A DNA stretch of 64,000 nt from positions 631,384-695,383 of the forward strand of contig CAWHHI010000011.1 of assembly GCA_963829055.1 (NCBI GenBank), in the 5' to 3' direction. This document shows positions 1-64,000 of the stretch, in pieces. The notes beneath the pieces were generated by a model. That model searched no databases. It worked only from the letters and a program-made list of their open reading frames with translations, and was not told the DNA's origin. The position numbers and the translations under genes are program-made. This stretch comes from an uncultured Gemmatimonadaceae bacterium. GTDB lineage: Bacteria; Gemmatimonadota; Gemmatimonadetes; Gemmatimonadales; Gemmatimonadaceae. Within the stretch, counting starts at the first letter, position 1, and the number at the start of each line of letters is the position of its first letter.

Positions 1-2
1 GT

Positions 3-185
3 CGCGAGATCGAGGTGCTGGGCATGCTGGCCGAGGGGTTGGCGAACAAGAACATTGCGGCGCGGCTTGGTATCTCGGAGCACACGGTGAAGACGCACGT
101 GGCGTCCATTCTCATGAAGCTCGACGCGTTTTCACGCGCCGAAGCCGTTGCGATCGGTGCTCGGCAGGGCCTGATCCTGTTGTAG
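3..185 (+). CDS. C-terminal end of a LuxR/NarL-family response regulator (HTH), truncated by the window edge
   Basis: My translation of frame 3: REIEVLGMLAEGLANKNIAARLGISEHTVKTHVASILMKL...RAEAVAIGARQGLILL*, a typical LuxR HTH. Confidence 0.9.
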   Translation, partial: REIEVLGMLAEGLANKNIAARLGISEHTVKTHVASILMKLDAFSRAEAVAIGARQGLILL

Positions 186-261
186 ACCGCCCGACAGCGG
201 CGCAGGACACTGGACACACCGCGTAGTGCGCGAGCCCATCCCTTGCGTTAGGACCCGGGTA

Positions 262-795
262 ATGGGGCAACCGCGACAATGGCTCGGACGATGGACGGCG
301 CTGACGTGGATCACGGGATTCGCGGGACTCGGCGCGGGCGCGCAAGTGCGGTCGAGCCCGGTCGACCTCAGCCGTCCCGTATCCATGGTGGAGCCCGCAT
401 CTGGCGACGTTTCCGGGTCATGGGCCGGGACGTTCAGCCTCGACTCGACGTGGGGGCTCGATCAACGCGCGTCGACGCGGTCCATACCAGCACGACTGCA
501 CTTCAATCCGGTCGGTGACGCGTCGCCCACCACGTCCAGCGCGCGGTCGGTTCACCCCGGCACATTCGAGATCGACTTCTCGCGTTTCGGGATCACACTC
601 TCGACGCAGGAAGCGCTCGGCTGGAGCGCGACGCCCGATTCGATGCGCGCGGTGCTCAACCCGACGGTGGACCACGGCCTGGTGGAGGTTCACGGCGTCT
701 TTCGCGGCGAGACAATCTCCGGCACGTGGAGTTACAAGAGCGACCCCGGCGGGGCGAGCGGCACGTTCGAGGTGAAGCGAGTCCAGTCGCGTTAG
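262..795 (+). CDS. Hypothetical secreted/membrane-anchored protein
   Basis: ORF 226..795, ATG at 262; hydrophobic N-terminus followed by a beta-rich region; GC3-rich codons. Confidence 0.55.
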   Translation: MGQPRQWLGRWTALTWITGFAGLGAGAQVRSSPVDLSRPVSMVEPASGDVSGSWAGTFSLDSTWGLDQRASTRSIPARLHFNPVGDASPTTSSARSVHPGTFEIDFSRFGITLSTQEALGWSATPDSMRAVLNPTVDHGLVEVHGVFRGETISGTWSYKSDPGGASGTFEVKRVQSR

Positions 796-1091
796 GCGCA
801 CGGAGTTGTCATCGCGCGCAGCGTCATCCCGAGCGAGGCGCGACGGCTTCTCTGTCTAGGGCCGAATTCGCCGTGAGCTCGAGAGATCCCGCTGCGCGCA
901 GCAGCGTTTCTGCGTCTCGCGTTGCGGACGCGGAGCGCGCCTGCGAATTCTGCGTCGCTGTTGGATTTAGAGGCCGAACGTATGACACGTCGCCATAGCC
1001 TCCGTCCTATGCCAGGAATCAATCCGTCAGATCCCCACGATCCGTTCCCGTTTGTCTGAGTGGGTTGCCGAAGCAGTTCCCTGTTACTCAG

Positions 1092-2624
1092 CTACCGTGA
1101 TGACTGACGCAGCAGCCTCCCTGCTTCCACGACGATGTCCGGCACCGCATCCACGTCAGCCACCGACGTTCGGAAATTCACGATGCACGCCCGCAGCGCG
1201 AACACGCCGTCGATGACCGCGTTCGACAGGTAAATGGCGCCGCCCTCCTGCAATCGCGTCAGGAGCGTCGTGTTCAACTCGTTCAGATATTTCGTGCGCT
1301 CGTCAGGCGACAGCGACGGGGACAGGTCCCGCGGAACGTAGCGGAACGTCGTGATGCTCAGCCCGTGCGTCAGTGCCTCGAGCTCCGGGTGCGCCTCGAC
1401 CTTCTCGTACATACGCCGACTCAGCGCGATGTCATCGGCGATGAGCTTCGTGTAGCCCTCGCGGCCAACCTGCTTGAAGGCGAGCCACACCTTGAGCGCA
1501 CGGAAGCCGCGCGAGTTCTGCGGACCCAGCTCGTGGAAGTTGATCGCCGGGTCTTCGGCCACGTCGGGAAAATGGTAGTACGACGGCTGGTGCGAGAACG
1601 CCGCACGTAACGCGTTAGGGTCACGAACCAGCGCGCAACCCGCCTCGAGTGGCGCATAGAACCACTTGTGTGGGTCGACCGCCACCGAATCCGCATCGCC
1701 TAACGCCGCAAGCGTCGCCGGTGCGCCAGGCACTCGCGCAGCCGGCGCGCCGTACGCCCCGTCGACGTGGAACCACACGCGCTCCTCTCGACACAGCGTC
1801 GCGATGTCCGGCAGCGGGTCCACCGCGCCCGTCGCCACAGAGCCTCCTGTACCAATCACGAGGAACGGCAGGAACCCCGCGCGACGATCTTCGGCCATCC
1901 GCTCGCGCAGTCGGTCCATACGCATGCGCTGCTCGCTATCGACTTCGATCCACCGCACGGCATCGTTGCCGAGTCCGTAGAGCTCGACCGCTTTCTGGAT
2001 CCACGTGTGCGTCTCGGCCGATGTGTACACCGTGAGCTTCGCGCCGTCGCCTGCAACCATTCCCTTCGCTCGCAGGTCCCACCCGGCGCGCGTCGCGTAC
2101 GCCGTGCGTGCGGCGAGGAAGCAGACCATGTTCGCCATGTTCCCGCCGCTCACGAACAGCCCGCCACACGATGCCGGGAAGCCGAGGAACTCCGCCACCC
2201 ACCGCACTGCTTGTCGCTCGATCTCCGTCGCGCTGGGCGACAGCGACCACGCGCCGACGTTCGGGTTGACCGCGGCGGCCAACATGTCGGCGAGAATGCC
2301 GATCGGGGCTGCCGATGCCGTGATGTAGCCGAAGAAGCGCGGATGTCCGTTGAACGTCGAATTGTCGAACAACACGGACGCCGCGTCGTTCAACAGCTTC
2401 GCCGGATCGTCGCCGGTTTCAGGAAGGCGACCGTCCCCCAACAGCGCGCGGATCGCGCTCGGCGTGGTGTGAGGGGCGACCGGCCGATCGGAAAGCGACG
2501 CGAGCAGAGCGGCAATGCGATCGACGAGCGCGTGTCCGGCCGCGCGGAATTGCGCGGGGTCCATCTCCAATGACGCATCCCGCCGGTCGCTCACAGCGGC
2601 GACGTGGTCCTGCGTGGTGCTCAC
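1092..2624 (-). CDS. Group II PLP-dependent decarboxylase (aromatic amino acid/glutamate decarboxylase family)
   Basis: HPRFFGYI, SGGNMAN, HVDGAYG, DPHKW (PLP lysine) and RALKVW motifs. Confidence 0.92.
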   Translation of the reverse strand: MSTTQDHVAAVSDRRDASLEMDPAQFRAAGHALVDRIAALLASLSDRPVAPHTTPSAIRALLGDGRLPETGDDPAKLLNDAASVLFDNSTFNGHPRFFGYITASAAPIGILADMLAAAVNPNVGAWSLSPSATEIERQAVRWVAEFLGFPASCGGLFVSGGNMANMVCFLAARTAYATRAGWDLRAKGMVAGDGAKLTVYTSAETHTWIQKAVELYGLGNDAVRWIEVDSEQRMRMDRLRERMAEDRRAGFLPFLVIGTGGSVATGAVDPLPDIATLCREERVWFHVDGAYGAPAARVPGAPATLAALGDADSVAVDPHKWFYAPLEAGCALVRDPNALRAAFSHQPSYYHFPDVAEDPAINFHELGPQNSRGFRALKVWLAFKQVGREGYTKLIADDIALSRRMYEKVEAHPELEALTHGLSITTFRYVPRDLSPSLSPDERTKYLNELNTTLLTRLQEGGAIYLSNAVIDGVFALRACIVNFRTSVADVDAVPDIVVEAGRLLRQSSR

Positions 2625-2806
2625 GACGTCTCCTCCGTTGACGAAATTCCCAGCGGTCTCGCGGTCAGTCTACCGCCGCCGCCCACTGAACGATATAAGG
2701 TATGGCATCCGGCAACCCGTTTCTTGTACAAAGTGAACGCACGCGAGGAATTGAAGTCATGACCTGCCAGGTGCCAGTGGGTCGGGTATCGCTGCTCACG
2801 GCTGCC

Positions 2807-3757
2807 ATGTCGGAGCGTAGGCGCGCGTTGCGGACGGTCGCCCTGACGATCGGCATCGTCGCGTTCGCATCGGCGCCCGCGACTCACGCGTTAGGTGCGC
2901 AGCCGCCGCACCGTTCGATCCTCGCCGAGAAGATGCGCGCGGACCTGCGCCGTATCGCTGACGACACCCGAGGGGTAGTCGGCGCGCAGGTCATCGATCT
3001 CGCGACCGGCGATCGCATTGGCGTGAACGACACGCTGACGTTCCCGCAGGGCAGCGCGATCAAGATCCCGCTGCTGATCGAGCTGTACCGACAGGACGCG
3101 GTCGGTCAACTCAAGCTCTCGACGCGCGTGCCGGTTCGTCAGGCGGATCGTACTGGCGGCAGCGGTCTCCTCCTCAACCTTGGCGACGGCACGAGCGAGC
3201 TGTCACTCGGCGATCTCGCCATGTTCATGATCACCGTGTCCGACAACACGGCGACGAACATGCTCATCGACCGCGTGGGCATGGACAAGGTGAACGGGAC
3301 GATGCGCGAGCTCGGCGTGCCTCAGGTCAAGCTGCAGCGGAAGATGATTCGTCCGAAGGACAGCGCGGCGGGAAACGAGAACATCGCGACGCCAACCGGG
3401 GCGGCAACGATCATGGCGAAGATCGCGCGATGCGAGCTCCCGATGCCGAAGGAGCGGTGTGGTGAGCTGCGGAAGCTGCTCGAGATTCCGAAAGGCGGAC
3501 CGATCGAGGCGTCGGTCCCGGAAGGCGTGCGGGTCGCCTGGAAACCGGGGGACATCGAGGGCGTGAACACGGCATGGGGTCTCGTGGATCTTCCGGGCCG
3601 CCCGTATGTGGTAGTGGGGATGGTCAACTACAGCGACGCGAGCGACGCGGAGCGCGCGCTCAGGCGCATTGCCGACGCTGCCTACGGATACTTCCACGTC
3701 CTGGCGCGATCGACACCGTACGGGGCGCGAGTGCCGCTCGAGGTCATGCCGAAGTAG
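2807..3757 (+). CDS. Secreted serine hydrolase, class A beta-lactamase-like fold
   Basis: SAIK (SxxK), SDN and KPG motifs; signal peptide; start uncertain within ORF 2702..3757. Confidence 0.85.
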   Translation: MSERRRALRTVALTIGIVAFASAPATHALGAQPPHRSILAEKMRADLRRIADDTRGVVGAQVIDLATGDRIGVNDTLTFPQGSAIKIPLLIELYRQDAVGQLKLSTRVPVRQADRTGGSGLLLNLGDGTSELSLGDLAMFMITVSDNTATNMLIDRVGMDKVNGTMRELGVPQVKLQRKMIRPKDSAAGNENIATPTGAATIMAKIARCELPMPKERCGELRKLLEIPKGGPIEASVPEGVRVAWKPGDIEGVNTAWGLVDLPGRPYVVVGMVNYSDASDAERALRRIADAAYGYFHVLARSTPYGARVPLEVMPK

Positions 3758-3758
3758 C

Positions 3759-3899
3759 TGTCATTCCGAGCGGAGCGTCAGCGGAGTCGAGGAATCGCGA
3801 TCGTAGCGGTAGAGGGGCCCCTCTACCGGTAGGATCGCGATTCCTCGACTGCGCCGCTTCGCGGCTCCGCTCGGAATGACAGCCCGGCTCGGAATGACA
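3759..3899. repeat. REP/REPIN-like palindromic element, type A
   Basis: TGTCATTCCGAGCG...GAGGAATCGCGATC...TAGAGGGGCCCCTCTA...GATCGCGATTCCTCG...GCTCGGAATGACA, plus a duplicated right end. Confidence 0.9.
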
Positions 3900-3964
3900 G
3901 CCGGGCCAAACCTTGGTCCCCATTCGCCTGTCTCATGTGGCAGTCCACTCACGGAGACACCCGA

Positions 3965-4870
3965 ATGCTTTCCCGTTTCGCACCTGCGCTGGTCGCCGCG
4001 TGCGTGCTCGCTTCACCGCTCGCCGCCCAGAACCAACTCCAGGGCCGCGAGGGGAATCGGTTCACGTGGTCCGAGCGTGTGCCTGCCGGCCAATGGCTGC
4101 GCGTCTACGGAAACAATGGACGGATCACCGTCAGCGAAGCGACGGGCGATGCAGCCGAGGTCGTGGGAGAGAAGGACGTGCGACGCGGACGTCCCGAGGA
4201 CATCGCGTTCGAGGTCCGGCGGACGAGTGACGGCGTCACCATCTGCGCGATCATCGACGACGACACCGACTGCGATGACAGGGGCGTGCGCCATCGCGGC
4301 CGATGGAACGACGAGTCGAACGGGTTGCGCGTGCACTTCACCGTTCGCGTTCCGAAAGGCGTGAAGCTCGCCGTCGGATCGGGCAACGGCGATGTGGCGG
4401 TGACCGGCGCAACGGCAGACGTCCAGGCGTCGAGCGGCAACGGGAAGGTGCGCGTATCGGCCGGCGGGCCTGTGAGCGCCTCGAGCGGGAACGGTGATGT
4501 GCGCGTCGACCGCGCGGGCGGGCCAGTAAAGGCGTCGAGCGGCAACGGCAGCGTGTTCGTAGTCACCACCCGCGGACCCGTGAATGCGTCGAGCGGCAAC
4601 GGAGATGTGGAAGTCTCGATGGATGCGCTCGCCGACACGGCCGAGGACATGGAGCTGTCGAGCGGCAACGGCACGGTGACGGCCACGGTGCCATCGGACT
4701 TCGCTGGCGAGCTCGATGCGTCGACGGGCTCGGGGAAGTTCTACAGCGACTTCCCGCTCACGCTGCAGGGCCGCATCAACCCACACCGTGTCCATGCGAC
4801 GATCGGCCGTGGCGGCAGGCGGATCACGATGAGCTCCGGGAACGGCGACGTGGAGTTGAAGAAAAAATGA
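3965..4870 (+). CDS. DUF4097-like beta-strand repeat (putative adhesin) protein
   Basis: Signal peptide; repeated ASSGNGDV units; GGAG upstream of ATG 3965. Confidence 0.88.
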   Translation: MLSRFAPALVAACVLASPLAAQNQLQGREGNRFTWSERVPAGQWLRVYGNNGRITVSEATGDAAEVVGEKDVRRGRPEDIAFEVRRTSDGVTICAIIDDDTDCDDRGVRHRGRWNDESNGLRVHFTVRVPKGVKLAVGSGNGDVAVTGATADVQASSGNGKVRVSAGGPVSASSGNGDVRVDRAGGPVKASSGNGSVFVVTTRGPVNASSGNGDVEVSMDALADTAEDMELSSGNGTVTATVPSDFAGELDASTGSGKFYSDFPLTLQGRINPHRVHATIGRGGRRITMSSGNGDVELKKK

Positions 4871-4900
4871 GCTCGTGGATCATCGCGGATCGAGCGATAC

Positions 4901-5264
4901 GCATCATCGCGCCGCGGCCGGTGGGAACTACGATTGACGCGGATTGAACGGAAAACAGCCGGATACACCTTTGCATCGACGCTGGCTCTCGCCGGGCCTG
5001 AATGAAAGAGGAACGGCCGCTCGGGACGCAGGAGTCTCCCGAGCGGCCGTTCCCAAAGAATCCGGGCTCGTGGCGCGAGGGGCCGTCCCGAACGCGATCG
5101 ATCCTGCTTCTTCCGCGTCATCCGCGAAATCGCAGTTCCCACCGATCCGGCGCGATGATGCTCGAATGCAAAGCCGGATCCGGCAGTTTCGCAGTACCGA
5201 TCCGCACAATCGTAGTTCCCACCGGCCCGGCGCGATGGTGCGCGAATGCAAAGCCGGATCCGGC
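4901..5264. repeat. Complex intergenic hairpin and direct-repeat region between convergent genes
   Basis: 17-bp perfect stem 5010-5026/5037-5053; 57-bp direct repeats 5128-5184 and 5208-5264; inverted partial copy 4901-4935. Confidence 0.8.
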
Positions 5265-5267
5265 TGC

Positions 5268-7418
5268 CTATCGCCCCACAGAGATCGTCATTCCCGCATA
5301 GACGGTCCGCCCAGGCGAGGGCTCGAAGTAGCGGCCAGCCGCAGCATTCACCACGATCGACCCCGCATACGCGCGGTCGAACAGATTCGACACACCGAAC
5401 ACCGGCACCAGCGCCATCCCCGCAACCGTCACACGCCCACCGATCCGCGCGTTCGCCACCTCCCAACCACCCGCGCGCAGCGTGTTCGCGTCGTCCATGA
5501 ACATCCCGCCCGCTGTCTGTCCTTCCACCGTCCCGAACCAGCCGCGCCAGTTGTACGTCACGTAGCCTTGCAACTGCTGGTTAGGCACGCCCGGAATCGT
5601 GTTCCCACTGAAGTCGTTCGCGCCGACGGTGTAGTCCTCGAACGCGAAGTCCGAATAGCTGTACGACGCACCGATCGTCGTCGCGCCTAACGCCGATGCC
5701 AGGCCCAGCTCGCCGCCGCGCCGCCGCGTCGACCCCGCGTTCCGGAAGTACCGCCGCCCCGCCCCGCCCGGCACCTCGAATGGAATGAGCTCGTCCCTGA
5801 CGCGCGTCGCGAACAGCGCCGCGTCATAGCGCAGTCTACCGAACGCTACTCCTTTCACCCCCGCCTCGAACGTGGTCGCGTACTGCGGGTCGAGCGTCGG
5901 GTTGATCCCCGCGGAGCCATCGGGCTTGTTCGCGAGCTCCGTCGCCGTCGGCGTCTCGAACGCGGTCGAGAGGTTCGCGTACACGGAGTGCAGCGCGCCG
6001 ACGCGCGCGACGAGGCCGACCAGCGGGCTCACCGCGTGCAGCGTGCGCTCGCCCGAGTCGTCCGGATTCGTCGCCGTGATGAGGTGATCGCCGACCCGGA
6101 ACTGCACGTAGTCGGCGCGCACGCCTAACGTCAGACGGTAGCGGTCCGAGAATGCGATCTCGTCCCGCACGAACGGCCCGAGCCCCGAGACCCGCTCACG
6201 CTGGTCGAGCTGCACCACGCCGCGCTCACGCGAGACGACGGGACACGCCGCCGTCGGCTGCGTGAGCGGCGGCACGAAGTTGCAGTTCGCGAAGTTCTTG
6301 CGCTCGTCGTCCTGAAACTGCGCGTCCATGCCCGCACTCACACGATGGTCGAGCCCGAGGAAGCGAACCGGAACGGTCACGCGCGCGTTTGCACCGGACG
6401 TCGTGCGGTCGACATCCACGATCGCGAACGTGAGCGGATTGTCGAGCGTGCGCCAACCGAAGTGCGCCGCGGCGGACCACTCCACCCCGCTCGACGAGCG
6501 TCGGTTCGCGGTCAGGCCGAGCTGCGACTGCTGCACCGCCTTGCGCGTCGCCTTCCGGATCTGCGCCGGATCCGCCTGACGCGGATCACTCTTCATCTCG
6601 GCCGCCGTGAGCGCGCCCGGATTCTCCGCCGTCGGCGTGTCGTACCCGGTGTACGTGAGCGCGAGATCGCCGGCCTCGCCCGACAGCATCGCCCGCGCCG
6701 TCCCACTCGTGGATTGTTGCCGAGCGTAGAGGCGGTACCCGTCCTGGTCGGTGCGCGAGAGGTCACCCTGGTACTGAATCGCACCCGCCGTCCCACCGGC
6801 AGCGCCCGCCCAACGCTTCAGGCCATACGAACCGCCAGTCCCCGTCACACGACCCGCGATCGCGTCAGATGGCGGATCCGCCGTGCGAACCTCGACGACT
6901 CCGCCCGCCGCGTTTCCGTACAGAGAGCCCGCGCTCCCACGAATGACCTCGATGCTCCCAACCGACTCGAGATCGAGGTAGTCGATGGGCGTCTGCCCAT
7001 CGGGTAGCGTGAGCGGAATGCCGTCGCGCACCACCCGAACGCCGCGCACGCCGAACGCCGATCGCGCGCCGAAGCCTCGGATGGAGATGCGCGGGTCCTG
7101 CGTGGGGTTGCTCCGGTTGGCAACGGCGAGGCCCGGGATCGCCAGCAGCATCTCGTCGAACGAGACATGACGGAGAGACGGTCGGCCACTGTCCGGCACA
7201 ATCCGCGAGATCGCGTACGGGAGGTCGAGCGTCGGGCGCGCGGCGTCACGCGTGACGGTGACCTGCACGGGCGGCAGCGTCGACGGCCGCGGTCTGGGCG
7301 GCGTGGTGTCTTGCTGTGCGTCGAGGCGGTGCGTGATGCCGACACTCATCGACGCAACACACAGCGCGGTGATGTTGAGCCCCGTGAACCTTCGACCCGC
7401 GAACGTCTGTATCGGCAC
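5268..7418 (-). CDS. TonB-dependent receptor
   Basis: Plug motifs ISIRGFG, DGIP and IEVIRGSAGSLYGNAAGGVV; C-terminal NLFDRAY...PGRTVYAG; probable GTG start at 7418. Confidence 0.93.
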   Translation of the reverse strand: MPIQTFAGRRFTGLNITALCVASMSVGITHRLDAQQDTTPPRPRPSTLPPVQVTVTRDAARPTLDLPYAISRIVPDSGRPSLRHVSFDEMLLAIPGLAVANRSNPTQDPRISIRGFGARSAFGVRGVRVVRDGIPLTLPDGQTPIDYLDLESVGSIEVIRGSAGSLYGNAAGGVVEVRTADPPSDAIAGRVTGTGGSYGLKRWAGAAGGTAGAIQYQGDLSRTDQDGYRLYARQQSTSGTARAMLSGEAGDLALTYTGYDTPTAENPGALTAAEMKSDPRQADPAQIRKATRKAVQQSQLGLTANRRSSSGVEWSAAAHFGWRTLDNPLTFAIVDVDRTTSGANARVTVPVRFLGLDHRVSAGMDAQFQDDERKNFANCNFVPPLTQPTAACPVVSRERGVVQLDQRERVSGLGPFVRDEIAFSDRYRLTLGVRADYVQFRVGDHLITATNPDDSGERTLHAVSPLVGLVARVGALHSVYANLSTAFETPTATELANKPDGSAGINPTLDPQYATTFEAGVKGVAFGRLRYDAALFATRVRDELIPFEVPGGAGRRYFRNAGSTRRRGGELGLASALGATTIGASYSYSDFAFEDYTVGANDFSGNTIPGVPNQQLQGYVTYNWRGWFGTVEGQTAGGMFMDDANTLRAGGWEVANARIGGRVTVAGMALVPVFGVSNLFDRAYAGSIVVNAAAGRYFEPSPGRTVYAGMTISVGR

Positions 7419-7717
7419 GCGATGCCTTGATACTGGTGCAGTGGTATGTCCGCCGAGCACCGATTCCGAACGTTTCTCGACACGTGTTCGAATCGTGTTC
7501 AACGCGGGTTCGAGCGCCGGCGAAGCTGCAGGCGGTCTCGGACCCGTGCAACCCCTGTGCAACCCTGATGCTGGATTGCGGCGGCCGCGCAACTCGGGCT
7601 ACCCACAGTGTTCAGTGCGTTCGCCAGGCGCTACAGTATCGAAGTTGCCGTCGCTCACTTTCACCTGTCCGGCCGCGCGCAGCGTGGCAACGCCGGCCCG
7701 TACACGCGGAGAACTCG

Positions 7718-8026
7718 ATGACGAATCCTCGCCCACCACGGAAGCACGTGATCACGCACGAAGAAGCGGTCGCACAGCTGAGCCGCCGTCCGAAGGAGCT
7801 GAAAGAGCGAGGCGGTCACTTTCCTCGCGAAGCCATCGAGCAGATCCTCGCGCAGCCGGGTTGCGCCAGCATTCGCTTCTACTTCGGGACCAAGACAGAC
7901 GGTTCCCTGGCGGTCGTGATGGTCGGTATGGACGAGAACGAGAAAGACATGACCGCCGGCGTCATCATCGAGGATCACTATCCCTGCCCACCATTCTGCG
8001 ACGCGACGAGCAGCCTGATTCGGTAG
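7718..8026 (+). CDS. Small (102 aa) uncharacterised protein with a near-C-terminal PCPPFC motif
   Basis: GGAGA RBS at 7708-7712, ATG 7718; MTNPRPPRKHVITHEEA...ILAQPGCASIRFYFG...VMVGMD...IIEDHYPCPPFCDATSSLIR*. Confidence 0.85.
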   Translation: MTNPRPPRKHVITHEEAVAQLSRRPKELKERGGHFPREAIEQILAQPGCASIRFYFGTKTDGSLAVVMVGMDENEKDMTAGVIIEDHYPCPPFCDATSSLIR

Positions 8027-8027
8027 C

Positions 8028-8746
8028 ATGGGCAGTAGACTGCTCGCATTCGTTGTAGACGTGGCGCAGATCGCTTCCGCTGACGGCGCACACCGCTCAT
8101 CCTCCACGCTGCTGCGTTATCCCAGGCACTGCCGGTTCTCGCGGGGCTTCGTCATGGTCGGCGACTTCCGGCAGCGCGATTGCTGGACCATCGCGTGGTG
8201 CGTGGCGCTCATGGTCGGCGACGGCGCGCAGCTCTGGTGGCGAGGTGGCGAGCGGCACGAACAATCTCTGGCTTCAGGCAGCTGGCAACTCCGCTTCAGA
8301 ACGCGATCATGCTGTGGACGTTGTCGCTCTGGCAGCGTCACGCGGTGTCGCGACTCGCCTTTCGCATCGCAATTCCGCTGTTCCTCGTCACCGTCCTGGC
8401 GCTCATCCCGACCGTCAGCGACACGTCGGACGTTCGATACCGTCACCGACCGTTTCAGGCGTTGGTCCTTCTCGCGGGCGCGTTGTATACGCTCGTACGG
8501 AACGCGGCGAGCGAACCGGGCGACGTCACACGCCAGGACTGGTTCTGGATCACGCTCGGCACATCGCTGTACTTCGCGATGCGCGTCGCGCTACCGCCGT
8601 TCGCTGCGATCCTGATGAGCTCCCATGTGGAGCTCGTCCGGCTCGCTTACTTTGTCCAGGCGTGGGCCGACATCGCGGTCTTCCTGCTCATTGCCCGAGG
8701 GATCTGGTGTCCCCTTCCGCAGGCGCGTTCTGGTGGCTTTTTCTGA
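8028..8746 (+). CDS. Polytopic (about 7 TM) membrane protein, putative sensor subunit; frameshifted in this assembly
   Basis: Hydrophobic segments spread over three frames: LILHAAALSQALPVLAG, WTIAWCVALMV, NNLWL, IAIPLFLVTVLALI, FQALVLLAGALY, WFWITLGTSLYF, IAVFLLIARGIW; exact start uncertain (8028-8090). Confidence 0.7.
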
Positions 8747-9486
8747 TGGCGGTGCTCGCGCTCGTCGTGATCCTCACGGCGTTCGCGGCGGCGCTGATCA
8801 TCTATCAACGGCGGTTCCTCCAGATGCACCGGACGTTCGCCGACAACCTGCTCGCCGCGCACGAGGAGGAACGCGCGTGGGTCGCGCGTGAGGTCCACGA
8901 CGACGCGCTGCAACGCGTCGCGATGCTGGTCCACGAGCTCGATGAATGGCCGGGAATCCCCGCGGGGAATGCGTCGGCCAGCGCAACCGAACGCGTTGCC
9001 GCGCTGCGTGAAGAGATCGAGGATCTCGGTGTCATGCTGCGCCGAGTCGCGCATCGCATGCACCCCGCGCTCATCGATCACGCGGGGCTCGTTCCGGCGC
9101 TCCAATCGCTCGCGATGGACGTCACCAGATCGTCAGGGATTCGCGTGGAAGTGACGGACGAATTGCGGCTCGATGGCGCGTCGCCGCCAGCCGGCGAGCG
9201 CGCGCTACTCGTCTACCGCATCGCGCAGGAAGCACTGCGTAACGTCGTCAAGCACGCCGGCGTATCGCAGTGCGACATGCTCGTCGCGCTCTCTCCTGCC
9301 AGCATCGAGCTTCGCGTGACAGACCGCGGCAAAGGCTTTGTCGCCGACGACTCGGCCAAGGGACGTGGGCTGGGTCTCATCAGCATGGCGGAACGTGCGC
9401 GCCTTGCCGATGGCCGGTTGGAAGTGTGGTCACGACCGGGCGACGGCACGACCGTGCGAGCACTCATTCCTCGTCAGGCACTTTGA
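8707..9486 (+). CDS. HisKA_3 (NarX/UhpB-type) histidine kinase with a single N-terminal TM helix
   Basis: EEERAWVAREVHDD H-box, QEALRNVVKHA N-box, DRGKGF and GLGLISM G-boxes; GTG 8707 (GAGGG upstream) or ATG 8746 overlapping the upstream TGA. Confidence 0.92.
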   Translation: MSPSAGAFWWLFLMAVLALVVILTAFAAALIIYQRRFLQMHRTFADNLLAAHEEERAWVAREVHDDALQRVAMLVHELDEWPGIPAGNASASATERVAALREEIEDLGVMLRRVAHRMHPALIDHAGLVPALQSLAMDVTRSSGIRVEVTDELRLDGASPPAGERALLVYRIAQEALRNVVKHAGVSQCDMLVALSPASIELRVTDRGKGFVADDSAKGRGLGLISMAERARLADGRLEVWSRPGDGTTVRALIPRQAL

Positions 9487-9496
9487 CCGGATCAAC

Positions 9497-10135
9497 GTGA
9501 CTGTGCAGCGCCGTCCATCGGTCCTCATCGCCGACGATCACCCGCTCGTGAGCCACGGGCTCCGCGAGCTCCTGCGGTCCACACACACAGTCGTGGGAAC
9601 GGTCGGTGACGGCCGAGAAGTGCACGACGCGGTGGAGCGGACGAAGCCCGATGTGCTGCTGCTGGATCTCTCCATGCCGCATCGCAATGGACTGGACCTG
9701 ATCCCGGAGCTCGTGGCAGCGTTTCCCTCGCTTCGTATCCTTATTGTAACAATGCACCTCGACCGCACGCTCGCGGATCTCGCGCTGCAGTCCGGCGCGC
9801 ATGGTTTCATTCCCAAGGGAGCGACGGCGGAGGAATTGAACGGCGCCATTCATGACGTGTTGAGGGGCGAACGGTATATATCGCCGAAGATTCCGCGTCG
9901 CAGCTTCCGAGACGGGGCGGCCCTCGAGGACCCGTCCCTCGATCGTTTGACGCCTCGTCAGCGCCAGATCCTGGATTTGATCGGTCAAGGCAAGAGCAGC
10001 GCTCAGATCGCCGAAGCGCTAAGCGTGAGTCCGCGTACGATTGAATTCCATCGCGCGCAGATCCGGAAAACTCTTGGCATATCGAACGAGATGGGTTTAC
10101 TTCGGTACGCCATCATGCTTGGGACAAGGGATTAG
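9497..10135 (+). CDS. NarL/FixJ-family response regulator (REC + LuxR HTH)
   Basis: VLIADDHPLV, LLDLSMP, GFIPK, LTPRQRQIL...IAEALSVSPRTIEFHR. Confidence 0.95.
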   Translation: MTVQRRPSVLIADDHPLVSHGLRELLRSTHTVVGTVGDGREVHDAVERTKPDVLLLDLSMPHRNGLDLIPELVAAFPSLRILIVTMHLDRTLADLALQSGAHGFIPKGATAEELNGAIHDVLRGERYISPKIPRRSFRDGAALEDPSLDRLTPRQRQILDLIGQGKSSAQIAEALSVSPRTIEFHRAQIRKTLGISNEMGLLRYAIMLGTRD

Positions 10136-10238
10136 GGGCGCTAAACTCGAGTCGGGGCAACACTGACGCTTACCTGACGGCGACCGGCTAGTAGTTCTCC
10201 GAGTGTACAGGCCAAATCCCCCGTCGTAGCGTAGGTCC

Positions 10239-11070
10239 ATGAGTCGCCTCTCTCTGTACGTGACCGCCCCGCCGTTCATGCATGTGCGACGGCTTGGAGA
10301 CGGTAGACCGCCCCTCGGAGCCATTCTTGCTCGCTGACGTGGCCGAGCGCCCGGCCACGTCGGAAGAGCTCAAAGAGTTGTTCGCGCTCGCGCCCTGGTG
10401 TCCGGTGTGCGTGCTGCTGCGCTCCACTGCCGAACGCCGACGGATTCCTCGGTCACCGCGGATGTGTTCCGTCAGCTCACTCGTTGGTGGTGGCGGCGCG
10501 GCATCCATCCTCGCTGCTGTTCGGGAGCGACCGCGTCCTGCACCGATGGAGATGGCTGAGTGGCTCGCCGATCGCGCGCGAACGCCCGGTTTGCGCGCTC
10601 CGCTCGCGACGCTGTTCGGCCGCGCCATCTCCGGCATCTCGCATTCGGGACTTGGTTCTACCTGGTCGGACACCCCGGTCTCCGCGCTCGGGAATTGGCC
10701 GGGGACTACGTGGCAGGAAGTCGCGCGGCTTGCCGACCTTGCCGCCAACCGCGAGGCGATGGGTCGCCTGCTCGGGCGCCGCAATCCGCAGGGAGTGCAG
10801 GCGGTGCATGCGATGGAGGAATTCCTCGGCGCCACTGAAGAGGAGTTCCGTGAGCGCGCCGGTTGGGAATGGGTGTTGGAGGCAGCGGTGCGGCGCTCCC
10901 GCGAGCAGAGTCTCGAGATCCTCGCGTCGGCGCTGGGCACGTCTCCGCTCGGCTCCGCCCGCGTCGGTCAAGCGGCAGATACGCCTCGTGTTCCTTCCGG
11001 CGTCACACCCGAGTGGCCTCGCGCCGCGCAGTTGGCCGACGCTCCGCTCCGGGCCGCCGCGGGCAGATAG
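10239..11070 (+). CDS. Hypothetical protein (PWCPVC and GWEWVLEAA motifs), frameshift near 10325
   Basis: ATG 10239 gives MSRLSLYVTAPPF...GAIL, which joins ORF 10282..11070 after a single indel. Confidence 0.55.
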
Positions 11071-11136
11071 ACGAGACATGCTGGCGATTCCGGGGCGCGG
11101 GCCGCATCATCGGCCGGCCTTCGTCCCGGAGCTCAG

Positions 11137-12342
11137 GTGTCGCGTATCCGATCGAGCATTGCCGCCCTTCTGCTAGCCGCGCCAGTCGCCGCCAGCACGT
11201 CCTCGGCGCAGAATGCTTCGCCTCCAGCCGGTTGGGCGAACTTCACACGTCTGCTCGAGGCATATACGGACAGCGACCACATCGTGGGCGCGAGCGCGTT
11301 CGTCATGCGCGATGGCCGAGTGCTGGCGCGGCACAACGTGGGGTTCGCGGACAAGGCGGCAGGCAAGCGCGTCGATGACCGCTCGATCTTCCACTGGGGA
11401 TCGGTCACCAAGACGCTGACTGCAATCTCGATCATGCAGCTTCGCGATCGGGGTAAGCTCTCGCTGGACGACAAGGTCACGCGATGGGTGCCGGAGCTGC
11501 GACGGATCCACGACCCGTACGGCATGATCGACAGCATCACGATACGGATGCTCATGTCGCACTCGGCCGGATTCCGGAACGGGACCTGGCCGTATGGATC
11601 GGGCGAGGCATGGGAACCGTTCGAGCCCACCGAGTGGGCGCAGCTGGTCGCGATGATGCCGTATCAGCAGTTGCTGTTCAAACCCGGCACGAAGTACAGC
11701 TACTCGAATCCGGGGTTCGTCTATCTCGCTCGGATCATCGAGGCGGTGAGCGGCGATCCCTGGGCGACGTACGTGCAGAAGAACATTTTCTCGCCGCTCG
11801 GTCTGGATCGGAGCTACTTCGGAACGACGCCGTACTATCTCGCCGCCGACCGATCGCACAACTACTACGTCGCGCACGACTCGGTCTCGCGCCGGGACAG
11901 CGTCATCGACAATGGCGCGGACTTCGATCCGGGCATCACGATCCCGAATGGCGGCTGGAACTCGCCGCTCGATGACCTGGCCACGTATCTCGCGTTTCTG
12001 ACGAACGCGCCCGGCGGCCGTCTCCCGAAAGAGCGCTACGACGTGATCCTCAAGCGCGCGTCGCTGGAGGAGATGTGGCGCCCGGTGGTGAATACGAACG
12101 GCAACGGTTACGGCTCGGAGAACGACTGGATGGGGCTCTCGTTCTTCGGCATGAAGTCGGGAGACGTGACGATCCTGGGCCACACGGGAAGCCAGGCGGG
12201 GTTCCACTGCTTCACGTACTTCGATCCGGTGAAGCGCACGGCGGTGCTGGTGGTGTTCAACACGTCGTCGGAGCGAAGCACCCCGGGCGCGCGTGCGGCA
12301 CAAAAAGCAATGACGGAAGCGGCGCTCGGATTACTGAAGTAA
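11137..12342 (+). CDS. Secreted serine hydrolase, beta-lactamase family (class C/D-peptidase-like)
   Basis: SVTK, YSN and HTG motifs; signal peptide. Confidence 0.92.
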   Translation: MSRIRSSIAALLLAAPVAASTSSAQNASPPAGWANFTRLLEAYTDSDHIVGASAFVMRDGRVLARHNVGFADKAAGKRVDDRSIFHWGSVTKTLTAISIMQLRDRGKLSLDDKVTRWVPELRRIHDPYGMIDSITIRMLMSHSAGFRNGTWPYGSGEAWEPFEPTEWAQLVAMMPYQQLLFKPGTKYSYSNPGFVYLARIIEAVSGDPWATYVQKNIFSPLGLDRSYFGTTPYYLAADRSHNYYVAHDSVSRRDSVIDNGADFDPGITIPNGGWNSPLDDLATYLAFLTNAPGGRLPKERYDVILKRASLEEMWRPVVNTNGNGYGSENDWMGLSFFGMKSGDVTILGHTGSQAGFHCFTYFDPVKRTAVLVVFNTSSERSTPGARAAQKAMTEAALGLLK

Positions 12343-12354
12343 TGCGAGCACCAC

Positions 12355-12610
12355 GGAAGGAGGAACGGAGCGGAAGGCAGGCGAGACGGCGGAGAAAAGC
12401 GTATCATCCCGAGCGCGGGAGCCCGCGCAGCGGGCAGATGAGGGACCTTCTCGACCGTCATCGTGGCCAATCGCGCCACGATGACAATCACAGAAGGTCC
12501 CTCGTCGCTTCGCTCCTCGGGATGACATGCGCTTCGCTCGGATGGATAACGCTTTTTCTCCGCCATCCGCCTTCCGCCCTCCTCCTTCCGCAGGCCTCCT
12601 TCCTCGGCCT
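12355..12610. repeat. Type B REP-like hairpin enclosed by inverted purine-rich/pyrimidine-rich arms
   Basis: TCATCCCGAG...GAGGGACCTTCT...AGAAGGTCCCTC...CTCGGGATGACA, flanked by GGAAGGAGG...GGCGGAGAAAAGCG and CGCTTTTTCTCCGCC...CCTCCTTCC. Confidence 0.8.
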
Positions 12611-12612
12611 CG

Positions 12613-13650
12613 CTAGAACCGATACCTCACCGACAGATACGTCGGCTCCATACCGGTCGACGAGGACACCTCGTCGAACAGGCGCGCGAAGTCGATCGCC
12701 AGGTTGCCCGAGTCGTAGCCCACGCCTAACGACGGACCACCGTAGCCGCCCGAGCGCGACGCGTAGCCACCACGGAACAGCAGTCGTCGCCGCCAGCCGA
12801 GCTCCGCGCCAACGCGCGGCGACGGGTCCATGCGTCGGAGCTCGCTCACCATGTCCGCACTGAGCCGAAGCTGCGCGCCGTCCACCATCGCTTCCAGCGC
12901 CGAGACGCGCCACTCCATCCCGGCCTGCAGGCGGGACGGAAGCTGGTCCGCTTGCGGCTCGTCGTTGACCTGCATCGGAAGGCCCATGTTGCGGACGCTC
13001 GCACCGAGCGTGATCGGAATCTGTGGGTCGAGCGAAAACTGCGCGCCCGCGTCGACCGCGCTCGTGGATGCCATGATGCCCGTTTCGCCCGTACACGGGC
13101 CGGTGCAGTCGATCCGCCACTGCACGAGTTTGTAGCTCAGTCCCACGTTGAGTCGTTCGAGCGCCGCGGCGTACGTCGCCGCGTAGATCAGACTTCGCGG
13201 AAGGATCGTGCCGCCTTCCGCTCCAGACTCGTCCGCGTTGCCTGACGACCCGAAGTCCCGCAGGCTTGCCGAGACGCCGAATGATCCGAGCAGTCGCGAG
13301 TGTGCGACGACCGAGAGGGCGTCGGCCTTGCCGCCGATGCTCTGCGAGTGGTGAATCGCGGCACTGGTGCCCTTCATGCGCGCCAGACCAGACGGGTTCC
13401 ACCACACGGATTCAGTCGTGCCGTCCATCGCCATCGCCGCCTGCCCGAGCGCGACGGCCCGCGCGCCGGTGGGCAGCAACAGATCGAGCGCGCCCTCGCC
13501 CATGGCCGGGTGTTGCGCCTCGGTGCGCACCGGCAGAAACGTGGACGCGACGGACGCGACGATCGCGATCCGCGCGCGCAGTCCTCGGTCGAGCGGCTTT
13601 CCAAGCGGCTTTGCAAGCGGCTTTGTACGACGGTGCGGTACCAGCATCAT
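12613..13650 (-). CDS. PorV/PorQ-like outer-membrane beta-barrel
   Basis: GARAVALGQA, WWNPSGLA, C-terminal SVRYRF; start uncertain. Confidence 0.8.
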   Translation of the reverse strand: MMLVPHRRTKPLAKPLGKPLDRGLRARIAIVASVASTFLPVRTEAQHPAMGEGALDLLLPTGARAVALGQAAMAMDGTTESVWWNPSGLARMKGTSAAIHHSQSIGGKADALSVVAHSRLLGSFGVSASLRDFGSSGNADESGAEGGTILPRSLIYAATYAAALERLNVGLSYKLVQWRIDCTGPCTGETGIMASTSAVDAGAQFSLDPQIPITLGASVRNMGLPMQVNDEPQADQLPSRLQAGMEWRVSALEAMVDGAQLRLSADMVSELRRMDPSPRVGAELGWRRRLLFRGGYASRSGGYGGPSLGVGYDSGNLAIDFARLFDEVSSSTGMEPTYLSVRYRF

Positions 13651-13731
13651 CGAACCGCTCCTGATTGGCTCGCGTTGCCATCCACATCGAGTGCCGGCAT
13701 GGATGACGGTCGCGCGCTGCGAGATCTTTAC

Positions 13732-13804
13732 GTAGCCTTACCCCAGGTAGCCTTACCCGTCGGGTGTCCACCAGGTCACATACTGTCGCATACGGTCGCA
13801 TACT
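13732..13804. promoter_or_regulatory. Direct repeats in a divergent promoter region (candidate regulator sites)
   Basis: GTAGCCTTACCC x2 (13732, 13747); GTC(A/G)CATAC(T/G) x3 at 10-bp period (13775, 13785, 13795). Confidence 0.45.
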
Positions 13805-13851
13805 GAGCCGGGACGGAGCAGGCGACCGCTCGTCCCACCGTCGGAGGTCCA

Positions 13852-15468
13852 GTGCACGTGTTCAAGAAGTTCCGCGCGATTCGAGCCGGCGCAATAGTTG
13901 GGGCGGCCATGGTCGTCACTGCGCCAGCCGGGATCGCGGCGCAACAGCCCGCATCGTCCGCGCGCCCTGCCGCATCGGGCGCGAGCGTGCGCGCGGCAAC
14001 GCGGCAATATCGTGAGTCGCACGAGGCCGAGATCGCGCGGGAATTCGTGGAGCTGCTCGCGATTCCTGACGTGGCGTCGGACACCGCGAACATTGGTCGG
14101 AACGCCACGGCGGTGATGGCGATGTTGCGTCGTCGCGGCGTGACGACGCGGACCCTCGACGGTGCCGGCGGGCCACCGGCGGTGTACGGCGAGCTGCGCT
14201 CGCCTAACGCCACGAGAACCGTGGTGTTCTACGCGCACTACGACGGCCAGCCCGTGGATCCGTCGCAGTGGACCGGCGCGCCGTTCACGCCGGTGCTCCG
14301 CGATGGATCGCTCGCGGCCGGCGCCAAAGTCATCCCGATGCCTGCCGCCGGCGAACGCATGCGAGGCGACTCGCGCATCTACGCGCGGTCGGCGAGCGAC
14401 GACAAGGGCGCCATCATCGCGATGATGAGCGCGCTCGACGCATTGCGCGCTGGCGGCATCGCGCCGTCGGTGAATCTCAAGTTCTTCTTCGAGGGCGAGG
14501 AGGAGGCCGGTTCGTCGCATCTGCGTCGCGTCCTGCAGGCGAACGCCGAGCTCCTGCGCGCGGACGCGTGGGTGTTCTGCGATGGGCCGGTGCATCAGAG
14601 CGGCCGCCAGCAGGTGGTGTTTGGTGCTCGCGGCGTGATGGGGCTCGAGCTCACGACCTATGGGCCGCTGCGCCCGCTGCACAGCGGCCATTACGGCAAC
14701 TGGGCACCGAATCCGGCCGTACTCATGGCGACGCTGATCGCCAGCATGCGCGACGACGACGGCCGCATCCTGATCGCCGGCTTCAACGACGACGTCCGCC
14801 CCATCTCGGCAGCGGAGCGTACCGCGTTAGGCGCGATCCCTCCGGTCGACACCACCCTTCGACGCGCGCTTCAACTGGGCGCGACCGAGGCCGGCAACGC
14901 GTCGTTGGCGGAGCGGATCATGGCGCCGGCGCTGAACGTGCGCGGGATCAAGGTGGGTGGCGTGCGCGAGCTGGCCGCCAACGCCATTCCTACCGAGGCG
15001 TCGGCCTCGATCGACTTCCGACTCGTGCCTAACCAGACACCCGAGCACGTACGACAGCTGGTCGAGGCGCACCTTCGTTCGCGTGGCTACCATCTCGTCG
15101 CCGACACGCCGGATTCGGCGACACGCGTGACGCATCCGAAGATCGTACGCGTCGAATGGGAAGGTGGGTACGCCGCGACGCGCGCTCCGATGGACATTCC
15201 GTTCTCGCGGGCGTTGCTCGCCGCCGCGTCGAGTGGCGCCGCGACGCCGCCGCTCGCGGTCCCGATGCTCGGCGGCAGTCTTCCCACGTCCACGTTCGAG
15301 CAGGTGCTCGGCGTGCCGCTCGTGGTGTTGCCGATTGCCAATTACGACAACAACCAGCACGCGGCGAACGAGAACATCCGTGTTCAGAACCTGTGGGATG
15401 GGATCGAGCTGTTTGCCGCGGTCATGGCGCGGGTCGGGCACGAGTGGAAGGAGAGTGCGGTCCCATGA
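13852..15468 (+). CDS. M20/M25/M40-family metallopeptidase, secreted
   Basis: YAHYDGQP, ARSASDDKG, EGEEEAGS, LHSGHYG and NQHAANEN motifs; GGAGG RBS. Confidence 0.93.
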   Translation: MHVFKKFRAIRAGAIVGAAMVVTAPAGIAAQQPASSARPAASGASVRAATRQYRESHEAEIAREFVELLAIPDVASDTANIGRNATAVMAMLRRRGVTTRTLDGAGGPPAVYGELRSPNATRTVVFYAHYDGQPVDPSQWTGAPFTPVLRDGSLAAGAKVIPMPAAGERMRGDSRIYARSASDDKGAIIAMMSALDALRAGGIAPSVNLKFFFEGEEEAGSSHLRRVLQANAELLRADAWVFCDGPVHQSGRQQVVFGARGVMGLELTTYGPLRPLHSGHYGNWAPNPAVLMATLIASMRDDDGRILIAGFNDDVRPISAAERTALGAIPPVDTTLRRALQLGATEAGNASLAERIMAPALNVRGIKVGGVRELAANAIPTEASASIDFRLVPNQTPEHVRQLVEAHLRSRGYHLVADTPDSATRVTHPKIVRVEWEGGYAATRAPMDIPFSRALLAAASSGAATPPLAVPMLGGSLPTSTFEQVLGVPLVVLPIANYDNNQHAANENIRVQNLWDGIELFAAVMARVGHEWKESAVP

Positions 15469-15487
15469 CGTCATCCCGATTCATCCA

Positions 15488-16345
15488 GTGAACCGACGCG
15501 ACTTTCTGCACACGACCGGCGGCGCGATGGCGAGCGCCGCACTCGGCTCCAGGGCACTGGGCGTGTCGCCTAACGCGCCGCACTCGACGGCGCCTCTCGA
15601 GCGAATCGGCCTCGAGCTGTACAGCGTCCGCAAAGAGATGGCTCGGGATTTCGATCGCACGCTGGCGACGGTGCGTGAGATCGGCTACACCGACGTCGAG
15701 CTGCTCTGGTCGTTCGACAACTGGGGGAAGTCGACGGCGGAGGTGAAGGCGGCACTCGCGCGTGAAGGCCTGCGCGCGCCGTCGGCGCACATCGCGCCGA
15801 TCACGATGCTGATCGGGTGGGAGCGGCGCCTCGACACCGCCAACGCGTTAGGCCACGAGTATCTCATCGTGCCGAGCCTGACGAGCGACACGAGTCGCAC
15901 GCTCGATGACTGGCGCGAGTGGGCGGATCGCTTCAATCAGGCGGGCGCCGTCGCGCGGCGCCACGGCGTCTGGCTCGCGTTTCATAGCGAGCCGGATCAC
16001 ATGAAGCCGATCGACGGGCAGGTGCCGTACGAGGTCTTCGTCGAGCGCACCGACCCATCGGTGGTTCGCCATCAGCTCGACGTGGGCAACATGGCACTCG
16101 GCGGTGCCGATCCGATGCGATACCTGGAGCGATACCGCGACCGCTACTGGAGCTTCCACTTCAAGGATGTGGTGGCGGATCGGTCGCACGACACGGAGCT
16201 GGGGACGGGCACGCTGGATCTTCGCCGGATCATTGCGGCAATCCCGAACATCGCCGCCAAGCCGTGCTACGTGGAGCAGGAGGGCTCGACGGACTCGCTG
16301 GCGAGCGCTCGCCGGAACTTCGAGTTCCTGCGTCGGCTTGCGTGA
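15488..16345 (+). CDS. Sugar phosphate isomerase/epimerase (xylose isomerase-like TIM barrel), Tat-exported
   Basis: NRRDFL Tat motif; GLELYSVR, LDVGN, FHFKD and YVEQE. Confidence 0.88.
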   Translation: MNRRDFLHTTGGAMASAALGSRALGVSPNAPHSTAPLERIGLELYSVRKEMARDFDRTLATVREIGYTDVELLWSFDNWGKSTAEVKAALAREGLRAPSAHIAPITMLIGWERRLDTANALGHEYLIVPSLTSDTSRTLDDWREWADRFNQAGAVARRHGVWLAFHSEPDHMKPIDGQVPYEVFVERTDPSVVRHQLDVGNMALGGADPMRYLERYRDRYWSFHFKDVVADRSHDTELGTGTLDLRRIIAAIPNIAAKPCYVEQEGSTDSLASARRNFEFLRRLA

Positions 16346-16403
16346 AGAGCTGCTTGCTGGTTGAACGGCAATTTTACCGCAGAGGACGCCAAGGACGCAG
16401 AGC

Positions 16404-16675
16404 ACTGCTTCGGCAGCCATCCAGAGCGGAGGTGTTTTTGAGAAGAGGCCGGAAACCACTGAAACGACCTGATCCGATCGCGACCGGGACAGGTGGTCAC
16501 GCAAGCGGCCGAATCTTTGGCAACGGCCTCGGGGCGCGTTCGTCTCTTCACGGGCCGTTCCTCTTCAATTGCCCCGCTCGAAGAACCGTCGCGGTCGCGA
16601 TCGGATCGGGCTGTTTCAGTCGTTTCCGGCCGTTTCCGTTCACACCCCCGGTTCTGGCTGGCCTGTCGAAGCAGT
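16404..16675. repeat. Long (about 270 nt) imperfect hairpin element
   Basis: Ends ACTGCTTCGGCAGCCATCCAGAG / CTGGCTGGCCTGTCGAAGCAGT; inner arms 16447-16486 and 16592-16631; core similar to 4938-5126 in reverse. Confidence 0.75.
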
Positions 16676-16776
16676 TCGTCGGAGAGGGTAAGTGACCGGA
16701 ACCGTGTACATTGGGTGCGTCGGAGCCACGGCACGATGGCGCCGAGATCCCTACCGCTCGGAGTTTCGTTACGTTC

Positions 16777-19084
16777 ATGTCCAGTCTCGCGACGCGCCTG
16801 CAGAACGCGTTAGGACCATCCTTCGCCATCGAGCGTGAGCTCAGCGGCGGCGGAATGTCGCACGTCTTCCTCGTCGCCGACGCCGCGCTGTCGCGTCGCA
16901 TCGTCGTCAAGATCCTCGCCCCGAACCCTAACGCGAAGGTCGACGCCGAACGCTTCGCCCGCGAGATCCGGATCGCGTCCAGCCTGCAGCATCCGTGCAT
17001 CGTCCCGGTGCTGACGGCGGGGATGATGGATGACGTCCCGTACTACACGATGCCGTTCGTCGCCGGCGAATCGCTCCGCACGAAGCTCGCGACCGGCCAG
17101 CTCCTGCCCGTCGGGCGCGCCGTCCGTGTGCTGCGAGACGTCGCGTCGGCAATCGCGCACGCCCACGAGCACGGCGTCGCGCACCGCGACCTCAAGCCCG
17201 ACAACGTGCTGCTGTCATCAGGGTACGCGGTGGTCACCGACTTCGGCATTGCCAAGGCGGTCTCCTCGTCACGCGGCGAGGTGGACCCGGAGCTGACGTC
17301 GAGCGGGATGACCGTCGGAACGCCGGCATACATGGCGCCCGAACAGGCGGCCGCGGATCCGGACGCCGACCATCGCGTCGACCTGTACGCGTTAGGCATC
17401 ATGGGCTACGAGATCCTCACCGGCCAGCGTCCATTCGTGGCGCGAACCGCGCAGGAGCTGCTCGTCGCGCACATCACGCGCCCGCCAACGCCCATCACCG
17501 ACCGGCGACTCGACCTGCCGCCAGCGCTCTCGTCGCTCGTGATGCGCTGCCTCGCGAAAGCCGCGGCCGAACGCCCATCAGCGATAGAGGTCGTCGACGC
17601 CCTCGACGAGATCGCGGCCGCCGTTGGACACGGAACACCGACGCCATCCACACCCGCGCCCACTGCGGCGGCGCTGCCGTCGATCGCGGTGCTGCCGTTC
17701 GTGAATCTCACCGGAACGCCCGACAACGATCACCTCGCCGACGGTATCGCCGAGGAGATTCTGAACGCGCTCGCTCGGCTCCGCACGATGCACGTCGCGG
17801 CCCGGAGCTCGTCGTTCGCGTTTCGCGGGTCGAGCATCGACCTGCGCGCTGTCGGCGAGCGACTCGGCGTACGCACGGTGCTCGAAGGAAGCGTGAGGCG
17901 ATCCGGCAACCGCCTGCGAGTGACGGTGCAGCTCGCGGACGTCGCCACCGGCTTTCAGCTGTGGTCGGAACGCTACGATCGTGAGGCCGCGGACGTGTTC
18001 GACGTCGAGGACGAGATCGCGTCGGCCGTCGTGGACACACTGAAGGTCACGCTGCTCAAGGCGCCGGGCACGCCGCTCGCACCGCGCCGGACGACCAACT
18101 TCGACGCGTACGAGCTCTATCTCCGCGGCCGCCACGCGTGGAACAACGTCGGCGCGAGCATCGAGCGCGCGCTCGAGCTGTTCGAAGCAGCGCTGGAGAT
18201 CGACCCGGAATTCGCGCTCGCCCACGCGGGCGTTGCCGACGTATTCATTCTCTCGGGCATCTTCCAGTCGCTGCCGCCCACCGAGGCGTTCCCGCTCGCG
18301 CGCGTTGCAGCCGAGCGCGCGCGGTCGCTCGACGAATCGCTGTCGGAGGCCCACGCATTGCTCGGCGCCATCAGCCTCTTTCACGACTGGGACTTCGCCG
18401 CCGCGCGGACGTTCCTCGAGAAGGCGATCGCACTCAACCCGAGCAACGCGGGAGCGTACGGGTGGCTCGCGATGTACCACAGCTTCCGCGGGGATCACGA
18501 CACAGCGCTCGACTGGGCACGTCGCAGTGTGCAGGTCGACCCACTTGCGGCAACGGCGTCCTACAGCGAGCTGTTCACGCTCTACACGGCGCGGCGCTTC
18601 GAGGAGGCGGTCACGTGCGCGGACCGCGTGCTCATGTTGAACCCGTCCTACGCCGAGGGATATCGGTGTCTCGGCGCGTGCCTGCTCGCGCTCGGGCGCA
18701 CAGGGCCTGCGCTCGATGCGCTGCGACAGGCGGTGAAGATCGGCGAGTCGTACGCGTGGGCTGTCGCCACGCTCGCCACGTCGCTTGGCTTCCCTCGGCG
18801 ATACGGAGGAAGCAGAGCGGTTGCTCGGTGAGCTCGAGGCGCGCGCCCGCGAGGACTGGATCTCACCCATGTCGCGAGGCGTGGTCTACGCGGCGCTGGG
18901 TCGGTTCGACGATGCGCTCGCGGCGCTCGAACAATCCGTGGACGACCGCGAGTGCTGGGTGGTCGGTCTCGCGGTCGAGCCGGCGTGGGATATTCTCCGT
19001 GGACACCCGCGCTTCGAGGCGCTGATCGCGAAGATCGACGTCACCGACCGTCAGCAGCCGAGTGCGGCGTTAGGCGTCGCGTGA
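16777..19084 (+). CDS. Ser/Thr protein kinase with TolB_N-like and TPR domains (frameshift near 18790)
   Basis: GGGMSHVF, VVK, HRDLKPDN, DFG, GTPAYMAPEQ; SIAVLPFVN; TPR repeats; C-terminus in ORF 18785..19084. Confidence 0.92.
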
Positions 19085-19088
19085 GCGT

Positions 19089-19210
19089 TGTCATTCCGAG
19101 CGGAGCGCCGCAGCGGAGTCGAGGAATCGCGATCGTCCCGATAGAGGGCCCTCTACCGCGGCAGAGGCTCGATTCCTCGACTCCCGCTTCGCGGCTCGCT
19201 CGGAATGACA
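19089..19210. repeat. REP/REPIN-like element, type A
   Basis: TGTCATTCCGAGCG...GCTCGGAATGACA with the TAGAGGGCCCTCTA core. Confidence 0.9.
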
Positions 19211-19218
19211 CAGATCCA

Positions 19219-20617
19219 CTAGCGCGCGGTACGCGGGAACGTCCACAGGAACATTTGCCCGAAGGCCGGCGTCGTTCCCCGTGCCGGCACGACCGAGAAA
19301 CGATCCACGGTCGGCGACCCGGGAGTCTGAACGGCGAACGTGTCGTCACCGAGCGGCACGACGGGCAGCTCGGCGCCGAATCGTCGGAGGACCAGGCCGT
19401 CGTCTTTCAGCCGTAGCTCGAACGAGAACCGGTTCGCATACGTCCCGACGTAGTCGGCGAGCCTAACGCCCGGCAGCGGGCTGTGGCAGCCGAGCCGCGA
19501 CGGTCGGCGATGCGGCGAACGGAACACCCAGCGGGCGAAGCGCGTCTTCGAGCGCCGCCTCGGCCACACGATCCAGGCGCACCTCGTCGCGGTTCGCGAT
19601 GATCACCACACCGACATGGCGCGCCGGGATCATCCGCACGAGCGTCGAGAAGCCGGGCATCGACCCTGGGTGCCACGTGCTCTCCTGGCCGCGCAGCGAG
19701 TCGATGAACATGCCGTAGCCGTAGCGTGTGGCGTTAGGCATGCCGGGCAATGCCACGTGCGTCGCGAACATGCTGTCGGTGACGCCGACCGGTAGCGCCT
19801 GCCTGCCGTCGATGCGGCCGCCGTTCACCAGGGCGATGACGAATCGCGACGCTTCGCGCGCGCTCGTATACAGGTAGCCGGCGGGCCAGATGCGCGTGTC
19901 GTCGGCGATGGGGCGGACGACCACGACGGAGTCGCCCTTCTGCGTCAGCTTGTGGCCCTGCGCGCGTGGATACGTCGCGGCTTCCAGCGGACGCATTGTC
20001 GACTTCATCATGCCTAACGGGCGAAGGAGCCGGTCGCGCATGAGGTCCGCGAACGGCTGCTTCGCGGACTCCTGCGTCGCCAGCCCCGCGAGCGCGAAGC
20101 CGATGTTCGAGTACGAGAACGACAATCCGGGCGGCAGGAAGGCAACCGAGTCGGGCATCTCACGAGCGGCGCGAAGCAGTGCGCCTTCGTCGGACGTGCC
20201 GTAGCTCCCTTCCCTATCGCCGAGACCCGCAGTCTGGCTGAGAAGTTGAGAAAGGGTGAGCGCGCCGAACTTTGGTCGGAGTCCGGACACGACGCGCGAG
20301 ATGGGTGCACGCAAACTCAGCGTCCCCGGGCGCGCGACGGTGAGCGCGAGAGCCGCGGTGAACGGCTTCGTGAGCGACCCGACCTGGGCGAGCAGATCGG
20401 GCGTCATCGGCGCACCGGTCTCGACATCCGCGACGCCGAAGCCACGCGCGTATACGACGCTGTCGCCGCGCACGACGACGACCTGTACGCCGGGCGTCTT
20501 CGTCGTGCGCATGACGTCTGCCGTCACGCGCTCGAGGACGTCCCAGTTGCCGGATTGCGCAGCGAGTGGCGCGGCCGCGACGTCGACTGCCAGTGCGCCG
20601 AGCGAAGTGAATCGCAT
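19219..20617 (-). CDS. Secreted serine hydrolase, beta-lactamase family with DUF3471-like tail (frameshift near 19490)
   Basis: SLTK, YSN and HPG motifs; tail LADYVGTYAN in ORF 19219..19569. Confidence 0.85.
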
Positions 20618-20620
20618 TGT

Positions 20621-20745
20621 TGTCATCCCGAGCGACAGCGACGGGATCTTCTGTGAGGTCATCGTAGCCAGTCTGGCCACGATAACGTTCAGAAGAGATC
20701 CCTCGCTACCGCTCGGGATGACAATCGCTGACGCTCGGGATGACA
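20621..20745. repeat. REP/REPIN-like element, type B
   Basis: TGTCATCCCGAGC...GCTCGGGATGACA with a duplicated right end. Confidence 0.85.
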
Positions 20746-20755
20746 GCCGCCTCGC

Positions 20756-21946
20756 TCAGGTCTTCCAGACCTCTGACAAGACTCGGATGAAGTTCCCACC
20801 GAGCACGCCCTCGATCTCGGCGTCGCTGTACTTCCGACGGATGAGTCCCTCCGTCAGGTCGAACATCCGCTTCGGATGGCTGAGCCCCTCGACGTCGATC
20901 TTCTCGCGGAAGCCGTAGCTGCCCTTGTAGCCCGCGCGCAGCTGCTTGTTCATCTCCGGCGGCATGTCGTCGTAGCCCTCGAGCGAGATGTCGCTACCCA
21001 CGCCGAGGTGCTCGGGGCCGATGAGCTTCCGCACGTGGTCGTAGTGATCGAGGACGTTCTCCACCGTCGTTGGCTCGTCGACCTTCACGAACATGCGCAC
21101 GCCCGTGATCCCCATGACGCTGCCCGCCTTGCCCACCGCCCGGATCGCGTCATCCGTCTTGCAGCGCGGATGACCCGGCGCGAGTGCTCGGCAATTCGAG
21201 TGCGTGATGAGCACCGGTCGCTTCGAGAGCTCGAACGCGTCGAGCGTCGTGCGATCACCGCAGTGCGACACGTCCACCGCCATGCCGACGGTGTTCATGC
21301 GCTCGATGATGCGCACGCCGAAGTCGCTGATGCCTTCATCGCGACGCTCGGTCGATCCATTGCCAATCAGATTGCGCGAGTTGTACGTCAACTGCGAGAC
21401 GCGCTGGCCGAGGCCGTAGAACATGTTCACGTCATCGGGCCGGCGGAAATGCTCCGAGTTCTGCAGGCCGAGCAGGACGCCGACCTTGCCGGATCCCTTG
21501 ATGCGCTTGAAGTCTGCGGCGCTGTCGATGCGGTCGAAGTACTGCGTCGAACCGGCGATGAACGAGTTCCATCCCGCAAAGAACGTCAGTCCCTGCTCGT
21601 ACGCGTTCGTGCCGCCGAGTCCGACGGCGGGATGCATCACGTTGATGCCCGAGTCGCGCCAGCGCTGAAAGTCCTTGTCCGTGAACGTCTCGGGAGCCGC
21701 CATCCACTTGTCGGCCTGTGTGAAGTTCATGCTGAGGATGCACAGCATGTCCACCACGGTCGATCGCTGCACGAGCCCGATCGCGCGCGCGGAGTACTCG
21801 GCCTCACTGAACGCGAACAGCCGGTAGCGCCCGCGATTGACGAACGGCGCTGCCACGACCGCGGCGCCCGCGACCGCGGCCTGCGCGAGCAGCGTCCGCC
21901 GCGAGATCGCGCGGCGGTCGTCGTTAGGTACGTCAGGTGCGCTCAT
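20756..21946 (-). CDS. Membrane dipeptidase (M19), Tat-exported
   Basis: SRRTLL Tat motif; QLTYN, VDVSH, ITHSN and GVGSD; ATG 21946 overlaps the upstream stop (ATGA). Confidence 0.9.
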   Translation of the reverse strand: MSAPDVPNDDRRAISRRTLLAQAAVAGAAVVAAPFVNRGRYRLFAFSEAEYSARAIGLVQRSTVVDMLCILSMNFTQADKWMAAPETFTDKDFQRWRDSGINVMHPAVGLGGTNAYEQGLTFFAGWNSFIAGSTQYFDRIDSAADFKRIKGSGKVGVLLGLQNSEHFRRPDDVNMFYGLGQRVSQLTYNSRNLIGNGSTERRDEGISDFGVRIIERMNTVGMAVDVSHCGDRTTLDAFELSKRPVLITHSNCRALAPGHPRCKTDDAIRAVGKAGSVMGITGVRMFVKVDEPTTVENVLDHYDHVRKLIGPEHLGVGSDISLEGYDDMPPEMNKQLRAGYKGSYGFREKIDVEGLSHPKRMFDLTEGLIRRKYSDAEIEGVLGGNFIRVLSEVWKT

Positions 21947-23502
21947 CGCGGCGCGCTCCCGGTTACAGCGGCGGCAGGGCGCGCCGGTCGATCGGGGACG
22001 CGCTTGAACGTCACCTGACCCGCGAGATCGAGTTGCACTTCGTCCACCTTGCCGGCCGCGTTCAGGCGGAACGTCACCGGCACCGGCGGAAGGATCGGGG
22101 TGTCGAGCTTCATACGGAACGTATCGAAGTGGTAGTGCTCGAGCGGCCCGCGCCACGTCGGCCCGAAGGCGAGGTTCAACGTTCCGTTGGCCTCGGTGAC
22201 ATCCAGGACGCCGTACGCGCTGTCGGCATACGTGCCCACGTACCCCGAAAGCGGGAGCGACGGCTTCGTGTTGGCGACGCGCTGCTCCGTTCGACCCTGC
22301 GCCGCGCGCGCCCGCGCCATCATGCTGTCCTGGCGCGCGTGGAGCTCCCCGCTCCAGTCCTTGGCCGGCCGCTTGAGCTGCAGGTCGAGCGTCTTGAGCA
22401 TGAGCGCGGTGGGCAGCGTCGAGCCGTTCATGTTCGAGAGGATGACGATGCCGAACTTGTCTTCCGGGAGCATGGCGACGAGCGCCGTCATGCCGTCGAT
22501 GTTGCCGCCGTGCTGGACGAGGTACTTGCCCTCGTAGTCGCTCAGGAACCACCCGAGCCCGTAGGCCATGAGGTGAGCCGACGGGTTCATGTTGCCCATT
22601 CCGCCGTCGCGGCGAATGATCATCTGCGCGGTGCGCATCTCGTCGACCATGCGCTTGCTGATGAGTTGCTTGCCCTGGAACTTGCCGTCGCCGAGATGCA
22701 GCCGGACCCACTGCGCCATGTCGACCGCGTTCGAGTTGATCGACCCTGCCGGCGCGATGTTGTCGATCTGCCGGTACGGAATGGCGCGGACGGTGTCGTT
22801 CAGCTCAGCGTGCGGCGCGGCGACGTCCTCGATGCCCTTGAGCGCGGAGACGGACGTGTTGCTCGAGGTCATTCCGAGCGGCTGGAAAATGCGCTGCTTG
22901 ATGAAGTCGTCCCACGACGCGTTCGTCGTCTTCGCGACGATCTGCCCGGCCGCGAGGAACATGATGTTCTGGTAGCCGAACGTCGAGCGGAAGCTCCACG
23001 TGGGCGGGAGGTAACGCACGCGTCGGAGGATCTCGTCCCGGTCATACGCCGAGCCATACCAGATGAGCTCACCGCGCGCGAGGCCGCTGCGATGACTCAG
23101 GAGATCGCGGACGGTGATCTCGCGCGACGCGAAGGGATCGGCGAGTTGGAAGTTGGGGAGATACGTGTTGGCCGCCGCGTCGAGTCGCACCTTCCCGCTA
23201 TCGACGAGCATGGCCACGGCGGCAGACGTGAACGCCTTGGACGAGGACCCGATGGCGAACAGCGTGTGCTCGTCGACGGGCGCCGGCTTGCCGATCTCGC
23301 GCACGCCGTAGCCCTTGGCGTAGATGACCGAGTCGTTGCGCACGATGGCGACGGACGCGCCAGGCACCTTCCACGTGGCGAGCGCGGCGCGCACGTACGC
23401 GTCGAAGCCGGGGTACGGCTCGCGCTGCTGCTGCGCGGTCGCCGGTGATGCCAACGCGAGCACGGCGAGTATGCCGGTCGCGATGGTACGAGTGCGCCTC
23501 AT
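21943..23502 (-). CDS. Secreted serine hydrolase, beta-lactamase family with DUF3471
   Basis: SSSK, LLSHRSGL, YQN, HGG and YVGTYAD; signal peptide. Confidence 0.92.
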   Translation of the reverse strand: MRRTRTIATGILAVLALASPATAQQQREPYPGFDAYVRAALATWKVPGASVAIVRNDSVIYAKGYGVREIGKPAPVDEHTLFAIGSSSKAFTSAAVAMLVDSGKVRLDAAANTYLPNFQLADPFASREITVRDLLSHRSGLARGELIWYGSAYDRDEILRRVRYLPPTWSFRSTFGYQNIMFLAAGQIVAKTTNASWDDFIKQRIFQPLGMTSSNTSVSALKGIEDVAAPHAELNDTVRAIPYRQIDNIAPAGSINSNAVDMAQWVRLHLGDGKFQGKQLISKRMVDEMRTAQMIIRRDGGMGNMNPSAHLMAYGLGWFLSDYEGKYLVQHGGNIDGMTALVAMLPEDKFGIVILSNMNGSTLPTALMLKTLDLQLKRPAKDWSGELHARQDSMMARARAAQGRTEQRVANTKPSLPLSGYVGTYADSAYGVLDVTEANGTLNLAFGPTWRGPLEHYHFDTFRMKLDTPILPPVPVTFRLNAAGKVDEVQLDLAGQVTFKRVPDRPARPAAAVTGSAPR

Positions 23503-23589
23503 GGACTGGCTCCCTGTCGAGAAGAAAATGGTCGTGAATTGCTGTGTGCCAAATTGGTATACCAAACGGCCCAACGCCAGTCCGGCGGC

Positions 23590-23717
23590 TGTCATTCCGA
23601 GCGGAGCCGCGGAGCGGCGGAGTCGAGGAATCGCGATCGTACTGGCAGAGAGGCCCTCTACCGGGATGATCGCGATTCCTCGACTTGCGGCCCTTCGGGC
23701 CTCCGCTCGGAATGACG
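23590..23717. repeat. REP/REPIN-like element, type A
   Basis: TGTCATTCCGAGCG...GAGGAATCGCGATC...GATCGCGATTCCTCG...GCTCGGAATGAC. Confidence 0.9.
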
Positions 23718-23719
23718 TC

Positions 23720-25405
23720 TTACCTCACGACCAGACGCGTGAACGGCCACACGTACGCCAGCAGCATCACCCAGATGCCGACCAGCGCCGCCAACGCGAT
23801 GCTGTGCCGGAACACGTAGCGCAGAATCCGCGACTCGTGCCCGTACCACCGCGTTGCCGTGCTCGCGACCACGATGCTCTGCGCATCGATCATCTTCCCC
23901 ATGACGCCGCCCGCGCTGTTCGACGCCGCCATGAGCGTCGGGCTCACACCCACCTTCTGCGCCGTGATCGTCTGCAGGCTCCCGAACAGCACGTTCGATG
24001 ACGTATCCGAGCCCGTGAGCGCCACGCCAAGCCAGCCGAGCATCGTGCCGAAAAACGGGTAGAGCACGCCCGTGTGCGCGAACGCGAGCCCGAGGATCGC
24101 ATCCTGTCCGGCATAGCGAGCCGTGTAGCCGAGCGCCAACATCGCGGCGATCGTGATGAGCGACGTGCTCGCGCGTTTGAGCGTCGCCACGTACGTCCGC
24201 GCGATGTCTGTCGGGCGAGAGCCAATGGCGATCCCCGTGATCAGTGCCGCCAGCAGAATCGCCGTGCCGGTCGCCGACAGCCAGTTGAACGTGAAGACGG
24301 CCGCCTCGGGAGCGGCCGTTGGCACCACGGGCGGGATGCGGAAGACCGCCTTATCGAGGCCGGCGATCGGGATCTTGGGCGCCGAGATGTTGTTGAGAAT
24401 CGTCTTCACCTGCGGGAGCCCCCAGGCGAACACGAGGACGCTCAGCACCACCCACGGCAGATACGCGCGTGAGCTGGCCCGCCCCGCGGTTGGATTCGCG
24501 GGCGCTGGCGTGAACCCAGCGGGCTCGGCTCCGACCGTTGATCCGGCCACCGAGCTGTCCGCGTTAGGCTCGGCGCGCGTGCCAGCCCAGAGCGCCTTCG
24601 GCTGCCAGCGTCTCAGGAACGCCGCGAGCGCGCCCATCGACACGACCGACGCGACGATGTCCACGAGCCACGGCCCGTGAAAGTTCGAGACGAGAAACTG
24701 CGGCACCGCGAACGCGACGCCGGCGACGAGCACCGCGGGCCACACCTCGAGCATGCCGCGGAACCCGGCGTACGCCCAGATGAGCCAGAACGGGACGATC
24801 AGCGAGAACAGTGGGAGCTGACGTCCGACCATGGCGCTCAGGTCGTTGAGGTCCAATCCGGTCACACCCTGCAGCGCGATGATCGGCGTGCCGAGCGCGC
24901 CGTACGCCACAGGCGCGGTGTTCGCGATGAGCGAGAGACCGGACGCCTCGAGCGGTCCGAAGCCGAGCGCGATGAGCAGCGCGCCAGTGACGGCGACCGG
25001 CGTCCCGAAACCGGCCGCGCCCTCGAAGAACGCGCCGAAGCAGAACGCGACGAACAGCAGCTGTAGCCGCCGGTCAGCCGTTAGGCGCGTGATCCCGACG
25101 CGGAGCTCGTCCACGAGACCGCGCTCGCTCGCCAGCGCGTGCAGAAAGAGCACGTTGAGCACGATCCAGCCGATGGGAAAGAAGCCGTACGCGGCGCCGA
25201 ACGCGGCCGCCCGAAGGGCCATCCCCGCCGGCATGCCCTGCGCGACGATCGCGACGGCGAGAGCAGCGGCGAGCCCGAGCAGAGCCGCGTAGTGCGCCCG
25301 AACGCCGTGACGCGCGAGCAACCCGAGCAGCACGACGAGCGGCAGCGCCGCGATGAGCGTCGAGAAGACCGGCGAGTTGAGCGGATCGTAGGCCTGGTTC
25401 CACAT
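23720..25405 (-). CDS. lctP: L-lactate permease (LctP family)
   Basis: MWNQAYDP start; FFEGAAGFGTPVA, LIANTAPVAYGALG, TGSDTSSNVLFG and GKMIDAQSI. Confidence 0.92.
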   Translation of the reverse strand: MWNQAYDPLNSPVFSTLIAALPLVVLLGLLARHGVRAHYAALLGLAAALAVAIVAQGMPAGMALRAAAFGAAYGFFPIGWIVLNVLFLHALASERGLVDELRVGITRLTADRRLQLLFVAFCFGAFFEGAAGFGTPVAVTGALLIALGFGPLEASGLSLIANTAPVAYGALGTPIIALQGVTGLDLNDLSAMVGRQLPLFSLIVPFWLIWAYAGFRGMLEVWPAVLVAGVAFAVPQFLVSNFHGPWLVDIVASVVSMGALAAFLRRWQPKALWAGTRAEPNADSSVAGSTVGAEPAGFTPAPANPTAGRASSRAYLPWVVLSVLVFAWGLPQVKTILNNISAPKIPIAGLDKAVFRIPPVVPTAAPEAAVFTFNWLSATGTAILLAALITGIAIGSRPTDIARTYVATLKRASTSLITIAAMLALGYTARYAGQDAILGLAFAHTGVLYPFFGTMLGWLGVALTGSDTSSNVLFGSLQTITAQKVGVSPTLMAASNSAGGVMGKMIDAQSIVVASTATRWYGHESRILRYVFRHSIALAALVGIWVMLLAYVWPFTRLVVR

Positions 25406-25446
25406 AGGTCCGTCGTTGTCCGAAGCTAGAGTTTGCCGGCGGCACA

Positions 25447-26970
25447 ATGCTCGCTCAGAGGCGAGACATGATCCATGGGAACCAAACAATCGAGCCGAGT
25501 CCGCGGCGACGCCCGTTGCAGGTGCTGCACCTCGCGGCCCTCATGGCCGCCTGGTGCGTAGCCACCACCTGCTCTGCGACGCGCGAACCGGCGAAGTCGT
25601 CCATCACGATATCGCGCGTGGTGCCGGGACGCGACCTGTTCGTCGTGCCCAATCCGCACAACGCGCTCTCCACCGTCGTCACGTTCGACGCGCGAGGATT
25701 CGACTCCGCCCGCGTCGTGTACTGGTCGGCGGGCGAACCGCCTCGCGCCACGCCGTTCTCCAGAGCGCAGGGCGTCGGCCGGATCGTCACGCTCGGACTC
25801 CGACCGGAGACCGCATACCTCCACGTTCTGGAACGGGTGCGCGGCGATCAGGTGATCACGTCGGACACGGTTCAGTCGAACTCGGGCAGCCTCCCCGAAT
25901 ACCTTCGCCGCGCGCACATGCGGATGACGGGACGACCGACCAGCGGCTACGTCCTGACGGCGATGGCGGACTCGGGGCGCACGGGCTTCGTCGTCGCCTT
26001 CGATTCCACGGGGCAGCTCCGCTGGTACCGCGAGTTTCCCGGCGAGATGCCCACCGGCGAGACGAAGCAGCAGCCTAACGGGGACTTCACCGTGTTTCTC
26101 GGGCGGACGCCGGGCTGGATGTTCTTTCCCGGCTCGTACGAGCAGTTCCGCCCGAGTGGCGAGGTGGTCCGAACCATCATGGCGCCACCCCCGATGTACA
26201 CGGACAACCACGAGCTCGTGCTCACGTTCCGCGACACCACGTTCGAGGCGGCGCACTTCTTCAGCTTCGACGGACGGCCCGGTGACATCTCGCAGTGGGG
26301 CGGCCCGCGCGACACGCTGATCATCGGGCATCAGCTCGTGCGCATGGGCGCGGATGGTATGCCTCAGACCGTGCTCGATGGCTGGAATCATTTCAGCTGG
26401 AAGGACCGGATCGAGCCGCCGCGTGATACGCTCTACGACTTCGATCACCCTAACGCGCTCGACTTCGACCACGACGGCAACTACATCGTCTCGTACCGCA
26501 ACATGGGCGAGATCACGAAGATCGACGCGAAGAGCGGCGCGATCATCTGGCGCCTCGGCGGCCGCAACAACCAGTTCACGATCCGGAACGATCCATTCAA
26601 CGGCTTCAGCGCCCAGCACTCCGCACGCATCCTCGACAACGGCAACCTGCTGCTGTACGACAACGGCACACGCCACACGCCGCCGGAAACGCGAGTGGTC
26701 GAGTACCGTCTCGATCCTGACGCGAAGACCGCCGACATGGTGTGGCAGTACCGGCACTCGCCGCCGTTCTACGTCCCGTACACAGGGTCCGTGCAGCGAC
26801 TCAAGAGTGGGAACACGGTGATCGGCTACAGCAACCGCGGGATCGTCACGGAGGTGGACCAGAAGGGAGCCGTGGTGTGGGAAGGAACGGTCATGGTGAA
26901 CCCGGACAGGCCGGGCGACTTCTACCGCGCGATCAAGATCGCGTCGCTGTACCGCTACGAGCGACCTTGA
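25447..26970 (+). CDS. Aryl-sulfate sulfotransferase (ASST) family protein
   Basis: PNPHNALS N-terminal domain; DNHE, HPNA, WRLGG, AQH, LLYDNG and GSVQRLKSGN; start uncertain. Confidence 0.85.
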   Translation: MLAQRRDMIHGNQTIEPSPRRRPLQVLHLAALMAAWCVATTCSATREPAKSSITISRVVPGRDLFVVPNPHNALSTVVTFDARGFDSARVVYWSAGEPPRATPFSRAQGVGRIVTLGLRPETAYLHVLERVRGDQVITSDTVQSNSGSLPEYLRRAHMRMTGRPTSGYVLTAMADSGRTGFVVAFDSTGQLRWYREFPGEMPTGETKQQPNGDFTVFLGRTPGWMFFPGSYEQFRPSGEVVRTIMAPPPMYTDNHELVLTFRDTTFEAAHFFSFDGRPGDISQWGGPRDTLIIGHQLVRMGADGMPQTVLDGWNHFSWKDRIEPPRDTLYDFDHPNALDFDHDGNYIVSYRNMGEITKIDAKSGAIIWRLGGRNNQFTIRNDPFNGFSAQHSARILDNGNLLLYDNGTRHTPPETRVVEYRLDPDAKTADMVWQYRHSPPFYVPYTGSVQRLKSGNTVIGYSNRGIVTEVDQKGAVVWEGTVMVNPDRPGDFYRAIKIASLYRYERP

Positions 26971-27014
26971 TACGCGCGGACACGTGCTACGCTCGGACTT
27001 CGCCGGGACGGGCT

Positions 27015-30000
27015 CTACTCTCGTCCCGGCAGTCTTCTGCCCGACGACCTTCAAGAGCTCACGCACCGCCGCGTCGAGCTGCGAATCCTTGCCGGTGTAA
27101 CTCTCGCCGATCGGTCGCTCGACCAGGACGTCGACCTGGCCGCGGGTTCATCTCCATCACCTTGCCGTCGCTGCCGCGAATCACCGTGGACGGAATGCGC
27201 AGCGACGAGCCGTCGATCAGGTTCACGTTCGACGTGTAGATGATCCAGCCCGCCGTCGGCTCACCGATCACGGGACCGAGCTTCAACGTCCGGTACCCCT
27301 CCGTGAAATCCTCGGCGTCCGAGAGCGAGTGCTGATCCGTCACCAGCGCCGTCGGTGCCTCGAGCGACCGCTGGCCTAGCACCGTTCGCGCTGGGGCCTC
27401 GACGCCGCCACGCGATGTCATCGTCATGTAGCCCTTCCGCGCGAAGACATCGATCGCGTACGCGTTGACGAAGCCGCCGTTGTTGTGCCGCACGTCGATC
27501 ACGACGCCCTCGCGCGTCTGATTCTCCGCGTCCAGATCCACGTACAACTGCGCGAGCGAGCCCGCGCCCATGTCGAACATGTGCACGTAGCCGAGTCGGC
27601 CGCCGCTCGCCTTGGCGACGTAGGCGCGGCGTTCCTCGACCCACTCGCGGTACAGCAGCGCCTTCTCGGTCTGTGCGTTGATCGGGACGGACGGCGACGT
27701 CCACCGCTTCTCCGTCCGCGCTCGGTGCCATGGACAACACGACGCGCCGGCCAATCGTGTTCGACAGCAGCTCGTCCAGGTTCGTGCGGGCATCGATCTT
27801 CTGCCCGTCCACGGCCGTGAGGTACTGGCCCGCCTTGATGCCGGCGATGGCCGCGGCGCCTAACGGGACGACGCCCGTCACCTTCAGCCGGCCGTTCGCC
27901 TCGTATTCCCCACGGTCGAAGCGAAGTCCAATGCGCCCGGTCGTGGGGCCAGGGCCGCCACCAGGGCCGCCGACGCCCGAATGAGAGGCGTTCAGCTCGC
28001 CGACCATGAGGTTCAGCATCCGACGCATCTCGTCAGGCGTCCTGGCGCCGGCGATATGCGGCGCATAACGCGTTCGCACCGCCGCCCAGTCGACGCCGTT
28101 CATCGTCGAGTCGGCGAAGTTGTCCGCGAGGTACCGCCACGCCTGCGAGAACACCTCCATCTTCTCGTCGTCGAAGTTGACGTCCATCTCCGCCGTCACC
28201 GCCACGGGGCGCGCCTGACGCGACTCGACGTTCACGCTGTTGATGCGTCCCTGTTCGAGGAAGAAGACTTCCTTCCCGTCGGGCGACCACTGGGCATCGC
28301 GCTTGGCGCCGGCCGTCGACGTGAGCTGCCGAGCCACGGCCGGATCGCGCGAGAGCTCGTCGAGCGGGTAGACGTACAGATTCTGCTGGCCACCCGCCGT
28401 CGCCGGAGCAGCAACGACTTGCCGTCCGGGCTGATCGACGTGCGTCGCGACCGACACGCCGACGTCGAGCATCGACAGGCGGCGCCGGATGTCGTCGAAC
28501 ACGATCTGGACCGGCGCGCGGCGCGCTCGCCGCGTTAGGCCGCGGCGGCGCTGTCGCCGGGAGTGGTGCGGCGGGTGGAGTCGGTCGCTGGCAACGGCGC
28601 CGGGGTCGGTGGACGTCGGCTGCGCCGGACGTCGGCTGCGCCGGATTCGGCTGCGCCGGAGTTCCGCGTCTCGACGCGGAACAGATCGCGGAACTGATCC
28701 TCGCGGAATCGCGGCGTGCGCAGCGACGAGGTCGATGCGCGCGAGCTGGCGATCCTCCGTGCGCTGCGACGAGTCGTAGATCAGATACGTGCCGTCCGTG
28801 CTCCACGAGATCGTGCCGCCCGAGACGTTCGCGAGGAACGTCACCTGCCGACTCTCGCCGCCGGCCGACGGCACGACGTACACGTTGCTGAACGATCGCG
28901 CGGCTTCTGGTCGACGTACGCGATCCAGCGGCCATCCGGCGACCAGGCCACCGACCCGTCAGCCGTGAACGGCACGCGGTCGAGCTGTCGCGCGCGCGAG
29001 CAGGCGGTCGCGCTTCGTATCGACGTCCACTACGCGCAGCTCTCGGCCGCCGCGCTGAAACACGATCGACTTGCCGTCGGGCGAGAACACGGGCGTGACA
29101 TCGCCCGACGGCGCTTGCGTGAGCCGCGTCTCCTGTCCGCGTGCGAGAAATCGTAGAGGTAGAGCCCCTGCGATCCGTCGCGGTCGGACACGTACACGAG
29201 GCGCCGGCTGTCCGGCGCCCACGTCACCTGGCGCTCTCTGCCCGCGCGTCGATGTCACGCGCGTGGCGTTCCCACCATCGCGCGCAGACGCCGCGAAGAC
29301 CTCGCCATGGACGACGAACGCGACCTTCTTGCCGTCCGGCGCGAGCGCCATCTCCTCGAGGCCGTTGGTCAGCGTCAGGCGCTCGACCGACGGGCCGGCC
29401 GGCGCGCCGCGCAACGTGATGGGCACCGCCTTCGCGTCGCCGGACTGCGTGTCGAGCGTCCAGATGCCGAAGTCGCGCTCGAACGCGATCATCCGGCCGT
29501 CCGTCGAGATGGTCGGCCACAGCACGCGCCCACTCGTGAACCGCGTGACCACCGACGGCTCGCCGCCGACGGGCCGCTTCACAATGTTCTGCGGACCGTC
29601 GCGGTCGGACACGTAGTACAGCGTGCGACCATCGGGCGTCCACATGGGCCACGTGTCCTTGGACTTGCCGGCGCTCACACGCTCGTAGCGCATCGCCTGC
29701 GGGTCGCGGAGGATCCAGATCTCCGATTCGTCGAGGTGGCTCCGGCCATTCCGCCACCACTGGCCGGACGTCGTCCCGCGCGCGGTGATGGCGATCGCGC
29801 CGCCGTTAGGCGCCGGCGCGGCCCAGTACTCGTTGGTGTACCGATCGGCGCTGACCGGCATCGGCGTCCCGCCTTCGGCGCTGACGCGGAATACGTCGTT
29901 CATCCCCGCGATCTCGCGGCTCGACGATGAGAAGTACACCCAGCGCCCGTCGGGCGACCACGCGTCGAGCTGATCGGGAAGATCGTCGAACGTCAGACGA

Positions 30001-30338
30001 CGGATGTCGCCGGTCGCGAACGTGAGCATGTAGACGTCGCCGCCGCCGGTCCGCGTGGAGATGAACGCGAGGCGCTTCCCGTCCGGCGAGTACAGCGGCC
30101 GCGACTCGTTGGCGGGGTGCGAGACGAGCAGCCGGGCGACGCCGCCTGACGAGGGAACGGTCCAGATGTCGCCGCCGGACGCGAACGCGATCTCGGCATG
30201 GTCGGGCGAGATCCCGGGTTCGGCGAACGTGGGCACGGCCGCCGGCGACTGGCTCTGCGCGCTTACGGCCGAGGCGGTAACGAGACAGGATGTGAAGGAC
30301 GCGAGGGCGTACCCGAGCTGACGATGCCGTCGAGTCAT
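27015..30338 (-). CDS. Tricorn-like S41 protease with PD40 repeats (multiple frameshifts)
   Basis: PD40 repeats (SPDG/WSPDG); MVGELNASH, PDZ, LGYVH, IDVRHNNGG, SLSDAEDF and IGEPTAG across ORFs 28959..30338, 27261..28883 and 27059..27793; 3' end approximate. Confidence 0.9.
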
Positions 30339-30436
30339 TGGCTACTCCGGGCGGGGCGGTGACGGACAGGATGCGCGGCGCACTGACAGCGGCGCGGGCT
30401 CATTCTGGTGCACTGCCGCCGTTGACGCCAGCAGAG

Positions 30437-30822
30437 TGCCATCCCGAGCGTGTGTGTCATCATCCCGGGCAAGGCGGATGTCATCCCGAGCGTCAGCGAG
30501 GGACCTTCTTGAACGTCCTCGTGGCCGGTCTGGTTACGATCCCAGCACGAAAGGGTCGCTGACACAGGCCAATCCGCTGAGCCCGCAAGAGAAGAGCAAA
30601 CGACAACAGAGACAGGATTGCCAGGATTGGCAGGATTAACGGGATGTCGCGGGGCGGCCGGGATCGGCCGCAGTTCAATCCTGTCCATCCTGCAAATCCT
30701 GTCTGCTGTTGTCTTGTCTGTGTCATCCCGAGCAGCCGCGAGGGATCTCGTGTGAGGGCATCGTAGCCGACACTAGCCACGATCACGTTCGAGAAGATCC
30801 CTCGCGGCCGCTCGGGATGACC
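30437..30822. repeat. Composite mosaic repeat, copy 1 (type B REP halves plus CAGGATT hairpin)
   Basis: TGTCATCCCGAGC units; AATCCGCTGAGCC; ACAGGATTGCCAGGATTGGCAGGATT...AATCCTGTCCATCCTGCAAATCCTGT. Confidence 0.85.
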
Positions 30823-30904
30823 TGACAATCAGCTATCAGGATTGCCCGTCAGAAGGTGCGTCGTTCACCGTCAGGCTCTCGGGCGATCATCACATCGCGT
30901 CGGA

Positions 30905-33530
30905 TCACTCACCGCGCAGCACCAACATCGGATCCACAGTCGCCGCACGCCGGGCGGGGATGTAGGCGGCGATGAGCGCGACACCCATGAGAAGGACAAT
31001 GACGACCACATAAGTCCGCGGATCTGTCGGGCTGACGCCGAACAGCAGCGTACTCATGAGCCGCGTGACTGCCCGCGCGAATACCAGTCCGATCGCGGCC
31101 GATATCATGGTCACCCGCAACACGTGTCCTACTACGAGGCGAAGCACGCGCCGGCGCTCGGCGCCGAGTGCCATCCGGACGGCGATCTCGCGCGTACGCT
31201 GCGCGACCGTGAACGACAGGACGCCGTACACCCCGATCGCCGCCATCACGAGCGCAAGCGCGCCGAACGCGGCGAGCACCGTCATGATGAAACGCCGTTC
31301 GGAGAGAGAGCGATCAACGCGCGCCGACAGCGTGCCAATGTCCACCGGCACATCACGATCGATGGAGCGGATGCGATCACGCACCGCGCGCATGAGCTGC
31401 GCCAGGTCGCCGCTTCCGCGCACTACGATGGAGGTGGTGAGCGCGAACTCGGGTCTCTGACGGTACAGGACGAAGTGCTCCGGGACTGCGTCCTGCTCGA
31501 GACCCCAGTGCCTAACGTTGCCGACGACGCCAACAACCGTGAGCCATGGCGTGTCCTTCCATTCCATGCTCTTCGCCTTGAACCGCTTCCCGATCGGATC
31601 CTGCCCTGGCCAGTACCGCTCGGCCATTCTGGCGATTCACGAGCGTGACACGCGCGGTGCCCGAATCATCGGCTGCAGTGAAGAATCGACCTTTCCACAG
31701 CGGTATACCCATGGCATTGAAGTACTGGTCGCTCACGACGCGGTAGCCAGCACCGGCGCCGACGTCTCCCTGTCCCTCGACCACGATGAATCCGCTGGCA
31801 CCCGAGCTCAACGGAAGCGCGTTCGTCTCCGCGACGGCGCTCACGCCGGGAATGGCTCTGAGTGCGGCAAACGTCTCGGCGTAGAACTGCGTGGCACGAC
31901 TCCCGGAATACCTCGAGGCTGGCAGCGAGATCTCCGCGGCGACCGCGCCCTCAGGAACGAAGCCGAGGTCTCGCGAAATCACTGTGCGGAAGCTGCGGAT
32001 CAACAGACCGGCCGCGACAAGCAGTACGATCGCGAGCGCCAACTCCGCGCCGATCAGAATGTCACGCGAGAACGCGCGACGTCGCGTCGCCGTCGAGCGG
32101 GCACCCGTCGCAATCACCGCGTAAAGATGGCCGCGTCCGATCTGAAACGCCGGCGCGAGACCCACGGCCAACCCGACGAGTATGGAAAGCGCCACAGCGA
32201 ACGCCAGCGCGGTTCCGTTCACGCCTATTTCGGCCGCTCGTGGAAGTTGGATGGCCGTGGTGCGAGCGACGAGTCGTACGAACATCCATGCGAGCGCGAC
32301 CCCGCCCGCTCCGCCGGCGACGGCCAGCACGATGCTCTCCACCAACAGCTGCCTGACGAGTCGCATGCGGCCCGCGCCTAACGCAGTGCGAATGGCGAGC
32401 TCCCGAGCGCGCACCTCGGCACGGGCGAGATTCGCACTCGCGAGGTTGGCACACGCGACGAGCAGCACGGCGGCTACCGCTGCGCCGATCAGCGCCAGGT
32501 ACGACCTCGAACCTCCGACGATTCTCTCCTGAAGCGTCGTCACTGACACATCGTACGCGTAGAGATCCTCCGGATGCGCTGCGTGGATCCCGGCCGCGAT
32601 CGTGCGCATCTCCGCGCGCGCCCGTGTGAGTGTGATGCTCGGGGCGAGACGAGCGATCGCCCGGAAGTTGATGTTGTTGCGGCTGGCTGTGCGCCACGGG
32701 TTGCCGTACGAATACGGCACGAAGAGGTCGGTCCCCGCCGGGAACTCGCGCCCCTTGGGCAGCACCCCGACGATCCGATACGTGCCGTTACCGATGCGGA
32801 GCGGCGTGGCAGGCAGCGTGGGCGCGCCGCCTAACGCCCGGACCCAGAAGCCGTGACTCACCACGGCTACCGACTCGTCCCCCTGTGCGTCGGCCGCGGT
32901 CAGCGTACGCCCCATCGCGGCTGGAATGCGAAGCACGCGAAAGAAGTCGCCCGTGACGCTCGTCGTCTCGACGTGCTGCGCGTCGTCGCCGTTGATGACC
33001 GCGCGTCTCGCCGTCGAGTACAGCGCCATGGCTTCGAAGCTCCGGCCCTGCTCGCGCCAGTCGTAGTAGTTCGGGGCGGAGACGGTCTGGATCTCGTTGC
33101 CGAGTGAGTCGTTGCCCGTGAGCGTGACGATCCGCTCGGGCTCGGGGTATGGGAGTGGCCTGAGCAGGACCGCGTCGATGATGGAGAACGCGGCTGTCGT
33201 CGTCCCGATGCCGAGCGTGAGCGTGAGCAATGCGACGGCGGTGAAGCTCGGACTCCGTCGGTAGGATCGCAGCGCGAAGTGGACGTCGCGGGTGAGGTCG
33301 TGGGCCCATGACATTCCCCGCGCGTCGCGCACGGCCTCCTTGAACCGCGTCTCGCCGCCGAACTCGCGGGCGGCAAGCGCACGCGCCTCGACGGGACCAA
33401 GCCCGTGCGACTCGTGCCAGCGTGTTTGCATCTCGAGGTGGAAGCTCAGCTCCTCGTCGAGCTCGCGCTCGAAGCGGCGCGGACGTACGAGGGTCCGAAG
33501 GCGGCGGAGCAACTTGTTCAGGAATCGCAT
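30905..33530 (-). CDS. ADOP-type duplicated ABC permease (MacB_PCD/FtsX x2), frameshift near 31630
   Basis: ELDEELSFHLEM prefix, LLRPLPYPEP, LVACANLA, RELAIRTALGA, REIAVRMALGA and PARRAATVDP. Confidence 0.93.
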
Positions 33531-33539
33531 GGGCCTGCC

Positions 33540-33872
33540 TCACGCGAACTGGAGAACGAGCTGTATGGCTTCGGAGAAACGACGCCACGTCGCCGTCTCG
33601 CGCGCGAGCTGTCGTTTGCCGGCGCCAGTGATCTCGTAGAACTTGGCCCGGCGGCCGAGCTCCGAGACGCCCCACTCGGACCTAACGAGTCCGTCGTCCT
33701 CGAGTCGGTGGAGCGCGGGATAGAGCGATCCCTGATTCACGCGCAGTGCGTCGCGCGAGATCTCCTGGATGCGGTGCGAGACGGCCCATCCATGCATGGG
33801 CTCGCGCGAGAGCGTGCGCAGGATGAGGAGGTCGACGGTACCCTGGAGGAGCTCGTCGGTAGGGAGTGGCAT
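33540..33872 (-). CDS. PadR-family transcriptional regulator (ADOP-associated type)
   Basis: LLQGTVDLLILRTL, GSLYPALHRLE and RRAKFYEIT. Confidence 0.95.
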   Translation of the reverse strand: MPLPTDELLQGTVDLLILRTLSREPMHGWAVSHRIQEISRDALRVNQGSLYPALHRLEDDGLVRSEWGVSELGRRAKFYEITGAGKRQLARETATWRRFSEAIQLVLQFA

Positions 33873-33953
33873 CGCGGAGTCCGGTGGTTGTTGTCGGCAG
33901 GCTACACCAGGACAGTATACCACTTGGTGTCAGCCGTCGACAACAGCGCGCGG

Positions 33954-34060
33954 TGTCATCCCGAGGAGCGCCAGCGACGAGGGATCTTCTGTGAAGTCAT
34001 CGTGGCCAGACCGGCTACAATGACATCACAGAAGGTCCCTCGCTGCCGCTCGGGATGACA
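33954..34060. repeat. REP/REPIN-like element, type B
   Basis: TGTCATCCCGAGG...GAGGGATCTTCTGTGA...TCACAGAAGGTCCCTC...GCTCGGGATGACA. Confidence 0.88.
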
Positions 34061-34159
34061 TGGATGCTTCTGCGGCTTCTGCGCGGTCTGAGCGCTCTGC
34101 GTGCCGTAGTTCGACCGCGCCCGCCCTGCCTCTAGCCGCGCCAACCACCTGGTCGTACC

Positions 34160-34810
34160 ATGGAGGCGAACCAGAACCCGAGGCTTCGAGTGCCCGATTC
34201 ATCCAGCGGATCGCGCCCCTCACGCCGAGACTTCGTCAGTCAGCTCGGCGCCGGTGTCAGCGCGGCGCTGCTCGCGTCGCTGTGGCCGCAAGCGCTCGCT
34301 GATGCGGCTGCTGCCGAGGACGCGGTCGCCCTCGGCCAGACACCCAGGTACAAGACCCTCACGGTGGCGCAGGCGAACGACTTCGGTGCCATCGCCGACC
34401 GCATTATTCCCCCTGACGACACGCCGGGTGCGCGAGCCGCGGGTGTCGTGTTCTTCGCGGACCGCATGCTCGCAGGCTTCGGCGCTGCGCAGAAGCCCGC
34501 CTTCGACAAGGCACTCGCGGCCGTGAATGCCGCGTCTCGAAAGCGCGTGGCCAAAACGGCGTCGTTCGCGGCGCTCTCGGCGAAGCAGCAGGACGAAATC
34601 CTCGCGTCGATCGAGACGACCGACGGTTTCGGCGTGCTGCGCGCGATCACCGTCGCCGGCTACTTCTCGCACCCGAGCTACGGAGGCAACCGCGACAAGG
34701 GCGGATGGAAGGCGATTGGCTTCGAGGATCGCATGCAGTGGTCGCCGCCGTTCGGGTACTACGATCGGCCTGCCGTCATGGCGCAACTGCTCCCGAGGAA
34801 GACCACGTGA
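34160..34810 (+). CDS. Gluconate 2-dehydrogenase subunit 3 family protein, Tat-exported
   Basis: SRRDFV; IADRIIPPDDTPGA; GYFSHPSYGGNRDKGGWKAIGF. Confidence 0.9.
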   Translation: MEANQNPRLRVPDSSSGSRPSRRDFVSQLGAGVSAALLASLWPQALADAAAAEDAVALGQTPRYKTLTVAQANDFGAIADRIIPPDDTPGARAAGVVFFADRMLAGFGAAQKPAFDKALAAVNAASRKRVAKTASFAALSAKQQDEILASIETTDGFGVLRAITVAGYFSHPSYGGNRDKGGWKAIGFEDRMQWSPPFGYYDRPAVMAQLLPRKTT

Positions 34811-36487
34811 CGCCTGCCGTTAGGCAGTCGCCGTCCGTTCGCTACGCGCCCACCGATGAGGTGGATTTCGTCATCGTCGGGGCCGGCGCCGCGGGCGGCG
34901 TCATGGCACGTGAGCTCGCGACGAACGGCTTCCGCGTCGTCGTCCTCGAACAGGGCCCGTACCTGCACGAGACGGACTTCAAGCATGATGAGCTCGCGTC
35001 GTTCCAGCGACACCAGCTCACGAACGACTTCACGCAACAGCCGCAGACCTTCCGGAAGTCCGCCGCCGACAAGGCCGAGCGGCGCGACTATCTCGCGTAT
35101 GGCCGTATGGTGGGCGGCGGTAGCGTGCACTTCACCGCGAACTACTGGCGCTTCCACGAAGTCGACTTCGAGGAACGCAGTCGTAACGGCTCCGTGGCCG
35201 GCGCGAGCATCGAAGACTGGCCGATTCGTTATGCAGACCTCGAGCCCTACTATACGAAAGTCGAATGGGAAGTCGGCGTGAGCGGGCTTGCCGGCGCCAA
35301 CCCGTTCGATCCGCCACGATCGAAGCCGTACCCGCTGCCGCCACTCCCGGTCAAACCGTCGGGCGTCCTGTTCGAGGTCGCGGCCCGGAAGCTGGGCTGG
35401 CACGCCGCGCCCGCACCAATGGCCGTGCTGTCACAGCCGTACCGCGGACGCCCGGCGTGTCAGCACTGCGGATTCTGCGAGTCGTTCGGCTGCGAATGGA
35501 AGGCGAAGTCGAGCGCACTCGCGACGGTCATCCCGGAAGCCGAACGAACGGGTCGCTGCGAGATCCGACCGAACAGCTACGTGCGCCGCATCCAGACCAA
35601 CAACAGCGGGCTGGTGACGGGCGTCGTCTACTTCGATGGCGCGAAGCGCGAGGTCATGCAGCGCGCGAAGGCCGTCGTCGTCTGCGCGAACGGAGCGGAG
35701 ACGCCGCGTCTCCTGCTCATGTCGGCGTCGAATCAGTTTCCGAACGGGCTCGCGAACTCGAGCGGCGCCGTCGGTAAGTACCTCATGTTCAACGGCGGCG
35801 CGTTCGCCGGCGGGCTGTACGAGCACGAGGTCAACGGCCACAAGAGCGTGCAGGTGAGCCGGTACATGCAGGACTTCTATCGGCTCGACAAGAAGTACGG
35901 GCTCGCGGGCGGTGGCGGCATCGACACGCGGTTCGACTGGTATCCGGTCGGCTTCGCGATGGACGCGCTGCCATCCGACGGCCCCCGCTGGGGAGCGGAG
36001 TACAAGCGCATGCTCCGCGAGTACTACACGCGCTCCATGTACGCGCTCGCGCACACGACGTCGCTGCCACAGGAGACGAGCACGATCACGCTCGATCCGG
36101 AGCTCGAGGACGCGTGGGGCCTTCCGGCGATCCGCACGACGTTCACCGAGCACCCGAACGATGTGAAGCTCTACGAGTTCTTCCTCGAACGCTGCGTCGA
36201 GCTGCTGGACGCGGCCGGCGCGAAGCGCACGTGGAAGTTCGGGCTGGACGCGCCGTGGCAGGTCCACTTGTTAGGCACGTGCCGGATGGGCAACGACCCG
36301 AAGGCGTCGGTCGTGGACAAGTTCCATCGCGCGCACGACGTGGCCGAATCTGTTCATCGTGGACGGGAGCAGCTTCGTCACGTCAGGCACGGGACAGCCG
36401 ACGATGACGATTCAGGCGCTGGCATTTCGGGCGGCAGAGGCCATCACAGGAATGGCCAGGCGCGGCGAGATCTCCAGGCGCGCGTAA
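34807..36487 (+). CDS. GMC-family oxidoreductase (frameshift near 36345)
   Basis: VIVGAGAAGG, GRMVGGGS, CQHCGFC..FGC and HLLGTCRMG; shifted tail NLFIVDGSSF...QPTMTIQALAFR; GTGA overlap with subunit 3. Confidence 0.92.
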
Positions 36488-36501
36488 CAGCGTGACAGGG
36501 C

Positions 36502-36714
36502 CGGGCATCCGGCGGCGGCATGGCCAGTTCCAAGTGCGTCAGCAACTGCTCAGGGTGAGGTGTCAGGCATCAGGTCCGCGTCGACACGGAGCTGGTGCGC
36601 AATGGCTCGAACGACGGCAGCGACCGTGCCGACCGTGGCTCAGCCTGATGCCTGACACCTCATACTGAAGTGCTGACGTGCTGAGTGACTGGCCATGCCG
36701 CCGCCGGATGCCCG
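36502..36714 (+). repeat. Structured about 210-nt element (MITE-like or ncRNA), copy 1
   Basis: Perfect 27-bp terminal inverted repeat and 19-bp inner stem; homolog at 41020-41225. Confidence 0.85.
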
Positions 36715-36738
36715 CCGAATGCCTGCCGCTGTCGAGCA

Positions 36739-38024
36739 CTAACGAATCTCCTTGAGCCGCCTGAGCGGCGGAACCTTCCACGCCGTCGCACTCACGACCA
36801 GCAGCGTCATCGCGCCGCCGAAGACCACCGCCCGAACCGCGCCTAACAACTTCGCCGCCACGCCGGACTCGAACGCACCAATCTCGTTCGATGACCCGAT
36901 GAAGATCGAGTTCACCGCCGACACCCGCCCCATGCAGATGCGGCCGGCGTGAACACCTGAAGCAGCGTCGAGCGGATGACGACGCTCACCATGTCGAACA
37001 GTCCGCTCGCCACGAGGAGCGCGACGGACAGCACGAAGGATCGCGACAGTCCAAAGCCGATGATCGAGAGCCCGAAGCCCGCGACGGCGATGAACAACGC
37101 GCGTCCGGCACGTCGGATCGGCGGACGATGCGTGAGCACGAGCGACATCGCCACCGCGCCCGCGGCGGGCGCCGCCTGCATGATGCCGAGCCCCTCCGGC
37201 CCGACGTGCAGGATCTCCGCGGCAAAGATCGGCAGCAACGCCACCGCGCCGCCGAACAGCACCGAGAACATGTCGAGCGTCAGGGCGCCGAGAACGACAG
37301 GCTGATGCAGGACGAACCGGACGCCGACGCCAAGGCTCTCCCACACCGTCTCCGATTTCGCCTCCACTGGTGTCACGACACGGCGCACCTGCGCGAGACA
37401 CGCGAGCGCCACGAGGAACAGCGACGCCGCGACGCCATACGCGAGACGCGCGCTGCCGAACGCGTACAGCAGTCCTCCGAGCGCCGGCCCGACCACCGCG
37501 GCGAGCTGCCACGCAGCACTCCGCCACGCCGACGCCCGCGCATACAGCTCACGCACCACCAGCTCGGCCGCCAGTGCCGCTCGCGCCGGCGTGAGAAAGC
37601 TGCGCGCGATCCCGCTCACCGCGATGACGAGGTAGATCGGCCAGATCGCGCTGCCCGGCCGGAGGCGGAATGACAGCGCGAAGAGCGTCGCTGAACACAG
37701 CAGCATGACGCCGAGCGAGACGATGGAGACCTGGCGGCGGTCGATGCGATCGGCCACGTGGCCGGCGAACAACGCGACGCCGATGAACGGCAACGCTTCG
37801 GAGAGTCCGATGAGCCCGAGCGCGAGCGGGTCGTGTGTGAGCGCGTAGATCTGCCATCCCACGACGACTGCCTGCACCTGCTGCGCGAGCGTCGCCGGAA
37901 GCAGACTCACGATGAACCACCGGAACGACGCAAACCGAAGCGGCGCGTACGGATCCTCGGGCGTACCTATGAGCTCCGGGCGCACCTTTGGCCGCCGCAC
38001 GCGCGAGCGAAACGGAATCGACAT
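36739..38024 (-). CDS. MFS transporter (EntS/DHA3-like), frameshift near 36940
   Basis: [26 protein letters not shown] and [24 protein letters not shown]. Confidence 0.9.
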
Positions 38025-38097
38025 TCCGATGAGTGAGAGCGACGGTCGGGCCGGAAGGATCCGGCGACGTCCGGAAAGCTAAACGTCGAGGGTCCCG

Positions 38098-38268
38098 GTC
38101 ATTCCGAGCGGACTTTTGTCATTCCGAGCGGAGCGCGCGCGGAGCGCACGCGCAGTCGAGGAATCGAGATCGTATGTGTAGAGAGGGCTCTCTATCGGGA
38201 CGTTCGCGATTCCTCGACTCGCTGTCGCTCGCTCGGAATGACAGCCGGCTGACGCTCGCTCGGAGTGA
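38098..38268. repeat. REP/REPIN-like element, type A, with duplicated ends
   Basis: GTCATTCCGAGCG x2...TAGAGAGGGCTCTCTA...GCTCGGAATGACA. Confidence 0.85.
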
Positions 38269-38434
38269 CCCGTCGCCAGCCTCGCGTCCACCGGCGGACC
38301 GCCGACGAGCCAGCCCCGACAGCTCGTCCCTAACGCGGACGGGTGGACCCAATGTAACAGCGGTCCGGTCCCTGATGCCTTTCTGGTAGGTGCGGGCCAT
38401 ACCAGTTTCGGCCACCCCTTATCGGAGCAACCCG

Positions 38435-39992
38435 ATGCCGCCTCGCGCGCGCCGCGGACGCATCCTCGCCGTCGCCATCGACCAGAAGTCGGGGCAGCCG
38501 TTGTACCGCCAGATCTATAGCCACGTCCGCCAGTGCATCCTCGACGGTCGACTGGCGCCGGGCTCCCGCCTGCCGTCTACGCGACAGCTCGCGGCGGACC
38601 TCCGCGTCTCGCGGAGCACGGCGGTCCAGGCCTACGAGCAGCTCAGAGCCGAGGGGTACATCGAAGGCCTCGGCGGTGCGGAGACGCGGGTGAGTGGGGC
38701 GCTCCCGGATTCGTTCGTCCGTACCGCCGCCCGCGAAGCCGATCACGCGGTGCCGTTGAGATCGTTGCTGGTGCCGTCCAGCCGTGCTCGCGCGGCGGCC
38801 GCGGCCCTCCGAAGAACGCCAGCACCCGTCGGCATGGGACCGCGCGCGTTTCGCGCCGGTGTCCCCGCCGTCGACGTGTTTCCCGTGGACACGTGGGGGC
38901 GGATCATGGCGCGTCGCTGGGGGCGAACACCCGCCCGCGATCTCTCCTACGGCGAGCCGTTCGGCTATCGCCCGCTTCGCGAGGCCGTCGCCGACTACCT
39001 CCGCGCCGCGCGCGGCGTCCGATGCACCGCCGATCAGGTGATGATCACGTCCGGCTCGCAGCAGGCGCTCGACCTCACGTTGCGCGTGCTGATCGATCCC
39101 GGTGACAAGATCTGGCACGAGGACCCGGGGTATCACGGCGCCCGCGGAGCCTTCGTGGCGGCTGGCGCGAACGTCATCCCGGTGCCGGTCGACCAGGATG
39201 GGCTGGACGTGATGGCCGGACGGACGCTGGCCCCGGACGCTCGCCTCGCCTTCGTGACGCCGTCTCGCCAGCTACCCCTCGGCGCGACGATGTCGCTGCC
39301 GCGGCGACTCGCGCTGCTCGAGTGGGCTGCCGCGTCGCGGTCGGCGATCTTCGAGGACGACTACGATAGCGAGTTCCGCTACGCGTCCCGTCCGTTGCCG
39401 GCGCTGCAGGGTCTCGACCGCGGCGGCTGCGTGCTGTACTCCGGCACGTTCAGCAAGGTCACGTTCCCGTCGATGCGACTCGGCTATCTCGTGGTGCCGA
39501 CGGCGTTGATCGACGTGTTCGCCGCGGCGCGACACTTCTGCGACATGCACTCGCCGTTCCTCGAGCAGGCGGTGATGACGGACTTCATCGTCGAGGGACA
39601 TTTCGAGCGGCACATCAGGCGCATGCGCGCGATCTACCACGAGCGCCAGGTGCTGCTCGTGAATCTCGCGCGCGAGCGGTTCGGTGGGCTGCTCGATGTC
39701 CGTCCCGCGGATGCCGGGATGACGGTGGTCGGCTGGTTAGGCGGCGGACTCGACGACGTCACGACCACACGCGCGGCCGAGCGTGCGGGATTGCACGTGC
39801 TATCCGTTGTCGCCGCTGTCCGTCCGTCCGATGCCCCCCGCCCTGCTCCTCGGCTACGCCGGCGTGCGCGACGACGAGATCAGGGATGGCGTGAATCGTC
39901 TGGCGATCGTGCTCGAGCAGCTGATGCGGAGCCGCATCGCACCTAACGATTCCGTGCGGCGGATGAGCGCGGTGGGGGCGTCGGTGGCCTGA
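38435..39992 (+). CDS. MocR/GabR-family regulator (GntR HTH + PLP aminotransferase domain), frameshift near 39805
   Basis: PLYRQIY, RLPSTRQLA, AYEQLRAEGY, TSGSQQAL, EDDYDSEFRY and GTFSK. Confidence 0.93.
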
Positions 39993-40016
39993 ACGACACC
40001 CGACTTCGTGAGAACC

Positions 40017-40945
40017 CTACGCCACGTCAGTCGTCGCGGCTGACGCGTGCCACCACGAGAGCACGAGCGTCGAGCCGATGATCGTGACGGCGCCGGCGAG
40101 CGTCCACACGTCCGGGATCTCGCCGAGGAGCAGCGCGCCCCACACGACCGCGAACGCGACCTGCAGATAGCCGGTCGTCGTCGCGCGCGCGGTCCGCTCG
40201 AGCTGGAGCCCGCGCGTCATGCTCACCTGCGCGAGCTGCGTCGTTATCCCGACGCCGAGCAGCAGCACCCACTCCTACGGCGTTAGGCCACTGCCAGTCC
40301 AGCGAGCGCGAACGGCAGCGACATCGGAACGCTCAGCAGCGGGAGGTAGAACGACGATCACGAGCGGGTGCTCGGCACCGCGCATCTTCCGCACGAGCGT
40401 GTACGCGGCGCCGCTGCAGAGCGCGCCCGAGCAGCGCGATCGCGATGTCCAGCGGGCTGCGGGCGCGGCGACGGCGGCACCGAACAGCCACGACGGGTGC
40501 GCGATGAACATGCACGCCGACGAGGCTCGCCACGAGACAGAGGATCTCTGGCGCGCGAATGAACTCGTCGAGGATGACGGCCGCGAGCAGCGTGGCGAAC
40601 ACGGGATTCATGTTCTGAATCAGCGTCGCTTCGCCGAGCGGCAGGTGGACGAGCGAGTAGAAGTAGCAGAGCAGCGCTGTCGAGCCGAGCGGTGCCGCGA
40701 ACGGCGAGCAGGCGCCGGTTCGTTCCCCATGGTGAGACGCCCGACGCGGCGCAGGGCACCACCAGCTGAGCGCGAGCGTGATGACGCCCCGCGACGAGGA
40801 CGATCTCCATGCTGCCGAGTCGGCGGCCGGCGAGCTTCACGAGAAGGCCCATGATGCTGAACCAGAAGGCGCCGATGGCCATGGCCCGAATCCCGGGCGA
40901 GATCAGCGGCTGGCGGACGGCTTCAGGCTGAGAGGCGAGAGACAC
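40017..40945 (-). CDS. DMT/EamA-family transporter (several frameshifts)
   Basis: GAFWFSIMGLLVK, MNPVFATLLAAVIL and GYLQVAFAVVWGALLLGE in successive ORFs. Confidence 0.85.
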
Positions 40946-41019
40946 GGCTGAATACTATCGAAGCGGAGAGCCACTCGTCCGCGCCTGCGTCGGCCTCGCA
41001 CGGACGATCCGGCGATACC

Positions 41020-41225
41020 CGGCATCATTTCGGCGGCTTGGCCAGTGACTCAGCACTGAGTCGCGTCAGTACGAGGTTTCAGGCATCAGGGTCAGAAACG
41101 GCGGCGAGACGCGCGCCGTTCGCCATTGCGCACGGCGCCGTATCGACGCGGACCTGATGCCTGAAACCTCGCGACTGAGCAGTTGCTGACGCACTTGGAA
41201 CTGGCCATGCCGCCGCCGGATGCCG
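41020..41225 (-). repeat. Structured about 210-nt element, copy 2
   Basis: Reverse complement shares GGCATCCGGCGGCGGCATGGCCAGTTCCAAGTGCGTCAGCAACTGCTCAG with 36504-36553. Confidence 0.85.
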
Positions 41226-41266
41226 CGCCGTCTGGACATCTGGCGCCGTTCGCGATGTCGCAGTCG

Positions 41267-42242
41267 TTAGGCGCCGAGCTCGATCACGCGTTCCAACGCC
41301 TTCCGCTTCGCGCGGCTGTACACCTGCCAGGCCGCCGCGAGGTCCTGGAACGCGAGGCCCACGGTCCCGAAGATCGTGATCTGATCCGCGCGCGTGCGTC
41401 CCGGCTTCACGCCGGCGATCACCTCGCCCAGCTCGGCGTGAATCGCTTCGGGGCCGAGCCCGGCGCCCGCGATCGCGCCCATGCGCGCGGCGAGGTCGCG
41501 ATCGTCGGCAGACGAACAGGGAGCTCGCGATGAGTCCCGCGTCCACCTCGCCCTTGGCCGGCTCGTCGGCGCCGACCGCGGTGATGTGGACGCCGTCGCG
41601 CACCATCGCGCGCGTGCAGGAACGGCTCGCTTCGACCACGTCGCCGTGATGATGACATCGGCGTCGCGCACCGCGTCGGCGACGTGCTCGCGGACGACGA
41701 CCTCGATACCTAACGCCGGCCCGACGCGCGCCGCGTACGCCTCCGCTCGTCCAGGCACGGAGTCCACGACGTCCACGCGCTCGACGCGCCGGACGAGCTG
41801 CAGCGCGCGCACCTGGGCCTCGCCCTGCACCCCGGCGCCGATGACGGCCACGCGCGGCGCGTCGCGTCGCGCGAGCACGTCGGCGGCGAGCGCACCGGCG
41901 AGCGCGGTACGTTCGGCGGTGATGACGATGGAGTCCATGATCGCCAGCACGGCGCCGGTCTCCATGTCCGTCGAGGTTGCATCGAGCCGACGACGCTGCG
42001 CGCCGCGCCGGGTATCTTCGTGTTCACCTTCACGGTGAACGCCGGGATGCCGTCGATGATGCCCGGGAAACACGATCATGACGGATGCGTCCGCCTGGCC
42101 CCGGCAGCGGCGACCCGGCGCGCAGCGCGGCGGTGGTGCGGCGCGTCGAGTACTCGGCGAACGCGTCGCGGAGCGCGCGGAGCAGCGCCTCGCGGTCGAG
42201 CAGCTGCCGCACCTGGGCGGCGGAGAGAATGAGCGTCGGCAC
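41267..42242 (-). CDS. Ornithine cyclodeaminase/mu-crystallin family protein (frameshifted)
   Basis: TLILSAAQV, ITAERTA, VIGAGVQG, ADVIITAT, HITAVGAD and GLAFQDLAAA. Confidence 0.88.
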
Positions 42243-42387
42243 GCGGCGAATGCTAGGCGGTCGAGGGACTCGCCGTGTAGCCGGCTCAGCAGCTCTCATG
42301 CTTGTGGCCGCGTCGAGCGCGGTCATGCAGCCTTGCTGGTCCGGCCGCCGATTCCCAAGTTCCCGAGTCCCCGGTTCCCCGATCCCA

Positions 42388-43414
42388 GTGCAACGCTTTC
42401 CGTGGGAGCGCTACAGCGAAGATCGGCTGCTCAAGGTCCGGCTCAAGGACCTTGGCGTGACCATCGAGGGCACGTGGCTGGAAGGCGTGTGTCACGCAGC
42501 TGTACGAGGAGCTCGATGCGCGCGCGCTCGCGCTCAAGCCGCACGTGTGGTTGTCGGACGAGTGGTTCTCGCCAGGTGGCGTCCCGGGATTCGCCGTTCC
42601 GTTCTACCTCGCGCACCCGCGGCTCCGACGACTCGAGCGCAACCAGATCCTCGACGTCGAAGGCGCGTCGCGCGCGGAGTGCATGCGCATCATGCGGCAC
42701 GAGACGGGGCACGCGATCCAGCACGGCTACCAGCTGCATCGCCGTCGCAAGTGGCAGGAGCTGTTCGGCAAGTCGTCGACGAAGTACCCGGAGTACTACC
42801 GGCCGAATCCGTCGAGCAAGCGGTACGTGCAGCACCTGCGTCTCTGGTACGCGCAGAGCCATCCGGACGAGGACTTCGCGGAGACGTTCGCGGTGTGGCT
42901 CAGGCCGCGGTCGGACTGGCGCATCGCGTTATGCAGGCTGGCCGGCGCTTCGAGAAGCTTCGGTACGTCGATACGCTGATGAGCGAGATCTGCGACCAGA
43001 AGCCGCTCGGTCGCGACGCGACGCGTGATCGAGCCGCTGTCGAAGATGACGAAAACGCTCGCGCAGCATTACGAGTCGCGCCGCGAGAAGTACACGGTCA
43101 AGTTCCCGAACACGTACGACGCGGACCTGCAGCGTCTCTTCTCCGACGAGCCGCGTCACCGGCGTCAGGAGACGGCCGCGCGCTTCCTTCGTCGTAACAA
43201 GGGCGAGATTCGTCGCCTGGTGGCGAAGTGGACGGGCGAGTTCCAGTACACGCTCGAGCTGGTGCTCGAGGACATGATCGGGCGATGCAAGGACCTGCGA
43301 CTGCGCGTCGTCGGTCCGGAGCGGGAGATCGTGATGGACTTCTCCGTGCTGCTGACGGTGAAGACAATGCACTTTCTCTACAGCCAGGGGAGAAGGGATT
43401 GGATAGCGCTCTGA
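42388..43414 (+). CDS. Putative zinc-binding (zincin-like) metallopeptidase (frameshifted)
   Basis: WLSDEWFSP, RHETGHA (HExxH) and YAQSHPDEDFAETFAVWL; segments in several frames. Confidence 0.82.
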
Positions 43415-43418
43415 TAGC

Positions 43419-43536
43419 GACTGGGACTGGGACTGGGGACTGGGTAACGGCGCTGGGAGCGCCGGCAGCGGTAGAGCGTATCGGGTTCCCAGTCCCCAGT
43501 CCCAGTCCCCAGTCCCCACTGCAGTCCCCAGTCCCC
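43419..43536. repeat. Inverted arrays of 6-7-bp tandem repeats (GACTGGG(G) / (C)CCCAGTC)
   Basis: Left arm 43419-43444, right arm 43488-43536. Confidence 0.85.
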
Positions 43537-44557
43537 ATGAGAAGGCTTCGCGTCCTGGCGCTGATGCACCCCGAGCTGGTTCCGCCGGACGACGCCGCGG
43601 AGCGGGACGAGAGCGAGCGGTTCGACTGGAAGACCGAGTGGGACGTGTGCCGCACGCTCCGCGAGATCGGCCACGACGTCCGCGCGTTAGGCGTCCAGGA
43701 CGAGCTCCTGCCCATCCGCGACGCCGTCGAGGAGTTCAAGCCGCACGTCGTGTTCAACCTGCTCGAGGAGTTCCACGGCAACGTCCTCTTCGACCACAAC
43801 GTCGTGAGCCTGCTCGAGCTGCTGCGCGTGCCGTACACCGGGTGCAACCCGCGCGGCATGATGATCTCGCGCGAGAAGGCGCTGTCGAAGAAGCTGCTCG
43901 TCTACCATCGCATCCGCGTTCCGGCGTTTCACGTCTTCCCGCTCGGCAACAAGGTGCGGCGGCCGAAGTCGCTCGAGCTGCCGCTGTTCGTGAAGAGCCT
44001 CACCGACCACGCGTCGTTAGGCATCTCGCAGGCGTCGCTCGTCAAGAGCGACGAGGAGCTGACCGAGCGCGTGGCGTTCGTGCACCGGCGCCTGAGCGCG
44101 GACGCGATCGCCGAGCAGTTCATCGAGGGGCGCGAGATCTACGTCGGCGTGATCGGCAACGACCGGCTGACGGCCCTGCCGCCGCGCGAGCTGGTGTTCG
44201 ACAACGCGCCCGACGGCGCGCCGCTCATCGCGACCGCGCACGCCAAGCACGATCTCGATTATCAGAAGCGCCACGGGATCGACCAGCGCGCGGCGGTGGA
44301 TCTGCCGGACGGCGTCGCGGCGGGCCTCGAGCATCTGGCGAAGCGCATCTACCGCACGCTCGAGCTCATCGGGCTACGCGCGCCTCGACTTCCGGCTGCG
44401 GCCGGACGGGAGCTTCTACTTCCTCGAGGCGAACCCGAATCCGGAGATCGCGTTAGGCGAGGAGTTCGCCTCGGCCGCCCAGGCGGCGGGCATCGAGTAC
44501 CCGGAGCTGCTGCAGCGGATAATCAATCTGGGGATGCGAGGAACGGCACCTGAATGA
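43537..44557 (+). CDS. D-Ala-D-Ala ligase-like ATP-grasp protein (frameshift near 44370)
   Basis: VFNLLE, VPYTG, PLFVK, HASLGISQAS and EQFIEGREI; shifted tail GYARLDFR...LEANPNP. Confidence 0.88.
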
Positions 44558-44564
44558 ACTGCAA

Positions 44565-44784
44565 GCTGGTGGCTGGGTGCTGGTGCTGGTGGCTGGGTGA
44601 CGCTGAGTGCGGGAGGCCTGACCGTGTCATCCCGAGGAGCGTCAGCGACGAGGGACCTTCTGTGATGTCATCGTGGCTAGACTGGCTACGATGTCGTTCA
44701 AGAAGGTCCCTCGCTGCCGCTCGGGATGACACGGGCACTGACCAGCGTCACCCAGCCACCAGCACCGACCACCCAGCAACCAGC
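44565..44784. repeat. Type B REP-like hairpin (44625-44731) nested within inverted GCTGGTG/CACCAGC arms
   Basis: Arms 44565-44610 and 44735-44784 are near reverse complements. Confidence 0.85.
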
Positions 44785-44793
44785 GTCTCGTGG

Positions 44794-45414
44794 TTAGTGC
44801 CCGTTTCGGTCGAGCTGTCCGCGTACTTCACCGCCCGGGAAATCGCCCGGACCCGTGTTCGCCGGCGCGACGCCGTCGTCCGTGTGAATGTTCACGTACG
44901 TGTTGCCGGCATTGATCGCCGCGATCAGGTCGGACAGCGGGTGGCCGGCCAGCGGGCCGCGAAGGTCCGCCGCCGTGAACGTGCCCTGCGCCAGCATGCC
45001 GTGATGCGCGCCGCCCCCGCCTGGCAGGGGAGCCGTGGATTCACCGATGGGAAGAACCACACGACGATCCGGACCCGTCAAGCCCTTCGCCTGCATGTGG
45101 ATGTGCGCCATCGTGACGTTGTCGATGTCGTTCACCACCAGCTGGAAGTCGATCGACTGGCCGTCCTTCGCCAGCCGCACGTTCGCCGAGCCGTGCGCAC
45201 CCGTGATGCGAGCGATCGGCGCCTCTTCATCGCCGGTCAGCTTCGTCTCGATCGTGCGCTGGTCACCGTTGTCGGTGCCGAAATCCTTGTCCCTGGCGGC
45301 TGAGACCCCGCCCGTGACCACCGCTCCGGTCAACTTCGGCGCCGTCGTGCTTGCCGGTGCGTCCATGCACCCCAACAACAACGCTGCCCCCGCCAATGAG
45401 TAGTACCTGCGCAT
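44794..45414 (-). CDS. CHRD-domain lipoprotein
   Basis: LLLGC lipobox; LTGDEE, MAHIH and YVNIHT...FPGGEVRGQL. Confidence 0.9.
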   Translation of the reverse strand: MRRYYSLAGAALLLGCMDAPASTTAPKLTGAVVTGGVSAARDKDFGTDNGDQRTIETKLTGDEEAPIARITGAHGSANVRLAKDGQSIDFQLVVNDIDNVTMAHIHMQAKGLTGPDRRVVLPIGESTAPLPGGGGAHHGMLAQGTFTAADLRGPLAGHPLSDLIAAINAGNTYVNIHTDDGVAPANTGPGDFPGGEVRGQLDRNGH

Positions 45415-45612
45415 GTCTCGTTGCCTCCCGCCAAGGGATTGTTGGAACCGTCTAGGCGGGAACGAGAACGCAGGACGACCTCATCCGCAATGGCCAACCG
45501 GTGAACGGCGCGTTGAGCCGGGCCGAAGCACTGATCGCGGGCGCCAACGATGCGCAGTCACGGTGACCGAAGACCACGCCAATGCCGTGTCAGCATCACT
45601 ATCGCTACGGGA

Positions 45613-46269
45613 TCAGGGCGTCGAGGCGGGAAGCTGCCCGCGAATCTCTCCACCAGGGAAATCACCGAGCCCTGTGTTAGGCGGTGCGACGCCGTCGTCG
45701 GTGTGCACGTTCACGTACGCATTTCCGGCCATGATCGCGTCGATCAGTGCCTGCAACGGTTGGCCGGCAAGCGGCCCGCGCAGGTCGGCCGCCGTGAACG
45801 AACCGGTCGCCAATGTCCCACTGAACGGACCCGCGCCTCCCGGAAGCGCCGTGGTTGCCTTCACCGACGGGTAGAACCACACGACGATCGGGCCATTCGT
45901 TCCGGCGGGCGCCACGTGGATGTGCGCCTGCGTCACGTTGCGAATGTTGTTGACGATCAGCTCGAATTCCATCGACTGTCCGTCCGCGCTCAGCCGCACT
46001 ATGCCATGCCCGTCCGCATGCGTCTCGCGCGCCGGGACTTCGTCGTTCCCGTTGACGTACGTGAGGAAGAGCCGCGTGACGCCGTGCGGGTCGCTGCCAT
46101 GCGGGTCGGTGCCGGGGTCGTTGCCATGCGGGTCATCGTCGTTCGAGGCCACGGTCCCGGGCGTGACTGCTCCAGTCTGCTTCGGGCCAGTGGCGTTGGA
46201 TGCGGCATCCATACACCCGAGCACCAATACCGCCCCGGCCAACGAGTAGATCCTGCGCATACTCATCAC
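45613..46269 (-). CDS. CHRD-domain lipoprotein (paralog)
   Basis: LVLGC lipobox; QAHIH, GPIVVW and YVNVHT...FPGGEIRGQL; GGAGG RBS. Confidence 0.92.
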   Translation of the reverse strand: MMSMRRIYSLAGAVLVLGCMDAASNATGPKQTGAVTPGTVASNDDDPHGNDPGTDPHGSDPHGVTRLFLTYVNGNDEVPARETHADGHGIVRLSADGQSMEFELIVNNIRNVTQAHIHVAPAGTNGPIVVWFYPSVKATTALPGGAGPFSGTLATGSFTAADLRGPLAGQPLQALIDAIMAGNAYVNVHTDDGVAPPNTGLGDFPGGEIRGQLPASTP

Positions 46270-46418
46270 CTCCAGCGACTAGTTGGATACCTCGCGACGC
46301 CACACAACAGCGTCATTCAGGGAGGCGTGCAACTCTCATGCGGCGAAAGGCGAATCGCGCTGGGTGGACGGTTTACTTGTTAGGGTGAGTTAGGGTGAGT
46401 CAGGGCAATCGCGCGCGC

Positions 46419-47917
46419 TCACTCCCTCGCGAAATCGATGAACCCCTTCGCGACATCGACCTCGATCAACTTCACCCGCACGCGATCGCCGACGTCAACG
46501 CCGTGCTCGCCACGCATCAGTCGGCCTTCCGCAGGCGGATGCGTGAGTCGCGCGAACGTGCCGCTCTGATTCACGCCGGTGATGATCGCATCGAACGACT
46601 CGCCCACGCGATGCTCGAGCAGCGTCGCGGCCACCGCCTTCCGCATCGCGCGCTCGACTTTGCGCGCCGAGTTCTCCATGAGCGTGCAGCGCTCGGCGAT
46701 CGCGTCGAGCTCATCAGCGGTGTACGGCGTCGGCGCGTTCGCGAGCGTCGCCTTCACGAGACGCTGCATCACGAGATCCGCATAACGCCGGTTCGGGGCG
46801 GTCGTGTGCGAGTAGTCGTCGACGGCGAGACCGAAGTGACCTTCCTCGCCGTCCGGCTCCCACGGCCGTTCCACCGTGTATTCGCCGGCACCGAGCAGCT
46901 TCACGACAGACAGCGACAGATCGGCGAACGTGTCCGGGCTCGCGGCGCGGCGACGACGCAGAAACTCGGCGAGCGCAACCGAGCTCGGCTCGTCAGGCAG
47001 CGCGTCGTCGTATCGCTTCGCGAGCTCGACGAGACGCGGCCATCGCTTGGGCGCGTGAACGACGCGACGGATCGACGGCACGCGCCGCGCCTCGAGGAAA
47101 CCCGCGATCGCCACGTTCGCCGCGATCATGAAATCCTCGATGAGATCGCGCGCGCGACTCTTTCGCGTGACGGTGATGTCCACCACCTGTCCGTTGGCCG
47201 ACGTCACCGGCTGCGCCTCGATGGTCTCGAGATCGAGCGCGCCGCGCTCCTGACGCCGCGTCCGCAGCCGTTGCGCGACCTGATCCTGTAGGCGCACCTG
47301 AGCTTCCAGTCCATCAATGGCCGCGAATTCTTCCGGCGCCGGTGCGCCGCCGGCGAGCCAGATGACCAACGGCTTCGTACGTCAGCTTCGCGCGGTTCAC
47401 GACCCGCGCGCGATACGCGCTCACGTCCTGCACGTTGCCGGCGTCATCGATCGAGGAGATCGACCACGACGACGAGTCGGTCGGCCGCCTCGAGGAGCGA
47501 TGTAAGGTCGGTCGACAGTTCCTCCGGCAACATCGGGAACGTCTCGACGCCAGTGTACAGCGACGTCGTGTTCGCCGCCGCTCGGCGGTCGATGGCGGAC
47601 CCCTTGGGGACGAACTGGTCGACGTCCGCGACGCCGAGCCGCAGGCGTACCGCGCCGCCATCGACGCGCTCGCAGAATTCCACCTGATCGAGGTCGCGCG
47701 ACTCGCGGTTGTCGACGGACGACCAGAGCAGCGCGCGCAGGTCGCGCACGTCGTCGGTGGGCGAGTCCACGCGCTTCACTGCTTCGATACGTGCGACCTC
47801 GGCTCGCGCATCCGGCGGGAAATCAGAGACGAACCCGTTTTCCGACGCGATCTCTCGCGCGCGCTCGCGTAAGTCGGTGGACGCGCCGCGAGCCGGCGCC
47901 TGTTCGGGATGTGCCAT
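46419..47917 (-). CDS. RNB-domain (RNase II/R family) ribonuclease (frameshifts at about 47370-47460)
   Basis: SVDNRESRDLDQ, GVADVD, PMLP, LIEDFMIAAN and HFGLA...YSHTTAPNRRYADL. Confidence 0.9.
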
Positions 47918-48035
47918 GGGCTAGAGTATACACGTCCGATCGCGAGCCCGCCGGATCGCGCTGGACGGCCCCGCGCACAGACGCAATCTTTGACGTGACG
48001 GCTTGCGGATGCCGCCCGACGTTCAAGGAGTCCAC

Positions 48036-48954
48036 ATGGTCAAGCTCGCCCGCCTCGCTGCGTTCGGTACTTCCTTACTGGTGGTCGCCGCAGCCAGCGC
48101 CTCCGCGCAGCGCGGCACCATGGGCTTGCCGCGCCTCGTTCCAGCGCCGGCGGCGACTGCGTCCGGCGCATCGGCGGCGGGCGCGCCATCGACCGGCGCG
48201 CTACCACCGGGTCGCGTTAACGGTGGGCGCCCAGGCTACCCCGCCGGAGGTGTACGGCGCTCCGGAGATCTCCCGCGGCTCGTCGGCTCGCCGCCTCCGC
48301 GAGAACGCACCGGCTACACCATGGGCACCGGGTACGGTGGAAGCTCGCGCTACAACTCCGGTTACTCCGGCTACTCCGGCGATCGTGGAACACGGTACTG
48401 GCGGCCCCCGTCCTCTCACTGGGGCGTTGGCGCCGGCTGCGTCGGTGGCTGCATTCGCGCCGGCATTCACTCCGGCAGGTTCTTCGGATCGTTCGCGTTC
48501 GGGTATCCGTTCGCTATTCCCGTCTACGTGCCCTACTTCTACGACGCTACCTACTACGGATCGACCTACGAGATCGACGGAGGGACCGCCAACGAGCCGT
48601 ACGCTCCAGAATCCGAACGAGCCTACGCGCCATCGAAGCTGATCGTGATCGGCGGCGGCACGGGCGGCGGGGGCGATGCGCTCACCGTCGAGACCATTGG
48701 CGGACAGCGTCCGGCTGACCTGGCTCGCTTCTGGTCGCGCCGCGCGCGAGGTGACGCTGTTCGTCGCCGACTCGACGCAACGACGGCTGGCCACGCGCAG
48801 CACGAGCCCCGCGGCGCCCGCAGCGACGTTCGAGGTGGCGACGCTCTCGGCCCCGGTCGCATATGCGGGCGTGGCAGTCACGTTCGCCGACGGCGTGACC
48901 TCCATCACGCTCGTGCCCTACCGTGGCGGGATGACCGGCGGCCAGCGACGTTAG
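48036..48954 (+). CDS. Hypothetical secreted Gly/Tyr-rich protein (frameshift near 48700)
   Basis: AGGAG RBS, signal peptide ending ASAQ; C-terminus in ORF 48676..48954. Confidence 0.65.
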
Positions 48955-49023
48955 GCATCGCGGCACGGGGTTGTTTGTAGCACCCGTGTCACACCAGATT
49001 CGTGGCGCTGTGATTTTCGCCGG

Positions 49024-52000
49024 ATGACAACACCCACGAATCCTGCGCCCGCTCATCCCGCGGGTCCTGCGACCGTGCCCGCTGACGGTCGCCTTTCGGC
49101 GTCCATTGACGCCTGGAAGCGGAAGCTGCTGGACCTGTCGAAGCGGAATCGTGCGCTCAACTTCCGCGCGACGAAGGTCTCGACCGTCGCGGTCGTCGAC
49201 GAACGGCCGGCCGAGATCTTCCGGCTGCTCTACATGGCCGAGCGGGAGATGCGGTTCAAGGGCGTGGAGCCTCCACCGGCAGATCCGACCACCGCGCCGC
49301 GGCGGCCGCGAGCGACGTCCCGCCTGACGCGGATATCGACGACGCAGCCGCGCAGCCCGAGTTCGTCCCGTACGACGCGGCGACGCTCGACGATCGACAC
49401 ACCGACGAGTACCTGCAGACGACCGCGACGCCGGAGGCACTCGATCGATCGCTCCGTCGCCTCGACGAGCAGGCCCGACTCGCGATCGAGGAGCAGGGCG
49501 TCAACACGCTCTTCCTCGCGCTCGGCATGCTGCACTACACCGAGGCCGACACGTCGGAGCAGATGTTCAACGCCCCGCTCGTGCTGTTGCCGGTCGAGCT
49601 CTCGCGAAAGTCCGCGCGGTCCGGCTATCGCATCCGCGCGGCCGACGACGACCCGGTGGTCAACCCCGCGCTCGCCGAGTATCTGCGCCTCGACTTCGGC
49701 ATCACGCTGCCGGAGTTGCCCGATCGGCGACGATCCCCGACGACTACGATCTTCAGACGCTGCTCTCCGGAGTGACGCAGGCGATCGTCGTCGCGACGAG
49801 GCTGGTCGGTATCGACGGACGTCGTGCTCGGGCTGTTCTCGTTCCAGAAGTTCGTGATGTACAAGGACCTCGAGGCGAATGCACCGGCGGTCGCGGCGCA
49901 TCGACTCGTGCAGGCAGCTCGTCGGCCGCGAAGGCGATCGCGTCATCGGCCTGCCTGACGACGTCCGTCGCCTGGAGCTCGATCGCGAGTTCGCGCCCGA
50001 AGCGACGACGCAAGTCGTGGATGCCGACTCGAGCCAGCTGCGTGCGATCGCCGGCGTGTCTCGCGGCTACGACCTGGTGCTCGAGGGTCCGCCGGGCACG
50101 GGCAAGTCGCAGACGATCACGAACCTCATCGCGCAGGCGCTCGGCGCCGGCAAGTCGGTGCTGTTCGTCGCCGAGAAGATGGCGGCGCTCGACGTCGTGC
50201 ACGCACGGCTGGTGAAGGCGGGGCTCGGCGAGTTCTGCCTCGAGCTGCATTCGACGAAGGCGAACAAGCGCGGCGTGATGCGGAGTCTCGCCGCGGCGAT
50301 AGACGCGTCGCTCGCGCCCATGGCCACGAGCGTGCACGCCGCGACCGCTCTGCCCGGCGTCCGGACGGCACTCAACGATTACGTGCGCGCGCTGCACACG
50401 CCGCACGGCACGTTAGGCATGACGCCGTTCGAAGCGTACGGAGCGCTCGCGCCCGTACGCGGCTACGAGGGTGTCGCTTCGGGCGCGCCAGCCGGCCCGA
50501 CGTCCACGCGAACGGTTCCGCGTCTGCGGTACAACCGACCCGTGGACGACGTGACCCGCGAAATGGTCGACACCACGGTGCGGGAGCTGCGCGAGTTGGC
50601 GGCAGCCGCGCGCGGTATCGGTGATCCGACCCAACACCGTGGCGCGACGCGACGAAGACGCTGTACACCGAGGACGACATCGCGTCGGTACGAGCGGTCG
50701 CCACGGAGCTGGCGCGGCAGTTCGGCGAGGTCAGTCGTCAGGCAGCCGAGGTGCAGAAGGCGTTCGGACTTCCGCCGATTCGCAACGTGGACGACGTGGA
50801 CATCGCGGACCGCATCGCGTCCATCATGAACCGGTCGCCGGGCGCGCCGGCAGCCGTCCTCGGCAGCGCGGCATGGAACACCGCCCCGCGCGATGCGAGG
50901 AAGCTCATCGAGCACGGTCGCGCGTTCGCGCGCGCTCCGACAGCGCGGTGGACAAGCACTTCACGCCGGCGGTGCTCGAGCAGGATCACGCGGCGGACAT
51001 CGCATACGTCGAGAAGAAGGCGAGCGGCGTTCTAGCGTTCCTGTCAGTGCTCGACGGGCGGTGGCGCTCCATTCGATCGCGCTGGGAGAGCTACCGGTTG
51101 CCGACGTACCGTCCGACGCTGCTCGAACAGGCCGCGGAGATGAAGCAGGTCGATCGCCTCGCGGCCGAGCGGCAGGCGCTGGCCGACTCGGGGCGATGCT
51201 GGCTGCGACCTGTTCGGCGACGCGTGGCAGGGCGAGCACTCGAGCTGGGATGCGCTCGAGTCGTACGTCCAGTGGGTGGTGGAGTTCCGGACGTGCGTCA
51301 CACGACACAACCTCGGCACTGACGCGATCGCGCTGGCCGCCAACTGTGCGCCTAACGTCGACGCGGTACACGCGCTCCGGAACGCGACCGCCGACGCGCT
51401 CGGGACGCTCGCGCAGCTACGACGCACCGTGATCGGCTGGCCACGCGACTACCTCACCACCGCCCCATTCGACGCGCTACAGCCGCGCCTCGAGCAGCTC
51501 GCGGCGAATGCCGCGGCCGGACCGCGGTGGGCGGCGTTCGAGAGCGCGCGCCAGACCGCGGCGTCGGGCATCGCAGCCGAGCTCCTCGGCGACGCGATGA
51601 CGGGCACGGTCGTCGTTCGATGTCCTGCCGGACGCGTTTCTCCGCGCGTTCTACATGACGTGGCTCACCGAGCGTCGTTCAGGCCCGGCCGCCGCTCGCG
51701 CGCTTCGACGCACTCACGCACGAGCAGCGGATTGCCGAGTTCCGGCGACTCGACCGACGAAGTGCTGGCCGAGAATCAGGCGGCGCTCACCGCTCGCCTG
51801 CGCGATCGGGCGCAGGAGCGACTGCAGGATCCTGACGGCGCGCGACGGCATTGCCGTTCCTGCAGCGGGAGATGGCGAAGCAGCGCAATCACAGCCCGCT
51901 CCGAAAGACGCTGCGTCACGCGGAACCCGCCATCCGCGCGATCAAGCCGTGCTTTCTCATGAGCCCGTTGTCGGTCGCGCAGTACCTCGCGGGCGGTGAG

Positions 52001-53909
52001 CCGACGTTCGACGTCGTGATCTTCGACGAGGCGTCGCAGCTGCCGTCAGAGGACGCGGTGGGCGCGATCGTGCGCGGCCGGCAGCTCGTCGTCGTCGGCG
52101 ACCCGAAGCAGCTGCCGCCGACGAACTTCTTCATGGTGTCGGCGGCACCGGACGCGATTCCGATGGCGGACGATGGGACGCCGCTGTACAGCGACGCCGA
52201 GAGCGTGCTCGAGGAGTTCATGGGCGCCGGCGTGCCAATGAGTCGCCTGCGGTGGCACTACCGGAGCGCGCACGAGAGTCTCATCAGCTTCTCGAACGTC
52301 ACGTTCTACGACGCCGACCTGTTCACGTTTCCGAGCACGGAGACGAGCACGTCCGACGAACGGGCTTCGACGTTCGAGTTCGTGGACGGCGGCACGTACG
52401 AAGGCAAGGGCCTCAACTCGGTCGAGGCCCGGCGCGTCGCCGACGCGGTCGTGCCGTTCGCGCGCGAGCAGCTCGCGCGGCGGGCCCGCGGCGAACCGAC
52501 GGAGTCGTTAGGCGTCGGCACGTTCAACCTGCGCCAGCAGCTCGCCGTCCAGGATGAGCTCGGAGCTCCGCCGCCGCGATGACCCGACGATCGAGCCGTT
52601 CTTCGATCGCTCGCTCGCCGGACCCGTTCTTCGTGAAGAACCTCGAGAACATCCAGGGTGACGAGCGCGACGTGATCTTCCTGAGCGTCACCTACGCGAA
52701 GGCGGCGGACGGCGTGCTGCGCTACAACTTCGGCGCGCTCAACGGCGAGAATGGGTGGCGGCGCCTCAACGTGCTCACGACGCGCGCGCGCCGCCGCATG
52801 CGCGTCTTCTCGTCGATTCGTGGGAGCGACATCAACCCGCCGCGGCGGTGTCCGCGGGGCCGCGCTTGCTGCGTGAGTTTCTCGACTACGCCGAGCACGG
52901 CCGGCTGGCCGTGCCCGCTGGAGCGAGCGCTGGCGCCGCGGAGTCGCCGTTCGAGCGCGAGGTGATGCCGGCGCTCGTCGAGCGCGGGCTGCAGGTCGTC
53001 CCGCAGGTCGGCGTCGCCGGCTATCGGATCGACCTCGGCGTCGTCGACGCGGACATGCCCGGGCGCTTCGTCTGCGGCATCGAGTGCGACGGCGTCGCGT
53101 ATCACTCGTCGGAGACGGCGCGCGATCGCGACCGGCTGCGCCAGCAGGTGCTCGAGGCGCGCGGCTGGACACTGCTGCGCGTGTGGTCGACGGACTGGTT
53201 CAAGGACCGCGCGGGGCAGGTCGATCGCATCATGGAGCTCGTGGACGCCGCGCGCCAGCAAGCGCGGGAAGAAGCAGCCCGGAAAGAGAGACACGCCGAG
53301 GCGCTGGCCGGTGAAGCAACGCCGGCTGGGGTCGAACCGCCGCCGGCAACTCCGCTCGCAGAGGCGTACGAACGACCTGACGCCATGCCGTACACGTTCG
53401 CGGGCGATGAGGCACGCTACGCCGGGCGCGAGCTGATCGGCGAGCCGCCGTCGACCCTGGCGCGCGCTGTGGCCGACGTCGTGGAAGTCGAATCCCCAGT
53501 TCACGTCGACGAGGTCATCACACGCGTGGCGAGCATGTGGGGCACACGCGCGGGGACGCGGATTCAGGCGCGAATCGTGGACGCGTTCACGTTGGCGGAG
53601 CGTCAGCACCTGGTCGAGCGACGTGGCGACTTCCTCTGGAATCCGGGTCAGGAGGTTGTCGTCCGTTCGCGCGCGGGGACTCGCATGTCGGCCGAGCACA
53701 TTGCGCCCGAGGAATATCGAGCGGCAATCAGAATGGTGCTCGCAACGGGTCGAGGATTCGCGCGTCCGGCACTGGTGACCGAGGTACGGGCGTTGCTCGG
53801 GTTCGCCCGGACGGGTGCCGCGCTCGACGATGCCATCGGACTGGCGCTCGATACCATGCTCGCCGACGGCATCCTCGGCGAGGGAAGCACTGGCGTGCGG
53901 CTGCGCTAG
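49024..53909 (+). CDS. DUF4011 + SF1 (Upf1/DNA2-like) helicase + Vsr/MTES_1575-like nuclease + DUF3320 protein (Hhe-like); many frameshifts
   Basis: WKRKLLDLSKRNRALNF; DADSSQ, GPPGTGKSQTI, VLFVAEK, MSPLSVAQY, FDEASQ, VGDPKQLPP, NIQGDERD and RRLNV; ESPFE...YRIDLG...IECDG..YHS...RDRDRLRQ; ESPVH. Confidence 0.9.
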
Positions 53910-53935
53910 ACGTCGTTAGGCCTCAACTACACCCG

Positions 53936-54386
53936 ATGCGCACTCACGTCCGCTTTCATTCGGTCGAGTTCACGCCACCCAATACCGAGCCCGGTCAGAT
54001 CAACACGGAGCGCTACGGGTACGCGCTCGCCGACGTGGGTGGGCGCTCGTCTCCAGGAGCGCGGTTTCGAGGCCGATCTTCCTGTTCCCGAGGACTGGGG
54101 ATGGCTTCTGGGAGTCGCGAACGACGGACAGGTCGTGCGGGTGGGCTGTGGGAACGTCGATGGCTCCGTATCGGAATGGCTGATCTGGCTCGATGCGGTG
54201 CGCCCCGGGCTCATCGCTCGGCTGCTCGGGAAAGGAGGATCGTCGTCGCGCGCACCTAACGCGTTGTTCGGCATCGCCGCCGCGATTCACAGTGCGCTCA
54301 CGGCAAACACGAGCGCGAACGAGATCGAGTGGTTCAATGTCGGCCCGCGCGGGGAAGAGCTCGATCACGCCGATACCCCGGTGTAA
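53936..54386 (+). CDS. Hypothetical protein (frameshift near 54040)
   Basis: MRTHVRFHSVEF...QINTERYGYALA joins ARLQERGF...PEDWGWLL. Confidence 0.65.
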
Positions 54387-54397
54387 CCGATCGGCAC

Positions 54398-54733
54398 TGT
54401 CATCCCGAGCGTCAGCGAGGGATCTTCTGTGAAGTAGCGGTAGTCAGACCGGCCACGATGCCATCACAGAGTGTGCCTCACAAACCCAATCCGCTGAGCC
54501 AACAAGCAAAGCAAACAACAACAGAGACAGGATTGCCAGGATTGGCAGGATTAGCGGACGTCTCAAGGACGGTCGCGGTGCGCCTGCCGGGCAATCCTGT
54601 CAATCCTGCAATCCTGTCTGTTGTTCTTGTCATCCCGAGCATCGCGAGGGATCTTCTCGAACGTCATCGTAGCCGGTCTGGCCACGAGTACTTCATGGAA
54701 GGTCCCTCGTCGCTGGCGCTCCTCGGGATGACA
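54398..54733. repeat. Composite mosaic repeat, copy 2
   Basis: Same module order as 30437-30822. Confidence 0.85.
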
Positions 54734-54782
54734 CACATCGCCGACATACGATCACCCTCACTGTAGCACGGAGGCACCACGC

Positions 54783-55082
54783 ATGCTCAAGACCGCCTTG
54801 TTCGTTCGACTCGAAGCGAAACCCGGGAAGGAAAAGGAGATCGCCGACTTTCTCCGCTCGGCGCTCCCGCTCGTGAACGCCGAGCCGGCCACCGCGGTGT
54901 GGTTCGGCATTCAACTCGGCCCGTCGACGTTCGGCATCTTCGACGCATTTCCCGACGAAGCCGGCCGTCAGGCGCACCTCACTGGCAAGGTCGCCGCGGC
55001 GCTGATGGCGAAAGCGTCCGAGTTGTTCTCACAGCCGCCGTCCATCGAGAAGGTGGACGTGCTCGCCGAGAAGCTGCCGTGA
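54783..55082 (+). CDS. Antibiotic biosynthesis monooxygenase (ABM)-family protein
   Basis: LFVRLEAKPGKE and FGIFDAFPDEAGRQAHL; GGAGG RBS. Confidence 0.9.
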   Translation: MLKTALFVRLEAKPGKEKEIADFLRSALPLVNAEPATAVWFGIQLGPSTFGIFDAFPDEAGRQAHLTGKVAAALMAKASELFSQPPSIEKVDVLAEKLP

Positions 55083-55145
55083 GAGGCAGCGGTGTCAAAT
55101 AGACACTGGCGCGTGGCGCGACCGGCGTGAAGTGTTGTGCGCACG

Positions 55146-56814
55146 ATGAGCTCGCGTGCGCCTTCCGGAAGTGACCGACTGCGTCGACTCTGGTCCACCC
55201 GACTGTGGATCCTGTCCGTCGTGCTTGGCGCGATGACGGTGTTTGCCGGCGTGTCCACCATCCACGACGGGGGCCAGCAGCGCACGACGCTCAGCCTCGT
55301 GACGCAGGCGACGGCCATGCACCTGTCGGCGCTCGCGAGCGCGCGGCTCGAGCGACTTGCGTTCGAGGCATTCGCGCCAGCGGGCCCCATCGCGGCGTCA
55401 CCACCCGCCCCCGGCTATCGGGCAAGCCACGATCGATCTGCTCGTACGACGTCAACGCGATGGCATCGCGTGCGCGTGTCGCGAGGTGCTCCCCGTGTCG
55501 CACTTCTTCCACTACGACGCGGTGCGCCGCACACTCGATATCGCGGCTGTCGACAGCCAGGCGCGCTCCGCAGGCCCGGACGAACGAATACTCACCGAGA
55601 TCGCGCGCCGTGAAGCCGAGGCGGATCGCGCGATCAGCAACTCGGCGTCGCGCATCATCGCTGACGATCGTCTCGGCACGAACGGCGTGGTGGCGCTCGT
55701 CCAGCGGGACGACCGCGGCACCGCGCTCGCGGTGTACGGCATGGTCGCCAACATGCACGACGCACTGTCGGCGCTCTTCGAGCGCTCCCCGCAGCGCTCG
55801 GCGATCGATTCCGCGGGCCTCACCCGACTCGACTCGTTGTCGCTCGAGGTCCGGGCGGTGAACGGTGAAGTGTTGTTCGGCACGCTCGGTACGGGACGCG
55901 CGCGCGGAGTCGTTCACCTCGGGGGCCCGCTGCGCGGTCTCCAGCTCACGATCGCCATCACGCCTCGACTCGTCGCGTCACCGCTGCTCGAGCCTCACTC
56001 GCCGCTTCGACTCTGGCATCTCGGCGCTCTCCTCGCGGCGACGATCGTCGTGCTGACGGTCGCGGCGACCGCGTCGCGTCGCGAGCTGTTGCTCGCGCGA
56101 GCGCGATCGGATTTCATTGCCGGTGTGTCGCACGACCTGCGCATGCCGCTGGCGCAGATTCTCATCGCGAGCGAGACGCTGACGCTCCAGCGGGAGCGCA
56201 ATGAGAACGAACGGTTGTCGCTCGCGAGCTCCATCGTGCGCGAGACGCGGCGGCTCATGGCGCTCGTCGACAACGTGCTGTTGTTCTCGCGCTCGGGCGC
56301 CGTGGAGCTCGAGCCGATGCTGCGAGCCGTACCGGTTGGCGAGTTACTGAGCGAGACGACGGATGCCGTCAGGCTTGCGGTCGAGGACGCGGGGCAGACC
56401 ATTCGCGTCGCGCAGAGTACGACGCAGATGGTGATGGGTGACCGTCGACTCGTCAGGCAGGCTCTCGTGAACCTGGTGGACAACGCGCTCAAGTACGGCG
56501 CGCCGGGCCAGCGAATCACGCTCGGAGCCGAACAGTCCGGGACGACCGTTCGCCTGACCGTGCAGGACGAAGGGCCTGGCATACCCGAGTCGGAGCGCGA
56601 CCGCATCTTCGAGCCATACGCGCGCCTCGACCACGATCAGGTCTCCGAGCGGACCGGCTCGGGACTCGGGCTCGCGGTCGTGCGACAGATCGCGGAGGCG
56701 TGCAAGGGACGCGTCTGGGTCGAGGCAGCGCCTGGCCGGGGCGCACGCGCCGTCATGGAGCTGCAGGCAGCGCCGACGATGGAGCCGTTCGCGGCGACAC
56801 CGGAGATCGCCTAG
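55146..56814 (+). CDS. Two-TM sensor histidine kinase (HisKA + HATPase), frameshift near 55410
   Basis: VSHDLRMPL, NLVDNALKY, DEGPGI and GSGLGL. Confidence 0.9.
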
Positions 56815-56838
56815 TGCCTAACGCGTCGTGACCATCTC

Positions 56839-57522
56839 GTGAGCAGTATCCTGCTGATCGAGGACAATCGCGACTACGCCGCGACGCTGTCCGCGAATCT
56901 GGAGCGCGAGGGATACGACGTGACCGTCGCCGCGAACGGCGTCGACGGACTCGCGCTCGCGAAGCGCGACGAGCCGGACCTGATCATCCTCGATCTCATG
57001 CTTCCGGCCATGAACGGCTTTACCGTGCTGCAGCGGCTTCGCGACGAGGGACGCGAGGCGCCGGTGCTCATCATGACGGCGCTCAGCACGGAGGAAGAGA
57101 AGCTCCGCGGGTTCGGCCTCGGCGCGGACGACTACGTGGTCAAGCCATGCGGCCTGCTCGAGATTCTCGCGCGTGTGCGCGCGCTGCTCAAGCGGGCCAC
57201 CGCGGGCTCGGCCGCCCCGAAGTCGGAGGTTCGCGTGGCCGACCTGTCGATCGATTTCGGCGCCCGGCTTGTTCGACGCGGCGATGCCGAGATCGCTCTC
57301 AGGCCGAAGGAGTTCGACCTGCTCGCGGCGCTGGTGCGGCATCGTGGACGCGTGGTGTCGCGCGCCGACTTGCTGCGCGAGGTCTGGGGTTACGCGGCGG
57401 GGACGGAGAGTCGGACGGTGGAGACGCACCTGGCGGCGTTGCGCGAGCGACTCGGCGACGACCCGCAGGCGCCGAGGTATATCGTCACCGTCAGGCGCGC
57501 GGGGTACCGACTCGGGGCGTGA
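56839..57522 (+). CDS. OmpR-family response regulator
   Basis: ILLIEDN, LDLMLP, GADDYVVKP and SRTVETH...TVRRAGYR. Confidence 0.95.
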   Translation: MSSILLIEDNRDYAATLSANLEREGYDVTVAANGVDGLALAKRDEPDLIILDLMLPAMNGFTVLQRLRDEGREAPVLIMTALSTEEEKLRGFGLGADDYVVKPCGLLEILARVRALLKRATAGSAAPKSEVRVADLSIDFGARLVRRGDAEIALRPKEFDLLAALVRHRGRVVSRADLLREVWGYAAGTESRTVETHLAALRERLGDDPQAPRYIVTVRRAGYRLGA

Positions 57523-57524
57523 AG

Positions 57525-57907
57525 CGGGCGGATAGCGGACGGCGGATGGCGGATGGCGGAGAGAAGGCGTTGTCATCCCGAGCGGCAGCGTTGTCATCCC
57601 GAGCATCCGCGAGGGATCTTCTCGAACGTCATTGTGGCCGGATCGGCTACGTCCGCTGAGCCGACACGGGAAAGGCCACGGCAACAGCAAAAGACAGGAT
57701 TGCCGGGATTGGCAGGATTAACGGGATGTCGCATGGACGGCCGCGATCCGCCTGCCGGTAATCCTGTCAATCATGCAATCCTGTCTGCTGTTCGTGGTTG
57801 TCCCGAGGAGCGGCAGCGACGAGGGACCCACTTTGAACTACTCGCGGCCGGACCGGCTACGATCACAGCACAGAAGCTCCCTCGTCGCTGACGCTCCTCG
57901 GGATGAC
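57525..57907. repeat. Composite mosaic repeat, copy 3, preceded by GGCGGAT heptamer repeats
   Basis: Same module order as the copies at 30437 and 54398. Confidence 0.85.
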
Positions 57908-57909
57908 GC

Positions 57910-59901
57910 CTAACGTGCCGTCAGCCCTGCCCCGACCAGCAGCTCGCCCATTTCCAGCGCGTTCGTCGTCGCATAGTTCGCGTGGTTGTTGTTGAACAGC
58001 ACGTGAACGCCCTGGTGCTGCTTTGCAATGTCGACGATCGGCAGCGTCCATGTGCCGAGCTGCCGCTCGTCGTAGAGATAGCGATAGCGCTCGGACACGA
58101 CGTCGTTCCGCCGTTCCCACGTCTCCGCCCGGCGCCCGTGGAGCCGCACGACCGCGAGCTCAGGCGACGTGATGCCCACCGTCGGTGGAACGCTGCTGTC
58201 CATTCCCTGCGGAGCGTCGACGATGACGTACGCGAGCCCCAGCTCTTCGAGCAGCGCGAACGTCCGGTCGGCGACTCGACCCGTCATCCAACCACGTTGC
58301 CGGAACTCCACGGCGCCTAACGTCGTTCCGAGCCGGCGCCGAGCGTCTCGAATCGCCTCCGCGCTTTCCCGAGACGGCTTGAACCACGGTGGAAACTGCA
58401 GGAGCACCGCGCCGAGCTTGTTGGCCGATCGTAACGGCTCGAGCGCGTCGAGGAACACTCGCCACAGCTCGTCGATGATCTCTGGCGGCAGCACGCCCGG
58501 GAACACGCGGGACGCGCTGCGCAGTCGTTGCGGCAGCGCCTTCGCGATCCACGGCGGCAATCGGCTCACCTCTGTGCCGTGTCCGGTCATGAGCGCGTGC
58601 GCCTTGATGTCGAACATGAAGTACGGCGGTGTTCGCTCCACCCACCGCTCCGCCATCGAGCGCGTGGGCAGCGCGTAATACGTCGCATCGACCTCCACGA
58701 GCGAGAACCGCGACGCGTAGTAGCGCAGTCGTGTTTCCGGCGTCGTCGCATCGGCCGGGTAGAACACGCCCGGCTCCGTCAATGACGGGTCGGTCCACCC
58801 GGCGACACCAATCCGCACGCGTCCTCCGTTCGGATGCGTGAGACCACGTGGAGCTGGAACGTGTACACGACGCTCACGCTCGATCGCCGCGAAGGCGCCG
58901 GGATCGTGAAGCGGATCGGCGGTGGTAGTCGTCGACTTCTGCGCGTCCCTGACGCGGATCTCCGTCTCACGCCTCGTGAGCCCCGCACCGGTGTGCAACG
59001 CGCGCGCGAACGCTGCCGGGTCGGCGGTGGGGCCCTGCCCTTCGAGCTCGGGCGGCAACGTCTCGGGCGCGCGCAGCGTTTCGGCGAGCATCTGGGTCAC
59101 GCGACGCGGCGCGTCACGCGCGAGGCTCCCAATGAGCTCGGCCTCCGGTAACAACGCCCAGTACTGCCGCGGCATCTCGGCTCGCATCGCACCGAGGTTG
59201 AGACGCGCGGGATTGAAGATGTGCGCGTAGTACGTGCGCCACAGCGCCTCGAGCTCGTCACCAGTGGGAGCCATTGCCCGCGACACGCCGGGCGTGATGC
59301 ATAACGTCTCGCGATCCCAGTGCGCACACGCATCGGGCGTCAGCAGCGACCACTTCATCGACGGAAATCGCTGGGCGAAGAACGGTGCTGTGCGCTCGAC
59401 GACGCGGTGTGCGGGCTCGAACCACGCGACGTACGCCGGATCGCTGCCGTCCCCGCCACTCGTCCTGCGGAAGCGGACGAACGCCTTCATCTTGTGCGCG
59501 GCCCGCCGTACGGCACGGTCCATGGCGCCTAACGCATGTACGGCCGGGTCGGTGACGACGTCGAGCACGTGCGGCTCATTGCCGACGAGCCGCCAGAGCA
59601 CCTGGTAGAGCGTTGCCCATCGCTCGGGAGATCGGTGGCACGACACACTCGCGGCGAGCCGAAGGAAATTGCGCGACACGCGCAGCTCGTCCGTGCCCGA
59701 CTGCGTCGCGCCGGCTTCGAGAGATGACGGCGTCAGCAACGCGAGCCCTTCGAGACTTGGTTGCGGGTCGTCCGCCGGCTCCCACGTAACTGTTTCGGGA
59801 TGCACGCCATCGCGCAGCAGGTCGCGCGCTATCATCCGCCAGCCGTCGAACGTGGGCGCGAACCGAACCGTTCGGCCGACGCGAGCCGCGCGCGCGGTCA
59901 C
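57910..59901 (-). CDS. Fusion of TIGR03915/DUF4130 putative DNA repair domain and DUF72 domain
   Basis: N-half: HKMKAFVRFR, YVAWFEPAH, PFFAQRF and LWRTYYAHIFNPARL...EMP..YW..LPE; C-half: IGVAGW, YYASRFSLVEVDATYY, LLQFPP, AVEFR, VRLHGR, YLY and FNN. Confidence 0.88.
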   Translation of the reverse strand: MTARAARVGRTVRFAPTFDGWRMIARDLLRDGVHPETVTWEPADDPQPSLEGLALLTPSSLEAGATQSGTDELRVSRNFLRLAASVSCHRSPERWATLYQVLWRLVGNEPHVLDVVTDPAVHALGAMDRAVRRAAHKMKAFVRFRRTSGGDGSDPAYVAWFEPAHRVVERTAPFFAQRFPSMKWSLLTPDACAHWDRETLCITPGVSRAMAPTGDELEALWRTYYAHIFNPARLNLGAMRAEMPRQYWALLPEAELIGSLARDAPRRVTQMLAETLRAPETLPPELEGQGPTADPAAFARALHTGAGLTRRETEIRVRDAQKSTTTTADPLHDPGAFAAIERERRVHVPAPRGLTHPNGGRVRIGVAGWTDPSLTEPGVFYPADATTPETRLRYYASRFSLVEVDATYYALPTRSMAERWVERTPPYFMFDIKAHALMTGHGTEVSRLPPWIAKALPQRLRSASRVFPGVLPPEIIDELWRVFLDALEPLRSANKLGAVLLQFPPWFKPSRESAEAIRDARRRLGTTLGAVEFRQRGWMTGRVADRTFALLEELGLAYVIVDAPQGMDSSVPPTVGITSPELAVVRLHGRRAETWERRNDVVSERYRYLYDERQLGTWTLPIVDIAKQHQGVHVLFNNNHANYATTNALEMGELLVGAGLTAR

Positions 59902-61178
59902 AACTCTCCGCTGTGAGCCGAGCGGCTGATGGCGAACATGTCGAGCTGTGAGCGGTTCGTGATGCGCTCCCGCAGGTCGAGCGCGTCAGGCAGTCCGCGC
60001 GGCGAATGATCGACGACTACGATGAACGGCAGCGCTCGCCGGAGCGCGATTCGCAGGCGACCGAGATCGTCCATGCGCAGGCGACGCCAGCGCCTAACGG
60101 TGAGAATGCGCTCGACGCTGCGCACGCCGATGCCTGGGACGCGCAGCAGGTCGGTCTTATCGGCGTGGTTCAGATCGATCGGAAAGCGGTCGCGGTTCCG
60201 CAGTGCCCAGGCGAGCTTCGGGTCGATCGCGAGGTCCAGATTCGGCGACTCGACCGTCGTCAGCTCGGGGGCCTTGAACCCATAGAAGCGCATGAGCCAG
60301 TCGGCCTGGTAGAGCCGGTGCTCGCGGACGAGCGGTGGCGCGATCGCGGGAAGCGACGAGGACGCATCGGGGATAGGGCTGAACGCGGAGAAGTAGACGC
60401 GGCGCAGCTTCTGTCCGCGGTAGAGTGCGGATGCCGTGTCCAGGATGACGGCATCGGGCGCATCCGTCGCCCCGACGATCATCTGCGTCGCCTGTCCCGC
60501 CGGCGCGAAGGCGGGAGCCTTCGCGGAGCCGGGGCCGAGCCTAACGCTGGCATCACCCGCTGGTCGATCGGCGCGCGACTCCGTGATCCCGTCGCGGATG
60601 ACACCCATCGCTCGGCGGATCTGAGTCAGGGCCTTCTCGGGCGCGAGCGCATCGAGGTCGCTCTGGCGCGGCAGCTCGACGTTGATGCTGAGTCGATCCG
60701 CCCAGCGCCCGGCCTCCCGGATGAGCTCCGGCGCCGCGTTAGGGATCGTCTTGAGATGGATGTAGCCGCCGAACTGGTGCGTCTCGCGGAGGGTACGTGC
60801 AACCGCGATGAGCTGCTCCATCGTGTAGTCGGAATCGCGGATGATTCCGGAGCTCAGGAACAAGCCTTCGATGTAGTTGCGGCGGTAGAACTCGAGCGTG
60901 AGCCACACGACATCGTCCGGCGTGAAGCGCGCGCGACGCACGCCACTCGACCGGCGATTGATGCAGTACGCGCAGTCGTAGATGCAGAAGTTCGTGAGGA
61001 GCAGCTTGAGCAGCGACACACATCGCCCGTCGGGCGTGTAGCTGTGGCAGATGCCCATGCCGTCCGTGGACCCGATGCCACCCGGACCGGCGCGCCTGCC
61101 ACGTGATCCGCTGCTGGCGCAGGACGCGTCGTACTTCGCGGCGTCCGCGAGGATCGAGAGTTTTTCGTCCAGGTTCAT
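59898..61178 (-). CDS. Putative DNA modification/repair radical SAM protein (TIGR03916-type)
   Basis: KLSILADAAKYDASC, GICHS, CIYDCAYC (CxxxCxxC), YIEGLFLSSG, REHRLYQADWLMRFYGF and C-terminal HhH LLRVPGIG; GTGA overlap with the next gene. Confidence 0.95.
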   Translation of the reverse strand: MNLDEKLSILADAAKYDASCASSGSRGRRAGPGGIGSTDGMGICHSYTPDGRCVSLLKLLLTNFCIYDCAYCINRRSSGVRRARFTPDDVVWLTLEFYRRNYIEGLFLSSGIIRDSDYTMEQLIAVARTLRETHQFGGYIHLKTIPNAAPELIREAGRWADRLSINVELPRQSDLDALAPEKALTQIRRAMGVIRDGITESRADRPAGDASVRLGPGSAKAPAFAPAGQATQMIVGATDAPDAVILDTASALYRGQKLRRVYFSAFSPIPDASSSLPAIAPPLVREHRLYQADWLMRFYGFKAPELTTVESPNLDLAIDPKLAWALRNRDRFPIDLNHADKTDLLRVPGIGVRSVERILTVRRWRRLRMDDLGRLRIALRRALPFIVVVDHSPRGLPDALDLRERITNRSQLDMFAISRSAHSGEL

Positions 61179-61250
61179 TCGGTGCGGCTCCGGCGTCGTC
61201 GCCTTGAGCACCGAAGATATGCCGAAGCACGGGCGAAAGCCAGCGCCGTC

Positions 61251-61393
61251 TGTCATTCCGAGCGAGCGGCAGCGAGTCGAGGAATCGCGCGGTGTCCCGG
61301 TAGAGGGCCCCTCTACCTGTACGGTCGCGATTCCTCGACTGCGCCCGGCCTGCTCGGATGACAATTCGACTCCTTCGCTCGCTCGGAATGACA
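61251..61393. repeat. REP/REPIN-like element, type A
   Basis: TGTCATTCCGAGCG...GTAGAGGGCCCCTCTAC...GCTCGGAATGACA. Confidence 0.88.
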
Positions 61394-61483
61394 GATCCGC
61401 CACGCGCGTGACTGCGCGGGCCGCGCGCGAGTTGACTCCAGTCGGGACACGAGATTCACTGAATCCCCTGCCTTCCTGCTCCC

Positions 61484-63954
61484 ATGCCGCTTATAGCCGA
61501 CGTCGCACTCGCCGCGCGAAGTCTGCGCAAACATCGCGGCTTCGTGGCTTCCGTCATCGCCACGCTCGGTATCGCCGTGGCCGCGAGCACCACGATCGCG
61601 CTCGTCGCCGACCAGGCGTTGCTGCGTCCGCTTCCCTATCGCGACCCATCGCGAGTCCTGATCCTCTGGGAGAAGGCGGATGGCGGAGACCGCCGACTCC
61701 CTGCCTATCTCACCTTCCTCGACTGGCAGCGCACTTCGCGTGCATTCGCCTCGCTCGCCTACGCGCGAGGGAGACTCGACGTGCTTGCGACACGTGAGGG
61801 GCCGGTGCGCGCGACGACGGCGTTCGTATCGCCCGGCTACATGGCGACGTTAGGCGCCACGCCCATGCTGGGCCGGTTCTTCACGGCCGAGGAGGAGACA
61901 GCCGGCCGCGGAGACGCGGTCGTCCTCTCCGAGGGGTTCTGGCGCTCACAGTTCGGTGGTGACCCTTCGGTCATCGGCACGTCCGTGACGATCAGTGGCC
62001 GCGTCGTCACGATCATCGGCGTGCTGTCCAGATCGATGGGCTACCCGCTCTGGGGTGACATGTGGCGCCCGATCAGCGCGATCGCCGACGTCGACAAGGC
62101 GCTCGCGTCGCGGCACCACCATACGGATAGCCGAGTGCTCGGGCGACTACGCGAAGGGGTCACGCCGGCCGCGGCCATGACCGAGCTCGCGACCATCGAG
62201 CGTGGCCTCGCGAGCTCGTACGGCGAGCACGGTGCCGATTGGACCGGAGCGGACTTCAAGACGATCGACTGGGAGTTCGTCGGCAATGCGGCTCCCGCGT
62301 TAGGTACGCTGGCCGGTGCCGTCGCGCTCACGCTGCTCGTGGCCTGCGTGAACGTAGCGACGCTGCTTCTGCTTCGCGCATTCGCACGCGAACGGGAATT
62401 CGCGATCCGCGCGGCACTCGGTGCGGGCCGAGCGCGCCTGGTGCGCCTGACGCTCGTGGAGACCGGGCGTGCTGGGTGTCGGAGCGATGATGCTGGCAGC
62501 GCTGCTGACGTGGGGCGGGCTGACGCTGATTCGCACAACGGCCCCCGCCTCGGTGCCCCGCACGAGTGAGCTCGTGTTCGACGCCCGCGCGTTCGCGCTC
62601 GTCTCGGGCCTAACGACTCTCGCGGTGCTGATCGCCGCATCCGCTCCCGTCCTGCGTTCGCTCCGAGGCGGCGGCATCGAGGCGTTGCGCGCGGGTTGGC
62701 AGCCCACGTCAGGCGGGCGAAGCGGCAGCCGCTGGCGCGCAACGCTGGTGACGACTCAGCTGGCGCTTGCCCTGACGCTCATCACAGGCGCCACGCTGTT
62801 GCTCGAGAGCTTCCGCAAGCTCCGCGAGGTAGACCTCGGCTTCGATAGCGAACGGCTCGCCGCATTCTGGATCTCACCGCCCACGCCCAAGTACGACGCG
62901 CCCGAACAGGCGGCCGCGCTCTATCAGCGTGTGCAGCAGGCGGCGACCGCCGTTCCCGGCGTCGAGGACGCCGCGATCGTCAACCACATCCCACTGGGCG
63001 GCGGCTACGTGGTGACGAACGTCGCGGTGCCCGGCCGTACGGCAGCGTCCGACGGTTCGGACGCGGCGATCTACAAGACTGTCTCGGAGAATTACCTCCG
63101 CGTTATGAAGGGGCGACTGCTGCACGGCCGCTGGTTCAGCGAGGCGGACATTCGCGGGTCTGGCAACGGCGTCGTCATCAACGAGCGGTTCGCGAAGCAT
63201 TTCTGGCCCGACAGGGATCCGGTCGGTCAGCCACTCACCGTCTATCGATCGTCGCAGGCGCGTCCGGGCTATGGGACGCCGCAGCCGAGTGTCGTGGTGG
63301 GCGTGATCGCCGACATGCATCACCTCTCCGTGGCCGACGATGCGGTCGAGGAGGTGTACGTGCCGTACACGCGCGAGGTGTGGCCGGGCATCGCGCTGCT
63401 GATCCGCACGCGCGGTGATTCGCGCTCGGTCGAGCGGCAGCTGCGGAGAGCGATGCTGGCGATCGAACCCGACCTGCCCGTGAACGGCAGTGCGAGCTGG
63501 CGGAGCTTCGAGCCCATCGGTGACAACGTCGCGCGCGCGCTGGCACCGAGGAAAACGGTCATGGGATTGGTGCTGGCGTTCGCGGTCGCGGCGCTCGCTC
63601 TCGCGGCGATCGGCGTGTACGGCGTCACGGCGTTCGGCGTCGCGCAGCGCAGGCGTGAGTTCGGGATTCGGCTGGCGCTCGGCGCGACGTCGCGCAACGT
63701 GATCGCGCTCGTGCTGCGCCAGAGCGCGACGTTCGCCGCGGTCGGTGCGCTGATCGGCGTGGCGGGGGCGTTCGCGCTCGCGCGGGTGCTGCGTGCGTCG
63801 CTCGATTCGGTGCTCGTATCGCACGTCGCCGTTCGCGGTCGTCCCGATCGTCGTTGCGGCGGTGGTGCTCGGCGGTGTGGCGGTCGCTGCGGCGTTCGCG
63901 CCGGCGCGGCGAGCGGGTGGGGTGGATCCGATGGTGGCGTTGAGAGCTGATTAG
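61484..63954 (+). CDS. ADOP-type duplicated ABC permease (frameshifts near 62465 and 63820)
   Basis: LLRPLPYRDP, LVACVNVA, REFAIRAALGA, QLALAL, REFGIRLALGA and PARRA..VDPMVALRAD*. Confidence 0.92.
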
Positions 63955-64000
63955 GCCTTAGGAAGGAGGCCGTAGGAAGGAGGCGGACGGCGGAGGGCGG

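Follow-up and report, generated by a model that had tools for sequence, protein, structure and literature searches.

A candidate three-part membrane sensor comprising a CPPxC protein, a seven-helix protein and a sensor-less kinase in Gemmatimonadota and Bacteroidota

The 64,000-nucleotide stretch of an uncultured Gemmatimonadaceae genome analysed here (the window) carries a cassette of four genes. On balance, we take it to encode a hitherto undescribed membrane sensor of three parts that passes its signal to a NarL-type response regulator. Sensor-less two-component kinases need a partner that defines their stimulus, and to our knowledge few such partners have been recognized. The cassette joins a kinase of this kind to two nameless families, a small protein ending in a CPPxC motif and a seven-helix (7TM) membrane protein, neither of which has a Pfam or NCBIfam model or a solved relative, and both of which are abundant in soil Gemmatimonadota and Bacteroidota. 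The preliminary description had proposed an undescribed signalling system, and this stands, since the linkage and the PCPPxC motif are conserved and no characterised function was found for either family.

Organization and conservation of the cassette

The genes are co-directional and tightly packed, and their coordinates agree with the spacing reported in the preliminary description (1 nt, an overlap, and 10 nt). Positions are those of the window.

7718..8026, + strand: small gene (ORF and translation), 102 aa, with the motifs QPGC...RFYFG...VMVGMD...PCPPFC; member of a large unnamed family
8028..8746, + strand: gene for the seven-helix membrane protein, frame-broken in the assembly (three-frame translation, DNA alignments to loci L002/L003 and L050-L054, and contigs of 4 runs)
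8707..9486, + strand: histidine kinase with one N-terminal TM helix, a QRR juxtamembrane motif, and HisKA_3-like DHp and HATPase_c domains
9497..10135, + strand: NarL/FixJ-type response regulator, REC and GerE HTH, GTG start
10239..11070, + strand: possible fifth co-directional gene, function unassigned, frame-shifted (tblastn and frame comparison)

The 102-residue product ends IIEDHYPCPPFCDATSSLIR. Its stop codon (TAG, 8024-8026) is separated by 1 nt from the ATG of the membrane gene at 8028, the frame of which terminates with a TGA (8744-8746) that shares a single nucleotide with the kinase ATG at 8746 (TGATG). An alternative kinase start, GTG at 8707, would extend this to a 40-nt overlap, and a WW motif upstream of the kinase ATG is kept in frame among relatives. 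The kinase ends at 9486, 10 nt before the GTG of the regulator at 9497. Of the four genes only that for the membrane protein is broken; those for the small protein, the kinase and the regulator are each intact. A scan of the locus for sigma-70 promoters returned no sites, that for terminators gave only chance-level results, and TRF revealed no repeats over 4600-5500.

The neighbours of the cassette are a divergently oriented gene for a TonB-dependent receptor, which is a first candidate target of the regulator in this clade, an unknown ORF and a gene for a beta-lactamase-family hydrolase. The ORF at 10239..11070, possibly a fifth cassette gene, was detected by tblastn at seven other loci (L002, L003, L024, L050-L052 and L056); its conservation reaches no further than the nearer Gemmatimonadota relatives. 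In the window an additional T at about 10324 shifts its frame, and searches of Pfam, NCBIfam and ESM Atlas gave no lead to its function.

The kinase matches HATPase_c (PF02518) at 44.1 bits (cut-off 26.4) and HisKA_3 (PF07730) at 22.6 bits (E 1.6e-4), just below the cut-off of 24; its relative at L014 scores 44.9 bits against the latter model. An EVHDD box is present, and the core aligns to the MctS, UhpB and NarX models, all far below their whole-protein cut-offs. Ahead of the DHp domain there is one TM helix only and no space for a sensor domain, as had been described. The regulator, likewise correctly named as NarL-type, exceeds the cut-offs for Response_reg (PF00072; 88.8 bits) and GerE (PF00196; 56.7 bits), and is 86-88% identical to its counterparts at L002 and L003.

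Linkage was examined in 60 small-gene units from 58 loci, made up of 48 genome loci and 10 of 14 metagenome loci; L060-L063 were left out as they gave no family match. By record title the genome loci represent Gemmatimonadota (21), Bacteroidota (23), Ignavibacteria (1), Zixibacteria (1) and unclassified sources (2). A same-strand 7TM gene follows 56 of the 57 units with at least 900 nt of downstream sequence, a count that is partly circular, since 40 of these loci had supplied the 7TM profile. It is backed independently by tblastn with the window's own membrane piece, by ORF inspection and by an hhalign comparison of the 7TM proteins of two phyla. Where the downstream sequence extends to at least 2600 nt, 46 of 47 units possess the 7TM gene, 38 also a window-like kinase, and 36 the regulator as well. 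The conserved linkage to a membrane protein, a one-TM kinase and a regulator, which the preliminary description had predicted, is thus borne out. No exporter, protease or processing gene recurs beside the cassette among the loci examined, in keeping with the apparent lack of a dedicated exporter or protease in the window's own cassette; the recurring parts are limited to the small gene, the 7TM gene, a TM-led transducer and the regulator.

A TM-led ORF follows 52 of 60 7TM genes, its helix beginning between -60 and +126 nt from the 7TM end. The two genes never share a reading frame and frequently overlap, by about 37-40 nt, an arrangement seen in three phyla. What comes after the helix varies: PAS-HisKA_3 at L014, a PAS-HisKA-HATPase-REC hybrid kinase at L023, and at L022 and L025 a 980-residue 5xPAS-LuxR protein with no kinase. 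The output domain is therefore exchanged while the input parts stay.

The small protein and its seven-helix neighbour

The N-terminus of the 102-residue protein is not hydrophobic, nor is that of the upstream in-frame ORF starting at 7427, which is congruent with the earlier assignment of a protein without a signal peptide. Its family comprises 2213 cluster representatives at E<=1e-3 and 782 at E<=1e-10. The relatives anticipated in Bacteroidota exist, and are named as hypothetical proteins. The 61 close homologues measure 100-105 residues and all lack a leader. Whereas the entire domain of about 95 residues is conserved and aligns across phyla, its most conserved part is the C-terminal CPPxC, in agreement with the proposed conservation of this motif: in 103 sequences C90 and P91 each occur 102 times, and P92 and C94 each 101 times. 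C49 is found in 90 and H10 in 92 of the 103. At least 200 residues are present in 63 of the best 149 representatives, most of these with two matched domain stretches, and no match exceeds 290 residues among the best 150 of 2213. Tandem pairs of small genes occur at L002, L003 and L058. A Chitinophagaceae subgroup has small proteins without CPPxC and yet retains the linkage, so the cysteines cannot be needed throughout the family.

An N-terminal signal peptide or anchor was recognized in 43 of the best 149 representatives, including the clear Sec-type leaders of the L011 and L023 proteins, and these domains should be periplasmic; the other 106, that of the window included, are leaderless and should be cytoplasmic. 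The location is inconsistent across the family in this respect, which speaks against the sensor model: a single invariant docking surface of the 7TM protein could not accommodate the two forms unless the leaderless ones are exported otherwise. C49 is absent from 10 of 36 leader-bearing as against 3 of 67 leaderless members, a difference that is suggestive only, as related sequences are not independent. The conserved G32-G33 was considered as a double-glycine leader and ruled out, since the same pair comes after the Sec leader in exported members and is hence part of the fold. A co-variation between CPPxC and a Cys at the end of 7TM helix 7 was seen and dropped; it reflects largely one clade (Chitinophagaceae) and has exceptions at L019, L043, L045, L047 and L049. 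Near-identical strains differ at 3 of 102 residues of the small protein and by silent changes in 25 codons, a pattern of purifying and not diversifying selection.

An AlphaFold2 model (pLDDT 90.5, pTM 0.81) predicts a compact folded domain. Foldseek gave a best match of E 0.18 (LOV/PAS, TM 0.17) and VIA a best Z of 2.9, with CopG at 2.2; neither search thus yielded a structural counterpart in the PDB, which does not in itself prove a new fold. The PDB sequence profiles yielded no matches, Pfam and NCBIfam none either, and the ESM Atlas matches are confined to "hypothetical protein" clusters.

The 7TM orthologue at L050 was modeled with comparable confidence (pLDDT 90.8, pTM 0.85), and models as a GPCR/rhodopsin-like bundle. 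All 50 VIA neighbours listed are GPCRs, GPCR-like designs or microbial rhodopsins, the best at Z 13.4 with an rmsd of 4.1 over 199 residues, where values up to about 13 may express just the common helical arrangement; the best Foldseek match is MAR rhodopsin (E 0.01, TM 0.44-0.47). The positive-inside rule places the N-terminus outside and the C-terminus inside. Alignment of the 7TM proteins of the two main phyla by hhalign (probability 97.5%, E 4.9e-12, 203 columns) indicates that they are homologous. The helix-7 lysine required for retinal is not conserved in the Gemmatimonadota proteins; only the Chitinophagaceae subgroup conserves a Lys, within an NIxKN motif, and this Lys is aligned to a Val of the L050 protein.

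No Pfam family reached its cut-off with 11 intact 7TM proteins (chance-level rows at E 0.009-0.043), and no NCBIfam model did so with five, where L026 gave two chance-level rows at E about 0.002-0.003. The profiles for 7TMR-DISM_7TM, 5TMR_LYT, HisKA_7TM and MASE were not matched, although a remote kinship below profile sensitivity is possible, and the PDB sequence profiles gave three chance-level matches (E 0.13-0.3). Longer, fused forms of 479-2000 residues were lacking among 8000 scored candidates, a weak negative. Prediction of a complex between the 7TM and small proteins, run without controls, scored 0.01 against a mark of 0.32, which speaks neither for nor against contact.

Pfam, NCBIfam, the PDB sequences and the source names, which read "hypothetical", give no characterised function for either family. 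In the literature outside subscription journals, motif strings retrieved only conopeptide and unrelated papers, and searches for 7TM/HisKA_3 systems in Bacteroidetes and Gemmatimonadetes retrieved nothing on the small or 7TM family. To that extent the statement in the preliminary description that the small proteins lack a functional annotation was accurate.

Frame breaks in the membrane gene

There is no intact membrane ORF across 8028-8746. The gene is covered by ORF pieces in three frames (8028-8615, 8180-8746 and 8245-9486), and its reading passes through frames 0, 1, 2, 0, 1 and 2, with the NNLW and FW..G..Y motifs in different frames. The protein of about seven TM helices in the preliminary description is therefore obtained only by reading across the breaks; such a protein exists, being encoded by an intact ORF of 235-241 residues in all eight close metagenome relatives, but the window's own copy of the gene is cut by indels. 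Comparison with relatives 96-97% identical in DNA locates extra single bases at about 8069, 8084, 8180, 8247 and 8286, and a compensated +1/-1 pair at about 8424 and 8446. These are absent from L050-L057 and, where the sites are covered, from contigs of 4 runs of 4 studies.

We consider that these breaks are probably consensus errors in a strain-variable stretch. Were they real, the 7TM gene would be a recent pseudogene and the small protein, kinase and regulator would be orphaned, which we regard as unlikely. That reading draws on the clustering of seven indels inside 380 nt of one gene, against none in the TonB receptor, small, kinase and regulator genes (compared with L050), and on the absence of the window's own version of the stretch from public sequencing runs: none holds half or more of its words, the best share being 0.29, and two RNA runs share 0.05-0.06. 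Yet the same stretch still bears the marks of purifying selection. In the indel-corrected reading, 45 of the 65 substitutions relative to L050 fall at codon position 3, and 42 codon changes are synonymous and 18 non-synonymous with no stop, which points to an error of assembly or to decay that is very recent. Insertions account for six of the seven indels, an error-like +1 insertion also breaks the next gene at 10324, and the indels fall exactly where co-occurring strains differ by about 10%. The assembly consists of 20 contigs spanning 7.8 Mb and is only 85.9% complete, whereas a genome of the same family (7.5 Mb in 4 contigs) reaches 100%. This pattern would fit a long-read assembly with indel errors. 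As the 7TM gene of the window is broken, the system may not work in the source organism; for annotation, the lesson is that clustered assembly indels can conceal a gene.

Proposed mechanism, rival readings and known systems

The proposed receptor subunit would be the seven-helix protein, with its N-terminus outside and its C-terminus inside. The transducer, encoded separately and carrying a single TM helix followed by a Q(R/K)(R/K) juxtamembrane motif, would here be the sensor-less HisKA_3-type kinase; the 7TM subunit presumably hands its state to it through helix-helix contact in the membrane, and the kinase would then phosphorylate the regulator encoded 10 nt downstream. The small protein would be a stably folded, obligate partner of the sensor. 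The CPPxC motif, which hardly varies, is likely to be its functional centre, joined in most members by C49 and H10. This CxxxC could form a disulfide or act as a metal/redox switch: a disulfide where the protein is exported, a thiol or metal switch where it is leaderless, as in the window.

The small protein has the character of a folded accessory subunit rather than of a pheromone precursor: conservation peaks at its CPPxC end, forms with tandem domains are common, and a signal peptide is missing from most members. The preliminary description had taken it for the cognate ligand or ligand precursor, released and possibly read by the 7TM subunit as a CPPFC disulfide ring in a manner resembling quorum sensing. 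Tight linkage to a receptor-like protein, the leaders or anchors of the 43 representatives, which place some members outside the cytoplasm, and the near invariance of CxxxC are all compatible with this, and such a ring is chemically feasible, a cone-snail peptide being reported to carry a PCPPFC single-disulfide ring (PMC9409646). Nevertheless, we find the ligand reading very improbable. Conservation extends over the whole domain, for which a fold is predicted; variation is lowest in its C-terminal motif, the reverse of what pheromone precursors display; 63 of the best 149 representatives reach 200 residues or more, most of them with two matched domain stretches; 106 of the 149 are without a leader, as are all the close homologues; no protease or exporter gene is conserved alongside; and the strain comparison points to purifying selection.

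The small and 7TM proteins might instead be regulated cargo, for instance a membrane transporter or enzyme and its soluble partner, co-transcribed with their regulators. Operons often combine a two-component system with its target genes, the 7TM fold match is generic, and the contacts among the parts of the proposed sensor are themselves deduced. This is nonetheless hard to reconcile with the gene after the 7TM gene, which always opens with a lone TM helix irrespective of the output domains that follow, or with a kinase possessing no other input domain. The out-of-frame overlap of the two genes in three phyla fits a fixed partnership better than cargo, and neither protein matches a transporter or enzyme family in the profile and PDB sequence searches. 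We judge cargo improbable.

A bolder formulation of the sensor model, advanced tentatively and rather on the doubtful side, is that a free GPCR-like 7TM receptor in at least four phyla docks helix-to-helix on interchangeable single-pass transducers (histidine kinase, hybrid kinase or PAS-LuxR), together with a confidently modelled small protein without a detectable structural neighbour in the PDB, the CPPxC loop of which is a redox or metal switch. If true, this would represent a modular receptor/transducer/co-receptor architecture new to two-component signalling. A free-standing bacterial 7TM receptor with exchangeable transducers, whether kinase or one-component transcription factor, offers a testable case, and cultured carriers (Hymenobacter frigidus, locus L030, and a Mucilaginibacter genome) make genetics feasible.

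In Agr and ComQXPA a small gene lies directly upstream of those for a membrane receptor, kinase and regulator. The cassette resembles them in that its small gene directly precedes the membrane, kinase and regulator genes, and in that extra strain divergence is limited to the 3' part of the small gene and the membrane gene. It differs from them in having no processing or export gene, in a small protein that is a folded conserved domain, and in divergence that is mostly synonymous. The variable mature part typical of a pheromone precursor is lacking, each CPPxC position being kept in 101-102 of 103 sequences. As in 7TMR-DISM and 5TMR-LYT/BtsS, a polytopic membrane input would feed kinases; those inputs are fused to their output in one polypeptide, whereas the 7TM protein of the cassette is always encoded by a separate gene in another frame.

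In the sensory rhodopsin II-HtrII pair, a seven-helix receptor is encoded beside a separate TM transducer, to which it is understood to signal sideways within the membrane. The cassette likewise sets a seven-helix protein next to a separate TM-bearing transducer (52 of 60 7TM genes), and the listed structural neighbours of the 7TM model are GPCRs and microbial rhodopsins. Unlike in sensory rhodopsin, however, a retinal-binding lysine is not conserved in TM7 of the window's clade, and the 7TM protein shows no sequence relation to it; unlike HtrII, with its two TM helices, the transducer has one and is itself a histidine kinase, PAS-LuxR protein or hybrid kinase; and the cassette has a third, small subunit. 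In SaePQRS, LiaFSR and BceRS-AB a kinase with a minimal or no sensor domain takes its input from partner proteins. The operon logic is shared, with a small protein, a membrane protein, a minimal-sensor kinase and a regulator (all four in 36 of 47 loci). The small and 7TM proteins, by contrast, match no Pfam or NCBIfam family above cut-off, those of SaeP, SaeQ and LiaF included; a few gave chance-level rows below it. The cassette further differs from these systems in that its membrane partner models as a seven-helix GPCR-like bundle, its phyla are Gemmatimonadota and Bacteroidota, and its output is exchangeable.

Gene layout and the broken membrane gene

Four closely packed genes lie on the + strand at window positions 7718–10135:

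7718–8026, +, small gene; 102-aa hydrophilic product with the C-terminal end IIEDHYPCPPFCDATSSLIR
8028–8746, +, seven-helix (7TM) membrane gene, broken in frame
from ATG 8746 or GTG 8707, +, kinase of 246 or 259 aa, respectively, with one TM helix and a QRR juxtamembrane motif
from GTG 9497, 10 nt past the kinase stop, +, regulator; Response_reg (88.8 bits) and GerE (56.7 bits)

The in-frame stretch 5′ of the small gene contains no hydrophobic segment back to 7427, and the small protein therefore lacks a signal peptide. Its TAG stop is followed by one base and then by an ATG at 8028; TGA at 8744–8746 closes the membrane reading frame, its final A being also the first base of the kinase ATG at 8746. 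An alternative GTG in the kinase frame at 8707 would add the residues VSPSAGAFWWLFL; since the WW motif within these is kept in frame among relatives, this GTG may be the true start, with a 40-nt overlap with the membrane gene. Because the WW motif and the 7TM tail (...RSGG) are read from the same bases (8707–8746), one may be conserved as a consequence of the other. Within the kinase, the HisKA_3-like region scores 22.6 bits (E 1.6e-4), slightly below the Pfam cut-off of 24, and HATPase_c scores 44.1 bits. NCBIfam models cover only its cytoplasmic core (e.g., MctS, profile positions 204–450 of 457), and the kinase has no sensor domain.

The four-gene arrangement of the preliminary description was borne out only partly: the genes are present, but the membrane gene is frame-broken here, with no ORF spanning 8028–8746 and a coding signal that jumps among all three frames. 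Relative to the metagenome contigs L050, L051, and L052 (95.9–97.2% identity over 3.2–6.5 kb), the window carries extra single bases at approximately 8069, 8084, 8180, 8247, and 8286, and a +1/−1 pair at approximately 8424 and 8446; the TonB-receptor, small-protein, kinase, and regulator genes contain no indels against these contigs. All eight close metagenome relatives covering the gene (L050–L057) possess one intact ORF of 235–241 aa, beginning 0–1 nt after the small-gene stop. The extra bases are absent from Logan contigs (four runs, four studies) at every site covered.

Divergence from L050 is approximately 10% across ~7800–8600, where the indels fall, and 1–2% in the flanks; in two runs the flanking contigs match the window exactly, and the middle contig has 45–49 differences. 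L051 likewise differs from the window by ~10% in this stretch and 1–2% in the flanks, and L052 is a mosaic (~3% up to 8200, ~9% beyond). The variable stretch spans the last (3′) two-thirds of the small gene, runs on through most of the 7TM gene, and ends before the kinase. With the window read in the relatives' frame, codon position 3 of the membrane gene takes 45 of 65 substitutions, and its codon changes (42 synonymous, 18 non-synonymous, no stops) still look to be under selection; the small gene has 25 synonymous and three non-synonymous changes. That the changes are mostly synonymous suggests that the stretch is an old allele moved by recombination. The assembly (7.8 Mb, 20 contigs) has a completeness of just 85.9%, and the window's own version of the stretch was found in no public sequencing run searched. 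Consensus errors in a strain-variable part of a long-read assembly are the most likely cause of the breaks; the less probable alternative is real and very recent decay of the membrane gene.

Linkage across phyla

Sixty-one close homologues of the small protein were found, almost all of 100–105 aa, and its profile matched 2213 of 1.84 billion cluster representatives at E ≤ 1e-3 (782 at E ≤ 1e-10). Pattern scans yielded 48 genome loci, assigned to phylum by record title (Gemmatimonadota 21, Bacteroidota 23, Ignavibacteria 1, Zixibacteria 1, unclassified 2), and 14 metagenome loci, from which L060–L063 were left out as weak matches that the family profile did not match. The resulting 58 loci hold 60 small-gene units. 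Where the sequence extends 900 nt or more downstream of the small gene (57 units), a membrane-protein homologue comes next on the same strand in 56. Of the 47 units that extend 2600 nt or more, the membrane gene is present in 46, together with a window-like kinase in 38 and with both kinase and regulator in 36; these counts are partly circular, the membrane-protein profile having been derived from 40 of the same loci. Support independent of them comes from three sources: a tblastn search that used the frame-2 piece of the window itself, ORF inspection, and a profile–profile comparison of the Gemmatimonadota and Bacteroidota membrane proteins (probability 97.5%, E 4.9e-12, 203 columns). The predicted linkage holds. 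Within the phylum the small protein is patchy: of the 301 genomes sampled, 39 carry it, and of the 128 genera, 21.

For neither the membrane nor the small protein did Pfam-A, NCBIfam, or PDB sequence families give a match above cut-off, and both are "hypothetical protein" in RefSeq, UniProt, and JGI (e.g., WP_188561827.1 and WP_188561828.1 of Hymenobacter frigidus). Conserved linkage of two proteins without a named family supports the earlier proposal of an undescribed signalling cassette.

Predicted structures and the small protein's likely role

The L050 membrane protein, which shares 92% identity with the corrected window reading, was modeled with seven long helices and a short N-terminal helix (pLDDT 90.8, pTM 0.85). 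The 50 matches listed by VIA consist entirely of GPCRs, microbial rhodopsins, and designed GPCR-like folds, with a highest Z of 13.4 (rmsd 4.1, 199 residues), a score that can reflect a common helical arrangement; the best Foldseek match is MAR rhodopsin (E 0.01). Membrane proteins of the window's clade possess no helix-7 lysine.

The small-protein model is a compact α/β domain (pLDDT 90.5, pTM 0.81) with no convincing PDB neighbour (Foldseek E ≥ 0.18, VIA Z ≤ 2.9). Conservation over 103 single-domain members is 102 for C90, P91, and Y55, 101 for P92, C94, R53, and G70, 98 for Q46, 92 for H10, and 90 for C49; by these counts the C-terminal CPPxC is the protein's most conserved feature and not a variable signal. 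Among the best 149 of the 2213 representatives, 63 are at least 200 aa long, mostly with two matched domain stretches. A hydrophobic leader or anchor stands at the N-terminus of 43, in several cases with a clear AxA-type cleavage site, and is absent from the remaining 106. Two tandem small genes occur in L002, L003, and L058, and no recurrent exporter or protease gene lies beside the cassette. The preliminary description had proposed that the small protein is a ligand or ligand precursor, a mechanism that is not supported: the conserved CPPxC end, the frequent two-domain forms, the tandem genes, the distribution of leaders, and the missing exporter and protease speak against a pheromone precursor and for a stable accessory subunit. 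Its side of the membrane may differ between lineages, the window's leaderless protein being cytoplasmic by default; we infer a disulfide in exported forms, and a thiol or metal switch via H10, C49, C90, and C94 in leaderless ones.

In Chitinophagaceae-type loci (L026–L028, L031–L036, L038–L042, L044) the small proteins lack CPPxC and have Trp-rich tails, and helix 7 of the 7TM proteins has no terminal Cys but a conserved Lys (NIxKN); linkage to kinase and regulator is retained. A second 7TM-kinase-regulator set, apparently without its own small-protein gene, lies a few kb upstream in several Chitinophagaceae loci (L032, L042, L044, and upstream parts of L033–L035 and L040–L042).

Transducers, neighbouring features, and known systems

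The input of the cassette is constant and its output exchangeable. In 52 of 60 cases the membrane gene is succeeded by a transducer gene whose product starts with a single TM helix, mostly with Q(R/K)(R/K) after it; the remainder are contig ends or loci with the kinase encoded elsewhere. A HisKA_3-type kinase is commonest; the transducer is PAS-HisKA_3 in L014 and a PAS-HisKA-HATPase-REC hybrid in L023. In L022 (Zixibacteria, 2479–5421) and L025 (Ignavibacteria, 6947–9889) it is a 980-aa one-component regulator with one TM helix, five PAS domains, and a LuxR HTH, without kinase or separate receiver. Membrane and transducer genes are always in different frames, with out-of-frame overlaps of ~37–40 nt in three phyla:

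window, 8707–8746
L014, 1485–1521
L022, 2479–2515
L025, 6947–6983

By the positive-inside rule, counted by hand on the L050 and L011 sequences rather than with a prediction tool, the membrane protein would have its C-terminus inside and N-terminus outside, and the transducer helix would likewise run from outside to inside. On this topology the two are excluded as halves of one split polypeptide. No longer fused forms of the membrane protein were found in the search, a weak negative.

Divergent from the cassette lies a TonB-dependent receptor gene (Plug and barrel; 5268–7592, −), a cassette neighbour only in nearer relatives (L002, L003, L050, L054, L056–L058) which makes it a candidate regulator target in this clade. 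Between the receptor and small genes, in the intergenic region of the expected promoter, the window lacks 10 nt that L050 and L052 have (7483–7493). Downstream of the receptor gene is a short repeated element (4916–5266), also present in L050, with two direct 65-nt copies at 5120–5184 and 5200–5264, which are 89% alike and lie at an 80-nt spacing, and with inverted counterparts at 4916–4998. The co-directional ORF of unknown function 3′ of the regulator (10239–11070) is conserved in L002, L003, L024, L050–L052, and L056, gave no Pfam, NCBIfam, or Atlas lead, and is split in the window by an extra T at ~10324 (ATTCTT vs. ATCTT in relatives).

The kinases of SaePQRS, LiaFSR, and BceRS-AB depend on auxiliary proteins, and in sensory rhodopsin II-HtrII a separately encoded membrane transducer receives the signal from a seven-helix receptor. 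In its logic the cassette resembles both arrangements, but by sequence it belongs to none of them, and the features that define Agr/Com-type pheromone cassettes are missing from it. This comparison points to a two-component system with accessory sensor subunits, made of two undescribed protein families.
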